Translations under genes and position numbers: made by a program
Notes under the pieces: generated by a model
Seen by the model: the letters and a program-made list of their open reading frames with translations, nothing else
The model's database searches: none
Told to the model about the DNA's origin: nothing
NCBI GenBank assembly: GCA_958009085.1
Contig: OY253668.1
Span: 930,001-994,000, forward strand
Reading direction: 5' to 3'
From: Protoeuglena noctilucae
Lineage: Eukaryota
Length of the DNA: 64,000 bases
In this document: positions 1 through 64,000 of the stretch, in pieces
Layout: every line of letters starts with the position of its first letter
Position numbering within the stretch: the first letter of the stretch is position 1

Positions 1-24
1 CCCCGCAAGCTGTCGGAGGACGCG

Positions 25-1227
25 ATGCTCACGGAGGAGACGGAGCACCCCGACGAGGGGGAGGAGTACGCGACGCACCCGCGCTTCCGGGGCACGGACC
101 CGCGCCTGCATGCCGCTGGCAAGAAGGGCGCTGCGCGCAGCAGCCAGTCGCGTGGTGCCGTGACCCCGGAGCGGCGGGAGCAGCTGCGGGCGGCAGGCCG
201 CAAGGGCGCCGCGACGCGCAAGCGCCAGGCGGCTGAGCGTCGCGAGGCGGAGCGGCACAAGAGGATGCGCGGGGGGGAGGAGTTCGGCGAGGAGGGGGCC
301 TACGAGGACGAGGAGGAGGGGGAGCCTGGGGACGAGGAGGAGCTCGGGGAGGAGGCGTACGAGGAGCCTCAGCGGGGGCGCACCACGCACGAGAAACTGC
401 ACCTGGCCGGCAAGAAGGGCGCGGCGCGCAGCAGCCAGTCGCAGGGCCGCATCCCGGCCGAGCGCATGGAGGTCTTCCGCCAGGCTGGGCGCAAGGGCGG
501 CCACCGCGTGCAGGAGCTCGCGCATGCCGGGCGCGCGGGCGCAGGCGGGCAGGCCGCCGACACCTACGAGCGGCTACGCCAGGCCGGCAAGAAGGGCGCG
601 GCGCGCAGCAGCCAGTCGCAGGGCCGCATCCCGCCCGAGCGCATGGAGGTCTTCCGCCAGGCTGGGCGCAAGGGCGGCCACCGCGTGCAGGAGCTCGCGC
701 ATGCCGTGCGCGCGGGCGCAGGCGGACAGGCCGCCGACACCTATGAGCGGCTGCGCCTAGCTGGCAAGAGGGGTGCGGAGCTCAGCAGCCAGTCGCAGGG
801 CCGCATCCCGCCCGAGCGCATGGAGGTCTTCCGCCAGGCCGGGCGGAAGGGCGGCCTGACGACCCAGCGCCGCGCCCACCTGGGCCGGGACGCGGCGGAG
901 GGCGAGGACGTGGGCGACGTGCCGCAGGAGGAGCTGGAGCGCGCGCAGGAGACCTACCGCCGCGTGCAGCAGGGCCAGCGAAAGGGTGGGCTTGCCCGGG
1001 GCGGCCGGGGCTCCTCGGGTGCTCGGGCGTTGACCGGTGCTCGCACGCGGCGCGACGAGGACACGCGGCTGGTGGACGAGGAGCTGCGGATCGAGCAGGA
1101 GGACTACGAGTACGAGCCGGAGGAGGAGGACGAGGACGAGGAGGAGGAGGACATGGAGGGCCTGGAGGAGGGCATGCACACCCGCAGTGGCGCACACTTC
1201 GGGGGGCGCGAGGTGGCAGCCCACTGA
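25..1227 (+). CDS. Hydrophilin-like stress protein with KGG / LEA group-1 (Em, GsiB)-like repeats and acidic tracts; may begin upstream of the window
   Basis: Intronless 400-aa ORF with repeated AG[KR]KG[GA] motifs (e.g. ERMEVFRQAGRKGG) and Glu/Asp-rich tracts. The frame is also open from base 1. TGTAA lies 49 nt after the stop. Confidence 0.7.
   Translation: MLTEETEHPDEGEEYATHPRFRGTDPRLHAAGKKGAARSSQSRGAVTPERREQLRAAGRKGAATRKRQAAERREAERHKRMRGGEEFGEEGAYEDEEEGEPGDEEELGEEAYEEPQRGRTTHEKLHLAGKKGAARSSQSQGRIPAERMEVFRQAGRKGGHRVQELAHAGRAGAGGQAADTYERLRQAGKKGAARSSQSQGRIPPERMEVFRQAGRKGGHRVQELAHAVRAGAGGQAADTYERLRLAGKRGAELSSQSQGRIPPERMEVFRQAGRKGGLTTQRRAHLGRDAAEGEDVGDVPQEELERAQETYRRVQQGQRKGGLARGGRGSSGARALTGARTRRDEDTRLVDEELRIEQEDYEYEPEEEDEDEEEEDMEGLEEGMHTRSGAHFGGREVAAH
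406..855 (+). repeat. Coding tandem repeat, 177-bp (59-aa) unit, about 2.5 copies
   Basis: gccggcaagaagggc occurs at 406 and 583, and gctggcaagaggggt at 760. The spacing is exactly 177 nt and the intervening sequence is near-identical. Confidence 0.95.
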
Positions 1228-1275
1228 GCATGGGAAGCAACGCGCCCAGGGCGCCCAGGGCAGCTCGCCGCTGCC

Positions 1276-1280
1276 TGTAA
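1276..1280 (+). promoter_or_regulatory. Putative chlorophyte-type polyadenylation signal TGTAA
   Basis: TGTAA downstream of the 25..1227 stop. This is the known chlorophyte near-upstream element, but a 5-mer is weak evidence alone. Confidence 0.4.
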
Positions 1281-2347
1281 GCGAACCTTTTCAGCGGACC
1301 TTTTCTAGACCTCCCCGTCTTGCGCTGCGCGCATTTCACCTGCCTGCACCTCACGCACCCTGAACTGTCACGTTGCAGCTTCTGCCTGCCACGCCCGCCG
1401 CCGCTCGCTGCCGCGTCTAGCGCGCTCTCAGCAGTTGAAGGGCACGCGTTGTAGTCATTCCGGTTCAAGCCAACCGGACATGCCCAGCGAGGGACCACGA
1501 CTCCCGGCTGTGATACGGGCCACGAGGCGGAGCCTCTCGTGAAACATGCCAACCAGCATCGAGGCAGGCTGCGGCGGAAACCCCAGCCATCCAGGAAACG
1601 CATGCGAGGGCCGGAACCGGCGAACGGGGATGTCATGTCAGGGCTGCCATATATAGGCGGTGGTGGCAGCCCAGGCATTCAGCAGTCCAAAACACTGACG
1701 CGAGTCAGCAGGAGGCAGGCACGGCCTCAGGACAAATACGAGCCCGGCCACGGAACAAGGGAGGGAGTTGACACCCAGCGGGAGTGAAGCGGCCGAGGTG
1801 TCCGTGGGAAAGAGCGCGGTCTGAACCAAGACCAACGGCAAAAGGGGCAACGCTAGGTGCTCTACCGGAGGCAATGAGGCGCTAAGCTAAGGAGATGGCT
1901 AGAAGGTCAGGATGAGGGGATGGGCAAAGGATAGACCGGATGCGGATCAGTCCTGCGCAGGATGGAGGGGATTCTAATGCACACCTGTGCTGAAAGGGGT
2001 GTCCACTCGGACTGCATATGAATGGTACCGAGTAGGTGCGAGCGGACGGCGATGAAAGGGGCGCTGAAAGGGAGATCTACCCTTGCCCTGGTAGTTTGCG
2101 CCCAGGACAAAAGACGCGCTGGGCGGTCACGCGGGCAGAATGGGAAGACCTGAGCTACGACTGGCGAGGCACGACGTCCAGAAGGAGGCCAGCGAGCGCA
2201 GGGGTCGCTGCGGCCCAGCTCCCTGAGCCACCTCTGCGGGCGAGACGCGGTGGCCATGAGCACATGCGCGCCTTGCTGGGTTAGCACTCCTGAGACTCTC
2301 AGGGAGGAATCCTTGCCGCAAAGAGCCATCGCCCGCTCCTCCTTCTC

Positions 2348-4127
2348 TCACCACTGAACGGAGCGCCCCCTGCCGGTGCCGCCTCTGGGTGCACACGCGC
2401 GCGCCCGGGGCCCCACGCCTTGCGGTGCGCGGCCCGGTCGTCGGATGCGTGCTGCGAGCGCCTTGGGGCAGCCGGGAGCATCCTCTGCGAAGCGGCCTTG
2501 GGGGTCGACCCGTGCCGGGAACTCCGGTGCAGGAGGGTCCCCCAGAACGCGCTCATCCTGCTGTTGCGCATGGTCCGGCTGCGAGCACAGGTGCCGCCAC
2601 GTCATTAGAGTGTCTCTGCAACCGCCCACGAGCGCTGGTGGCCACTACGCCCGACTCCTCACCCCTCGGTCAGCGTCGAATCCTGCTTGCCCTCTACGGG
2701 GAGGGACCCGACGTCCTGCGCGAAGCTCGCGGCGCTTTCGGCATGCAGTACGCCGCCCCTGTTCGCCCGATGCACGAAGTTGCTCGGGTGGAGCTCATGC
2801 CACGTCGGCGGGTCCACGTGAGCGCGGATCCAGGGGTGGTAGAAGAGCTCCCACGCTGCGAGGGGCGGGTTCTCAGTCGGGCTCTCAGGGGTCACGTGCC
2901 ATCAAGGCAGGCGGTGCGGTGCCGAGGGGCGTGCGCACGGCTCGCGTCTCACCTGTCAGTCGCATGCACGGGTCGAGCTCGAAGCAGGACGAGAGGAAGT
3001 CCACGGCATCGGCGGAGAAGTCCTCCGGAAGGATGACCTCGGGCCCCGCAGCCAGGGCGTCCACGGCTGCCTCAGGGGTCCGGACGTGCATCAGAGGGGA
3101 CCGGCCCGTCATGTACTCGCTCATGAGCACGCCGAAAGCCCACACGTCCACGGCCGACGAGTAAGGGGAACGGCTGGTGCGCGACGCGTCCCGGCGCAGT
3201 TTGGCGCCCACGGGGAGCTCGGAGGGGTGGGCGAGGAGGAGCTCCGGTGCCATGCTGCTGAGGGTGCCGACGGCCGAGGAGGGGCGCCGAGTCGAGGTGT
3301 CGATGGCGAATCCGAAGTCCACCAGCAGCACGTTGTTGCCCTGCGCGGGACGCCACAGGCAACATGTGGGGCGGTCCTGGCGCAATCCCCGACCCAGCTG
3401 GCCCCTCCCACGCCCCCGGCCTTACCTGATCGACGAGCACGTTCTCACACTTGACGTCGCGATGCACGATGCCACTGCCGTGAAGCGACGCGAGCGCGGA
3501 GAGGAGTTGCGCCGCGATGCGCGCCGACCCCGCCTCCGACCGGTCCAGGCGCGCCCAACTTGCAGACATGTCAGGGCACCCACCGTCGCTGTTCTGCACC
3601 AGCGGCATCACCAGCGCCAGCTCGTGCGGCCCTTCCAAGAGCCGCAACGGGCGGAGTATGTGCGGGTGTGTGACTGCGCACTGCGTCGCGAACTCGGCGT
3701 GGATGTTGTCGCTGACATCCGTCTTGTGGATTCGACGCTTGCAAACTTTGATCGCGACGCTGTCCCCCGTTGCACGGTCCCGCGCATGCCTGCAGGCGAG
3801 AAGAAGAGTGTGCAAGGTGTCATCGGCGTTTGCGCCTAACGCGGCGATCGGCCGCGCGGTGCGATCAGCAGTCGCAATATGAACTATATAAATGCGGGGA
3901 GGGGCCAGCTCTCGCAGTTACGCAGAGAAGAAGGCAAGCCCGGCTCCGCCCGCTCACCAGACGCATCCGTAGGTCCCGGAGCCCATCTTCGTTACAAATT
4001 CGATCTCTGGGAACGACAGAGGCAGGGCATCCGCCTCCGGGACAGGAGGATGACTGCAAACCGCTGCCGGAGGAGCAGCCGCCTCGTGGGAGGCGCACGC
4101 GCCCAGCAGGAGAAGGCCGGTGTCCAT
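2348..4127 (-). CDS. Ser/Thr protein kinase (multi-exon; 3' end uncertain)
   Basis: Exon 1 (4127-3958) ends MGSGTYGCVW (Gly loop). Exon 2 (from 3789) has VAIK and HRDVKCEN. Exon 3 has DFG, GTLSSMAPE and DVWAFG. A later exon has LFYHPWI. GT-AG introns join these in frame. Confidence 0.9.
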
Positions 4128-4455
4128 GTTGAGAAGTGTAAAGCAGCTGCGGCGCCGTCGAGCCTGGGCGTGTACTCAGGCGTGAGGGGAGGGCGCAGGA
4201 GTTATGGGGAAGCTGCGGCCCTCCAGTCTCTGTGTCTCATATGTCCATGTTAGCGGCGTCAATCATACGCCTATGTGCCCGGTTGCGACGCGCCAGGGCG
4301 TGTCTTGGCACTGGGCGGTCAATGACCTAGGTCAAAGTGTAACCGCCGTCAGGCCGCCTGGCGGCGTTCTGCAGCTGAAGGAGCCGCTGGTCATGCCGCC
4401 CCTGCGTCTCTGCTCAGCGCACTTTCACAAAAAAGTCCCTATGACCGGGCACTGC

Positions 4456-7400
4456 TCACACCGCGCGCGTCTGCTGCAGCTGGTCGCGGACCCATGCGTC
4501 CAGTGCCGCGCGCGCGTCGAGCTCGTAAAACGCCCTCTTGTTGATGCGCAGGACCGCGTCACCAAGCTTGCCGCTCTGCTCCACGCGCAGCACCCTCGGC
4601 AGAGCCTCGACGAGCAAGTCCACCTGCGCGTGCAGGCAGTCTCAGCGTGGATGCCAGGACGCAAGCCGCACAGCCCAGCCGCCGCTCTGCTTCGGACATT
4701 AAGCAGGGCACCTGCCGGCGGCTGTCCTCGGCCGAGATGGCCGCCCGGTGACCGTGCTGTGCGAGCACCACGCTCTCCACCTCGGACCTCCTCATCGCGT
4801 GCAGGCCCCTGCCCCAGAAAAGGTCCTGCGCGCAGTCGCAAAGTGCTCGCGGCCTTTTGCAGTGCGAGCCGCGACCCGGTCTGCCTCCCGCCTGTCCCCC
4901 ATGCCCCTCGCCTTGACATACTCGAGCGACTTGGCTGCCATCTCTAGCTGTCGCCGACGCTCACGCCGCACCACCTCGGCAGGGTCGTTCTCCGCCGCCC
5001 AGTTCCGTTCGACGGCCTGCGTCCAGCCCCGTCAGGCCTCAGTCTGCTCCCGCCGGCGCATTTGCCTCGCCAGTCCCAGGCACAACAACTGCCGCACCTC
5101 CAGCTTCTCCAGCGCATCCTGGCTGACGACAAACCCTTGTCCGACGTGCACCCGCGTGGGCGGCGTCCCTGCTGCCATTCCCTCGCTCATCCCCGCGGTC
5201 GCCAGGGACTTGCGGCCGCCACCCGCCGCCCCACGCGTGCCCTCGCACCCCGACGTGGACGGACGCGGCGCCGGGAGCCTGTGCGACGAAGGCGTCTCCC
5301 ATGCGCCAGCTGCCTCAGCCACACCGTGGCCTCTGTCGAGCAGGCCACGTGCCGCCCCAGCCTGGTCCGCAGCCTTCCCCCACGCGCCACCCGCCGGGCC
5401 AGTCGAAGTCTGCGCGGTCCCTCCCGCTACAGCGACGTCGCTGGCTGGCGCGCTGGCGGAGGGGGTCGCCGGTGCGCCGGCCCCCGTAACGGAGAGGTGC
5501 AAGCTCCAGCGGCGGCCGTTCTCTGCCAGACTGTCCGAGGTCGCCAGGCGGGCCATGGGCAGCGACGCGCGGCTGCTCCGGCGCCCCGTCGCGGACAAGG
5601 CCGGTCCACCGACAGGGAGCGCGGCGACCGTGGAGAGGTCATCCCACTCCGGCCACGCCTGAAGGGGGCTGGTATGGCTGCAGAGGAAAAGGTCGCCAGG
5701 CCAATACACGAGGACACAAACGCGACACATGCCTGGCGTGCCTGCGTCATGGCCCTGCCCACCCTGCAAAGCCCACCCACGCCTCACCGATGCTTCGCTT
5801 GCAGCTCGCATAGCTGCACCTCGCCCGCGCCCCCCAACACGCTCTCTGCTACGTGCCGCACCAGCCGCGCACGCATCTCCGCCCGCATCGTTTCCAGAGC
5901 CGTCCCCGACAGCGTGGCAGCCCTGTGCGGTGTGCCCACGGCACTGGCTGGGTCCCGAACCTGGGGTCGAAAGAAACCGGGAATATGCATGGGCACATGT
6001 TCCCCGGCACACCTCCACACCTTTGCAGCCCATATCCCCTCACCTCCACGTACACTTTGGGAGGGCCTCCTTCCCCAGGCAGACGCGCGTAGGTCGCCTC
6101 TCGGATGCTCACGGCCTCCGGGAACACTCCCGCCACATGCTGCACGTGGCGCGCCGTGCAGCGGCGCCCTGAGTGCTGCTCAACATGCCTCACCAGGGCC
6201 GACATTTCGTGGCGCTCCCGGCCCCTCGTCTGCAGACGCAGGCATTGGTCGTAGTCGCGCCCCGCCTGCAGGCGGGGCCAAGCGCAGGTCAAGCCATGCC
6301 TCAAGCGGCGCATCCTGCGCGCTCCTCACCGTCATCACGGCGTGCAAGGCCAGCAGCGCCTCAAAGTGCAGCTGGAGAACCTGGAGGGCGTCGGGCAGGT
6401 CGATGCTGCGGTCCACGGCAATGCCCCGACACAGGATGGGGCCTTCCGCAGGCCCCACGCCTCCCGCCGCGCTCGCCAGCTGCGGGCCCAGGTTGCGCGG
6501 CGCTGCCGCCTGCAGCCGCTCGCTCGGCCCCGCCCAGTTCCCCCGCGCCGGTCGGTCATTCTCCGCGGCTGCGCTCTGCCGGCCCTGCACGACCCGCGCG
6601 ACCGCCGCCTGGTACCCCGCGTCGCCCGGCCGCAACCGCTGCCTGGCCTGGCGCGTTGTCGCCGCCCCTGCGTGGCCTCGAAAGGCAGTCGGGGTCGGCG
6701 AGTCGCCGCAGTGGCCCCAATCGCCCCACCTGTCGTGCGCCCTCACCTGCTCGGCCTGCAGCCCGCTCCAGCAAGCCCCCGCTGTCGAGCTCCTCCGCCG
6801 CCGCCTCCACGCCCGTGACCCCCCCCGCGGGCTCCGTCGTCTCTGCGCCACCCAGTGGATGCGTGCTCGCGTCCTGGCCCACCTTGGCTCCCCGCAGCCC
6901 AAGTGCGTCAGCACCGTGGCGTGAATGGGCGGCCGATGGGGATGCCGGACCGGACAGCGTCCCGGCACGTGTGGCGGTCGCTTGCAGAGGACGGCCCCCA
7001 GAGGCCTCCTGCCGAGGATGGGGTGGCATGGGGTCCGCAGCAACAAATGCGTTGGCCAGGGCTGTCGAGGGATGTCGAGGGGTGAAGGCGGGGTAGGATT
7101 CGTCAAAGCACTCCTGCAGCGGGATGCGTGAACGAAGCTTTTTCACGGCCCATGCGCACCAGACGCCACAGCTGCATGCCGACAGCATCCCCACCCAAAC
7201 CCCCCTGCACTCGCACACCTGGGTGGCGGGGAGGCCCTCCTCCTCGGCGTCAAATGGGTCGCCGACCGCGCCACGCGCCGACCGAAGGGCCTCCGAGGGC
7301 GTGACGGGGGAGCAGCCCCTGGCAACCGACGCCCGCCCGGTGCACGGCAGCACGTGCGCCGCCCTGCCCTCGCCAGCGTCGCCTGCCCCGTCCGCCTCGC

Positions 7401-9743
7401 CCACCGCTGTCCCAGGCGTGGCACGCGGCACCCCTCGCGGCGCCCCACCGCCAGACGCGGGGCTCGCCTCCAGGCGCCCTCTCCGGCCTCGCCGCACCGT
7501 GAAAACATCCCAATCATCTGCCTCCTTCGAAGACGCCTCCCCCTCCCGCTCCCGCGGCCCGTGCACCACGTCCGTGTCGGGTGCCGATCCCAGCCCTGAC
7601 GCAGCGCGCCCCTCCGGCGGGCCATGCACACTCTCGACCCGCTCGCCGACGGCCCGGGGCGGCGGGGTGGTCCCCGCCAGCAGCGCTCCAGTCATGGCGC
7701 CCGTCCCGGTCGAGGGAGCGCCCTTGCCCCGGGGTGGGGGCGCGCGCGACGCCTCCCCATGCGCTGCCACGCTGGGCCTGCGACCTCCCTCGGCTGCGGG
7801 GCCTTCGGACGTCGCTCTCGCGCGGGGGGTGAAGGGCGTGGCACAAAAAGGCGTGGCCAGGCGCTCTCCTGCGGCACCACGCACGGACACGTTGGATGCC
7901 CACTGGCGCTGCGGGCCCCCAAGCAAGCGCAAGTGATCAGCGAACTCTGTCGCCGAAGCTGTCAGTGTATGGCCCTCACCGGCTGGACCAGCGGTCGCCC
8001 TGGCGCGCCTTTGTCCCGCATCCTCTCCACCAAACAGTCGGCCCATCGACGCGTCCGCAAGTGATTCCCGGGCGACTCCCCCCCGGCGATCCTCCCTGGC
8101 TGCCTCGCCCACAGTCGCGGGGTTCCGATCAAACGCAGCTGTCCTTCGCCCCCCACGAAGCGTTGCTGCAGCCCCCTGCCTGCTTGCCCTACCGGTCTTG
8201 CCCCGCACCGACGTCCCGTGGGTCCCCTGTGGCCCCGCGGTGGACCGCCGCCGCTTGGCCGGCGGAGGAGTGGTGCCGGTCGAGCCGGGGTCGTAGTCCG
8301 AGTCGTCCGAGTCAGACTGCAGCTCCTCGAAAACGCCTGCCTCGGTCGTCCCGCTGTCCTCGGGGACAGCCACGGCCGCCGGAGCCGCCGCATCCCTCGG
8401 CACGCATCCCTGCAAGCACAGCGCCAGCAGTCGCAAACGGACAGGTGCCAGGCACGATGCCGAAAGGGCGCAACCTGCGCGCTCCCTTGCACCTGGCCAG
8501 CAGCCATCTCCTCACGCCTCCGCTTGGCCCGACCCTCGCTGCGCTTCCGCTGCCTGGCTTCCCCGCCCACACCCGCCGCCCCTTCCGCTGCATCCCCGGG
8601 CTGGCAAGCGAGTCCCGCCCTCTGTACCGTCCCGACCTGGTGCGCCGGCGCCACGGGGGCCGGCACAGTCGCATCACCAGGGTCAGAAACGTCCCTTGCC
8701 ACAGGCATATCCCCGCGAGGCGACGCAGTGCCTGGGTCAGCCCGCACCGCCGCGCTCCTACGCTCCTGGGCCGCGCTCGCCACCCTGCCTCGGACAACCT
8801 TGCCCCCCCGCGTGGCCCACGCGGGTGTGGCATCCAGCCTGGCAGCCGACAGCACCTGCCCCGCCGGGGACGCCGGTCCTACGCCGGCCGTCCCAGGGTG
8901 GGCATGGGCGGGGCGAGGGTACCGGGGGCGGGAGCCAGGGTTTGGAGAGCCGAGGCGCGCCGTTGCGGGAACAGGGCAGTCTCCAGCCCGCAGGATCAAG
9001 CGCCCGCTCCGAAGCGTAGTGGGAGGGGGGGTGGGAGTGGCTGCGGGGCTTTTGTGTTGGCGCGACACGGGCGTCGCGGTCGAGGGAGGGTCGTTCCCCG
9101 ACACATGCGCTGCATGGTCCGACACGTCCCCAACCGCCTGTGCACCCGAAACCCTCGCCGGCGTTTGCCGCCGGCCGGGTCCTCTGCAAGAAAGGGACAT
9201 GCAGAGTTGCGACTTGTCGTGGGGATTCCGAAACCCCGCAAAGGACAGCCAGCCGCGTGGGCAGGCGCATGGGGCAAAGTCCCAGCCAGCTTTGGAGGCG
9301 GCACAGCTCACCTGGCCGAAGACCCGCGCTTTGGCTTGGTGCGTGCTCTCAGCCCACCCGCAGGGATCCCCGGGTTCGTCCCTGCTTGTTCGACGGGGTT
9401 CCGCGACTGCCCGAAGTAGAGCAAGTTTGCTGAGGCACAGGAGCATGGAGGGGACATATGGCGCGCAACCAGCGTTTGCGCAGCGAGAGGGGGCAGACGC
9501 CGTGTCGGGCCATGCAAAGGAACACCGCTGGAGGCCGCGTCGGAAGCGGAGCGGCGGACTGAGCGCGGGGCTCACCAAGAACAGCGTCCTTAGCGCGACT
9601 CGCTGCGCTGCGCCGGGGCCGCATCTCCGACCCCATGCCGCCACTCGCACTTCTCTCCCAGACTCCAGCAGCTCGTGTGAGGACGCTGAGGTCACACGGG
9701 CCCTCGCAGGCGCCGCGGTGACCCGAGCTGTCGCCAGGACCAC
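4456..9743 (-). CDS. CDT1: DNA replication licensing factor Cdt1-like, with long disordered N-terminus (5' end uncertain)
   Basis: Middle domain VRHVEQHSGRRCTARHVQHVAGVFPEAV resembles the Cdt1 geminin-binding domain. VSQDALEKLE resembles the MCM-binding linker. The spliced C-terminus ARRTFSG..ISAEDSRRQ|VDLLVEALPRVLRV..VLRINKR resembles the Cdt1 C-terminal winged helix. Upstream exons are low-complexity, with SP/TP sites and an NLS-like PAKRRR. Confidence 0.7.
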
Positions 9744-10698
9744 GCCCCGTGCTGAGGCTCTACCGGCGCTTCATGAAGCTGCTCGCGGGGCGCAATTACA
9801 GACGTTTTTGACAGTCGTTACGCGAGAGGAGCCGCGGGTCTCTTGAGCGCCTCCCGACGCCAGGGGCGGACCAGACCTGGGCGAGGCCCAACTTTGAGTA
9901 TCCCGCTATAACGGCGCCTCAGCACTGAGCTGATGCACCCACTCAACCGCAAGTAAACTGCATGGGGCGCCGGGAGGGCGGGGCATCTCCTCCCTGCGCC
10001 GGACTGGCGGGCGGACTGGCAACTGGGCGGGAGCGCCCAAGCGTGCCGAGGGAGGGGCCCGGGGGACAGACAGCGACACGCGAGGTACTCTCGGTCACAT
10101 TTCTATCACATCGTGGGCTGAAACCGGGCTAAAAGGACTTCAACCCAAGGCGGGGTGAGCGCGCCAGTGCAGGGGCCCTTGCAGGCTGTCTGAGCTCCCT
10201 CGCCCAACATTATTCTCAAGACAACCTCATCACGCCTGAACCTGGCCTCGAGATGGTCTCGCGGCGCGGCGGCAGCCGCTGTTTTCCCTGATGGCGGGAG
10301 TCGCCGTCCCGGCGCGTGCAATCGCCTTCCGGGCCCTCCAGCCCCCGTAGTAGGTGCATTTACTACCTATCAAGCGGTGTGCGAGTTTCGCACAGGTCTA
10401 GGCGCACGCGTAGCTTCGCAACGCCGGTTCACCCGTGTGTGCCCTAGTTGCCTTCCGCCCGGACGCTGAAAGCGTTTCTCTTGGACGTTTTCACTCTCTG
10501 TGGTCGTGTCGTACTATCGTGCATCGTGTGGGCGACCACAGCTCTTCGTTGGCCTCGCGGCGGGGCAGCCAGGAGGTCACCCATTGCCGCCCCTGTGCTT
10601 CCCGCGGGAGCCCGTCGTTCCGCAGCCTTTCCTCGCCGACGGCACGCGATCCTTCCTTTACGCGCAGAGTTTTCACCGACCGCGGTGAGCGAGGCCCG

Positions 10699-12388
10699 AT
10701 GGTGAGAGCGCGGCGGCGTGGCCATGAACAGGCATGTCCCGGCATGCGCCCAAGTGCCTGCACCATTGCCTCGTTTCGACGAAATCCTTTGTCCCCCTGC
10801 AGACGCCTACGGACGCTGAGCAGCAGACGCTTACGTACGCTGAGCGGTCCAGATTGGACCAAATTGCGCGAGTGAAGGCCATGTTGGTCACGATCGGTGT
10901 GGAGAAGGCAGGTGCGGCCGTCGCGGGCGGGCGGTACGGCGCGCTGCCCGCCGGCGTGGGGAGGAACGCTTCCGCGTGGGCCGTCCGCAGCGTCGGACCT
11001 CGCCGCGGTGGTGCAGGCGCAAAAGGCGGCCCGCGCCAAGCCGCGGCAGCCCCAGCGTCGCCTCGTCCCTACTGGCCCCAAGCGCCGGTCGGGGCGCATT
11101 CAGGGCGAGCGGCCAATCTACAACGAGGACGTACTTGCACGCATCATGACCGACGACGACCGTCGGAGGCCCGGCGCCGCGGCGGCGGCCCGAGAGCTCC
11201 GCGGAGGGGCAGGGGAAAACCCGGGCTACGGCTACGTCGAGCTGGTGGGCGCGGCGGCGGCCAAGACGAACCGAGATTCTTGCTGGCGGTGATTGAAGGC
11301 TGCGAGGGCCGGCGGCCATCCAATGCCCATCTCACCTCACCCCTCCACGCAGGTGAAGGACGTGTTTGGGGAGGACGACGAGGCGACGCTGCGGGACATC
11401 CAGGAGAAGCGCTGCAACGGCAGCCGCGGCCGGGGCATCGTGTACGATAACGTGGCAGGGATCACGTGCCACTTCTGCCGGCAGAAGAAGCTGTGCGCCG
11501 AGCCGGAGTGCCGCCGGTGCCACGAGCGCGACCCCAGCTTGCCGTGCGCGGGCAAGAGCGAGTGCTCGCGGTGCGGCAGCGCCAGGGGCCGCTTCTGCCG
11601 CCAGTGCCTGCTGGTCCGCTACGGATGGACACTGGAGGAGGTGCGCCAGCAGATGGAGGACGGGACGGTGAGAAGATGGGACGGGGCGGGTGTCGATGAC
11701 CTTTCCTGAAGCGGCGGCTGGTCCATCGGAATGATCCACGGCGATGGCGCCCCGCAGTTCCTGTGCCCCCACTGCTATGAGGCGGATCACCCCGACGAGG
11801 CCTGGATCTGCAACTCGTCCATCTGCATGAAGAAGCGGGGCCTGGCGCCTACGGGTGAGCCGGGGCATAGGATTTGTGCGGGCGCGGGCGCGGCGCTCGG
11901 CCTTGGCCGCATGCGCTCCCGCCTCGCCACTCGCAGGCATTGCCATCTTCGAGGCGCACGACCGTGGCTTCCGCAGCGTCGGCCACTACGTGCAGGCGCA
12001 GCTCCTCAAAGCGCGCCAGGCCAGCGACGAGCCCGCGGAGCCCGCGGCTGCCGAGGGCAACCAGGCCGGCGACGAGCCCGTGGCCGCGGCCGCCGAGAGC
12101 GACTCAGGTGCGCGAGCCGCACCCTCATGCGCGTCGTTGGCACATCGGCACTCGTGTGCCATGGACGGTCGCCCTCTGTCACTACCCTTGGTACGAACCC
12201 TCCCTCGCGCAGATGTCGTGCTTCTGGGGTTCGCTAGGCGCCGCACCACGATCGCCAACGACCGCCCCGCGGTGAACGGGCGCAAGCAGGCGGCCAAGCA
12301 CAGCCAGGCGGAGGCCGGGGCGCGCGTCGAGGCGCCCGAGGTCTCGGAGACGAGCAAGCGCCCGCGCCGCTCCTGCACGGCGTACTGA
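10699..12388 (+). CDS. CDCA7: CDCA7-like zf-4CXXC_R1 zinc-finger protein
   Basis: Spliced product contains YDNVAGITCHFCRQK...RGRFCRQCLLVRYG...CPHC...ICNSSICMKKRGLAPTG|IAIFEAHDRGFRSVGHYV, colinear with the CDCA7 zinc finger. N-terminal YAERSRLDQIARVKAML and RRSGRI motifs are also present. Confidence 0.85.
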
Positions 12389-12447
12389 GTTCATCCTGAG
12401 CTGAACTGTGGGGCAGCCTTAAAAGCTTGGCAAGGGGCAGGTGCCCA

Positions 12448-14546
12448 CTACGGGGCGTGCACGGGCTTAGTCGTGCCATAATGCGTGCGCGGCGTGCAAT
12501 AACTGGCAATGCGTTCGCTGTACGGTTGCTCTGATGTCACAGCTGAATAACGCATCTCTGGCACGCCATGCTTCTGGTGCACGGCCTGCCAGTCGCAGCA
12601 CGCCGCTCGCGCTGTCAACCCCGGACACTCACAGCCCCAGGCACTCACCCGGGACTCGACGGGGACGACCGTGGCCGTCATCTTGCTGGCCGCGCCGTCC
12701 GCATTGGTCCGGCGGCCCACGGAGCTGGCCTTGTCCGCCTGCTTGCCCTCCTCCTCCTCCCCGATTCGCACGGGCGGGAGCTCCCTGTGACGGCGGGCAC
12801 GGCAGCGGAGGAGTGCGGGGAGCGGGCGTGGCGAGCACGGGCGACCCGCGGGACGTCCCTGCGCCCTCCAGGCCATGCCAGGCTTCAACAAGCCTCACCG
12901 GTAGAAGGAGAGTTGCTTGCGGACCTTCTTGACCTGCTTGCCGAAGAAGACGGCGATGGCGACGCCGTAGATGACGGCGACGTTGAGGAGGAAGAGCACG
13001 AAGGAGATGCCGGCGATGCGTGCAAACTCGACGGGGTCGTGGGCGCCGGGGTAGGAGCGGGCGACCATGCAGAAGGCGAGGCACATGCCCGTGTTGACGA
13101 CGGGGGGCAGCAGGGACGCGGCGATGGCCACGCCCACGAGGCTGTTGCCGCCCCCGCCCGTGACGGAGAGCGCCACGCCCGCGCCGGACGGGATGGCGAA
13201 GGCGAGGCCGACCAGCAGGTTGACCGCCTGGCCCCGGCTGAGCATCTCGTTGGTGGGCCAGTCGTAGAAGTTGCACAAGGGCGACAGCACGAAGCCCAGC
13301 ACGACACCCACGCCCAACGTGAGCCCGACCCCCACGAGCTCGGCCTTTAGTCCCCCGCAGAAGAGGTCTCTGTCGCGCACCACCGTTCCGAAGGTGAAAC
13401 CGAGAATAGGCCCCATCATGGGCGATACCAACATGCTGGCTACAATCATTACCGTGTTATCCGTACTGCGGCGGGGTCAGGGAGCAAGGAGATACGGTCG
13501 TGCCCGCCGGAGCAACCTGACATGTCTAACGGTGTTTCCCCACTCACGCGAGCCCGATGGCGGCGATGGCGGCCGCGACAAGGATGAAATACACGTAATC
13601 GGGGCGCAGGTCGGCCCCCTCGGACACGTCGTTGTAGATTTCCTCCACGGCGAGGCGGGCGGCGATGCGGCGGGCCTCGGTGCCGTTCTTGCGGGGCCGC
13701 AGGTTCTTCCTCTGCGGACGGTCGCGGTGCCAGGTCGGGTGCGAGAGGAAGTGAGAGACCTGCCGCGCCGGAGCCGTGAGATCGCCAGGCAGAGTCCAGG
13801 CGAGCATGCAGGCGCTGCCTGCATGCTTGGGACCCAGCCCCCTGGGGGCTGGGGTGACTCGATGGCAGTCACGCGCACCTTGGGCAAGGGCTTGAGCACC
13901 TCCACAGAGATAAGAGCGACGCGCCCGTACGCCACCCCGCATCCGATTTTGTCGAGCTCGTTCATCACGTGAGAAGTCAGTTCGTGCGATGCATAGAGGG
14001 TGATGATGGACGACTCCGCGCCTGATATCCTGCAGTTGGTGAGGGCGAGGGCGAGGGGATGGAGGTGGATGGGGCGGGGAATGACGGTGTGCAGGAAAGA
14101 GCTAGGAGGGTGGAAGGGGAGGCGAGAGAAGAGCGAGGAGGAGTGTGAGGTGTGGAGGGGGTTGAGGAGAGGGGCGGGAGGGGCATGAGGAGGGGCAGAG
14201 AGGGAAGGGAGGGGAGGGTGAGGGGCGGAAGGGGTGACGTGCTGGGTGACCAGTTGATCGCCGCGTCGCGCCCGACCACACGCCTCGCGTGCCAGTACAT
14301 CGCATGCGATTCTGAACACCGTGCAGTCTGGCCCAAGTACCTCGTCATCGCTCGCACGCCGCATTCTTCCTGCAAAGTCTTCACGACCAGATCGCCCTTG
14401 TCCTGGGGCACTGCGGGCGAAAGACCATCTCTTTTTAGCATAGACTTTCATTACCTGAGTCGATATGGCCAAACGCGGGGTCCTAGATGTCCGCGCGCGG
14501 TGACATCCGGCAACGTGCGTGCACCTGTTACGGTGATTTGTCGCAT
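12448..14546 (-). CDS. DUF389 family multi-pass membrane protein
   Basis: Hallmark motifs ILVAAAIAAIGL..DNTVMIVASMLVSPMMGPI, EMLSR and SLVGVAIAASLLPPVVNTG, with several hydrophobic helices. Multi-exon, starting MRQITVT. Confidence 0.85.
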
Positions 14547-14968
14547 CGATGACGGGGCCTGGGTGAGCAGTCGGCTGGCCTGAGTCCCCAGCGACTGCCG
14601 ATGGCTGACCCACGCCGGCCCAGGCGAGCAAGACACCGACTGGCAACCGCTGACGCTTCGAGCGAGCAACTGACCTCGCCAGCGCCTCACACATCCGTTT
14701 CCATTCCCACCAGTCATTGCAAGAACGTGACTGAGTGGGGCGAGGGCGTCAACCGTGGGCGTCAGCCACGGTGGCAGTGAATGTGTGTCAATTTGCGCAG
14801 AAGGGTGAAAAGCCGCTGGTGGACCGACAGGAGCAACGATGCGAGCCTTTATAGGACAAGGCGAGCGTCTGACGCGCGTCGGCGAGGCGCCACGACACGG
14901 CGCAATCATGTTGGACTCTGACTCCGCGCTCCGCACTCGCAGGGCAATGACCGCGTCGCTGGGGCCAA

Positions 14969-15772
14969 ATGCGGCTGCAAGGATGCGCGAAGTGCGCTAG
15001 CGTGCCCGGCGTAAGCACCCGGGGCGGCGGGCGGGCCGTGCCCCACCATAGCCTGCGCGGGAGGCATCGCCCTCGGAGCGTGTTGCTCGTCTCTGCGGCC
15101 TGCGTCGATTCAGTCATCCCTGAGCCCCTCGGCGAGCGCGCTGCGCTCGACCCCGGGCCCACCGACCCGGCCTTCATGCGGGACGCGCTCGCGGAGGCGC
15201 GGCGTGCAGCCGCGCTGGGGGAGGTGCCCGTCGGGGCCGTAGTCGTGCGCGACGGCCGCGTGGTCGCCCGCGCCCACAACCGCACCGAGTCGTCCTGCGA
15301 CCCGACCGCCCACGCCGAGGTTCTGGCGGTGCGGGCCGCCGCGGCGGCGTGCGGGAGCTGGCGGCTGACGGGGGCCATGCTCTACGTGACGCTGGAGCCG
15401 TGCCCCATGTGTGTCGGCGCGCTGCTCCACGCACGCGTCTCCCGTATCGTCTTCGGCGCCCCGGGCGTGGACGCGGCCACGCGGCTCCTGCCTCGTGGCG
15501 AGAGGCTGCACCCCGCGGACGCACAGCGCCAGCGCAGCATCGAGCGCAGGCAGGACCGGGAGATTGCGGCTACTTCCGGACTCGGCTCGGACGACGGGTC
15601 CAGCGCGTCTGAGATCGGGCGGGCCCTGGGCTCCGTGCGGTCGGGTCCCCTGCCCATGGGGAGCCACGGCGCTGGCGCGGCCATCGCAGTGCGGGGTGGG
15701 GTGCTCGAAGACGAATGCGCGAGCGTCATGCGAGAGTTTTTCATGGAAAGGCGCCGAGGGTCCGGCCATTGA
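14969..15772 (+). CDS. TADA: tRNA adenosine-34 deaminase, TadA type, probably organelle-targeted
   Basis: [28 protein letters not shown] and [15 protein letters not shown] motifs. The Arg/Ser/Ala-rich N-terminal extension resembles a transit peptide. Intronless ORF. Confidence 0.92.
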
Positions 15773-15783
15773 ATGCGCTGGCG

Positions 15784-16579
15784 TCAACTCGGGCCACTGG
15801 CGCCAGCCTTACGTGCTTCGCGGATGGCGCGGAGCAACCGCTGCACAGACGTGCCACGCATCCGCTGCGCCACGCCCTCTCCTTTCCCGAACTGCAGTGT
15901 CCTGCGCCGCAGCTCCACCCCCCACAACCCACCCCGCACCCCGTCAAACAACACAGGCGGGTCGACACGATCCTCTCCGTCCTCTCGGGCATCGTCCTTG
16001 AAACCCGGCCAGCCATCGGCTCCACGGGCGCCTGCCCCATCGCCGTCCCTGCCTGCTGCGCCGTGCGCATCCCCATCTTCGTCCCCCGCACCAAGCGTGA
16101 ACGATGGCGGGATCCCTGTGACAGACCCACAGAGACAGACTTTTTGAGAAAGTTGTTGTGAACACATGGTACGCGGCGCCCAGGCAGGTCCACACCTTTG
16201 CCCAGGGCGAACGGCGTCGTGCCCACGTGCGGCGCAGTCCCGATGACGGCCCGTAGTCGGCCTGCCTTTGCTCGATCGGCTTCTGGGAGAGCAGCTTGAT
16301 CCCTTGCGCCCCCCAAGTCCACGCGGATAGTCTGCTGCGTCCCTGCGACGGTAATGTGCCAGGGAGGATGGTGTAGCCGCTGCGGCACTGCAGAATTGCA
16401 AGCCAGGGCGCGAGCCAGGGTCGCAACCATCGCACCGCACCGTAGACGTGCACGTCTAGCCTGCCCCCGGGCTTCACGGCTTTCCTCTCAACATCCTCAA
16501 GCTGCGCTGCTTGTCCGTATGCGATGGCTCGCGCACATGGCGTCGACACACAGACGGCTTGCCGCGCCGCACGGAGCAT
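15784..16579 (-). CDS. Hypothetical protein, possible mitochondrial presequence
   Basis: ORF begins MLRAARQAVCVSTPCARAIAY, and plausible GT-AG introns are present. No recognised domain; exon structure is uncertain. Confidence 0.3.
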
Positions 16580-16803
16580 GGTTGAATGAAAATGAAGCTC
16601 CGCGAAGCGACGACAGATCCAGCCACATCGACTTATCCCATGAGCCAGCGGTGCGTCGCATCGCCGATAAATCCACGGCGTCGGTCAGAAATGGCAGGTG
16701 TCGCTGACACGTCAACCGAACCAGGAAACTTCAGGCCGCGGGGACTCCACGCCCCGCCAGGTTGCGCACGTGACGTCACGTACACTGTCGCAACCGCTCC
16801 ACA

Positions 16804-17738
16804 ATGTCGTACGGCTATCCGGACCTCCGCGGAGGGGGTGCGGGACCGCAGGGGCTCAGCCTCGGGCAAACTGGGGAGCCACGGTCCCGGGTGAGGTATT
16901 TCAAAGTTCGTACGATGCAAGACTTCATACTGTTGCCCCGCACGCTTGACGTTCTGCTTGAATTGTCCACAGGAACGCGTCGTCTCTGCGAATCGCTCTC
17001 CGCTGTCCCCCGGAGGAGGCGCCGTGCCCCCGCCGGCGTCGCTGCGGTTCGCGTCAGCAGACGTAGAGCGTCCCGTGCCCATCCCCGCGCTGGACTTACC
17101 GACGACGAGCTCAGGGGTGAGGACTGCGGACTAGTCCTCCATTCGCTCGCTCGCCTCCTTTTGCCACGCGCTCCGTTGCTAACGGAGGCCCATTTGTAGG
17201 GCATGCAGGATGTCAAGGTGCCCACCACCGTAGCGGAGCGGGTGCTGAGCAGCGAGGGCGCGGGAGGGTCCGCGGGAAAGGAGGCGGTGATGCCGCCGTG
17301 AAAGCCGCAGCGCACAGGCTTAAGGCGAGTAAGGCCAAGGGAAGAGCGTAGTCGGTGCCGTTGCATGTCCGGCGACACCTCTGCCCTTTGTCGTGAACGA
17401 GCAGGAAAGGGTCACCGGGTCGCCAGCGCTGACGGGCCTGCCGGAGGAGGCGAAGCTCTACGTGGCCCTTTTGGCAGGGTCCAGCGCTCCTGAAAGGTGA
17501 CATGGCGAGGCTAGTGGCTCCCGCCCGATCACCGAGATCCGCGTGACGGACCTCCTGGCTCCTGGCACGCGACTGCAGTGCGGTGCAAGGCGTTGCGTCG
17601 GCCTTCCAGAGCCTGCGGGAGATGGGCATCCCCGCGTCCCTGGCTGCGGGGGCCATGGCGCTCAAGGGGGCGAAGAGGAAGGACACCGCCGAGTTCCTGG
17701 CGTGCGTGGACCTCTGCATCAGTTCCCAGTCACACTGA
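16804..17738 (+). CDS. Small protein with C-terminal UBA-like domain
   Basis: Five-exon model from MSYGYPDL ending AFQSLREMGIPASLAAGAMAL...VDLCISSQSH*. LREMG[FI] is the typical UBA helix1-loop motif. Confidence 0.45.
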
Positions 17739-17875
17739 GCGCATGCGTCAGTGTCTTGTGGATGTGCTGAGCGGAATTCATGCCAAACTTCAGCTAAAGC
17801 GATTCGTTTGAAGCCGCAAGCGGGCCGACGCCTCCACGACTCCGCGCCGGCTCCGCCCACGCCTGCCTCTGCCCG

Positions 17876-20295
17876 TCATGCGGCGCGGAAGGTCTCGGCG
17901 TACGACTCGTCCTCGTCAAAGTCAATCGACTTCTGCACCGCCTCCAGCTCCGCCTTCGCCACCTGGGGACATGGGCGGCTGGGCCTTCACGTGTCGCCAG
18001 CGACCGCCAGCGAGCCCGCTCAAAGAGACCGCAGTAACGTCCCCCACGCGCCACCACCACTCGCCTCAGCCACGGTGCGCTCGGGGTAGCGGATGCAGTA
18101 GTCGAGCGCGAAGACCGTGGTGGGGACGGCCAGCAGGAGGCCCCAGACGCCGAGGGAGTGCTCGGCGAAGAAGAGAACCGCCAGGACGATGAGGGGGTGG
18201 AGCTTGAGGTGCGCGCTGTAGATGGCGGGGTTGAGGCCGTAAGCCTCGACGAAGTGGACGCCGACGACCATGGCGATGACCAGGGCCAGCTTGGCGAATC
18301 CGAACTGGGGGCGGTGGCCAGATGCGGTCGGTGGGCAGCCGCACGCGGCCACTGGCATCGGCATCGCAGAGCAACCTTATCGGCGCTCACTTCGGTAAGC
18401 GCGACGAAGCCCATGGGCACGGTGCTGAGGAACACGCCGGCGATGGGCACGAAGCCACAGATGAAGACGAAGAGGGACAGGAGGCCGATGCCGGGGAGGT
18501 TGAGAGCCCACATGCCCAGGCCTGGGGGCGCGTGGGGGGTGCACAGGTCTTGGTTGAGGAGACGGGCTGCCCTGCGCTCGGCTGGGCTGCGACGGTCATG
18601 GAGACGTCCGCATGCGCGGGCCGCCCCCCACCTGTGAGGACCGTGTTGGTGAGGGAGATGCGCGCCTGCGCTTCGAGGGCCTTGCCGAAGAGCGTCGCGA
18701 ACACTAGGACGGCGGGCGCCACCTCGTTGTACACGGGCGCGATGCGAGAGGAGGCCAGGGAGCGCACACCCTGGGCGATGGTGGGGAGGTCCCAGGTGAA
18801 CATGAAGGACAGGATGAGGGAGATGGCGACGTTGAGGGCGGCCTTGGTCGTGGCCGTCACGAGCGTCGTCGTCATGCGCACGGCCGACTCGGTGTACTCG
18901 GACAGCATGGCGTGCAGGGCGGACCCCACCACCTGGGTGCGCTTGGCGGCCGACTCGGTGGCGGCGGCCGCGGCACGCTGCAGATCCTCCGACGACACCA
19001 TCAGCACCAGCTGCTCGACCTTGTCCATGATGCCGTCGCCCAGGCCGTGGCGCATCTTGTCGAGGATCACCACCCACACCGAGTCGGACTGGAGCTTCAC
19101 GACAAAGTCGGCGCCCTCCTTAATCAACGACGGGATCGTTAGCAAGCCGAAGAGGCTGCAAGCGGAAGAAAGGCGAGCGGGCCCAGGTACGCGCCGGCCC
19201 GTTGTGCTTCCGACACTTGGGATCATGCCAGGCGAGTTGGCAAGGGCAGGGCGGCGGCCAGCTCCCTGGGACTGCCATCAGAATCGTGCTGCCGCGGCGG
19301 GGCTCCCCGCCGCCCCTCGCGTGGCGTGCCCCTCACCTGACGAGGCCGATGATGAGCGCGTAGTACAGGAGCACGGAGCCCCGCCGCCGCCAGGTGGGAG
19401 GGACAAAGCGCAGCTGCCGGATGCCTGACAGGGAATTGACGAAACCGTTGCCGAGGAAGGACAGGATGAAGGTGAGCATGATGATGGTGAAGAAGTCGTG
19501 CAGGGCGAAAGCCACAGCGCCGGTGAGGGTCCAGAGGATTGCCCGCTGCAACTCCAAGAACGAGGCAAAGGGGGCGCAATCAGTCTACGGCGAGCCGCGG
19601 AGCGCGCGCCGGCGCGGCGCTGTGATGCGTCCCGATGCCCCGCGCGCTCCCCGGGGCGCGGCGCCGCACAACCGTGGAGCCCAGTGCTCGATCTAAACAC
19701 ACAACATCATAAGTGGCTCATCGACGCGAGCATCGCCCCGCAAACCGCGGAGTCGAGCGCAGGGAGGCTGATGTGCCCCGCCCTCGCCTTCCAAGGGAAG
19801 TTCCTCAGCCACAAGATGAACTCGTCAAGCTCCGTCCTCGGCGATGCCTTTGCCTGCAAACGAGGGCACCGGGGAGATGGCGTCACGCCTCCTATACATG
19901 GCCCGGGCGGAGATGCCGCCGAGCCCCTTGATGAAGGCCAAGGAGTCCGCTTTTCGCGAAGAGCAAGAGATCCTTGCGCCCGACAGGCACGCACACACTT
20001 CCTCTGCGCAAGCCGCGCCAGTCCTCACCCCCACAGGCACCGCTATCGAGGGAGGGGAGAACGACGCGGCCCCCGGCCCTCCCCGGTCGACCTCCCCTGG
20101 CCCAGCGGGCGACGCGTTACCCTCCGCTCTTGGAGCCCTGGGTGCGGGTGGGGTAACCTTGCCCAGACCACATCGGATCCCGCGAGAAGAAGCCGAGGTG
20201 GAGGCAGGGGGGTCCCTGGGTGGCCCGAAGCTCGGAAACGCCGCGCACAAGTGCGCTGGCGCACGCAGCGCGGACAGCCGCTTAAAAGGGTTCAT
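17876..20295 (-). CDS. AI-2E (PerM/UPF0118) family transporter, probable plastid transit peptide
   Basis: Hydrophobic helices with GKALEAQARIS, FICGFVPIAG, HFVEAYGLNPAIYSAHLKLHPLIVL and GVWGLLLAVP, typical of the AI-2E family. Ser/Arg/Ala/Pro-rich N-terminus. One intron (19546-19787) is apparently GC-AG. Confidence 0.85.
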
Positions 20296-20744
20296 GGCTG
20301 CCACGCTCGAGGAGGGGGGACACGCGCAGGCCCGCATCGCGGCTCGATGAGCGAATTGGCGCCCCGACGCGCCGGCCCGTCGCCTCCGGCTGTCAGCTAT
20401 CGAGCAACTGGTGGGGACCAGAGGTGGATGTCGGCACACAATCGCGCACGCAGTCAGCTCGGGCCAGCGGAGGACGTGGGCCCACCCGTTCGCTCCCAAA
20501 AACTACGGAGCGACTTTTTTTTGCCAATGAAAATTGCGTGTCGAGCAGCCTTGGGGGATCTTTTCGAACATCGGGCTTGCCGCCCCCCGAGTCAGCCCAC
20601 CTGTCACCTCAGGTAGGGCCCCTCCCCATGACGGCGACCGACCTCAAGGTCAAGGTCACTTTAAAAATGACATCCGGCGATGTCATTCATCGGAGCCTAA
20701 CACACACACGCAGCAAGGTGCACACTCGAGACGACTGTCCCTCG

Positions 20745-23700
20745 CTACAGGACCTCAACGACGCAGCAGGGCGTCCCCGCGCACGCCCATGCCCCGCCCC
20801 GCACCCAGTCGCTCCAGTCGCAGGCTTGTTTGGAGCCCTTGAGATGCACGATGAGAACGGCCGAGGGGTCGTGTCCCCGAGGCGCTAGCACCAGCATCGA
20901 GTCCCCGTGCCAGGCCAGCGTCACGGCGTCCAGGGCCGCCTCGTCCACCTGCCTGCCGTCCCGGTCCCACACACGCATCGTCTCGCTCTCAGAGTAGCTC
21001 GTCAGGGTGTCCGTCGCCTCGTCGAAGCGGAGTCCGGTGATCTGAGAGGAGCAACGGAGGCAGGGCAGAGATGAACCGGGGCACCTTGGACCGCACAGCG
21101 GCTGGCAGCCGTGCCAACCGCATCCGCCCTCCCCAGTCACCTTGCGTGCGTGCCTGCCATGCTCGGCGACGGCAGTCTTGCTCGCGACGTCCCACAGCCA
21201 CACCGACCCGTCGGCGGCCCCGCTACCGAGGCGAGCCCCGTCAGCGGAGAAGGCGAGGACCTGCACCGTGGCCTGGTGGCCCTCGAGGGAGCCCACGAGG
21301 CGGCGGTCGGCCACGCTCCACAGGTGCACGGCGCGGTCCGCGGATCCGCTCGCGAGGAGCGAGGCGTCTGGGCTGAACGTGAGGCTGCGGACGACGGCCG
21401 CGTGCCCGGCCAGGGCGCCGAGGAGCACCCCCGTGCGTGCCGCCCAGACGCGCACCGACGTGTCCTCCGAACCGCACGCCACCATCTGCGGGGAGGGCGA
21501 CAACCTAGGAGCCCGTCAGCGGATCCCCGACCAACGGGGGAGCCGGGAACGGCGGCTCCCCCGTCGTCACGCTGCGCGCCGCGAGCTGGGCTGGCGGGGT
21601 CACACCTCGCCGGTCCGGGACAGGGTCAGGGCGGTGATGGCCTTGGTGTGCCCGGTGCATGCCGCCACCGGTTGGAACGTGGCCGCGTCCCACGTGCGCG
21701 CCACGCGGTCAGGGGACGCCGTGGCAAACAGACCCCCCGCCCCCTCGGCCGTGGCCAGGAGCGTGACGCCGTCCGCGTGGCCCGACAGCGTGGCGCGCTT
21801 GTTGGGCTGCGCGGGGTTCCACACGATGGCCGTGTTGTCCCAGGAGGTGGAGACGAGGAAGCCGGTGGGCGAGCCGGGCACGGGGCAGAACGCCACGGCC
21901 GTCACGGCGCCCTGGTGGCACCCGGCGCCGCCCTGGGCCGCGTCGGCGGGGGACTTCTCCGAGACCACCTTGCCCATCGCAGCGTCCCAGACCACCACGC
22001 GGCCGTCGCTGAAGCCCGTGGCCACCAGCGACCCGTCGCAGCTCACGGCCGCCGCGCGCAGATGGAAGCTCGTGTCGCTGTCCTGGCGCCGCGTGGCCTG
22101 CAGGTCCCACATCCGCACGCTGCCGTCCACGGCCCCCGACACCAGCCTGCGCCAGTCGGACCCGAAGACCACCGACGACACTGCGGGGGAGGTGTGTTGA
22201 TGGAGCATGCAATCCTGTTCCTGGTCAGAGCGTCTCTGCAGCGCAGCGAGGCAACTGCAACAGCCGACGAGACCCTCACCAGCGCTCTTGTGGCCCCTCA
22301 GCTCGTGGAGCATCTGCAGCTTGGGCCGCACTTGCCAGACCTGGATGGTCCGGTCCTGGGACGCCGTGGCGATGACGTTGCCGTCCGCGCTGACGGCCAC
22401 GGCGTTGACCTCTCCGCGGTGTGCCACGTTGTCGCCCAGGGCCTGCGTCAGGCCGACCGGGCCCAGCTTCCAGAAGCTGACGCGGCGGTCCCAGGACGCG
22501 GAGATGAGGAGCGCGCAAGCGCGCTCGTAGACGAGGCAGCTGACGGAATCCTGGTGCGCCTCCCGCGTCACGAGGGCGCCGTCGGGGAGGCGCGTGATGC
22601 CGATGGCCTGGTCCCACGAGGCGGTGGCCAGCGTGGCGTCGTCGATGAAGACCACGTTGCTCACGACCTGCCGGTGCTCCGGGATGGCCCTGACCAGGGC
22701 GGCCCCGTCCGCGGCCCACACGCGCACCGTCGTGTCCTCGCTCCCCGCGGCGAGGTGCTGCCCGCCGGCGCTGAAGGCCAGGCACGTGACGCGCTCCTTG
22801 GAGCCATCGAGCGCCCGGAGGGCCTCGCCCGTCTCGGCGCTCCACAGCCGCACCATGTGGTCGTCCGACCCCGACGCCAGCAAGGGCCGCAAGGGGTGGA
22901 AGCAAACGCAGGACACGCGCCCGCTGTGCCCCTGCAGCGTGTGCCGGTGCTCCCCGCTCGTGGCGTCCCACAGGCACAGCGTGCAGTCCCACGACGCGGA
23001 GGCCAGCACTGCGCCGTCCGGGCTGAAGGCCGCATCGGAGACCTGCGCCTTGTGGCGCCGCAGGACGCTGCGCACGGCCCCGGACAGGCCGTCCCAGAGG
23101 CGCACCGTGGCGTCGCTCGACGCCGTGGCGAGCGTGAGGCCGTCCGGGCTGAACAGAACCTTGGTGATGGCCCGCGCGTGGCCCTGCAGCACGGCGCTGT
23201 TTGGCAGCACCTCCATCCCCCGCACCACGTGCATCCCCCCGCCGCCCTTCCACCGCCGCCCCGCCGCCGCCCGGTGCACCCAGGTCTCCGGGGGAGCCAG
23301 CAGCGCAAAGTCCTCCGCCCGGTCCGGGCACTGCCCGAGCAGCCCCGCAAACGTCCGCAGCCACCCGCGCGTCTCGGCCAGCATGGCCGCCGCGCCGCCC
23401 CGGCCCTTGAGGGCATCCTCCGTGGCGCTGACCAGCCCCACGAGGCGCCCCACCTCCTGGCCCTCCACGCACGCGCGCAGGAACCCCAGCGACGTGCACG
23501 CCTCCTGAGCCAGCTCCGGGCGGCCCCCCTCCAGCGCGTGGGAGACGAAGTGCCGCACGCAGTAAGGGCCCAGCCGCGCGAGCGAGTCGCCGTCCGCGCC
23601 CCCCGCGCCCAGCTCCCGGACTCGCGCGGCCCACGCCGTGGCGTGCACCACGTGGGCTCTGCCCTGGTCGACGTGCCAGGGGCTGTCCTAGTCCTGGAGC

Positions 23701-26700
23701 AGCCAGTCCACGACCGACTTGTGGAAGGGCGCCACGAGGCCCCACGCGTCGACGGGAAAGAGCGACCCGAGGCCGTCGACGGCCGCCTCCACGTCCGCCG
23801 CCGCCGCGCCGGGCCCGGCCAGGTGATGCAGGTCGGCGACGCGCAGGGGCTCGCGGGCCACGGCGATGGCGGGGAGGAGGCGGTCGCGCACGATGGACTG
23901 GGCGGCCGGGGACAGGGCCCCGGACGCGAACTGTCGATTGAGGTACTCCGCGTAGAGGTGGCGGTGGCCCTCCGGGAGGTCCCCCAGGGTCAGGTGGCTC
24001 ATGCCGCCCGCGTCCCGCTGCACCATGCGCACCACGGCAGCCACGTACGCGAAGACGCCCTCCGACCGCTTCTGGATGAGGTCCGTGATGGCCAGCACCT
24101 TGTCCTCGCCCAGGTCCGCGCGCAGGCTCCCCCGGATGAAGGCGCGGATGTCAGCGATGTTCCGCAGCTCGTTCGGGCGCAGCATGAAGGGCCGATAGCC
24201 CTCTAGGCGTTTGACGATGTAGTTCTCAGGGCGGCTCGTGACCTGGGTGCACGGGCACACGGGCGAGCGTCCCGGCCAAGATCGCCCGTCGTTGCGAGCC
24301 CGCGTCTCTGCGGCGTGCCCGGCGGCCTCTCACCAGCATGCGGACCCAGCTCGGCAGGTTCTGCAGCTCCCCCTGCAGCAGCGACAGGAGCTCGTTGTTC
24401 CGGTCGTGGGTCCCCGCCTCGTCCACCGCGTCAATCACGATGACCTGGTCGTCCTGGTCACCAAGGGCCACCAGCGGCTCCACGAGCAGCCTGCGAGAAG
24501 CACAGGCCCTTGGGTAGGTGCGGCCAAGGCGGGGAGGGCTGCGGCTGAGCTGAGACGAGAGTGGACAGACCAGCGACGATTAGTACATGATGCTGTCTCG
24601 TGACCACATGAGCCTCACCTCCTGCACAGTTCCGTGGCCGTCCCCTCGAGCCCCCCCTCCTCCATCACCCGGACGTAGATGAGCGAAAGCGCCTCGGGGA
24701 TGCGCGACGCCACCTGTACACGGGACCGGACCGGCCATTGGCCTTGATAGATAAGGCAGCCGCAGCGCACTCGCCACTCCTGCCGCGCCGCCGCTCGCCT
24801 GATACACGATTGACTGGATGATGCTGCGCGCGTCCGAGCGGGCCTCGTCCCCAGCCCGACAGAAGTGGCCAGCCAGGAGGAGCTCCTCGTCCTCGAGGAC
24901 CTCTGTCATGTGCGCGGCAAACTGCAAGAATCACGGGGGACCATGATGTGGTATGTGCCACGCCAGCCCCGTCGCATCTCGTGTCGCCCCACCGCGCGCC
25001 GCCACTCACGGCCGTCTTGCCCATGCCAGGAAGAGAGAGGAGGAGGAACATGCGGCTGTTCCACTCCTCCGCCACCTCCCCATTCGCCCACGCCAGCACG
25101 TCGTCCCTCAGCCACTCCCGTGTGCCCTGCATGAACCCCGCTGACCGGACGGACGCGTCCTCCGTGATGGCGATCGGGCGCAGGGCGGCGCTCAGGCGGG
25201 CCAGCATCACGGCCGGGGGAACCGGGGCGGCGTCGGCGGACACCTCCACGGGCGCCCTCCCCGAGGTGACGGGGACCACCCTGCGCTCCGAGATGACCGG
25301 CACTGCCTGGCGCGTCTTGGGCGCTGACGGTGGCGCCGGCGCGCGGGGTGGGAGCTCCCCTGCGGCGTCACCCTTGTTCTCCGCAATGCCACGCCTGACG
25401 CCCTTGCGCCCGCCCTCCCCATCGGAGGTCGGCCCCTCTGCTTGCCCCTGCCGCGCCGCCGCAGAGGCGCCATCCATGACCGTGGTTGCCTGGGCCGCCG
25501 CAACGAAGTTGACGGACGACACGGGCGCCGCGAGGCTGCGGCTGCTGGCCCGCTCGGTGGGCATGCGGCGCATGTTCTTCCCCCCACCCATCTGGGCCGC
25601 CGTGTTCTGAGCCGCCAGGGCGACCATGTGCACGAACTGGATGCACTCGCGCAGCCCGACCTCGTCATCCGGCTTCAGCGCCCTTTGCGCCAACCTGCCC
25701 AGCGCCCGCAGACTGTCCGCCTTCACTATTCCATCCGGCGCCAGGCGCACCCGCATGTAGTCCTCGAAAAACTTGCGTATCTCCGGGTCCCTCAGCGTAC
25801 CACTGCTCCAGGCCCTCCAGGCACTCGAGCCCTCCCACCCCGGCCGCCGGCAACAGGAACATCATGAAGAGCTCCCACGACACACTGTCGTCGCCCAGCC
25901 CCATGCCCCTCTCCCCCTTCCACAGCTCCCGCAGGGGACCCGGCAGCGCCTCCACTGTGGGGTGGCTCTGCATGACGTCCCGCAGGCGCATCTCCATCGT
26001 CCCCATCGCGCCCAGAAGGAGCTGCTCCCCCGGGCTCAGGTCCTGAAACACCACCGCCAGGAGGTCCTTGTCCCCAGCCACGCGCTGGGCGTCCTCCAGC
26101 GTCAGCGCGGCGCCGTCCTTGACTCCCGCCGCCGCCACCAGGCTCTCGTGCGCCTGCCTCGCGGAGAAGAACTGGCCCGTCTCGAGCAGGGTCCGCAGCT
26201 CCCGCATGTCCTGCGCCACGCTCACGCCCACGTCCGCCGTCAACAGGCTCAACGCCTCCATGATCTTGGCGGCGATCTCTTGCAGGCCCGCCTTGTCCGG
26301 AGACGCTTTCAGGAACCGACCCACCCACGAGCGGTTCCGCACCTCCTGGACCAGACTCTCGCCCTCCTTCACCCACTCTGCGGGCCGGGGACGAGAGGAG
26401 CAGCTCTGCAAGTGCATGTCCGGCTGCTTGCAGGCGCAGCGCGGCCCCCACGCGCACCGAGCAAGTTCTTGAGCGTCTCCAGGTGGGAGCCGAGCGCGTT
26501 GTGGGCCCGGATGACGACGCCCATGGCCCGCTTGCACAGACTGGCGAAGTCGTGGCACACGGCCCGGACGTCCGCGGCCTGCAGTCAGCTCAGAGCGAGG
26601 CATGGGTGCATTGTGAAGAGTCTAGCTCTAGCTACCTCGCTACCTCGTCTATCGTATGGCCGAACGAAGGCGGGCCTGGGCGCCCGTGGGGGCATCGGCG

Positions 26701-27809
26701 CGGCTCACTTCTGCCACCGCAGCAAGGATCTTGGAGGTGAGCTTGGCGAGGGGCGCCACGAACGGACAGCTCTCCAGAACGCTCAGCACCTCGGTCGTGA
26801 CCCTGGAAAACAGGTCCACCACCTCCCCCACCAGCTCGTTGTTCTGCGAATAGGCGACCGCTGCCCCGGTGTCTGGGCGACGTGGCAGCGCGCAGCGATG
26901 ATGGCCCCGGGAGCTGATGCGCTGTGGCGTCCAGGGCAGTCCCTGTCTCCAAGCACCAGCGCCAGGGTGCATGCGACCCACCTTGACGAGCTCCCCAAGC
27001 GGTTCGAGGGGAGACAAGAATTCTTCTACCTTGGCCAGCTGCTCGTTCAGCTCGTCCGCCTTGCCGTACAGCTCCGCGGCCTTGTTGACGGCCTGGGACA
27101 CGGCGCGCACAGACTTGGCGTTCCGCTTGTCCACTTGCGTCTTGTCAGGAGGACGCTCCGTGCCTTCCCCGGCGCCCCCTTCCGTGAACTTCACCCCCTT
27201 GGCGACCTTCCTTGGAGAAAAAGACCGGAGCTTGTCCTGCAGGTCCATGGCGTTGATGTCCGACACCCCGTGCTTGGCCAGGACCTCCACCAGGTCCCCG
27301 CGGTTCAGGAAACCTCTGCGAGCAGGCTTGCAGGGCAGGCAGGCTTGGGTGCGCACACCCACCCGGGCAAGCCCGGCAGACATGCCTCGCCGCTCCTCCC
27401 TCCCATGCAGGTGGCATGAGTGGCTGGACCCCGGCGCGGGGTGGGCGGGTGCCCGTTCGTCACACAAACGGAACGTGACGCAGGAGCCCCCAACGCAACG
27501 CCCTCACCCAAGCGAGGCATGAGTGAACTGCTTCTGTCTGGCGATGTTCTCCAGGCTCCCCAGGTGGACATCGTGCAGCCACTGAACGAAGTCTTCTACG
27601 CTTGCTCGCCTGCAGGCCAGGACAGAGCAGAATGGAGCTACGATTGAGGACACCGTTTGGAATTTATCAAAGCTTGAGATACCCCATAACAAGCAGTCGG
27701 CTATAGCCAACACACGCCGGCAACGAGCTCTTCCGTCCCCCAGCATGCCCGGCGCTCACCCGGGCTCCACCACGGCCCCTTCGGCACTCTTGCTGTTGGA
27801 GCATCCCAT
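20745..27809 (-). pseudogene. NLR-like STAND gene (MGCxxSK - SAM-like - MLKL/RPW8-like four-helix bundle - NACHT - about 14-15 WD40), interrupted in this sequence
   Basis: NACHT motifs: GTREWL, Walker A SLPGMGKTA, HFC, Walker B VIVIDAVDEA, VTSRP, SEGVFAY and FHKSVVDWL. These are followed by GH...WD repeats. There is an in-frame TAG at 23688-23690 and a frame change near 25795. Domain identity is confident; pseudogene status is not. Confidence 0.75.
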
Positions 27810-28231
27810 GGTGATGGAACAACGCAACTCAGTCCAACGGGGTAATACGCAATTGCGCCGCAGCGGTGCCGCACCGCACGGCACCGAGCATCTGTGCCCG
27901 CTTAAGGCCCAGCGACCCGGAAAAGCCGGACGCCGAGGCCAGCGTGCAGCAGTTTAGACAATCCGTGTGCTGCGGACAACGGCGTTCTGCAAGGGCCAAT
28001 GACGGGGAAGCCCTCGCATGCCCAAAACAGATGTCCCTGGCGCCGCATGCAAGTGCCAAAAACGTCCCAGGCAATGATCGGATCCCCGTATCCAAAGCGG
28101 CGCCCCTGATATCCTGGCGCAGTCTACCGCACCCATCCTCACCGCACCCATCCTCACCTCCTCGAATCCTCAGAGGCACTCCTTTTTATTGCACACACTG
28201 AGCGGTGGCCGCTCGAAGTCGGTGGCCCAAC

Positions 28232-29418
28232 ATGTCCTCCTTATATGCCATGCCCGTCCTGTTCCTCAGCCTGGGCGCTGAGCTGCTGTTTATTGTTCAG
28301 CAGAGCCTCGTTCAACAGGTGCGAGACGCGGCAGGCCCGCTGGCTGGGCAGTGCTGGAGCGTGGCGGGCCTGGGCGCTGATTCATCTTCGTTCTTCCAAG
28401 TTCGTTCTCCTAAGTTCGTTCTCCCAAGCTCGTTCTCCCTGCAGAACGTCCCAACAGCCAAGAAGTCGACGGTTTTGGACGGCATGATTTGCACAATGTT
28501 CGACGAGTCCTTCATCGCGGAGATATTCGAGCCGCAGCGCACCTTTTCGCAGACGAGCATGATGGGCCTGTTCAACCGCATCGCTCACTCGTCCACGATG
28601 CGCCTCAACTCCGGCAGCAAAGGCGCCATCCATGACCGCATGAACATCGCCCTCAAGCACATGGTGAGCGCCTGGCTCGTGAGTGTGGTTCGCTGGGCCG
28701 TGGATAATGGCCATAGAATGCGTGCTGCGCGCCGTCACACGCAGGCGATCCTCGTGGAGAGTCCAGCCAACCTGGCCAACTGCGTGCTGCTGCTGTTGGA
28801 GCAGCTCTCCGGCATTTGCTCCAGCCCCCGGACCCGCGAACTGCTTGCGAGTATCCGCTACCGCTTTCTGGAGTTCGCCGCCAGCATGACCCCGATGGAT
28901 TGGGTGTCGATACGGCAGACTATTCTGCGCTTCACGCACCAGCCGGCCGGGCCCAGGAAGATCGACCAGTTGTTTTGCGCGGTGAGGCCAGGAGGGGCCC
29001 CATGTCGTGCTTGGCCCCAGTCCCGAGGGGGCTGCTGGAGCACCGATTCATTGATAGGAGCCTCTGACCTGTCCTCCGCAGGAGGGCATCCAGGCGGACG
29101 ATGGCACCTTCTTCCTCAAACGGCCCGTGCCAGCACATGGCGTGCCCGTCGGCACCTGGAAAGTGTTCGACGTTCGGGCTGGCGTGATCAACGAGGGGCA
29201 TGCTCAGTTGTCCAAAGTGGCGACCAGGTGTGACATGCACGGGAGGTGGCTTTCGAAAGATGTCTCACATACATGTCAATTCTTCTGGCTTCGTACTTCG
29301 CAGGGCGGATTACTGGAGCACGCATCCCGACGAGCTGGGGACGAATTACCGGAGCCCCACGAGGACCAAGTACACAGGGACCACGCCGAAAAGGGTCGAG
29401 CTGGTGCACCGTCTCTAG
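28232..29418 (+). CDS. OSCP1: Organic solute carrier partner 1 (OSCP1) family protein
   Basis: AMPVLFLSLGAELLFIVQQSL..|NVPTAKKSTVLDGMICTMF..EIFEPQ..LFNRIAHSSTMRLN is colinear with the OSCP1 N-terminus, and LGTN occurs near the end. Five exons with GT-AG introns. Confidence 0.85.
28387..28442 (+). repeat. 14-bp minisatellite (ttcgttctcccaag-like) x4 in OSCP1 intron 1
   Basis: Units ttcgttcttccaag, ttcgttctcctaag, ttcgttctcccaag and ctcgttctccctgc lie immediately before the acceptor AG. Confidence 0.85.
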
Positions 29419-29808
29419 CGCGTCCCCGCATCCCAGTACCTCCCGTGGCATTTCTATCGCCTTCTTAGGCATCGCAAGACTAAGAAGGCGCACTAACGAT
29501 GCCTGGCTGTCTTAACAAAGCCTATCTGACGCGCCCTGCCTGTCTCAGGCGTCACAGCGCAGCGAATTCCGGTGTCCTGCGCGGTGCTCATGCATCACTC
29601 TGCCTATGGAGCAAATCGCCGTGTTTTGTTTCCGTAGTTCGCTGCGCGCTGCAGCGTTCAAGTCAGCATAGCACCCACACGCATGTGGAGCGACAATTGC
29701 AGCTGGGCCGCGTGATAGCCCCTAATTGGTCCTCGCGTGAAAGTGCCGCCAGCCATCGCTGCTGGTCCAGATGCTCTTGCGGATGCGGGGACAGCTGGAT
29801 TGACGAAG

Positions 29809-32800
29809 ATGGACGCCTTGGAGATCCCATGGCGAGAGCTCGAGTTCGGGGGGGACATCGGGGGCGGCGTGTTTGGGGACGTGGTGAGTTGAACGCTGTG
29901 CGAGGTGGACGGCGCACGGCACCGGGCGTTGCGTCCCAAGAGGCTCACGTGCCCGCGGCGCGCATCCGCAGGTCTCAGCGCAATGGCGCGGGGCTGGGGT
30001 AGCTGTCAAGGTCCTGGGCGTGGACACATCGGGCGTCTCCAAGGCCAACCTGCAGCGCGGCATTCGCCTGCTGGCAGAGCTTGTCCGGGCCTCGCAGCGG
30101 TGCCCGCATGCTTGCCGTGTGCACGGAATCTCGCGTCAAGGAACGCGAGTCGCCCTCGTCTCTGAGCGCATGCCCTCTTCCCTCCTAAGGGAGTTGGCGA
30201 GGACCGGCACGCTCCCACTTCCCGCGGCCCTCAGGTGATGCAGGCTCCGCACCCGCGAAGGAGGTCGCTAGCTCGCTTCCTTCCTGTCCATCGTATGATC
30301 AGGTGGGGCAGCATGCCTCGTCGGGAGAAAGGGTGGCGCGTGCGAAAAAGAGGTGCGTAATCAGCCGACATCAGTGGGCACAGTGGCCGGACCCGCCGCC
30401 GGATACCCCCGCAGAGTTATGCGGGACATTCTATGTGGGGTTCAAGAGCTGCACGCGGCCGGAGTAGTCCATTTGGACGTCAAGCCTGCCAACGTGCTGC
30501 TGGACAGCGCCGGCGGGGCGCGTCTCAGCGATGCCGGCCTCGCCGCGTGCCTGGGGGGCGCCATGGGTGCCACGACGCGCGCTTCAGCCATCGCCACGCT
30601 TGAGTACTGTCCCCCGGAGCAGATGGACGCGGGGGCGGCGGAGTGCGGGCCCCCCGCCGACGTCTGGGCCGCCGCCGCCACGCTCTGCCATGCCCTCGCG
30701 GGCGAGCGGCCATTCGCAGGGATGCGCCCGCAGCAGATCGCCGCTGCCGTCCTCCTGCAGGGGAGGCACCCGGACGTCCCCGAGAACCTCCCACAGCCCC
30801 TCAGGTCCGCGGCCTCTGCCCAGTACCCTTGGCGCGCCCGGCATTGCATGCCCCGACTACGCGCGCACCTAGCTGCGCTCTCCTGCGACCGCCTGCTGAC
30901 CCACCCGTCCACGACTGCCACCCTCAGATCCCTCGTCCTCCACTCCTTCGCCCCCTCGCCCTCGAGCCGCCCCACGCCTGCCGAGCTCATCGCAGCCATC
31001 GACGAAGTGCTGGCCTCGCCCGCGCCCCGGGTCCCCCCACCCGCGACCGCACCCGCCGGCCTACCCGTGGGAGCGCCCGTCACAGCGCCCATCAAGATCA
31101 ACACGGTGGTGCCCAGCCCTGTGCCCGTGGCCGCCCTCACGTCGGCGCTGTCCGCCACCGCCCTCAGCCCCGGCTCGCCCCACGCTGCCACGTCCCCCCG
31201 GGCCGCCTTCTCGGCGGGCGCCGGGCAGAGTTCGATCTCTGCGTCCACGCTGGACGACCTGGGGGCGGCGGTGGCTGTGCTGGCTGGCGGGGGGGACGCA
31301 ATGGAGGCGCTGCGGCTGGCGTGTCGCGAGTACCGAGCGAGGGCGCAGGGCCGGGGTCGGGGGCACCCTACGTGCAGGCGAGGGCCGGACGGGCGACGGG
31401 CTGGGCGTGAAACCGCGCCGTTTCACGAGCTTGCGCTGTTTGGGAGAACACTGCACGCTCGTGACCTTCGCGCAGGCCTGCTGCGCTGGTGGCGGCGGCG
31501 GCGGCGACGCGGCTCGCGGGCCGGGAGGACGCCCTGGCGGAGGTGCGCGGTTCGATGCTGCCGCTGTGGGTGTACGGCCCCATCTCGCCCTGCAGCATCA
31601 TCCAGGGCCACTGGAACACCGTGAACGCCGTCGCCTTCTCCCCCGACGGCGCCTCGCTCGTCTCTGCCAGCGACGACAAGACCCTCCGGTGCGGGTCTGG
31701 GCTGAGGGGGCTCTGGGTGGCCGCGGCTACGGCGCATGACTGGACGGCTCGTGACTGCCTTGTCGACGCAGGCTCTGGGACGTGGCGAGTGGCAAGCAGC
31801 GGAGCATTTTGCAGGGGCACCGCAACCCCGTCCACGCCGTGGCGTACAGCGCCGACGGGGCTGCCGTTGTGTCGGGGGACGAGGACGGGGACATCAAGGC
31901 GCGTGCGGCCGCGCGGTGCTCCGCCAGGAACCCCATGCCCGGGGCCTTGCGCAACAGATCGCGTCGTGCGCCGCGCCCACAGGTGTGGGACCCGGTGAGC
32001 GGCGAGTGCCGCACAACGCACCGCAGCCCCGACGGCCCCGTGGCATCGCTGTCGCTGAGCCCGGACGGGGCGCGGCTGGCCACGGCAGGTGGCGTGCTGG
32101 TCGCGCGTGTGTGGGACCTGGCCGGCGGGACCGTGAGCGTCACCCTGGAGGGCCACACCGCCCCCGTCACCTGTGTCGCCTTCTCTCCCGATGGGGCCAC
32201 GGTGGCGACCGGAAGCCGCGACCGCACCGCCGCGCTCTGGTCGGCGTCGGACGGGGCGTGCCGCGCGCGGCTGTCTGGGCACGGCGACGCCCTCCTCTGC
32301 GTGGCATTCGACCGGTCGGGGGCGCTCCTGGCCACCGGGGGCGCGGACGGCACAGCCGTGGTGTGGGACGCCGCCAAGGGCGCTGAGCTCGTGTCGCTGC
32401 GCGGCCACGTCGGGGCCGTCCTCTCGATCGCCTTCTCCCCAGACGGGTCGCTCGTCGGCACGGGCGGGGACGACTACACGGTCCGGTGACACGCTGGCAT
32501 GGCGGGGACCGCGGTTTGTCCCTGTCAAATCTTGTGCCAGTCGACGAGGCTCTTGCATTGATTCCTTGTCCAGCACATCCACCGGAGCCCCCCGCTGCCT
32601 GGCTTTCGCTGTTCCTCGTGCCCCACGGGCCATCACCCCACCACGGCCCCTGCTTCCAGGTTTTGGGAGCTCCCCTCCGGTGCCCAGCGCGCCCTTCTCC
32701 AGGGCCACGGCGACCGCGTCACGGGGGTCGCCTTCAGCCCCGACGGCGCCACGCTGGCGTCGGCGAGCGAGGACGACGCCGTGCGCGTGTGGGGGGTGCC

Positions 32801-34527
32801 GCAGGGGCAAAGGTCGCGCACCACCCTCGTGGGCCACGACAGCTACATCTGGTCGCTCGCGTTCAGCCCTGTCCAGCCCCTGCTCGCGTCGGGGAGCCGC
32901 GACCGGACCGTCCGGTGAGTCATGGTGGATGGGCTTGGCTAGCATGGCGCTGTTGACGGGAAACGTCGACCCTCGCATCTCTCCATTCTCCCCACCGTCT
33001 TCCACGCGCGCCTCCCGATTCCTTCCTCAGTGTCTGGGACATGCGCACCGGGCGGTGCGCGGCCACGCTGAGGGGGCACGAGTTCGCCGTCACCTCGGTG
33101 GCCTTCTCGCCCAACGGCCGCGTCCTGGCCACGGGCAGCTGCGACAAGAGCGTGGCCCTCTGGGACGTGGCCTCGGGGCAGGTCCTGGGGCGCCTGCACG
33201 GGCACAAGGGGTACGTCACGTCTGTGGCATGGAGCGCCGATGGCACGTCCCTGCTGTCGGGGGCGTGGGACAAGACCATACGGTGACGATGACGCAGAGG
33301 GACATTGCTATTCGTTCTGTGGAAGCACTGCAACGGACCCCTTGCTCCCCTCGCCAGGGGCTCGCGTGCACAGATGCCTTGCCTCTGGGCGCCACCGTGC
33401 TTCGACCTCTGCGCCTGCTGCCGCCTTCGCAGTGTGTGGGACGCCGCGGCCTGCACGGAGCGCGTGGTGCTCTACGGCCACCGGGGCTACGTCCTGTCGG
33501 TTGCCTGGTCCGGGGACGGTCGGCGCCTGGCCTCTTGCAGCCGCGACCGCACCGTGAGGTGAGAAGTGGCAGCGTTGTACCACGCTGTTTGGAAGGAATA
33601 GGTGCCCTGGAGACTCTGCACATGCGTGACACCTTTTGCACACGCACCCTTTCACATGACTCGCAGGATCTGGGACGCCGTCACCCACCAGTCCCTGCAC
33701 ATGCTTCAAGGACACCGCAGCTACGTTCTCTCCGTGGCCTTCTCCCCGGACGGCGCCATTCTGGCCTCAGGGAGCGAGGACAAGACCATACGGTGAGCGC
33801 GCGTGGGAAGGCAAAGGTCCATCGAGTCAATGCGCGTGACACATGATCGGGAAGTGTTTGCGATGGTAGCGCCGCCATGGGGCCCCCTTCGTCCGTCCTG
33901 TGGACCTCCCTCACCCCAGCTCAGCTGCCCCGTCCCCCCGCGCTCCCCAGGCTGTGGGATGCGGCCAAGGGCGCGCCCCTGGCGACGCTGTCCGGGCATA
34001 AGAGCTTCGTGACCGGGGTGTGCTTCTCGCCCGACGGCGCCACCATCGCCAGCGCCAGTGAGGACGACACGGTGCGGCTGTGGGACGCGGCCACGGGGAG
34101 GGAGCTGGCGCAGTTGCGGGGGCACGGCGACTCCGTCACGTGCGTGGCGTTCGCGCCCGACGGGGCCGCGGTGGCCAGCGGGAGCGAGGACGACGCCGTG
34201 CGCGTGTGGGCTGTGGCGGGGGCGCGGGGGGCCGCGGCGCCCGTGGACCACGACAGCGACGCGTCCGCCCTCGCCCTGGGGTCATCCGGGACGCTCCTGG
34301 TGCGGCGGGGGGGTTCGTGGGCCCGCAGCGACCTGGCCACGGGTGCGGAGCAGGCCTGGGCCGGGCAGCCCGACGCCGGCAGCCTGCGCCACGTGCCCCT
34401 GCCCCGGCCCTACCTCTTCGGTGGTGTCCCCTGCGACGCCGAGTGCCTCTGCGTGTTCGGCCCTGGCATCGTCGTCGACACGGACCCCCCTGAGCGAGTG
34501 GCCCTGGAAGCACCGGCGTCCGCGTGA
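29809..34527 (+). CDS. Protein kinase (TKL/KEG-like, non-RD) fused to 14 WD40 repeats
   Basis: Exon 1 is MDALEIPWRELEFGGDIGGGVFGDV. Exon 2 has VAVK. Exon 3 has HLDVKPANVLLD, DAG, TLEYCPPE and DVWA. A Pro/Ala linker leads to 14 countable WD40 repeats of about 42 aa and a short tail. Confidence 0.9.
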
Positions 34528-34984
34528 CGTCGGCTGGCTGCCAGGGCTTGCCAGCAGAGAATGCGTGTCGCCCTCGAATGTGCGCCCCGTGGCGTCGGCG
34601 CAATACAGGTATTTCTGCAGCGCAATATAGATGCCAGGGCGTCGTAGAGGCAGCCGTGATTTCAAGCCGTGGTATCTGTCGCCCGCTGTTCTCAGCAGCC
34701 GAGCTGCTCGATCCCTGCGCAATCGTATCTCCGCCTTGATGTCATGCAAGCGGCAGCGAGACGGCGATAGGGTGGGGGGATGCAAGCGAGCGTGCAGCAA
34801 CGACCTAGTCAGCCACTGGAGACCACAACGAGTCGGGGCATCTAGCTTGCCTTCCCCGCTGACTGATTCCGCCACGAGTCGTCCCAGCCCCGCACCCACT
34901 CCGAGCCCTGCAGCGCTCAGGGGGAGAGGAGCCGCGTGTCACGTTGCACCTTGACCGCCTCCCAGAAAAGGGCGCGGATTGCCT

Positions 34985-35658
34985 TCACAATTCCCTGCCG
35001 CTCGGCTGCCTCGCCTGTGGCGCCGCGGTGCCCTGGTCCACGTACTCCTGCATGTCCTTGTCCACGCTCGCTTTCAGCGTCTACAGGCGCCGGTGAGGGA
35101 ATGGAAGTGTCGCCTTAGTCCACGCAGTTGGCAACGGCTTGCAGCAATGCCACGCATGAACAGCAGCCTCACCGCGAAAACCGGATTGCTTGCCACGCGC
35201 TCAGGTGCCGGGAGCTGCGACGTCAGCCACTTCCAAAGGTCCGGGTTCTCCTCGTCCAATAGCTGCAGCCGCGGACCAGGTGGGCAGGCGATGAGCCCCG
35301 CGACCGAGATCAGAGCAGCTTCCGCTGCCTTCTATTCGCGCTGCACCTGCTCCATGTGCTTCAGGTCTCCCTCGCTCATGTGCGGGACGTGGCGCTCGGC
35401 CCACAGCCCCACGAGCAGGTCGAGCTCAAGGAAGCCGCGTTGCTTGGCGCGGTAAAGCAGTTTGCTTCTGCGGCCTCCCAGCGAGTCCTCCTTGGCGCCG
35501 GAGCTCCACCCGCGCGCGCCATCACCCGGCCCAGCACCCCCACGGGCTCCACACTCGCCGCGCCATCGAAAGAGATCCCGCGACTCTGGCCAGCCACGCT
35601 CGCAATGGCGCAACAAGCGTACAGAGGCGTTGCGGACCCTCCCGAGTCCCGCGAGCAT
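34985..35658 (-). CDS. SDHAF2: Succinate dehydrogenase assembly factor 2 (Sdh5/SdhE family)
   Basis: KLLYRAKQRGFLELDLLVGLW and LLDEENPDLWKWLT motifs, with an Arg-rich presequence. Three exons. Confidence 0.92.
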
Positions 35659-35977
35659 CCCTGCGCGCTCCGGTTGCTCCGCCTGGTTCAAGCTCTGCCC
35701 TAAGCTGAGCTCTTTTGACAAGACTCGGAAAGCCACGGCTGTCTCTCGACGAAGCATCCAAGCATCGCCATGGAGCAGTTCCCCAGTCCCCCTCTCGGCC
35801 TCTGACAAGGCCGCACTCTGTCAGGGTTGTTTCGCGACATGCACAGGCGTGCAGGCGCAGCGCGTCAATCAGATTCCCGTCGCTGGAAGTGTAACAGAGA
35901 GCGTCCTGTGACTCGGTATCGCGAGCATAATTAGCTGAGCGCGGGGGAGTTCCTGTTGCACCGCAATTGGTCCAGCC

Positions 35978-37976
35978 ATGTCGCCAGCGGCCTTCGGATT
36001 CCCTGCGGAGCTGCATTCGCAGCACATGGTTTGCATGAGGCCGCGGCCCCGCACTGCCCTTGCGTGGCAGCGCTCGTCGATGGCCCAGTTGGCGGCGGCT
36101 GGTTGCCCATGCACCGTGTGCCCCCCTGCGAAGGCGAGGTGCTTTGGCCTAGCGAAGTGGTCGAGATACCGATGTGTCAACGGCGCGGCGAGTATCGCCG
36201 TCTGTCGCTCTTCTGGCCGCGAATGCGCGACGTCCCCGCTGTGCGGCGATGGCAGGCCTCTTTGGCGCGGCTGGAAGCGCGAACTCTCCCGTCGACCCTC
36301 ACAGCGGAGCACGAAATGCTCGTCGTTCTCTACGCTGAAGGAGGAGGCGCGGGATAGCAACCGGGAGGTGTATCGCAAGCTCATTGACGTGTTCTTGGAG
36401 CGGGACCGAGCCGACTGGCCCAAGCTTATGACGTACAGCAAGACGTGGCGCTCGATGGCGGAGTCGGTGTTTGAGGAGATGGCAATCATGGCGCGCGAGA
36501 TGGAGGACCCGGACAAGTCAGGCGGCGGCCCATAGAGACGCAGCTGCACGCGCGGAGGCGTGTCGTTGCTCTCAAGCATCGCGCGCGCCCATTCGCGCGC
36601 AGGCAAATCGAGATGGCGACGACGCTGAGGTCGCTGCGTGCTGTGGATGACGCGGTGCGAGACAACGACGACCTGCTGGCTGAGTTCGAGGACGCTCCGG
36701 AGGATGCGTGGGAGGGCCTCGTGGCAGCGCGTCGGCAGGATCTCACGATACAGGTGTGGTTGTGTAGTTTCATAGAAGTGGGCTGCGCAGCGCTGATGGG
36801 CAGGAGCGCTTGAGACGACGGCCTGCGCCTTTCCACCACAGTTCTTTGAGCACGTGCGGACGAGGGTGATGGCGGCGAAGGGCGACGAGGCGCGCCAGGA
36901 GCGCCTCACTTCTATCGCGTCGAAGCTGATTGCGCTCGTGGAGGCCTACGATCAAGCCACACGGTGGGTGGGCCCAAGCCGATTGTGCACCTTGACGGCC
37001 GCCACGATGTGAGCGCGAGGCGCCAGATGCCGCGTCCTGTGGCGCCGCAGGGACGAAGAGGCGATGCAGGAGGCGGGAGAGAAGCTCCGGGACCTCCTGT
37101 CGTCTGTCGGGGTGAGACGCGCGGGGCCTTGCGGTTGGGTCAACGGCCGCCGCCCTCCGTCGCCGTCACCCCTTGAGCCCGCACCCGCTCGCTCTCTCCC
37201 GCAGTCGTTGGAAGAGGCAGATCGCAAGATCGACGAGATGGCGGCTTCCGGCCGCATTGACCCCGCCTTCCTCCTCACGATGGCCAAGGCGTACGCGGGT
37301 GCGGGGACCGCGGACATCTGCCACGCCTTGCCCGCATCTGAGCGTGTCCCTGCTTGGATGCCGTGGTGGACTTCCTATCCGCCTAAACGGCGATCTATGC
37401 TGGGCAGCATGCGTCTGCCGACAGGCTCTGTCCACCGGTCTCTGTTCGCAGGCGTCAAGGAGTCGAGCATGACCCGGGACGAGGTGAAGGACGTGATGGC
37501 GCACCTGTACTTCAAAGCGAAGGAGGCCACGGCGCGGCAGCAGCCGCCCACGGTGCGCATCCTCAAGCACCTGCTCACGATCAAGGTGAGGCGCGCGTCC
37601 TTGGCAGCCCTGCTGCGGCTGATCGAGTCCTGCATCCTTCCGCATCATCTGTCGATCGCAACACTTGGATGCAGTGCATTCAGGCACAGTGACCGATGCT
37701 GCCATGCGCCTTGCCCCCCAGGACCCTCGGGAGGTGCGGAGGGGCCTGGAGGATGCCTTCACGCCCACACCCGGGGGCATGGAGCTGTCGGAGAAGGGCG
37801 AGGACCTGCTAAGCACCACCCCCGAGGAGATGGGCGCCGTGGTGGACGCGGTGCTGGGGGCGTTTGATGTGCGGGTGGCCAGCTCGATGCTGGGGGAGGC
37901 GGCGGGGCTGATGGACCCGAAGGTGGTGGGGAGGCTGCGGGACATCCAGAAGATGCTGCGAAAGGACTTTCTCTGA
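35978..37976 (+). CDS. Conserved chloroplast protein, At4g37920/CDB1-like
   Basis: KIDEMAASGRIDPAFLLTMAKAYA|GVKESSMTRDEVKDVMAHLY..PPTVRILKHLLTIK|DPREVRRGLEDAFTP matches my recollection of the At4g37920 family. The N-terminus is transit-peptide-like. Confidence 0.7.
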
Positions 37977-38774
37977 TGCGGACAGAGCGAGGGAACGGGG
38001 GCAACGTTTGACAGGGTCGCGTGGGTCCACTTTGGGTCTGCCGTCCACGCGATCGTCAACGGCTGATGCTATGAATGACTGGTCAACCTGTGTGCTGGAC
38101 TGACTGCCCACTGGCTTCCCTTGAATGCATGACGTCCCATACATCGGTGGCACGATTGCAGAAAGTGAGGCCACTGATGACTAGCAGCAGCCCTAGTCGC
38201 GGTCCCCTTCGTGCCCCACTGGCGCCGGGGTTGTTGCCCTCGCAGCCCCGTCGGACACAGCCAGACTGGCGGCACTCCCAAACTCCGTTGCGCCCTCCCG
38301 CGAACCATGAGACGACGCCAGGCTTGACCGGGACCCTGCGACAGGGACGAGCATACTAGACTATCAATCGACTCACGTGTCCGGTGGAGGACTTCCATGG
38401 CCGCGCCCATCGTGTCCCGTCCCACGCTCCCACCAACCATCGCGGTCTGCCACCATGCCCCCTGCCACTCACCCCGCCTCCACGTGAACCCTGTAGGTGC
38501 ATCCCGCACGCGCTGGCCCCCTATTGCTGCCCCGCCCTTGGTGCCCAGTCTGTCGGTGCTGACGGGGCGGCGCAGGCGGGGCTGGGCATCCGAGGCTCCC
38601 CACGACGACGACGTGGAGTTGCTGCGAAGGGCAACAGCAGTGCATGGTGTACAGCGGCGCGAGATGGTCACTCCAGTTGCCCAGGCCACCCACCGCCACG
38701 CTTCTCCATGGACCCCGCGCTGCAAGAACTGCACTAAGTAGTTCCTAGTTACTCTTGCCGACACCCCTCGTCCC

Positions 38775-41700
38775 TCACCGTGACGTCAGCGTGGCTCCGC
38801 CCGGGCTGATGCTGCGGAGTGGCAGGCCGTGGCTCAAACCACCCCTCACACCGCCCCACTGCCCCCCCTCGCCCGCCAGCCCCTTCCCACCGATGCCGGC
38901 GCCCGTCTTGGGAGTGACCGGCGCCGACGCCACCCACCGCCCCGTCGCAGCCCCGCCCTGGTCCGCGCGCACCACATCTCCAGGCGACGCGCCCGGCACC
39001 TCCCCGGATGTCGCAATCGAGGCATCCGCACCGTCACCGGCGCCCACCCCACCCGCACCGACGGCCGCTGCCACGTCAGCAGCCGCGCCTGAGCCCGGCG
39101 GGGCTGGGGGCCGCCCCCACGCCACGGTGCGCACGCGGCCAGGGCCAAACGCGGCTTGGGACGCAGCCGGGCCGTGGCCTTGGGGAGAGGGCGGCGCGGA
39201 TGCCCTGGCTGGGATGGCGAGGGTCCCTGTGTGCGGCGGGTGGCTGCCTGCCGGGCTCACGAGGGACGTCCTGGGCGCCGACCGTGGGGTGTGCGTGGTC
39301 AGGGCATCCGGGGAGGGCACGTGCAGTGGTGCGGCGGCGTGCTTGCGGATGACGACGGGGGGCGAAGACTGGGCCGACGCACAGCCGCGAGTGGATGGGG
39401 GCCGCGCGTGGCTGGAGGGTGCTAGGAGACCCTGCGACGAGGGGACAGCCGGTGAGAGGTAGCTGGACAGAACAACACATCAGCTGCATCGCGCCGTTTC
39501 ATTTCCACAGATCCCATCCTCGCCTGCAACGCTGCGTGGAATGCCCCGGACGACCGCCGCGGACGCGCCGCTCCCTGCGCATCGCCCTCGCTGTCACCCC
39601 CGCCACCACCCTCTGCCGCGCCCCCTCCCGCCCTCGCATCGCCACCCTCCGCCTCCTTCCCCTCCCCTCCCCCACCCTGCGCCCCCACCACCCCATCCGC
39701 CCCCTCCGACCGCCTCCTCTCCCGCGCCAGTGCAAACGAATCGATGTCCAGCGCATGCTGACGCGGAGGCAAGCGCAGGGGGCTGGTGCCCGCGGGTGTC
39801 CCCGGGTCCGCCCCCAGGGACGCACGGCGGCGGCCGGTGGAGGAGGTGGAACGGAGGGCCGAGGGGGGCGAGGACGAGGGGGATGGTGTGGGGGCATCGC
39901 TGACGGGCGACCCACGCGGGCGAGGCCCCGCAGCTGCCATGGGCGGCGCCTGGATGGTCGCTGGGGCTGACGGCGCGTGGCTTGGCCGCCCCGTCTGCGC
40001 CGCTGCCGCACTGCCGCCGGGTGCATGTTCAGCATTGGCGGGCGCGTCATCCGGCGCTGCGTCCCGACTCAGGGCTCCCCGGCCACCGCCGTCGCCTGCC
40101 CCGGCGTTGGTTACAGGTGTAGATGAGAAGGAGGGCGACAGGAGGGACGCGGTGTCGGCGCGCAGGAGTGGGAAGACGGCTGAGGAGGTCAGTGGGGGCG
40201 TCCAGGGGTGCGTAGGCTCAATCGGGAGCGACAGCGCCCGGGGCATGGCCGCGTCTGGTGACGAGCCCAGTTCCCCGGCCGTCCCTTGCGGTGAGGCAGG
40301 GGTGGCACTGCTGCTACTCCGCTGCTGCTGCTGCTGCGACCCCGCGTCTGCACCTGCGGCTCTGCCGTCTGACTGAGAAAGCCCCGCCAACCCCTCCCCC
40401 TGTTCCCCTCCTGCCCGAGCCTCCCCTCCCCCGCTGTCACCAAACGCTGTCAGGTGTCCATCAGCACCACCGCCATCGCCTCGCCCTGCCCCGGTCTCGT
40501 CCATGACTTCGCCCCTCGCATCATGGATGGTGGCACTCTCAGCACAGGTCTGCCCTACATGTCCGCCTGACTCGCCCCCCGCACACTGACCAACCGCAAC
40601 CTCGCCCTCCGCTCCCGCAGCCGGCGACTCTGGCAAATGAGAGGCCTGCATACCCAAGCGACTGGGTGTCCGGCGCATGCCATGTGGGTGCGGGTGCGGG
40701 TGCGGGTGAGGGTGTGGATGAGGTTGCGGGTGTGGATGAGGGTGCGGGTGAGGATGCAGGTGAGGTTGCGTGTGCAGAGGGCGATGCTTGTGTGCCCCCC
40801 CATGTGACACCTTCACCCCAACCCTGTCCGACGCCAAGTGACTGCGGGCACCCCCCTGCCTCTCCGCCCTCCCCCCTCCCTTGGGCGTGTCTGGCACCCA
40901 CGTCAGCTCCGAGTCCCCCATGTCTGACGCCCACGCCCGCCGCTTGCCCTCCAGCCACGACACGAGCGCGTCGTCCTGGTGGCCATGGCGCGACAGCCAC
41001 TCGTCGCCCGGCTCACTCTTAGCGGCCGTGGCAAATGGGGCTCCCTCAGCGTCACTGACCACAGAGCCCAGACCGGGTCCATCACCACCCTCGCCGCCTG
41101 TGCTGCCACCCTGCATGCCGCTACCCCCGTCGCCGTCTCTGTTTGGGCCCACAGCCGCTCTCCTCTCCACACCCGCAGGTCCGCAGCCCTCTTCACCCTG
41201 CCCTGTCTGTCCCCCAGCATCCAATCCTCCTTGCAAGGGTGCAGAGCCTTGGGCATGCCCCTCCCCGTCCCCCCGCCCCACCCCCTGCCCACCACCCCCC
41301 GCATGGCCCGATGAAAGCTCAGCGGCGCTCCCCGAATCCACCATCGCACGAGGTGACCGGGGCGACGCAGCTCGGCCCACCCTTGGCCCCTCACCGCCGT
41401 CGCTGCTGCTCCGTGCGTGGCGGATGGTCCTGTGGATGCTGGAAGCGTAACGTTTACTCTGGCGCCCTGCACGAGACGACGCCTCACGCCTTCAAGCCCA
41501 GAGCACGTTCCCCCGCTTCTCTCGGCAGCCTCGTGCCCCTCACCGCAGCGTCTCGACTTCCGGGACCGTGGCCCCGAACATGAACTCGAGGGCGTCCCCC
41601 ATCCGCGCGCTGTTCTGCGCCGCTGCCGCCAGCGTCGACGTGGGCGCCGCCAGCCGCGCCACCGCGGACCCGGGGGACGGCAGCCCAGGGCGCGACCTGG

Positions 41701-42867
41701 GCCCCGCCTCGCCCAACACGTCCACCTCCGGGTCGGACACCAGGGCACCGCGAAACGCCAGCCTGGCGGCGTGGGCGCCAGATCCGCTGGAGGAGCCAGC
41801 GGGGCACGACTGGGACTTGCCGACCATGCCGCGTCCCGCTGCGGGGTGGGTCCCGTGCGACGCTGGCGCCAGCGCCTCGCAGGGACCCTCCGCGAGGTCC
41901 GTGGCTAAGCGCACACGCCTCTGCAGGGATAGGCGACATCAGGCCGCGGTTGCTGCAACGGCGAGCAGAGCTCAGCCCGCCCTGTCACGGTCCCCTCATA
42001 AAGCTCGTGCAGTCTTACTGACGCATGATCCACTTGTCACTGCCCCCTCACCTCCCTACCCATGGTCGTCGTGAAGAGATCCCCCACCGCACCGTGCCCC
42101 TCGTCCTGGCTCCCCCACACATGGCGCATGGGCGGGCGGTGCGGGAGGAACGCGTCATCCACCGCCAAACTGCGCGCATTCGAATGCATCAAGCTGAGAC
42201 CTCAGGGGAGTCTCACAGTGCGTTGCCCAGTAGGCAGAGCTGCTCCCACCTGCGCACGACCGCGTCGCGCCCAGACCCGGGCATCCCCTCCGCCCCGCCA
42301 GCTGCAAAGACGTTCACCCCAGGCCAGCCCGCCTGTAATCCCACGTCCCGCGTCGTGGCAGGTCGCGCCTCGGTCGGCTGCGGCGACGCCACCGAGGCCT
42401 CCGCGCCCAGGTATCGCGCCAGGGCCGGCAGGTCCGCGACCGCCTGCTCCAGAGACGCACCGGCGCTCTGCCTCTCACGTCGAAGCGCGTCCTCCAGCAT
42501 CAGCATGCGTCGCTCCGCCGCCTTGACCTGAGTGCGCGATGGAGGGCACATAATTAATGTGGTTCAGCACTTTAGCCTGCCAGGAGTCCCGTGGAGAGAG
42601 CGCGGCCGGCCCTCACAAACCCAAAGTCGGTCTTCCGTCCCGTCTCCAGCTCTTCGATCCGGGCGAGGAGTACATCGCGCTCCGCTACGAGCTGTCCAAG
42701 GGTCGCCTCATACCGTCTCCACTCCTCTTGCAGGAACGCGCAAACCTGCGGGAGCACAATGCAGCACGGGGTGGGAGGCCCACCAGGGGGCTTCTCCGCG
42801 AGGCTCTCGTGGCCACTCGGCTGCCCTGCAACATTCTTGGGCGTGTATTGCTGCGGCCGATGCTCAT
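38775..42867 (-). CDS. Protein with N-terminal striatin coiled-coil domain and long low-complexity tail (both ends uncertain)
   Basis: Exons 42745-42617 and 42527 onward splice to CAFLQEEWRRYEATLGQLVAERDVLLARIEELETGRKTDFGF|VKAAERRMLMLEDALRRERQS, which aligns without gaps to the striatin-N consensus. Downstream minus-strand ORFs (41540-41914, 39422-41380, 38775-39320) are Gly/Ala/Ser-rich. Confidence 0.65.
40683..40772 (-). repeat. Degenerate hexanucleotide repeat encoding a (His-Pro)n tract
   Basis: Translates as HTQPHLHPHPHPHPHPQPHPHPHPHPHPHPH within ORF 39422-41380. Confidence 0.85.
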
Positions 42868-43695
42868 CGTCAAAGGCAAGAGGCTTTGGATGCGCATTAA
42901 CTCCTGGGGCAAGGGGGGCGACGCGCCCAGGAGCCTCGCCACCTCGACACGGCACGCATGAGCCCACAATCACCGATATTTGGCGCAATCCAAGAGAAAG
43001 ATTACATGAGACTCATCAAAAGTGCAGACTAGCGCGCGGATGCGCTGCACTCGTCCCTCACACCCCGCGTGCGCTTCCACGCCCCCGCGCTGCGTCGTCG
43101 GCTCACCCCGGGAATGGTGAGCATGTCAGTTCTCGGCCCTCTCAACCTACTTCTTGCTGCGGGTGCCATCGACGTCATATCGCTGACAAAACCCGCGCCC
43201 AGAACGGACGCCCAGAATGAACAAAAGGATAGCAACTGGTCGCGCGCGCCAGCCCCGCGAGCGTGCTTTGTTCCTCGCACGGCAACTTCGATGTGCAAAT
43301 TCTGAGCATCCCAGCAGCATGACGCTACTGGCATGGGTCATTCCCACGCAAGCTCCCTCTCGCCCCGCCTTACGTGCATGCGCGGTCAATCGCAGATCGC
43401 ACCGTCTCCTATGCCTGCCACCGGGTGCCCTGTGCCTGCCTAGCAGTCTCACGGCCTGCCTCACAGGCCTGCTCGCTGAGATGCGGGGAAGATGCGGCAA
43501 CTGAGCGGGTACGAATGCAGCACTTCCGCGCAGGAGACTAGTTCGCGCGTTCGGATGCGGCCTACGATTCCCCCGGAGCTGAAAGGCGAGCAGCAGAGCA
43601 GATTCACGAACACGCACCAGGCCTCCCGCGCGGGGCTGCGATTGGAGGACGGATGCAGCCCGATCAACTCGATTTCGTGTCCATGATGCGCACCG

Positions 43696-46600
43696 ATGGA
43701 AGCGAGTCGCTTGACCCGCGGTTGTCGACGCTGCGCTGCAGGTTCCCGGCGCGTCGCTTATCGAAGCCCGCGCGGCGCGCTGCGGGTGGAGGCGCGTCTG
43801 CTACCCAGCCGGAATCTACAGCGTCAACTCCTGAACCAGCTCGCGCTGCGACAATCGCAAGCGAGGGAGAAGAAGGAGGCGGAGGGGAGGAAACCTGCCC
43901 GGCAAGGCTCTACGCCCGACGAGAGGCCCTCGGCGGACGGCATCGGCGCGCGGAAAGGATCTGCGACCACTGTACGGTCGGAAACGGCCATCGCGCCCCG
44001 AGACCCCGCCGCACTGGGCTCCAGCGCGACGGCAGAGGGCGGCGCACAGGGCGTGGCAAGGGATGAGGCGGCCGCGGCCGCAGCTGCAGCGCAGCAGCTG
44101 TTTCTGGAGGACCCTGTGGCCATAACGCAGCGCGAGATCGCGGAGGCGGTCGGGGAGCCCGCGCCGGTTCTCTGGGCGGAGAGCCCCCTTGCGCCACCCC
44201 CGGCTCCGGAGTTCCCGCGACCCGGGCTGGCCGGACTGTGGCAGCGCTTCAGTCGGTCCGGATTCGTGGATCCCGGCACGGTCACGGATGTGGCGCCGGC
44301 CCAGCAGAGGGCCCCCGAGGAGCAGGCGAGTGACACAGCGCGCACATGCGTGGGACGGCCCGGTGTCGCCTCCTCTGTGGCAGCCAGAATCGCAGCGGCC
44401 CCCGCACCCGCAGCGTGCGTCCATGGGGTCTCCGACGGCGGACGAGGCGCCCACGCTGGACCGTGGGGCGGCGAACGAAATGAGGGGACCTGCGCCTGGC
44501 ATTGCTCCGCCCCCTGCCGTGCCAGTGGCGGTGACGATAGAAGCACCACCCGCCCCCCCATCGCCCGACAAGCCCGCCTCAGCCAAGCCGGCTGCTGTCC
44601 CGCTGCCGGTGCCACCCCTGACTGCGCCCTCTGGCCGCCCCCAATGGCGCCCCGGGTCCGTGGAGGACTTCCTGGAGAGGGAGGGCGTGCCGGCGCCGCT
44701 GATCGAGGACTGCGTGCGCCGCATCGTGGCGTGGCGCGTGACCAAGCTGGGCCGCGTGCTGGTGGACCGGCGGAGGAGGAACCGCGTGGAGAGGAATATG
44801 GTCGAGGTGAGGCGTGACGTGGGTGGGGGTGGTAAAGCGGAGAGGAACATGGTCGAGGTGAGGCGTGACGTGGGTGGGGGTGGTAAAGTGGAGAGGAAGA
44901 TGGTCGAGGTGAGGCGTGACGTGGGTGGGGGTGATAAAGCGGAGAGGAATAGGGCGAACAGATGATGCGTGGCGTGTTGTTGGGCGGAATGGGAAGGGGA
45001 CGTAGTGCAGCTGACGGTTACAAACACGCCTGTCGTACCGCGACCTGCGGCCGCTGCATGACGCCCCCCCTCTCCTCACCTCTCCCCAGGCGGCAGAGTA
45101 CCTGGAGAGAGCGTGCGGGGTCCCCCGTGGCCCCCACGGCGTGGGCCGCCTGCTGTCCGACACCCCCATGGTGCTGCTGTGCAAGGCGTCGCTCAACGAC
45201 CGATGGGACAGGCGCGCCCTGGAGCTGGCGGCGTACAAGCACCACCACGGGCACTGGTGAGCGCTGGAAGTGTGGCACGGCCGCTGCGCAGGGGGTGCTG
45301 GTGACAGAGATTGAGAGTGCTTGGGGCTGTTACGCATCCCTGCCAGCACGCACCCCATGCCTGTGCTCCTGTGCCCCACACCTGCACACCGTGTCCCTTC
45401 CCCAGCAACGTCCCCGAGGACTGGCCAGGCAACCCGGAGCTGTCGAGTTGGCTCCGTCGCCAGTACGTGGCAGTGGCGCAGGGGACGCTGAGCCCCGAGC
45501 GCACGGCAGTGCTGGACGACATTGGAGTGAGCTTCGAGGTGGTGCAGCAGGTGACGCGGGTGGGGCCACGGGGAACAGCGACTGCGCGTCAATGCCAGCG
45601 AGTCACGCCCACCATGTGCCACCCCACCGTTCTACCCCCCACCCCACGCAAGGCACTTCTCCCTACCCCGCAGATCACCACGGACTGGGAGGCCCACTTC
45701 GACCTCCTCCTCGACCTCCGCAGCGCCTTCTCCGACCGCCACGCCCCCTTCCCCTGGGACACCGCGCCGTGGATGCTCGTGCCGGACCCAGCCCTGTGGG
45801 ACCTGGCGCACTGGCTGGAGCTGCAGAGGGCTATGCGCACGCGGGGGCTGGCCACGGCCGACGCCGTGGGGCGTCTCACGGCAACGCAGGCCGAGTGGGC
45901 GCCCCAGAGGGCCGAGGGGGCGGGGGGTTGGATGGCCACCTATGTGGAGCTCGTCTACCACCACTACCGGTGCGTGGGTGACTTGGCGTGGTTGTCCATG
46001 AGCGTGTTGTGTGTGTGTTGCTTGTCTACCACAACTACCAGTGCGTGGATGGTCGCCCATGAGCGTGGCGGACAGTCCCACTCTCTGCCACCGCGCAACC
46101 CAACCCCCAACCCCAACCGCCCGCAGTCACGAGCAGGCCCTTCTCTCCCGCGAGGCTCTGCAGCAGGCCAAGGGGCCCAAGGGGTACGGGTCATCGCGCA
46201 CGGACGGCACGGCAGGGCAGTTGGCGGACGTGGTGCGGGTGCCAGGGACGTTTGTGGAGTGGCTGCCGCGAGCGAAGGGGACTGCGGGGGTGCTGCTGGC
46301 GGGGAGCGGGGGAGGTGGTGCGGGGCGTGGGGGCGAGGGGCACCGACCGAGGACTCAGGTGACGGGCAGTGGTGCACGGTTTGCAAACCACCGCGTGTTT
46401 GGTCCGTGGCCGCTCTCGCCATCTGTCGCTCTCTCCTCTGCACTGACACCTGCCGACTTTATCTCTCATCTCATGCCCCCAGGTGGATGCGCCCGTGCGT
46501 GCCGTGGGCGTGATGCAGGCACTGGCGGCCGACACCCCCGCCCAGGAAGAGAGGGGCTGGGAGGGGGCGGAGGTCATGGACATGAACCCCACGAGGGCGT

Positions 46601-49437
46601 TCTGGAAGAGGTCAGGGATGGGCTAGGGGTGACGGGGAGCATGGAATGAGCCAAATTGGCATTACATCTTGGCACATCCACCCCACCCTTGTCACGCCCT
46701 CCACGCAGGCTACAAGACGGCTACCGCACCTCCGGCGCCGCGAGCACCCCATCCGCGCCGGCCAGCAAGGGGTGAGGCGCCTGCTCACTCAGTTGATAGG
46801 GGCATGGAATTGCATCACACTCACCCACATCACGCCCCCTTATCAACCAACAGCAGCACTTCCCTGACCCTTCCCTCCCCACCCCTCTCCCCCCAGTTCC
46901 GTGTTGCTCACTGCCGACATCTGCGCCGCGTGGGTCGACTGCCTGACGGCGGCTATGGACGACGCCGCGCCCCTTCGCGCGCCCGGCACGCAGCAGGGGG
47001 CCCTGGAGCCCATCGCAAAGTTCCGAGCCACCGACGGCCACGCACAGGTGAGACGACGCGCCAGCGATGGGCTATTGAAGGGGCGTGTGAGGGCGACGCG
47101 CCAGCGACCACCCACAGACCCGGCGCATGGCAGTCTCTGTCTCTCGTTGTGACATGCCGCGACCGGTCACCATGAACACCTCTCTCTGCACATCGTCTGC
47201 TCGTAGCCTGGCGTCACACCTGGTGCCTCTCCTTCATCCCCCAGGTCCGTGCCCCTGGCGTCCCCCATGCTCGCCTGGCCTCCGCCCTGGCGCTGTGCCG
47301 GGACGTGTGCGCGGCCCGCACGCCCCCCGTCGCCGCGGACACTCTCATGGCGGACGGGAGCGGCGCCCGGGCCGCCTTCCCCGCCTTCCGCCTGCCCCCT
47401 GACCTGGTGAGCGGATAGCTAGCAGATGTATGCGGCGTCCATCTGTTCCAACCCTTCGAGAGAGACAACACCTGTGCATCATTGCAAGGATGGAGAGAGC
47501 GTTGCTGTCTGTATACCACAACCACGTCGAACTGTTAGTTGCAGTTAGGCAGAGCCAGGTTGTCGCACACTGGCCACCCACACCTGCTCTGCACCGCCAC
47601 TCGCCAGCCATTGACCTGTCCCAGCCCCTCCTCCCCCCAGCACGCCTGGTTGCTGCGTCAGTTGGTCCGCCAGACCAACGGCCGCCTGGCTCCGTGGCAG
47701 TCGGTGGCCCTGGCGTCCCTGGGCGTGACCAGCGACACGGTCGGACTGGCGTTCGAGGTCATGGCGAGGGCTCTCGCGGCACAGGTCGGGAACGTCCCCA
47801 TCACGCACGAGGCTGGTGAGGGCGCGGGGATGGTGCGGTGGGATGCCATGGCATGCGCGGTGATTTGCAGAGCAGGCGTGGCAAACAGAGCACCGTCTGT
47901 GGCCTCTGCCCTTGTTCATCCTCATCCACCGTTGCCCACATACACCTCTCCCCTCCCCCCTCAGCTCTCCGCCTTCTCGCCTTCAGCCGCCCCGACTTCC
48001 TCTCCCCGCCCCCCGCCTCCGGCCCCGCCTCCGGCCCCGCACCGCTGCCCTCCTCGGGGACCTGGGGGTGCGTCACGGCCGTGGACACCGGCGACGGAGT
48101 GTGGCACGAGGTGATGCACGGCAGGATGGGGCCATGCGGCAGCACAAGAGTGCCGAGTAACTAAGGGGCGAGAGCGCTGGACAGAGTACCTGCCACTTGC
48201 ATCCGCTTCCTGGCTACCTCTCCATCGCTCCTCCCTCTCTTAATCCACTCCTCATTCAAACTCCCTCTGCACCCCTTCTCGCACCCAGGTGGGCGTGGGT
48301 GCGATGCCCAAGCCCCGCAAGCGCGGGCGGCGCAGGAAGGACGAGGTGGCGAGGGAGGAGAGGGCAGACGCGGGCAGCCGAGATGCCGCCGTAACTGGCA
48401 TCGCCGGCATGCGGCAGGTGGTGGGGTCCACGTCGTCGTATGCGCGTGTGCCCCTGCCGTCCCCCAGCCCCGTGCTGACGGTGGCGGCGGACGAGGCGTG
48501 GGGGGTCGAGGGCGCGCCGGCGATGCAGGGCTCGGTGCTGGCGAGGGCGGAGGCGTGGAGGGTGGTGCCTGGGGCGAGGGACAGGGCACACGCAGCGCGC
48601 ATGATCAAGTAAGGGGTTGGTGGGGGAGGGCACATGCACTGTGGGAAACCCGTCATACGTGCGAAAGCGCGTTGCTTGACCTCCCCGCTCCCCTCTCAGA
48701 CCTCATCTGAGGCCTAACTCACCCTCTCTTCCACCCCTGCCCCCCACAGGCGCTGGATGCGTTGCGTTCAGTTTGACGCCTCCCACGGCCTCCTCACCCC
48801 CAAGCAGCGGCAGCTGTTACTGGCGCTGGGGATCTGGGGACTCTTCACCCCCTCCGCCACGACCCACGCCAGCCCGCGCCCGTCACCCACCGTCGCTGCG
48901 AACCATACCACCTCTGCTGTAACCATGCATGCCGGTGCTACCGCTCCCCGTGCCCGCAACCCCTCGCGCCCGCGTGGGCTGACGGAGGGGCAGGCCCAGG
49001 CTCTGCAGCGCCGCGTGGGGGAGGCGCTGCTGCGGTCGTCCGAGCGCTACAGCCCCTGGGATGTGCGACTGGCGGGGCTGGTGCAGGCGCTTGTGGATGC
49101 GGGGGCCAGGGGGGTGGCAGGAGGTGAGAGACGGCATGGGAAAGAGAGAGAGAGCGTGTGCAGCGTTGCATGGTTGAGGGGTGGAACGTGGTGTACCGAG
49201 TGTAACAAACAATCACCCTTCGATCGTGCCGCAGACGAGGTGCGGCTCTCCGCGGACCTCTCGGCCTGGCTGGAGGAGCAGCGGGCGGCGGCGGCGGCGG
49301 GGTCGCTGGGGCCGAGGCGCGCGGCTCAGTTGGAGGCCCTGGGGGTCGACCTGAAGCCTCGGTCGGGGGCGAAGGCGGCGGGGGCGGGGGTGGGGCAGGG
49401 GGCGCTTGCGGGGATGCACGACGGCGTGGGGGCGTGA
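43696..49437 (+). CDS. Helicase-associated (HA) domain repeat protein, probably plastid-targeted, no helicase core
   Basis: WDRRALELAAYKHHHGH|NVPEDWPGNPELSSWLRRQ..GTLSPERTAVLDDIGVSF is a canonical HA repeat. Degenerate copies follow: LAHWLELQR, HAWLLRQ..GRLAPWQSVALASLGV, GLLTPKQRQLLLALG and LSAWLEEQR..GSLGPRRAAQLEALGV. The N-terminus is Arg/Ala/Ser-rich. Confidence 0.7.
44788..44951 (+). repeat. 51-bp tandem repeat, 3 full copies plus a partial copy, spanning an exon/intron junction
   Basis: ggagaggaa starts at 44788, 44839, 44890 and 44941. Each full unit contains atggtcgag|gtgaggcgtgacgtgggtggggg. Confidence 0.95.
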
Positions 49438-49651
49438 CGATGGGCGGTTGAGACAGTGCATGGCGTGTGTGTTTGGGAACGAGTCCCCTGGTTGCATCGT
49501 CTTGGTGACTGGAAGCGTCGTTCATGTGTTTGAGAGAGCGGACTGTGTCGCTGGGCCCAATCGGCGAGTCACGAGCAGACATGGACAGATGCCAGCCTAT
49601 AAGCCTGTGAAAGTGCTCTCCGCTGCGCCATGCTGCCCCACCCGCGCCCCG

Positions 49652-52600
49652 TCATCCGAGCAACTTGAGGCCGTGCCGGTGCGGTCGGCTGATGGTGGCG
49701 TTGTACCGTGCCAGCTCCGCCTCTGCCTTGCCGAACCACTCGTCGCGGATGCGCTGCAGCGACGCCTCCACCGAAATCTGCGAACACCCAGCGAAGATGT
49801 TGTCACTTGCAGTGGTCACTTGCAGTGCTTTGTAGCGTCTGCCAGCCAGTGGCAGCGACTAGCAGACCCATCACTGCCAAGCGATCGCGTGACCTGACGC
49901 CGTGCGCAGCGCTGTCCGCCCCGCCCTCACCTCTCCGTCTCTCCGCCTCTCCACCTCCCCGCGCCACGACTCCCCCGCCCGCCGCTCCGCCTCTGCCTCC
50001 GCTTGCGCTGCCGCCTCCGCCGACGCTGCCGCAGCCGCCGCCGCAGCCGCAGCCGCCGCGTCCGCTTTCCCGACCTTGCCCGCCTTCTCCTTCTCCTTCT
50101 CTTTTGCCTCCTTGCCCGCCGGGGCTGCCCCCACCGCCGGGGCCGGCGCCTGCACCCCCGCTCCCGCCACCCCCACCGCCGCACCGCCCACCAGCCACGC
50201 TGGAAGGAAGGAGAGCACTTCGGCGTGCGAGGGGGCGCGTGCAGGCAACTCCGGCATCTCCGCGTCTCCCTCGGCGTCGGGGAGCTCGTCTAAGGAATCT
50301 GCGGATGGGCGAGGGACGTGGGAGAGATGAAGGGGCATGCGGATGGGTGGACCAGCGAGGCAGAGAGACGATGGAAGGACGGATGAGTGAGGTGAACACG
50401 TCCACTCAACCGGCATGCCATCAGCTCAGGCATTGGTACCCATCACTGACGTCGCAAAGTGCAAAACCTTCCGCTCACCCGGCCCGGCCATCAGCTCCGG
50501 CACCACCACCACCGCCGCCCCCGCCAGCGTCTTGGCCGCCAGCGTTTCTGGCAGGTCCTCCGCCGGGTCCCCCGCCAGGAGCGTCGCGGTGATGCCAGAA
50601 GCAAGTGCAGGAGCGGCGGGCGCCATGGGCAGGTTGCGGCGGGTGTGGGTGGCACGCTGGGACCAGGGGCCGTGCGGGTGGCCGTGGAGGTGCGCGCCGA
50701 CCGACCGGCGCCCCTGCGATCCCCGCAGCTGCGAGTCCGCCATCGTCCGCTGCGAGTCGGCGCGGGCGGTGGGGCCCGGGGCGCGGGTGCGGGCGAACGA
50801 GGATTGGCTGGGGGGAGCCCCGGGGGAGCCTGGGCGGGCCGACTGCGGCGAGGGAGGGGCGGTGGGGTGAGAAGGTGTACAAGAGGGCATTGCTGGGAGA
50901 GGCGTGACTGCGCTGCGTGACCACATGCCACCCCATCTGTGACACTCCACCCTAACATGGGCATCTCTTGCCACGCACCGCAGTCGCGGACCCTGGCCGA
51001 TTGGACGCAGCGGTGTGCCTGCCGAGTCGCAGGGACCCATCGGGGGAGGGCGACCGGTGTCGCAGGGTGGCGAAGAGGTCCGGTGCCACTCCGCCCGCCC
51101 CTGCCTCGGCGGTGGCGGGGGCGCGGAGGGTGCGCATGCCGGAGACGGTGGGGAGGGAGGGGGAGAGGCCCGACAGCACGAGACACTGCGGGGGTGGGGG
51201 TGAGCGCGAGGGGTGAGGAGGCAGTGGGAGAGATGGTGGTTTGCACACAAGCACGGCTCTCGTCACTACACTCGAGCAACAACCACCCCCGCCGCTCTCG
51301 CCTGCAGGGTGGGGCGGTAGGCGTCCGCAAGCGTGGGCACCGACAGCCCCGCCATGGCCAGCACCGAGTTCTCCGCCCGCAGCTGCGTGAGGCTCGACTC
51401 CGGCTGCGGGTAGGCCCTCGGGTACAGCGGGTGTCGGTCGTCGAACCCCCACGACGCCTTGTGCGTGGCCGTGGTGCGGTGCTCCGAGTACCGCGTCCCG
51501 ATGGGCAGGGCCGTGAAGCCGGGGTCGCGGGCATGGGGAGGCACCGGGCGCAGCGCGTGCTCCAGCTCTGCGAGGTGGGGAGGGTACGTGCGTCATGGGA
51601 TGCATGTATGTGCCATTTGTAAAGGTGACTGTCTGCTCTACGGGTGGGTAGCACAGGGCACGTGGCATGCGCATGAAAGCGGCATGCACCTCCACCACTG
51701 CAGCATCCATTCTACTACTCTTGTGTGCTTCCCCATCACCACTCGCCTTGCAAAGGGGCCATGGGCACCACGTCCCCCACCATCTCCTCCTCCGCCCCCG
51801 TGAACAGTCCCTGGTCCCTCAGTGGGGGCGCGTAGTCGGGGCACGGCTCAAACACCTCCGGGCCGTACCCCAGGAGCTTGTACGTCAGCGGCACCTGCAC
51901 CTCCAGCTGCGGCTGCTTCTCCCACTCGGCCACTGGGGACAACAAGGGTAAGGATGCAGTGGGGGTGACATGGAAACCTTCCCGCCGTCTCTCCTCCGCA
52001 CATGCACAGCCCGTTCCACATCCCCCTACCCCTCGTGCACTGCCACCCATCATCCCCCCTCACCCGCCCCCAGCGCCGTGGGCTCCTTCCTCGGCTGGAA
52101 CCGCTTGGCCCGGAACACGGGCAGCACGCTCTGCACCACCCGGTCGATGTCGACGTCGGGGAGCGTGGACCGCATGTCCTGGGCGCTCGAGACGGCGCCC
52201 TTGTCCAGCTTCTCCGCCATCTTGGCCAGCTGCTCCTTGTTGCGGCTGGCGGCATCCAGGAAGCGGTTGAGCCGGCGCAGGCGCTTGGCGGCGCGTCTAC
52301 GGTAGATGGTGCGGAGGACGGCGGCGCGGAAGCGGTCCAGGGTGCGGCAGCGCATGTCCCAGGCATCTGTGTGAGTGGGGAGAGAGAGGGAGGTGAGAGA
52401 GCGCACTCTCGCACAGCACTTTGTTGATCGATGCACGGCGATGACTGCGACCGTACCATCATCTCTCGTAATCATCCCTCACCGTTCTCGTACGTGTTGA
52501 AGGAGGGCTTGATGTCGTCCTCCGGCTTGGCGTCCGTGGCCCTCATGTGCCCGTCCGCCCCGTCCTCGTCCCCATCCCCCATGACCTCCCCTTGCTTCAT

Positions 52601-55452
52601 CGGGGGATTGTCACGCACCCACACCGCCGCGCCCTGCGATCGCAGAGCGATGGTAAATGACACGACTAGTCACAATGCATCCTGCTTTACTCTCCATTGG
52701 TGGAGCTCATCCATCTACCCAGCCGCGCTGCCCACTCCGCTGTTGTTCTGCCCCACCCCACCCCTTAGCGCAACACCCCCCTCCCTCGCCTGCTCCGCCT
52801 CCGCCTCCACCCTCTTGAGCGCCGCTTTCCGAATCCTCTTCTCCGCGTCCTCCTGGAACCTCTCCATCTCCTTGGTGAACAGCCACACCTGCTCCTCGTC
52901 CATCAGAGACTCGCCCACAAACGCGCCCCCGCCGCGCGTGTCCTTGTACTGAGGGGGGCGGGAGAGGGAAACAATAATGAGTGGAAGCAATCAGTTAGAC
53001 TAGCATCCATGCCACAGTGATGCAGGTGACACGGCTGGGAGTGGGCCCACCACCCCTCAGCCACTCACCAACAATTGCAACCCCACCCGCCGCACTCACA
53101 CCACCCATCCCTGCCCCATCCCCCATCATCCCCGCCCACCTTGATGAGCTCGGACGCCGCCTCGAACTGCCGCATGAAGAGTCCCTCCTTGGCCACCTTG
53201 TCCACGCTGGGGTCGTCCAGCACCGTCACCATCTTGCACACCGCGAAGGACTCCAAGTCCAAGCCCTTGCCCTTGCGCCTGCCCTGGGGTGACCCGGTGC
53301 CCCTTTCGCGCTCTCGGTCGCGCCTGGCCCCCCGCCCCCGCTCCGGCGTCCCCTCTTCCCCGCTGCCCTCCTCCCTCAGCTCCGGCGACCCCGCCTCCTC
53401 CGTCTTCCTCGCAAGCATCGACACCTGCCGCGCCAGGCGCTCCTCCTGGGTGCGCTTGTTCACGATGAAGGCCTTCATGTCCTGCGGGGGTCACAAAAGA
53501 ACGATGGTCACGATAAAAGTTGCATGTCTTGATCAGGACAGCGAAGGGTGTCGATGTGGCTGCAGGTGTGGTGGCGGGCATGGCCCTCATGCAAACCTGG
53601 AAAGGCAGTCCCCACCTTCAGTCGCAGCTTGCCCAGCTTTTGCCCCACGACCACGTTCACGGTGTGCTGCACCGACAGCGCCCGGCTGTCGTCCGGCATC
53701 CACACCCCGTCCACCTCCCGCTCCGCCGTCGGGGCCCTCGGCCGCGGCAGACGCAGCTCGATCGGGGCGGGACGGCCCGTCTCCAGCGCTCGCTGTAATG
53801 CCCGGCGCTCCCGCACCGCCTTGGTCAGGCGCGTGTAGGCGTCGCCGCCCCCCGCCCCGCCCCCGGCCCCGCGCCCCCCCCGCGTCCCCGTCATCCCCTC
53901 CTCCGCCGTCCCGCCCCAGCTCGCCCCCGCCGCCTCCGTGCCCGCCCCCAGCCCCAGCCGCCCCATCTCAATCGACAAGGCCAGCTCGGCCGCCCCACCC
54001 GGCGTCGCGCTCCCCGCCAGCGCCACGCGCCGCGGCTGCGAGCCCAGCTCCGAGGTGACGATCTCCAGCGTCGTGGCGGCCGTGGACAGGGCCGTGGGCG
54101 TGTATGTGACTGCGGGCGGGGGTGGGGTGGGAATGGAGGCGCGAGGGGGGGATTCTGTGTAATGCAAAACTGAGAAGGAGGACCATCTCGAGTCACCAGA
54201 CGAGGTACCGCACACACGAGTGACTGGACTGACACCGTCCCAGTCTGACATCCACAACCACCACCGCATGCGTCGGCCCTCACCGGTGAGTATGGTGACC
54301 TGGCCGCCCGTGAGGGTCCCCGAGGTGGGCTCCACGGTGAACTCTGGCACGGGCGGGTACATGGACGCGCGGAACTCGAACTGCACGGGTGCGTCGCACC
54401 CCAGCGGCACAACCTTGACGTACGTACGGCCCAAAGCGCACTTGCCGAAGTCGAGGCGCTTGGGGAGGGGCGGGCCCCCGGCCACGGGGTACGCGTGGAG
54501 GGGGACCACCAGGTTCTCTCCCTGCAAGTGGGCAGGTGGGGACGGAGGGTGCGGGAGTTGGCGAGAGTGGCTGAGAGAGGGAGCGTAAAACAACAGATGA
54601 GAACAGTGAGCTGCCTTCACAAGGTAACCTTGATCGTGTCTCTTCACTCCCACCCCTGCCCCGTCTCACCTCGCAGTGCACCTTGATCGTGTCGTAATAG
54701 TACTGGCACGCCTGCCCCTGGAACTCCACTTCCACGACCTGACTCATGCCGGGGCGGATGGTGCCCATCCCCTCCGACACAGCCAGCCGGAAAAAGGCCG
54801 TCGTGGGGCCCAGGACGTGGAACCGCGTCGGGCGAGGGCCCACGTTCACGAGGGACAGGCGGCGACGCTCGCGACGCTGCAGCTCGAACCCGGCGAACTG
54901 CACGACGCTGGGCTGCGCCATCAGCACCCCGTTGCTGCCCACCGCCGTGAACGTCTGAGACTGCGCCACGATGTGCGCTGCGGGGGCGCAGGAGGCAGGT
55001 CAGGTGCAGCAGGCCAGGGCGGGCCTCGCGCCACGCGGCCAGGCGTCGCGGGCGGTACTCACGGGCCTGCCCGGGATGGGGATCCATAAAGTCTTGATTC
55101 ACGAGGCCGTCCTGGCTCTGCCGCGCCGTCGCCGCGCGGCGCTTCGGACCATGCTTGGCGAGGTGCCAATTGCGCTCGTCGCGGAGGGCGTCCCGCATGG
55201 CTTTGGCTGGAAACGGACAGACAATGATATCAGCACACACGTGCTGACGCGATGATACCGCTCCTTGCGCGCGGGGCCCAGCTCGCCTGCTGCGACTGGA
55301 GGCAAGGCACGCCCGTTGCTGGGCTGGAAGAGGGCGAGATCCTCGGCCGTCTCGCCCATCATCTCCGAGTCGCGGTTGATGCTGAGAAACGACTCCTCCA
55401 TCGTCGCAAAGCCGGGGCCTTCCAGAAGGGCCCCTCCCTCGGCGTCACCCAT
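49652..55452 (-). CDS. CFAP221: Cilia/flagella central-pair protein CFAP221 (PCDP1/FAP221)
   Basis: AQPSVVQFAGFE..LVNV..RFHVLGPTT..PGMS..YYYDTIKVHCE|GENLVVPLHAYPV..LGCDAPVQFEF and VNVVVGQKLGKLRLK|D match CFAP221. An IQ-like FRAAVLRTIYRRRAAKRL and VPLTYKLLGY are also present. Confidence 0.88.
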
Positions 55453-56010
55453 GGCGCTTCCCACGCAGAGAGCGCGTCCTCGGGGCACCGAGAGACCAAA
55501 CCGATTGGCGGGATAGTACCTATGCAATGACAATCATTATGGGCTGCCCTGCCGGCTCTGCGCCCCCCTCAGGGGCGCCGGAGGGCGCTCAACATGTATG
55601 TCCCCGAACCAAAAGCACAGGCCGCGCAAAGCCACCACAAGGGTCCCGCCAACTCGAGTAGTAGACGCAGTCTATCGCAGCAGCTCCTGAGGCCGAGCCG
55701 ACATCCGCACGAGCGACACGAGCGGTCTGTCGTCGCACTGGCGGAGTCGGCGACCCAACGAAGGCGTTCCGCGAGCGCACGTGTTCTCAGACACGTAGCT
55801 TACAAGCACGAGCCGGAAAGAGGCGCGTGCGAAGGCATCCTCACGCTGTAGCCGACGTACGACAGCCCGCAGGAGATTGAAGCGTACTGGCTCGGCGCTC
55901 TGTGCCCAACCGCAGGCCCGCGGCCCCGACAGCACAGAACAGCCCTAAGCTTGACATTGCGGTCGCTCCGGGGGGTCGATTTGGGGGGTGCGATGTCGGG
56001 TGGGCCGAGC

Positions 56011-56797
56011 ATGTACATCAGGGTGAAGCGGGGCAAAGTGACCATCATGGTGTCGTGCACGTGAGTTGCGCGATCAATATGAATGCATACACGGCTCCTT
56101 GTCCAGCTGCGGCTACCTGCGGGACCGCCCAGACCCCCTGCGCGCTGCCGTGGGCAGGCCTCCCCTGCACGCCCGTCCTGTGGCGCAACGCCGCCCTCCC
56201 TGTGCTTGCGCGCGCCTCCAATATGCCAGGACATGAGCATCATTGCTACCCATACACGCAGCCCAACGGATTGCATCCTGGAGATCAAGAACAAGCTGCA
56301 GTCCGTGGTGGACGTGGTGAGCGGCGTATTCGGCAGACATCAGGGACTCCCCTGACCCCGCCGTGTGTCTCGTGATTGTAGTGTCGCGCGGTTCGCGCGC
56401 CCAGCGCATAGCCAGCGACAGCCGACGGCCTCCTGACCCTGCCGCACAAGGTGTCTTCCGTTGCGTGTCCCTCGCAGCCGCCAGAGAAGCTCAAATTGGT
56501 CAAGGGGCCCCTGGAGTTGGACGACGCCAAGACGCTGGAGGACATGGGCGTGCAGGTGAAGTTGTGTACTCCAGGGCACCGCGTTCGGAGTTCTGAGCCG
56601 GGACCCTCCCTGCGAGGCTGACTCGCATCGAAGGGTGTTCGTGAGGAACAGCGCTTGTCCGGCACCCGCAGAACGATGACATTGTGGCCATGTGCTTCCT
56701 GAACCAGGACGGGAGCGGTTTCGAGGAGCCCAACATCGTCTACCCGCGGGGCGCCGAGGGAGCCGAGGAGGGGCCGTTGCCAGGGGAGGCCAGCTAG
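56011..56797 (+). CDS. ELOB: Elongin B-like ubiquitin-fold protein
   Basis: Four exons: MYIRVKRGKVTIMVSCT|PTDCILEIKNKLQSVVD|PPEKLKLVKGPLELDDAKTLEDMGVQ|NDDIVAMCFLNQDGSGFEEPNI. Confidence 0.85.
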
Positions 56798-56977
56798 TAG
56801 CATGCTCACGAGCCGGGCGACAGATATACACGCAGGAGCGACGCAGATTAGTTGGCGGCTTGACACGCCCTCCGTGGCACGGGCGACTTGCGCAACAGTG
56901 GCCACCTCTAGTCGCTCGCTCGCTCCTATCAACGCCTCATGAAGTACTTTGAAACGGACTGGGGGAAACGGCGCGAA

Positions 56978-58278
56978 ATGGCGGGGGTTACATCGGGTCC
57001 AGCCAACCTGGCTGGTCCGAGACCCTCAGGATTTGTGGAGATGGACCTTGACGACCCCCTTGAGGTCCTCCCGCGCTCCCGGTGATTTGCTGACACCAGG
57101 CTCGGGCCCGCTCGGCGCTGCGGTGGATTGTTTCACAGCGCCCCTTAGAAGGGAGGCTCATTTTCTGCCAAAAGGCTGGTATGACGGCCTCGACCTTCGG
57201 CATTCCGCACGCAGGTACGGAGTTCGATCGTTACGTGTCTCCGACCAGACGGCTAGCGCAAGGGTCGGCGAACCGGGGGCAGCAGCATTATGGCCCAAAA
57301 CCGCGCCTTTTTACACCGCTCTCGAGGAATGCTCGAACGTGGAGCCACCCGCGCTGCGAGATATGTCCGCGGGGCGAGGCGGCGGCTTGCGGAAGCGGCT
57401 GAAGAGGGCGCTGCGGAGGAACGCGGAGGCTCAGAGCCGGCTCGCGGAGCCCACGTTCCAGCGCAAGTGAGGGCATGCTTGGTAGATACATCTGGCAAAC
57501 CCGAGGAGAGGTCATGAGTGATGGTATCCCCAGCCGCCGCTTGCGCAGGTCTTGGACGCAGCGAGCAGCGATTGGTGCCCAGGCCGCCGCGATGGGGATT
57601 GCCGCCCTGATCATCACCCCCTTTCTGGCCTGCATATCGTGCATCCCGCATGACTGCCCCAGGCACGTGGCAGCCTGGCTGCCGCAGGCGTGTGCGAGGC
57701 TGCACTTCCGTCAGAATCCCCGCCAATGTCTCTTGACCCCTGGGTGTGATCACAGGTTCTCGCGCAGGGCTCGGCGGGGTGACGACCACCTCTGGGACCG
57801 CAGAGATGGGGAGCGCAGCGATGCAGACCTGACACACCGGACAAGCGACGGCGCGCGGTACCTCAGCCGCCACACGCTGTGGGGAGGGCCCCAGGAGTCC
57901 CCGGCGGGTGAGGAGCGGGTGCTGCTATAGCGGACGTTGTCCGACTGGGACGTGCGTGCGTGACTAGCATCGCTCGCAACCCCCTCGCGCCATGCAGGCT
58001 TCGTCCCCGATCACTGGGATGCCGTGCCGCTGTTTGCGCTGGCGACCCCGGAGTCCCACGGGGGATCCGATCAGGCGGACTGGTGGACCCGGGCATCCAG
58101 CACGCATCTGGGGCGCGGGGAGGGGCACTAGCACCAGGACTGAGGGAGGTGGGGGAGGGGGTCTGCGCCATGTACAGCTACTTTGGTCAGGAGTGTAGCA
58201 AAGGGCTCGCGGCGGCCCGGACATGCATGCACACGCGGCGTCTGTTCACGATGTGCGGCCGGGCCCAGCGAGCCTAGA
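56978..58278 (+). CDS. Hypothetical multi-exon protein with one possible transmembrane helix
   Basis: Plausible ATG and GT-AG sites, and a hydrophobic stretch AAIGAQAAAMGIAALIITPFLACI. No recognised domain. Confidence 0.25.
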
Positions 58279-60343
58279 AGCTTTAAAAGGACAGGGCCGG
58301 AAGCGGCCTATGCGGCTAGTTGAGAAAACGTGCCATGGGACGAAAAACCGGGACATAAGCGAAGCACGCAAACCGTGACATGAGGCTGGCGCCGAAAGAA
58401 GCCCGGGGCCGCGCCCCCGATGCAATTGCGCGGGAGTTGGGATGGACGGTGGAATGGATGCACGTGTGGCAGATGCCTGGACGGCCGCGCTGGATGTGTG
58501 CAGGAGCCAGGCTCTAGGAAGTGCATCTGAGGGGCACGAGCGCCTGGGCTGATGGCCGGGAAACGTGCGGCCGCGCTAGAAGAGTACACTCGAGGACGAG
58601 CTAGGCTAGGGCAAAAGGCGCCCACTAGCACCTGGGAGGTGCGGAGTGCGGTGGAACAGGGAAAGCAAGGCACGCTAGCATGTGCCTGTGCCTGGAAAGG
58701 ACTGATCGCCTCCACTGCCCCGTCCGCTGCTGTTGTGCGGGAGTCGGAGCGAACGCATTGCTGCCCCGGTCGGGGCCTCGTAACTGATTGGGGCCCATTG
58801 GGGCCCGTGGGCTGCGGGCAGCCCTCCATAGCCATCTGCCGCAAGACACGAGGGCGTCAGACGCGGCCCTCCTCAGTAACCCTGGGCTCTGCCTGATGGT
58901 GGCCGAAACACGCAAAGGCCCGCATCACACTGCGGAGGACGCCCCCGGGCGCACCGGGCCCCTTGCCTGGCCCCGACCGCGATCGCTCAGGGGGCTGCCC
59001 ACTCCCCAGGGTGGATTTCAAGGCCCCCGTCGGTGTTATTACGGGTGCTGCCCTTGCCCTGGCACGCGCCACCGTGGGTTGCCGAGGGGACTCGGCTGCG
59101 GGGGTGAGGCCGGGGGCAAGAATGGCTGACTTTAGACATGTGTGCATCGGCCATTGCCATTGCCATGACGTGCCCGCTGCCTGAATGAGCATTGCCGTGC
59201 CTGGCTGCCACCCTCACCCAAAGGGAGGCTCGGGGGTGCCCCGATGCCCATGCTGCTGAGGCGAAGGCGGCGCCTCTCAAACTCGTTCATGTTGCCCAGG
59301 GCGTCCGCCAAGCTCTCACGGTAGTGCCTGGACCCAGGTGGGCCGTCCTCAGAGTCTCTGGGGCGACACAGACGCAATGGATTGAATTGACGACGTGCCT
59401 AACTGCTCCATGCAGGCGCTTGCAAAGGCAACGCAGGGAAATGCTCACCGTCCTGAGCTTTGCGGCTCCAGCGTGTGGCTGTAGCGTGGGCTCGGTCCGT
59501 CCTTCGTGTCTTCGTTAAGTGTCGTTTAAGCGTGCTGGTGGCGTGGCTGCCACTTGGGAGACGACCACGAACGCGTCTGCGGATGGGGATTCCGTTTGAA
59601 TGAGAGGCGCATTATGCTGGCATCATGCACGATAGGCGCAGTTATGCTGCCGCTCGTCACCGGCGGAGGCTTGGGTGGCCTGGCCTGGCGTCTGGGCTCG
59701 TGATGAGCCGTGGTTCCCGAGCCATGACTCTCGCCAACGCGAACCTCAACAGTCCGCAGCGGAATCGATGCGTCATTTGGTTCCCGCGAAGGCATTTGCC
59801 CGCCCCCGAGGGAGCTCGTCAGATTTTGCTGTGGCCCACCCAGCCGTGAGAGCGCCACCAGCGCCGGGTCGCGGCTAGCGCCGCTGCCCCGCGTCTCCCG
59901 AATGGTTCTCAAGCTCGACGACCTGAGCGTAGGCCCCTTAACGCCCTGCTCCGACATTGCTCGTCGCCGCTGCCCCTGCCCCAAGTGCGTCACGCGCCTC
60001 TCAGCGAGGACCGCAGAAGGCCTTCCCGCCCCCTCCTCACAGATTCTTACGCGAAAAATAGTAACGGGAGCCATGCCGATGGCGGGCGAGCTTGTCGGTG
60101 GAGAGCTTCAGAGCACCGCGGCTGTCAGGCGCACGGGCACGTGACAAGTGGCGTCGGGCCCCGCGCTGTCCATTCGCCAAGGCGTTGACCCGATTGCCTT
60201 TCGTTTATCAAATACATTCAATGACGCACGCCAAAGGCGGTCCTGTGAGGCTCCAGGCGGCATCCTGTGACAAGGGTTCGCGTCTGCCTGGCGCCTGCTG
60301 CTACTGGCGAGAGTGCGGCGGCGGGTGCGCCGGGGGCGTCCCC

Positions 60344-62789
60344 TCAGCCCCACCGCGCTCGCTTCCCGACGGCCGTGGCGCTCTGGATGTGCTCGGCGCC
60401 CGCCCTGCCCCGTGGCCGTCCTGGCTGCTCTGGCCGCTGCGGCGAAGGACGCAGCGCCGCCTCGCTCGCTGCTGCCGCGTCCCCACCGCCGTTTTGTTTG
60501 CAGCAAGCCCAGGCCCTCACCTCTTCGTCCTGCGACCCCAGGGCCTGCCGCGGGCGCGCCGCGGGTCCCTCGGCCGCGGGGGGCGTCGTGGGCGCCAGTC
60601 GCGCCTCGGACAGCACCGCCGCCAGCACCTGGTACGACCCGGACCGCATGAACGCCGAGCGGTGGCGGAGGGGGGCCTGGGGTGGAGAGGGGGGGGCTGG
60701 GAGGGATCGGCGCGCAGGGAGGGCCGAAGGTCAGCCCACTCCTTCTCACTTCCTGCCGATGAGGAGGGCTGTTGCTTCCCACCCATGCGTATCCCCTACC
60801 CTCTCTTGCACAGCAGCGGCCCGCTCCCGCCCTCGCCTTGAAAGGGCTCGCGCGCAGGGTGGCCACGACCACTGACACATTGTCCGTGGTCCCCCGGGCG
60901 CAGGCCTCCAGGGCCAGGTGCCGGGCGCATGCCTCCGGGTCCCAGCTGCTGCGCAGGAATATCTTGGCCTGCTCCACGGCCCTGCGGCTGTCCATCACGT
61001 CCCACAGGCCGTCGCACGCCAGGATGAGGAAGTCGTTCTCCGCCTGCAGCGCCACGCTCGACACCTCGGGGCGGCCCAGGATCATGCCCTCCTGCTTCTC
61101 CACCATGTGCCAGTCCCTGGGGGTGGGGGAGGGGTCGGGGCGTGTCGGCGCGGCGCTGCAGCGAGCGGTGGGCGCGCGAGCCAGTGCAACACAGGCGCCA
61201 GGTCGCTCACCCCAAGGCGCGGCTGACCCCGATGTGCGAGTTCAGGAACCCCTCGGAGCTGACGTGCCCGCCCAGCCGCTCGATGCGTGCGCGCTCCGAG
61301 GCCTGCACTGGCTTGTGGTCCACTGCGGTGCGGGGGAAGGGCCGGGGTTCGCAGACTGCCTCGCGTCTGCCTTGCAACGAAGTCACCAGACGCGACGCGG
61401 CATGCCACAGATCGGAGCTACCATTGGTCGCCCTGCCCCACGCCGCGACGGCCGAGCGAAGCGGCTCACCCGTCAGCGGCACGGCGCGCCCCCTGCGCGA
61501 GAGCACGGCGCGGCAGTCCCCGCAGTTGGCCAGCCACAGCGTCGAGCCCCACACCACGCACGCCAACCCCGTCGTCCCCGCCACCGCCTCGTCCGGCTCC
61601 CCCCGCGACGCCTCCCGCAGCTCCTCGTCCGTGCGCTCAAATGCGCCCCGCAGCGCCCCACCCATGTCCGCGGGGAAGTGCGGGCTGCGCACCAGGTGCC
61701 CCGCCAGCGCGTCGGCCGCGTACCTCGCCGCGCCGTCGCCGTTGTGGCCGTCAAACACGGCCGCAAAGCACCGGGGGGGCGCCCGCTCGCCCCCTGCCTG
61801 GCTCGCCGCCCCGCTGCCCTCCGCGCCCGCCCCGTCGTCGCTCAGCGGGCCCTGACTCAACATCGACGTCGACACGTCCGCGTCCGGCCCCAACTCGCCC
61901 GCCCCATCCGCCCCCGCCCTCGCTTCCGAAAAAGGCACGGCCCACGAGGCGGGCACCGGGGCCCTGACGGGCAGCAGCGCCGCCAGGTCCGACAAAAGAC
62001 ACGTGGCGTCCTCCATGGTCGGCCTGCCGCCCACCTCGGCCCAGAAGCCCAGCCTCACGTAAGGCTGCAGGAAGAGAGGCGCAGTTTTAGGGGAAGGTCT
62101 GTGCAAGCTGAGGATCGACCACCGCCCTTCCCGGGACCACTAGACCCAAGGCATGCCTCGCTGCATCCCCAGCAGCCCCTCACCATGTAGTCGGCCCCGT
62201 CGCCGTCGCGGTGCATCGTCGTCAAGTCCACCACCGACGCTTGCGGGGTCAAGTCGACCGACGTGTCGAGGCCCCCCTCGCTCGCCAGGTCCGCCGCGCT
62301 GTCCTCCGCCCGTATTCGCCCCACGTGCGCCGAGGCAGCGCTGTCACGCCGGCTGTGGCCCACGCTGGGAACCGCGCTCGCCCGATGCGACGCGCCCTCC
62401 CCCGGCGTGCCGGGCACCGACTCGCCGCCCGGCGCCCCACGCGGCGTGCCCCGCGGCGGGAGGCCGGGCGAGTCCACGTCCGCGCTGTCAGTAAAGCGGA
62501 GGGACATGCGCGGGTGCACGCCGCCCTCAAAGGCCGCTAGGTCCTGGAGGTGCGGGGGCCGGTAGGGACGGACCCCGCCCGCCCGCGACGCCTCGCTCGA
62601 GGTGCTCGGCGCGGCCGCGCCACCCACGCGGGCCGGCTCGCGGGCCGGCGCGGCCCCAAAGCCATCGCGTGGCAGCAAAGGGCCCGCCTCCGCGCCGGAG
62701 CCCGAAGACGAGCGCACGCTCGGGGTCTCCAGGCGCGAGACAGTCTCGTCTCCGCGGATGCGGTCTATAGGCGCCGAGACCGATCCCAT
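60344..62789 (-). CDS. Protein phosphatase 2C (PPM family) with disordered N-terminal extension (start uncertain)
   Basis: GGRPTMED, VFDGHNG, GTT, ANCGDCRAVL, DHKP, VSRALG|D, LILACDGLWDVM and DNVSVVV motifs are spread over spliced exons. Confidence 0.95.
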
Positions 62790-64000
62790 GCGTGCCTCGG
62801 AGAGACGCCACGCGTGCCGCGAAAGTCGGTCGTCTCGTGCGGCGCACGCTGGCCGAAAAGGCTGTCCTGCGCCACCGCGCTGCTGCTCTAATTTGTATCC
62901 TTCCAACCCGCGGCGCGTTGCTCGAATGCAGCACGTCACTCCCTCGCGCCGGATGCGCTCAGCCAGCGATCACAGCCTACTGCGAGGGGGACGGGTGGGT
63001 TGCTCGCCAACACCACACGGTGCGCATGAAGAATAGTAGCGCCCGGGCGCAGGAGTGTGCGGGGCCGAAGCAGGGCGTGGAACGCGCAACACGTGCGATG
63101 AGTGCCGCAAGCTGTGCCACATGCCCCCACGAGGCTATAGACGGGGTCCCCCACCCTTACCCACAGTCCCACTTACCTGATGCACGTAGCCCTTCATGGA
63201 GAACGCGCTATGGCAGTCGCCCAGACCGCCATGGGGCCCGGCAAGCGTGGGCAGGCTGACGTGACAGCTGGCTGAGGCGGGAGCCCCGCCGCCCCTCCGG
63301 ACCAGATGAGGGGAGCTAGCTGACGACAGCGGAGGCTTACAAGAAGCACGGGAAGTCCCACAAGCTTGAACCACGAGCTGGTTTTTGACTCCGGGCCTCT
63401 GAGGCGCGCGGAAGCCAGGCGAGAGTCGCGCGGGCCGTCTTCCGTTCTCCAACCACACGGGACCAGAGAAACGACTCCAGCGCGGCGTGCGTGCGTGCAG
63501 CCGAGTCTGACGAGGCCCAGAAAGACGGTCTTTGTTTGATTGCTGTGCACTACTGTTCGAATCGTCGCATATGAACACGGGAACGGCCAACTAAGGCAAC
63601 TTGCGGCGCTTCTCGGTTCCTGCAAGTGCGAGTCAGGCGTCGGACTTGCTAATCGGCTTGGTCTTTGGCAGTGATTTCTGTGCGATTACGGGACGATAAC
63701 GCGGCGTCGTTGCGGGGGCTTATGCTTGGCTGCAGCGGCCCACGTGTGGGTGCGGAGGGGTCGGATTTCCATGGCTCTGGCGTCGGCAGTCCCGGCGCCC
63801 CCTGCGGCCCGATCGGCCCTGGCGGCCTCGATCGCGTGCCCTCCCTCTGCATGCGTCTGCCCGCTGCACCTGCGGAGACCTTTCGTGCCGGCTAGGGTCC
63901 GCGATTCGCAATCGTCGCATGGGCCTTTGCGTGGCTTGTCAAGGCTAGGGGTGGGGCGGATCCCGCGAGCAACTACGGTGACGGACGCCCTGTATGTCGA

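Follow-up and report, generated by a model that had tools for sequence, protein, structure and literature searches.

The window, by which we mean the whole 64-kb stretch of DNA analysed here, carries a genuine gene on its minus strand at 27809-20745, and this gene is interrupted twice, by a frameshift at 25802-25787 and by an in-frame TAG at 23690-23688. At a probability of roughly 0.6, we read it as a disrupted yet transcribed member, most likely a pseudogene, of a small eukaryotic STAND NTPase family found in marine and other environmental assemblies. The structure of the gene is established here, as are the two lesions and the transcription and splicing of its 3' part. The sequence-only reading, in which both lesions went unnoticed, had proposed a self-contained sensor, switch and executor. 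The order of the domains speaks for that proposal, as does their partial fusion in the homolog P0006, but the window copy does not: with a frameshift between bundle and NACHT and a TAG between NACHT and WD40, it cannot, as sequenced, encode such a receptor. Translation of the spliced mRNA would end after 484 residues, leaving a predicted anchored bundle without switch and without sensor, and this copy has probably lost its function.

Gene structure and the two lesions

The rebuilt gene has 14 exons and 12 canonical GT..AG introns of 64-192 nt, all with CAG acceptors. Exon 1 (27809-27760), placed by reading the sequence, has its ATG at 27809 in the context caccATGG and the donor GTGAGC; exon 2 starts at 27609 and exon 4 at 26843, and the stop codon TAG lies at 20747-20745. 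Exon 1 encodes MGCSNSK.., which by the rules for N-myristoyltransferase we take to be a motif for N-myristoylation (Gly2) and palmitoylation (Cys3), and the N-terminus is thus predicted to be acylated. Every peptide quoted in the sequence-only reading was found on the minus strand where that reading had placed it, and its splicing of the N-terminal exons also stands. The junctions use GT..AG, and spliced residues 144-400 align with residues 17-279 of P0010 (E 6e-31) without a gap over E3|E4, E4|E5 and E5|E6. Because P0010 carries the same stretch in one uninterrupted, unspliced ORF, this alignment confirms all three junctions, including ..AAVAE|AADVR.. and ..KNLL|EWVKEG.., which have canonical sites as well.

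In the 3' part, two introns of 99 nt each, GT..AG on the minus strand, are backed by RNA contigs of run X11 (joints 22180>22280 and 21041>21141). RNA contig cover is absent from all three RNA runs over 24355-24868, 25640-25896 (which takes in the frameshift site), 26925-27438 and 27696-27952. A loose end of one RNA contig at 27488 matches nothing in the window and was taken as a chimera or as another locus. The sequence has a G+C content of 65-74% and eukaryotic introns, and it is present in marine metagenomes and metatranscriptomes as well as in a labelled culture, all of which makes an algal host plausible.

At the frameshift, frame A, which ends in ..LEQWYAE, gives way to frame B, TLRDPEIRKFF..LAPDG. 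On the DNA the two frames overlap, and each shows homology to P0006, P0007 and P0008; every one of these three homologs yields two tblastn pieces in different frames, which overlap in the query at window positions 25816-25791. Because the pieces overlap in the query, the lesion is a frameshift and not an intron. The sole short frame-restoring GT..AG pair at this site, of 58 nt (25838-25781), was rejected as an intron: it would delete the conserved EQWY, and its acceptor is GGAG. An 88-nt pair, GTACGC..ACAG (25800-25713), could also restore the frame, at the loss of the conserved LAPDG stretch.

The in-frame TAG lies within exon 11, between WLLQD and DSPWHVD, and parts ..FHKSVVDWLLQD from DSPWHVD.. 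in the same frame. Two RNA contigs cover it with zero letter differences (X10 record 5, 23028-23696; X9 record 26, 23640-24064). Such collinear RNA is weak evidence, because some contigs in the RNA libraries run unspliced through true introns as well, and in-frame GT..CAG pairs of 48-198 nt, for example 23745-23659, could splice the TAG out. Both lesions are identical in the culture assembly (contig X5, with the TAG in X5 record 15), each of the two agreeing DNA sources being flagged as a possible source of the window itself.

Domain content of the gene and its family

The small N-terminal module (residues about 18-83; 27609-27219) is encoded by exon 2 (27609-27508) together with the opening 97 bases of exon 3 (27315-27219); a canonical intron (27507-27316, GTGAGG..TCGCAG) lies inside it. 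The proposal that this module is a SAM domain was not borne out: Pfam gave no SAM family at E up to 10 on exon 2 or exon 3, which were searched separately at a cost in sensitivity for a domain split over two exons, and a PDB phmmer search with exon 2 gave a single, unrelated match and no SAM. With exon 3, the best 60 of 116 PDB matches are ankyrin-repeat designs or DARPin fusions, the latter matched via their DARPin part. The whole-sequence E of 3e-5 arises because scores are summed over the DARPin repeats, and no single stretch is significant. The second half of the module, DLVEVLAKHGVSDINAMD, resembles the consensus of one ankyrin repeat as found in DARPins and shares 11 of 19 residues with the DARPin repeat; it is one repeat long, short of the at least two repeats of a tandem array, and no Ank family was found by Pfam in exons 2 and 3 at E up to 10. 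A word-index search with exon 3 against longer proteins gave no homolog of the module.

The helical bundle region (residues about 115-305; 27125-26205) is assembled from the tail of exon 3 (27125-26982), exon 4 (26843-26709), exon 5 (26578-26458) and the head of exon 6 (26377-26205). Its stretch 26566-26205 maps to positions 29-120 of Pfam MLKL_N (PF22215; profile length 142, cut-off 27 bits), with two or three additional helices ahead. The window gene was scored by single exons, over which the domain is split, and exon 6 alone reached 12.3 bits (E 0.13), ranking third below sub-threshold L27 and SRP54_N. MLKL_N is the top Pfam match in four of the five homologs, with 26.9 bits (E 3.8e-6) for P0006, the best in the family, 22.1 bits for P0009, 18.4 bits for P0010 (profile 29-120) and 14.5 bits for P0007, all below the cut-off; P0008, which begins after helix 3, gave no MLKL_N match in Pfam. 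Matches to L27, SRP54_N, Spectrin_Anc-1, DUF5631 and PLC-beta_C were set aside, being below their own cut-offs and inconsistent among the homologs. No RPW8 or plant CC family of Pfam was found in the gene exons or the homologs at E up to 10.

A profile of seven family sequences (A2), searched against 177,635 PDB sequences, gave seven matches at E<=10, of which the top six are N-terminal domains of MLKL: 6zvo, 6d74, 6zle, 6ux8 and 2msv at E 0.002-0.003, and 6lk5 at E 0.015. These six are essentially one protein in several entries, matched over MLKL residues about 57-122, and the alignment pairs NR[ST]w.gRFl.A..D with NRSNICRFLTASQDK of MLKL. The family profile is thus similar to a solved MLKL N-terminal domain, and the motif NRSWVGRFLKAS..DK, which had been singled out from the sequence by eye, proves to be the stretch aligned to human MLKL at about 60-121. 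The MLKL-like reading of the bundle therefore holds at the level of profiles, in Pfam and in the PDB, while the gene's own exons score no higher than the value given above; the four-helix fold is putative.

Structural models were of low confidence. An AlphaFold2 model of P0010 from seven aligned sequences has a mean pLDDT of 49.5, and one of its residues 36-196 from eight sequences has a pLDDT of 60.1, with long hairpin-like helices and no compact bundle. Both models are all-helical, and their packing is not confident. Foldseek of the two models against the PDB found nothing at E<=0.001 and no MLKL among the matches listed; matches to BAR domains, SipB and efflux-pump hairpins were dismissed as meaningless given such models. 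As no more than a lead, a protein atlas places fungal clusters nearest, one of them with MLKL_N on 36% of its members.

Beyond the bundle lies a conserved middle region (26204-25600), common to P0006-P0010, with the motifs LSPGEQ, LP..LRELW, EQWY and LAPDG. Pfam offered no credible family for it (the best match, L27 at 17.4 bits, is below its own cut-off), and the protein atlas gave nothing usable. At E<=0.001, a search of 1.84 billion representative proteins yielded the homologs, seven sequences that include the window ORF itself. A single ORF of P0006 spans helices 3-4 of the bundle, the middle region, the linker and Walker A (LLMSLPGMGKTAVS), and the fusion of bundle and NACHT is therefore real within the family; P0007 and P0008 extend to the pre-NACHT motif. 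No homolog was found by word-index search with exon 6 against longer proteins or by scans of metagenome contigs with a family query (A3) and with P0010; a word-index search with P0010 found only P0010 itself. Likewise, tblastn of five homologs found no second gene copy within the window.

NACHT-type NTPases combine Walker A (GxxxxGK[ST]), Walker B (hhhhD[GAS]hDE) and then a TSRP-type motif. The NTPase encoded here (25204-23691) spans five exons, from the end of exon 7, which holds Walker A (25027-25010), through exon 8 (24921-24778), exon 9 (24713-24619) and exon 10 (24490-24334), which holds Walker B, to exon 11, which runs from 24242 and is assigned LVTSRPE and FHKSVVDWL. The motifs stand in the right order, GMGKTA at 25027, VIVIDAVDEA at 24444 and LVTSRPE at 24336. 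Pfam NPHP3_N (cut-off 24.8 bits) matches exon 8 with 19.6 bits on profile positions 39-80 and exon 10 with 21.0 bits on 114-160; each match is below the cut-off alone, and the two are collinear and jointly would exceed it. The PF05729 NACHT model gave no match on any single exon, nor did a PDB phmmer search with the C-terminal exon of the NACHT.

A helical linker (23687-23190) leads to the WD40 repeats (23189-20748), which are interrupted by introns at 22279-22181, 21605-21486 and 21140-21042. Pfam WD40 (PF00400) marks 13 stretches on the four 3' exons (6+4+3+0), with whole-protein E values of 2.9e-61, 6.4e-18 and 4.2e-22, which qualifies the region as a repeat array; about 15 repeats can be counted by eye, and they are not near-identical at the DNA level. 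A full NACHT followed by 14-15 WD40 repeats, as originally described, is thus confirmed in its motifs, approximate repeat number and order; what fails is the single open reading frame, which the TAG breaks.

Alternative readings and a possible mechanism

A reader may prefer to regard the gene as intact and functional, its lesions being spliced out, read through or confined to a lineage, with a full receptor of about 1,890 residues. We consider this unlikely. The 3' part is transcribed and correctly spliced at two joints, 695 open codons follow the TAG immediately, the remaining exons and splice sites appear sound, and frame-restoring GT..AG pairs exist at both lesions. However, every such intron would delete conserved residues (EQWY or LAPDG at the one lesion, FHKSVVDWL at the other), and the shortest of the candidates fall below every one of the 12 modelled intron lengths or have acceptors other than CAG. 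Moreover, both RNA contigs that span the TAG are collinear with the DNA, the culture assembly agrees, and metagenome runs cover the sequence fully. Far less probable still is a division into two adjacent genes with separate transcripts, one for the N-terminal exons and one for NACHT-WD40. It is true that no single RNA contig joins the two parts, and that the frameshift by itself ends the N-terminal part at residue 484, but the single ORF of P0006 runs from bundle to Walker A, P0007 and P0008 reach the pre-NACHT motif, and homology to all three continues straight across the frameshift.

The function of the helical region may be questioned separately. Perhaps it is a scaffold or coiled-coil oligomerisation domain in a non-immune STAND NTPase of the NPHP3/NWD1/TEP1 type, for instance a lipid-anchored signalling or flagellar scaffold. 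NPHP3 itself carries an N-myristoyl group, a coiled coil precedes its NTPase, and the NTPase pieces found here match NPHP3_N and not the classical NACHT. Long paired helices are seen in the AlphaFold model, no MLKL_N score reaches the cut-off, and the WD40 repeats lack the near-identical, shuffling-prone structure that they have in fungal non-self receptors. Against this stand the rank of MLKL_N as the top Pfam match in most of the homologs and that of MLKL as the top PDB match of the family profile, which matches by way of the loop motif joining helices 3 and 4. Since the NPHP3_N model also matches many fungal NLR NTPases, that match is no argument for a ciliary role, and we regard the scaffold as an improbable explanation.

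We return to the disrupted copy of a STAND NTPase family as the preferred reading. An intact member would begin with a lipid-anchor motif, a small helical module and an extended bundle homologous to MLKL_N, of the HeLo/HELL/RPW8 superfamily, and would continue with about 250 residues of conserved helical sequence, a low-complexity linker, the NACHT and about 15 WD40 repeats forming two propellers. By analogy with fungal HeLo-like NLRs, plant CC/RPW8 NLRs and MLKL, the propellers would keep the protein closed until a ligand binds, upon which the NACHT would exchange its nucleotide and the protein would oligomerise. The clustered bundles, held at the membrane by their acyl anchor, might then insert and permeabilise it, causing cell death and possibly aborting viral infection; membrane damage and an immune role are both suggested by that analogy. 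A free first helix is required in MLKL, HET-S and ZAR1 (PMC10197012), whereas the bundle here is internal, which counts against the executioner reading.

It is tempting, if tentative, to speculate that lipid-anchored receptors of a single chain form a family in marine phytoplankton, with WD40 sensing and NACHT oligomerisation directly bringing into play an MLKL-type bundle that breaks membranes; this would be a necroptosis-like antiviral suicide switch in a eukaryotic lineage outside animals, fungi and land plants. If so, broken copies such as this one could be debris of a fast birth-and-death arms race, or perhaps a source of free, constitutively anchored bundles. Carbon flow in the ocean is shaped by the cell death that bloom-forming phytoplankton undergo during viral attack, and little is known of what executes it; in an alga, an MLKL-type bundle coupled directly to a NACHT-WD40 switch would offer a specific candidate that can be tested. 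The design of a bundle on a STAND NTPase, known from fungi and plants, would thereby reach a further lineage, which bears on the question of whether that design is ancient or was assembled repeatedly.

Comparison with known systems

The likeness to the MLKL N-terminal domain (PF22215; 2msv, 6zvo, 6d74, 6ux8, 6zle) is one of profiles over helices 2-4, including NRS..RFL.AS.DK. Unlike MLKL, the family has no pseudokinase, its bundle is joined to a STAND NTPase and scores below the cut-off, and its MLKL-like part is internal, from about residue 185, and not N-terminal. With the plant RPW8/CC NLRs (ADR1/NRG1, ZAR1) and plant MLKLs it shares a bundle that precedes a STAND NTPase and is believed to work at membranes once oligomers have formed, and some plant CC-NLRs are N-acylated. 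It differs from the plant RPW8/CC NLRs in having NACHT/NPHP3_N rather than NB-ARC and WD40 rather than LRR.

A NACHT followed by C-terminal WD40 repeats has a computationally reported precedent in an alga, Chlamydomonas reinhardtii (PMC4773052); the accessible part of that report describes no N-terminal effector domain for those proteins. Fungal NLRs, as far as described in the available parts of two sources, combine a HeLo, HeLo-like (HELL), Goodbye-like or basidiomycete MLKL-like domain with NACHT or NB-ARC and with WD40, ANK or TPR (PMC9815663, PMC10197012). The present gene departs from them in its host, plausibly a marine, GC-rich, intron-rich alga, and in the predicted acylation motif and further small module ahead of the bundle. 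In addition, about 250 conserved residues and a low-complexity linker separate bundle and NACHT, its WD40 repeats have diverged and are not near-identical, and the window copy is broken. As in fungal NLRs, so far as these sources describe them, an MLKL-related bundle is followed by a NACHT-type NTPase and then by WD40 repeats, and as in the basidiomycete MLKL-like and Goodbye-like domains there are additional helices ahead of the core bundle. The gene most likely belongs to a small, undescribed algal family that parallels the fungal HeLo/MLKL-like NLRs.

The receptor gene and its surroundings

The receptor gene, rebuilt by hand and by script, comprises 14 exons on the minus strand (27809-20745), and its 12 modelled introns of 64-192 nt all begin with GT (mostly GTGAG) and end with CAG. 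RNA directly supports two introns: in metatranscriptome run X11, contigs lack precisely 21042-21140 and 22181-22279, both of which are bounded by GT..AG when read on the minus strand. The E3/E4, E4/E5 and E5/E6 exon junctions are supported by protein continuity, because spliced residues 144-400 align without a gap at any junction to residues 17-279 of P0010 (E 6e-31), a homolog from an unannotated assembly that is one uninterrupted ORF; E1/E2 and E2/E3 were placed by canonical sites and open frames only. In another RNA run, X9, contigs at 26400-26724 (record 29), 21462-21965 (record 23) and 20732-21147 (record 22) follow the genomic sequence uninterrupted through introns that were modelled or proven. 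The metatranscriptomes therefore contain unspliced RNA or DNA of the source organism, and collinear contigs cannot exclude splicing.

The window has a G+C content of 61-74% throughout and carries intron-rich eukaryotic genes. Immediately upstream of the receptor gene and divergent from it lies a plus-strand ORF (28202-29230) that matches Pfam Oscp1 (organic solute transport protein 1; E 9.9e-22). Exon-sized ORFs match a protein kinase domain (30299-31621, plus strand, E 1e-21), a helicase-associated HA domain (45305-46510, plus strand, E 7e-10) and a PP2C phosphatase (60111-61241, minus strand, E 1e-17). Of the 25 long ORFs that were scanned, 20 had no Pfam match, which is what spurious reading frames in GC-rich DNA should give.

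Domain architecture and the MLKL-like bundle

The receptor protein begins MGCSNSK in a good initiation context, which we take to be a putative dual-acylation motif under the rules for N-myristoyltransferase and adjacent-cysteine palmitoylation. The SAM domain that the sequence-only reading had placed at residues ~18-83 is unsupported: exons 2 and 3, searched separately and unspliced, gave no SAM match in Pfam even with E allowed to reach 10, exon 2 matched nothing relevant among PDB sequences, and no homolog of this small module was found. For exon 3, the best 60 of 116 PDB matches are all designed ankyrin-repeat proteins or fusions matched through such a part, and in the alignment DLVEVLAKHGVSDINAMD is identical to the ankyrin consensus ..IVEVLLKHGADVNA.D at 11 of 19 residues. 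Taken one by one, the matching stretches lack significance, the whole-sequence E of ~3e-5 being a sum over the targets' repeats, and Pfam Ank models match neither exon. A helix-loop of ankyrin type is a weak lead.

The bundle belongs to a small family whose known members all come from unannotated assemblies: when 1.84 billion representatives were searched exhaustively with exon 6 (HMMER), only seven proteins reached E<=0.001, including the gene's own ORF. MLKL_N (PF22215) is the best Pfam match for four of five homologs, with scores under the cut-off of 27 bits for P0006 (26.9 bits, E 3.8e-6), P0009 (22.1), P0010 (18.4, profile positions 29-120 of 142) and P0007 (14.5); P0008, which starts past helix 3, has no match. 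Exon 6 of the receptor gene alone scores 12.3 bits against MLKL_N, which ranks third there behind two other sub-threshold matches, L27 and SRP54_N. Searched against all PDB sequences, a profile of the seven family sequences gave seven matches, the best six being MLKL N-terminal domains (E 0.002-0.015). The alignment runs through the helix 3-helix 4 region, with NR[ST]w.gRFl.A..D opposite NRSNICRFLTASQDK, and this is the motif that the sequence-only reading had singled out. In addition, a language-model atlas placed residues 1-200 of P0010 closest to clusters of fungal proteins, in one of which 36% of members carry MLKL_N, a lead only. AlphaFold2 models of P0010 (seven sequences, pLDDT 49.5) and of its residues 36-196 (eight sequences, pLDDT 60.1; long helices, no confident packing) were of low confidence, and Foldseek found no match to either at E<=0.001. 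Homology of the bundle to the MLKL/HeLo superfamily is likely (probability about 0.85), whereas its four-helix fold and killing activity are inferred.

Mapped through P0010, the MLKL_N core spans receptor residues ~185-305, preceded by two or three more helices (115-184) that resemble the N-terminal extensions of fungal Goodbye-like and basidiomycete MLKL-like domains, as described in excerpts of PMC9815663. The sequences of P0009 and P0010 contain visibly less Ala, Gly and Arg than those of P0006-P0008 and the receptor gene, which suggests that the family's range also includes at least one organism of lower G+C content. At the point corresponding to E5/E6, P0009 has an insert (..ATEGRSGSKFGKTASVCLCSH..) resembling an intron that was read through.

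Past the bundle lies a conserved region with the motifs LSPGEQ, LP..LRELW, EQWY and LAPDG, to which neither Pfam nor the protein atlas assigned a credible family, followed by a low-complexity linker and an NTPase (Walker A GMGKTA, Walker B VIVIDAVDEA, LVTSRPE, FHKSVVDWL). Exon 8 (19.6 bits) and exon 10 (21.0 bits) match segments of Pfam NPHP3_N in collinear order, each below the cut-off of 24.8. The proposal that the bundle stands ahead of NACHT in one protein is borne out by P0006, in which bundle helices 3-4, middle region, linker and Walker A share a single ORF. P0007 and P0008 reach the pre-NACHT motif. On this evidence the fusion is a feature of the family and not a gene-model artefact. 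The spliced 3' exons encode 13 WD40 stretches by Pfam and ~15 by eye, a number that would suffice for two propellers. Fungal HET-E/NWD genes shuffle near-identical WD40 repeats; the receptor gene is unlike them, its repeats having diverged at the DNA level. A CCG/CCGCC-rich short simple repeat (23237-23272) in the NACHT-WD40 linker encodes the glycine-rich RRWKGGGG.

Frameshift and in-frame stop

Two lesions interrupt the window copy. The tblastn alignment of P0006, P0007 and P0008 to it breaks in each case into two pieces that differ in frame (queries 37-243 and 239-431, 4-232 and 229-320, and 1-206 and 202-272, respectively), which abut with slight query overlap and all join at 25816-25791, between bundle and NACHT. 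Frame A ends ..LEGLEQWYAE and frame B reads TLRDPEIRKFFEDYMRVRLAPDG..; as both are conserved in homologs and overlap on the DNA, this is a frameshift rather than an intron, and the spliced message as sequenced stops after 484 residues. The second lesion is an in-frame TAG at 23690-23688 in exon 11, between ..APFHKSVVDWLLQD and DSPWHVDQ.., past which the same frame runs on without a stop for 695 codons, through the WD40 repeats.

Assembly error is an unlikely source of either lesion, since a 90-kb contig of the culture run X5 is identical to the window over the full 7.7 kb (culture and metagenome runs each being a possible source of the window sequence itself) and two environmental RNA contigs span the TAG without mismatch (X10, 23028-23696; X9, 23640-24064); at the frameshift, X9, X10 and X11 contigs give no coverage. 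Splicing could in principle restore the frame, as GT..AG pairs are present at both lesions; each would remove conserved residues. On balance, a transcribed pseudogene is the best reading of the window copy, one we hold with moderate confidence, and its product would be no more than an anchored bundle lacking both switch and sensor. Gene birth and death commonly drive turnover in NLR families. Of the self-contained receptor of the sequence-only reading, the NACHT and WD40 parts are present and an MLKL-type bundle is likely, but the two lesions, which that reading had overlooked, break the chain in this copy.

Proposed mechanism and known receptors

We postulate that an intact member would follow the scheme established for MLKL, for HeLo-like NLRs of fungi and for CC/RPW8 NLRs of plants (PMC10197012 and PMC9815663 in part). 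The WD40 repeats would provide autoinhibition and ligand sensing, NACHT would then drive oligomerisation, and the bundles would cluster at the membrane, where the acyl anchor may already keep them, leading to permeabilisation and cell death.

Among algae, Chlamydomonas NACHT-WD40 proteins have been reported computationally, with no effector domain in the portion of the report available (PMC4773052), and virus-resistant Gephyrocapsa shows induction of NACHT genes (PMC12489294). Searches of openly available full texts yielded no account of an algal NACHT protein that bears an MLKL-like domain, which does not prove that none exists. Fungi have well-known receptors of the bundle-NACHT-WD40 type, and SAM-type domains have been noted on fungal NLRs too (PMC9815663). 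The logic of the window gene is that of these fungal receptors. Its lineage, algal by context, is new, and the protein has in addition a putative acyl motif, a further module at the N-terminus and a spacer that is long and conserved.
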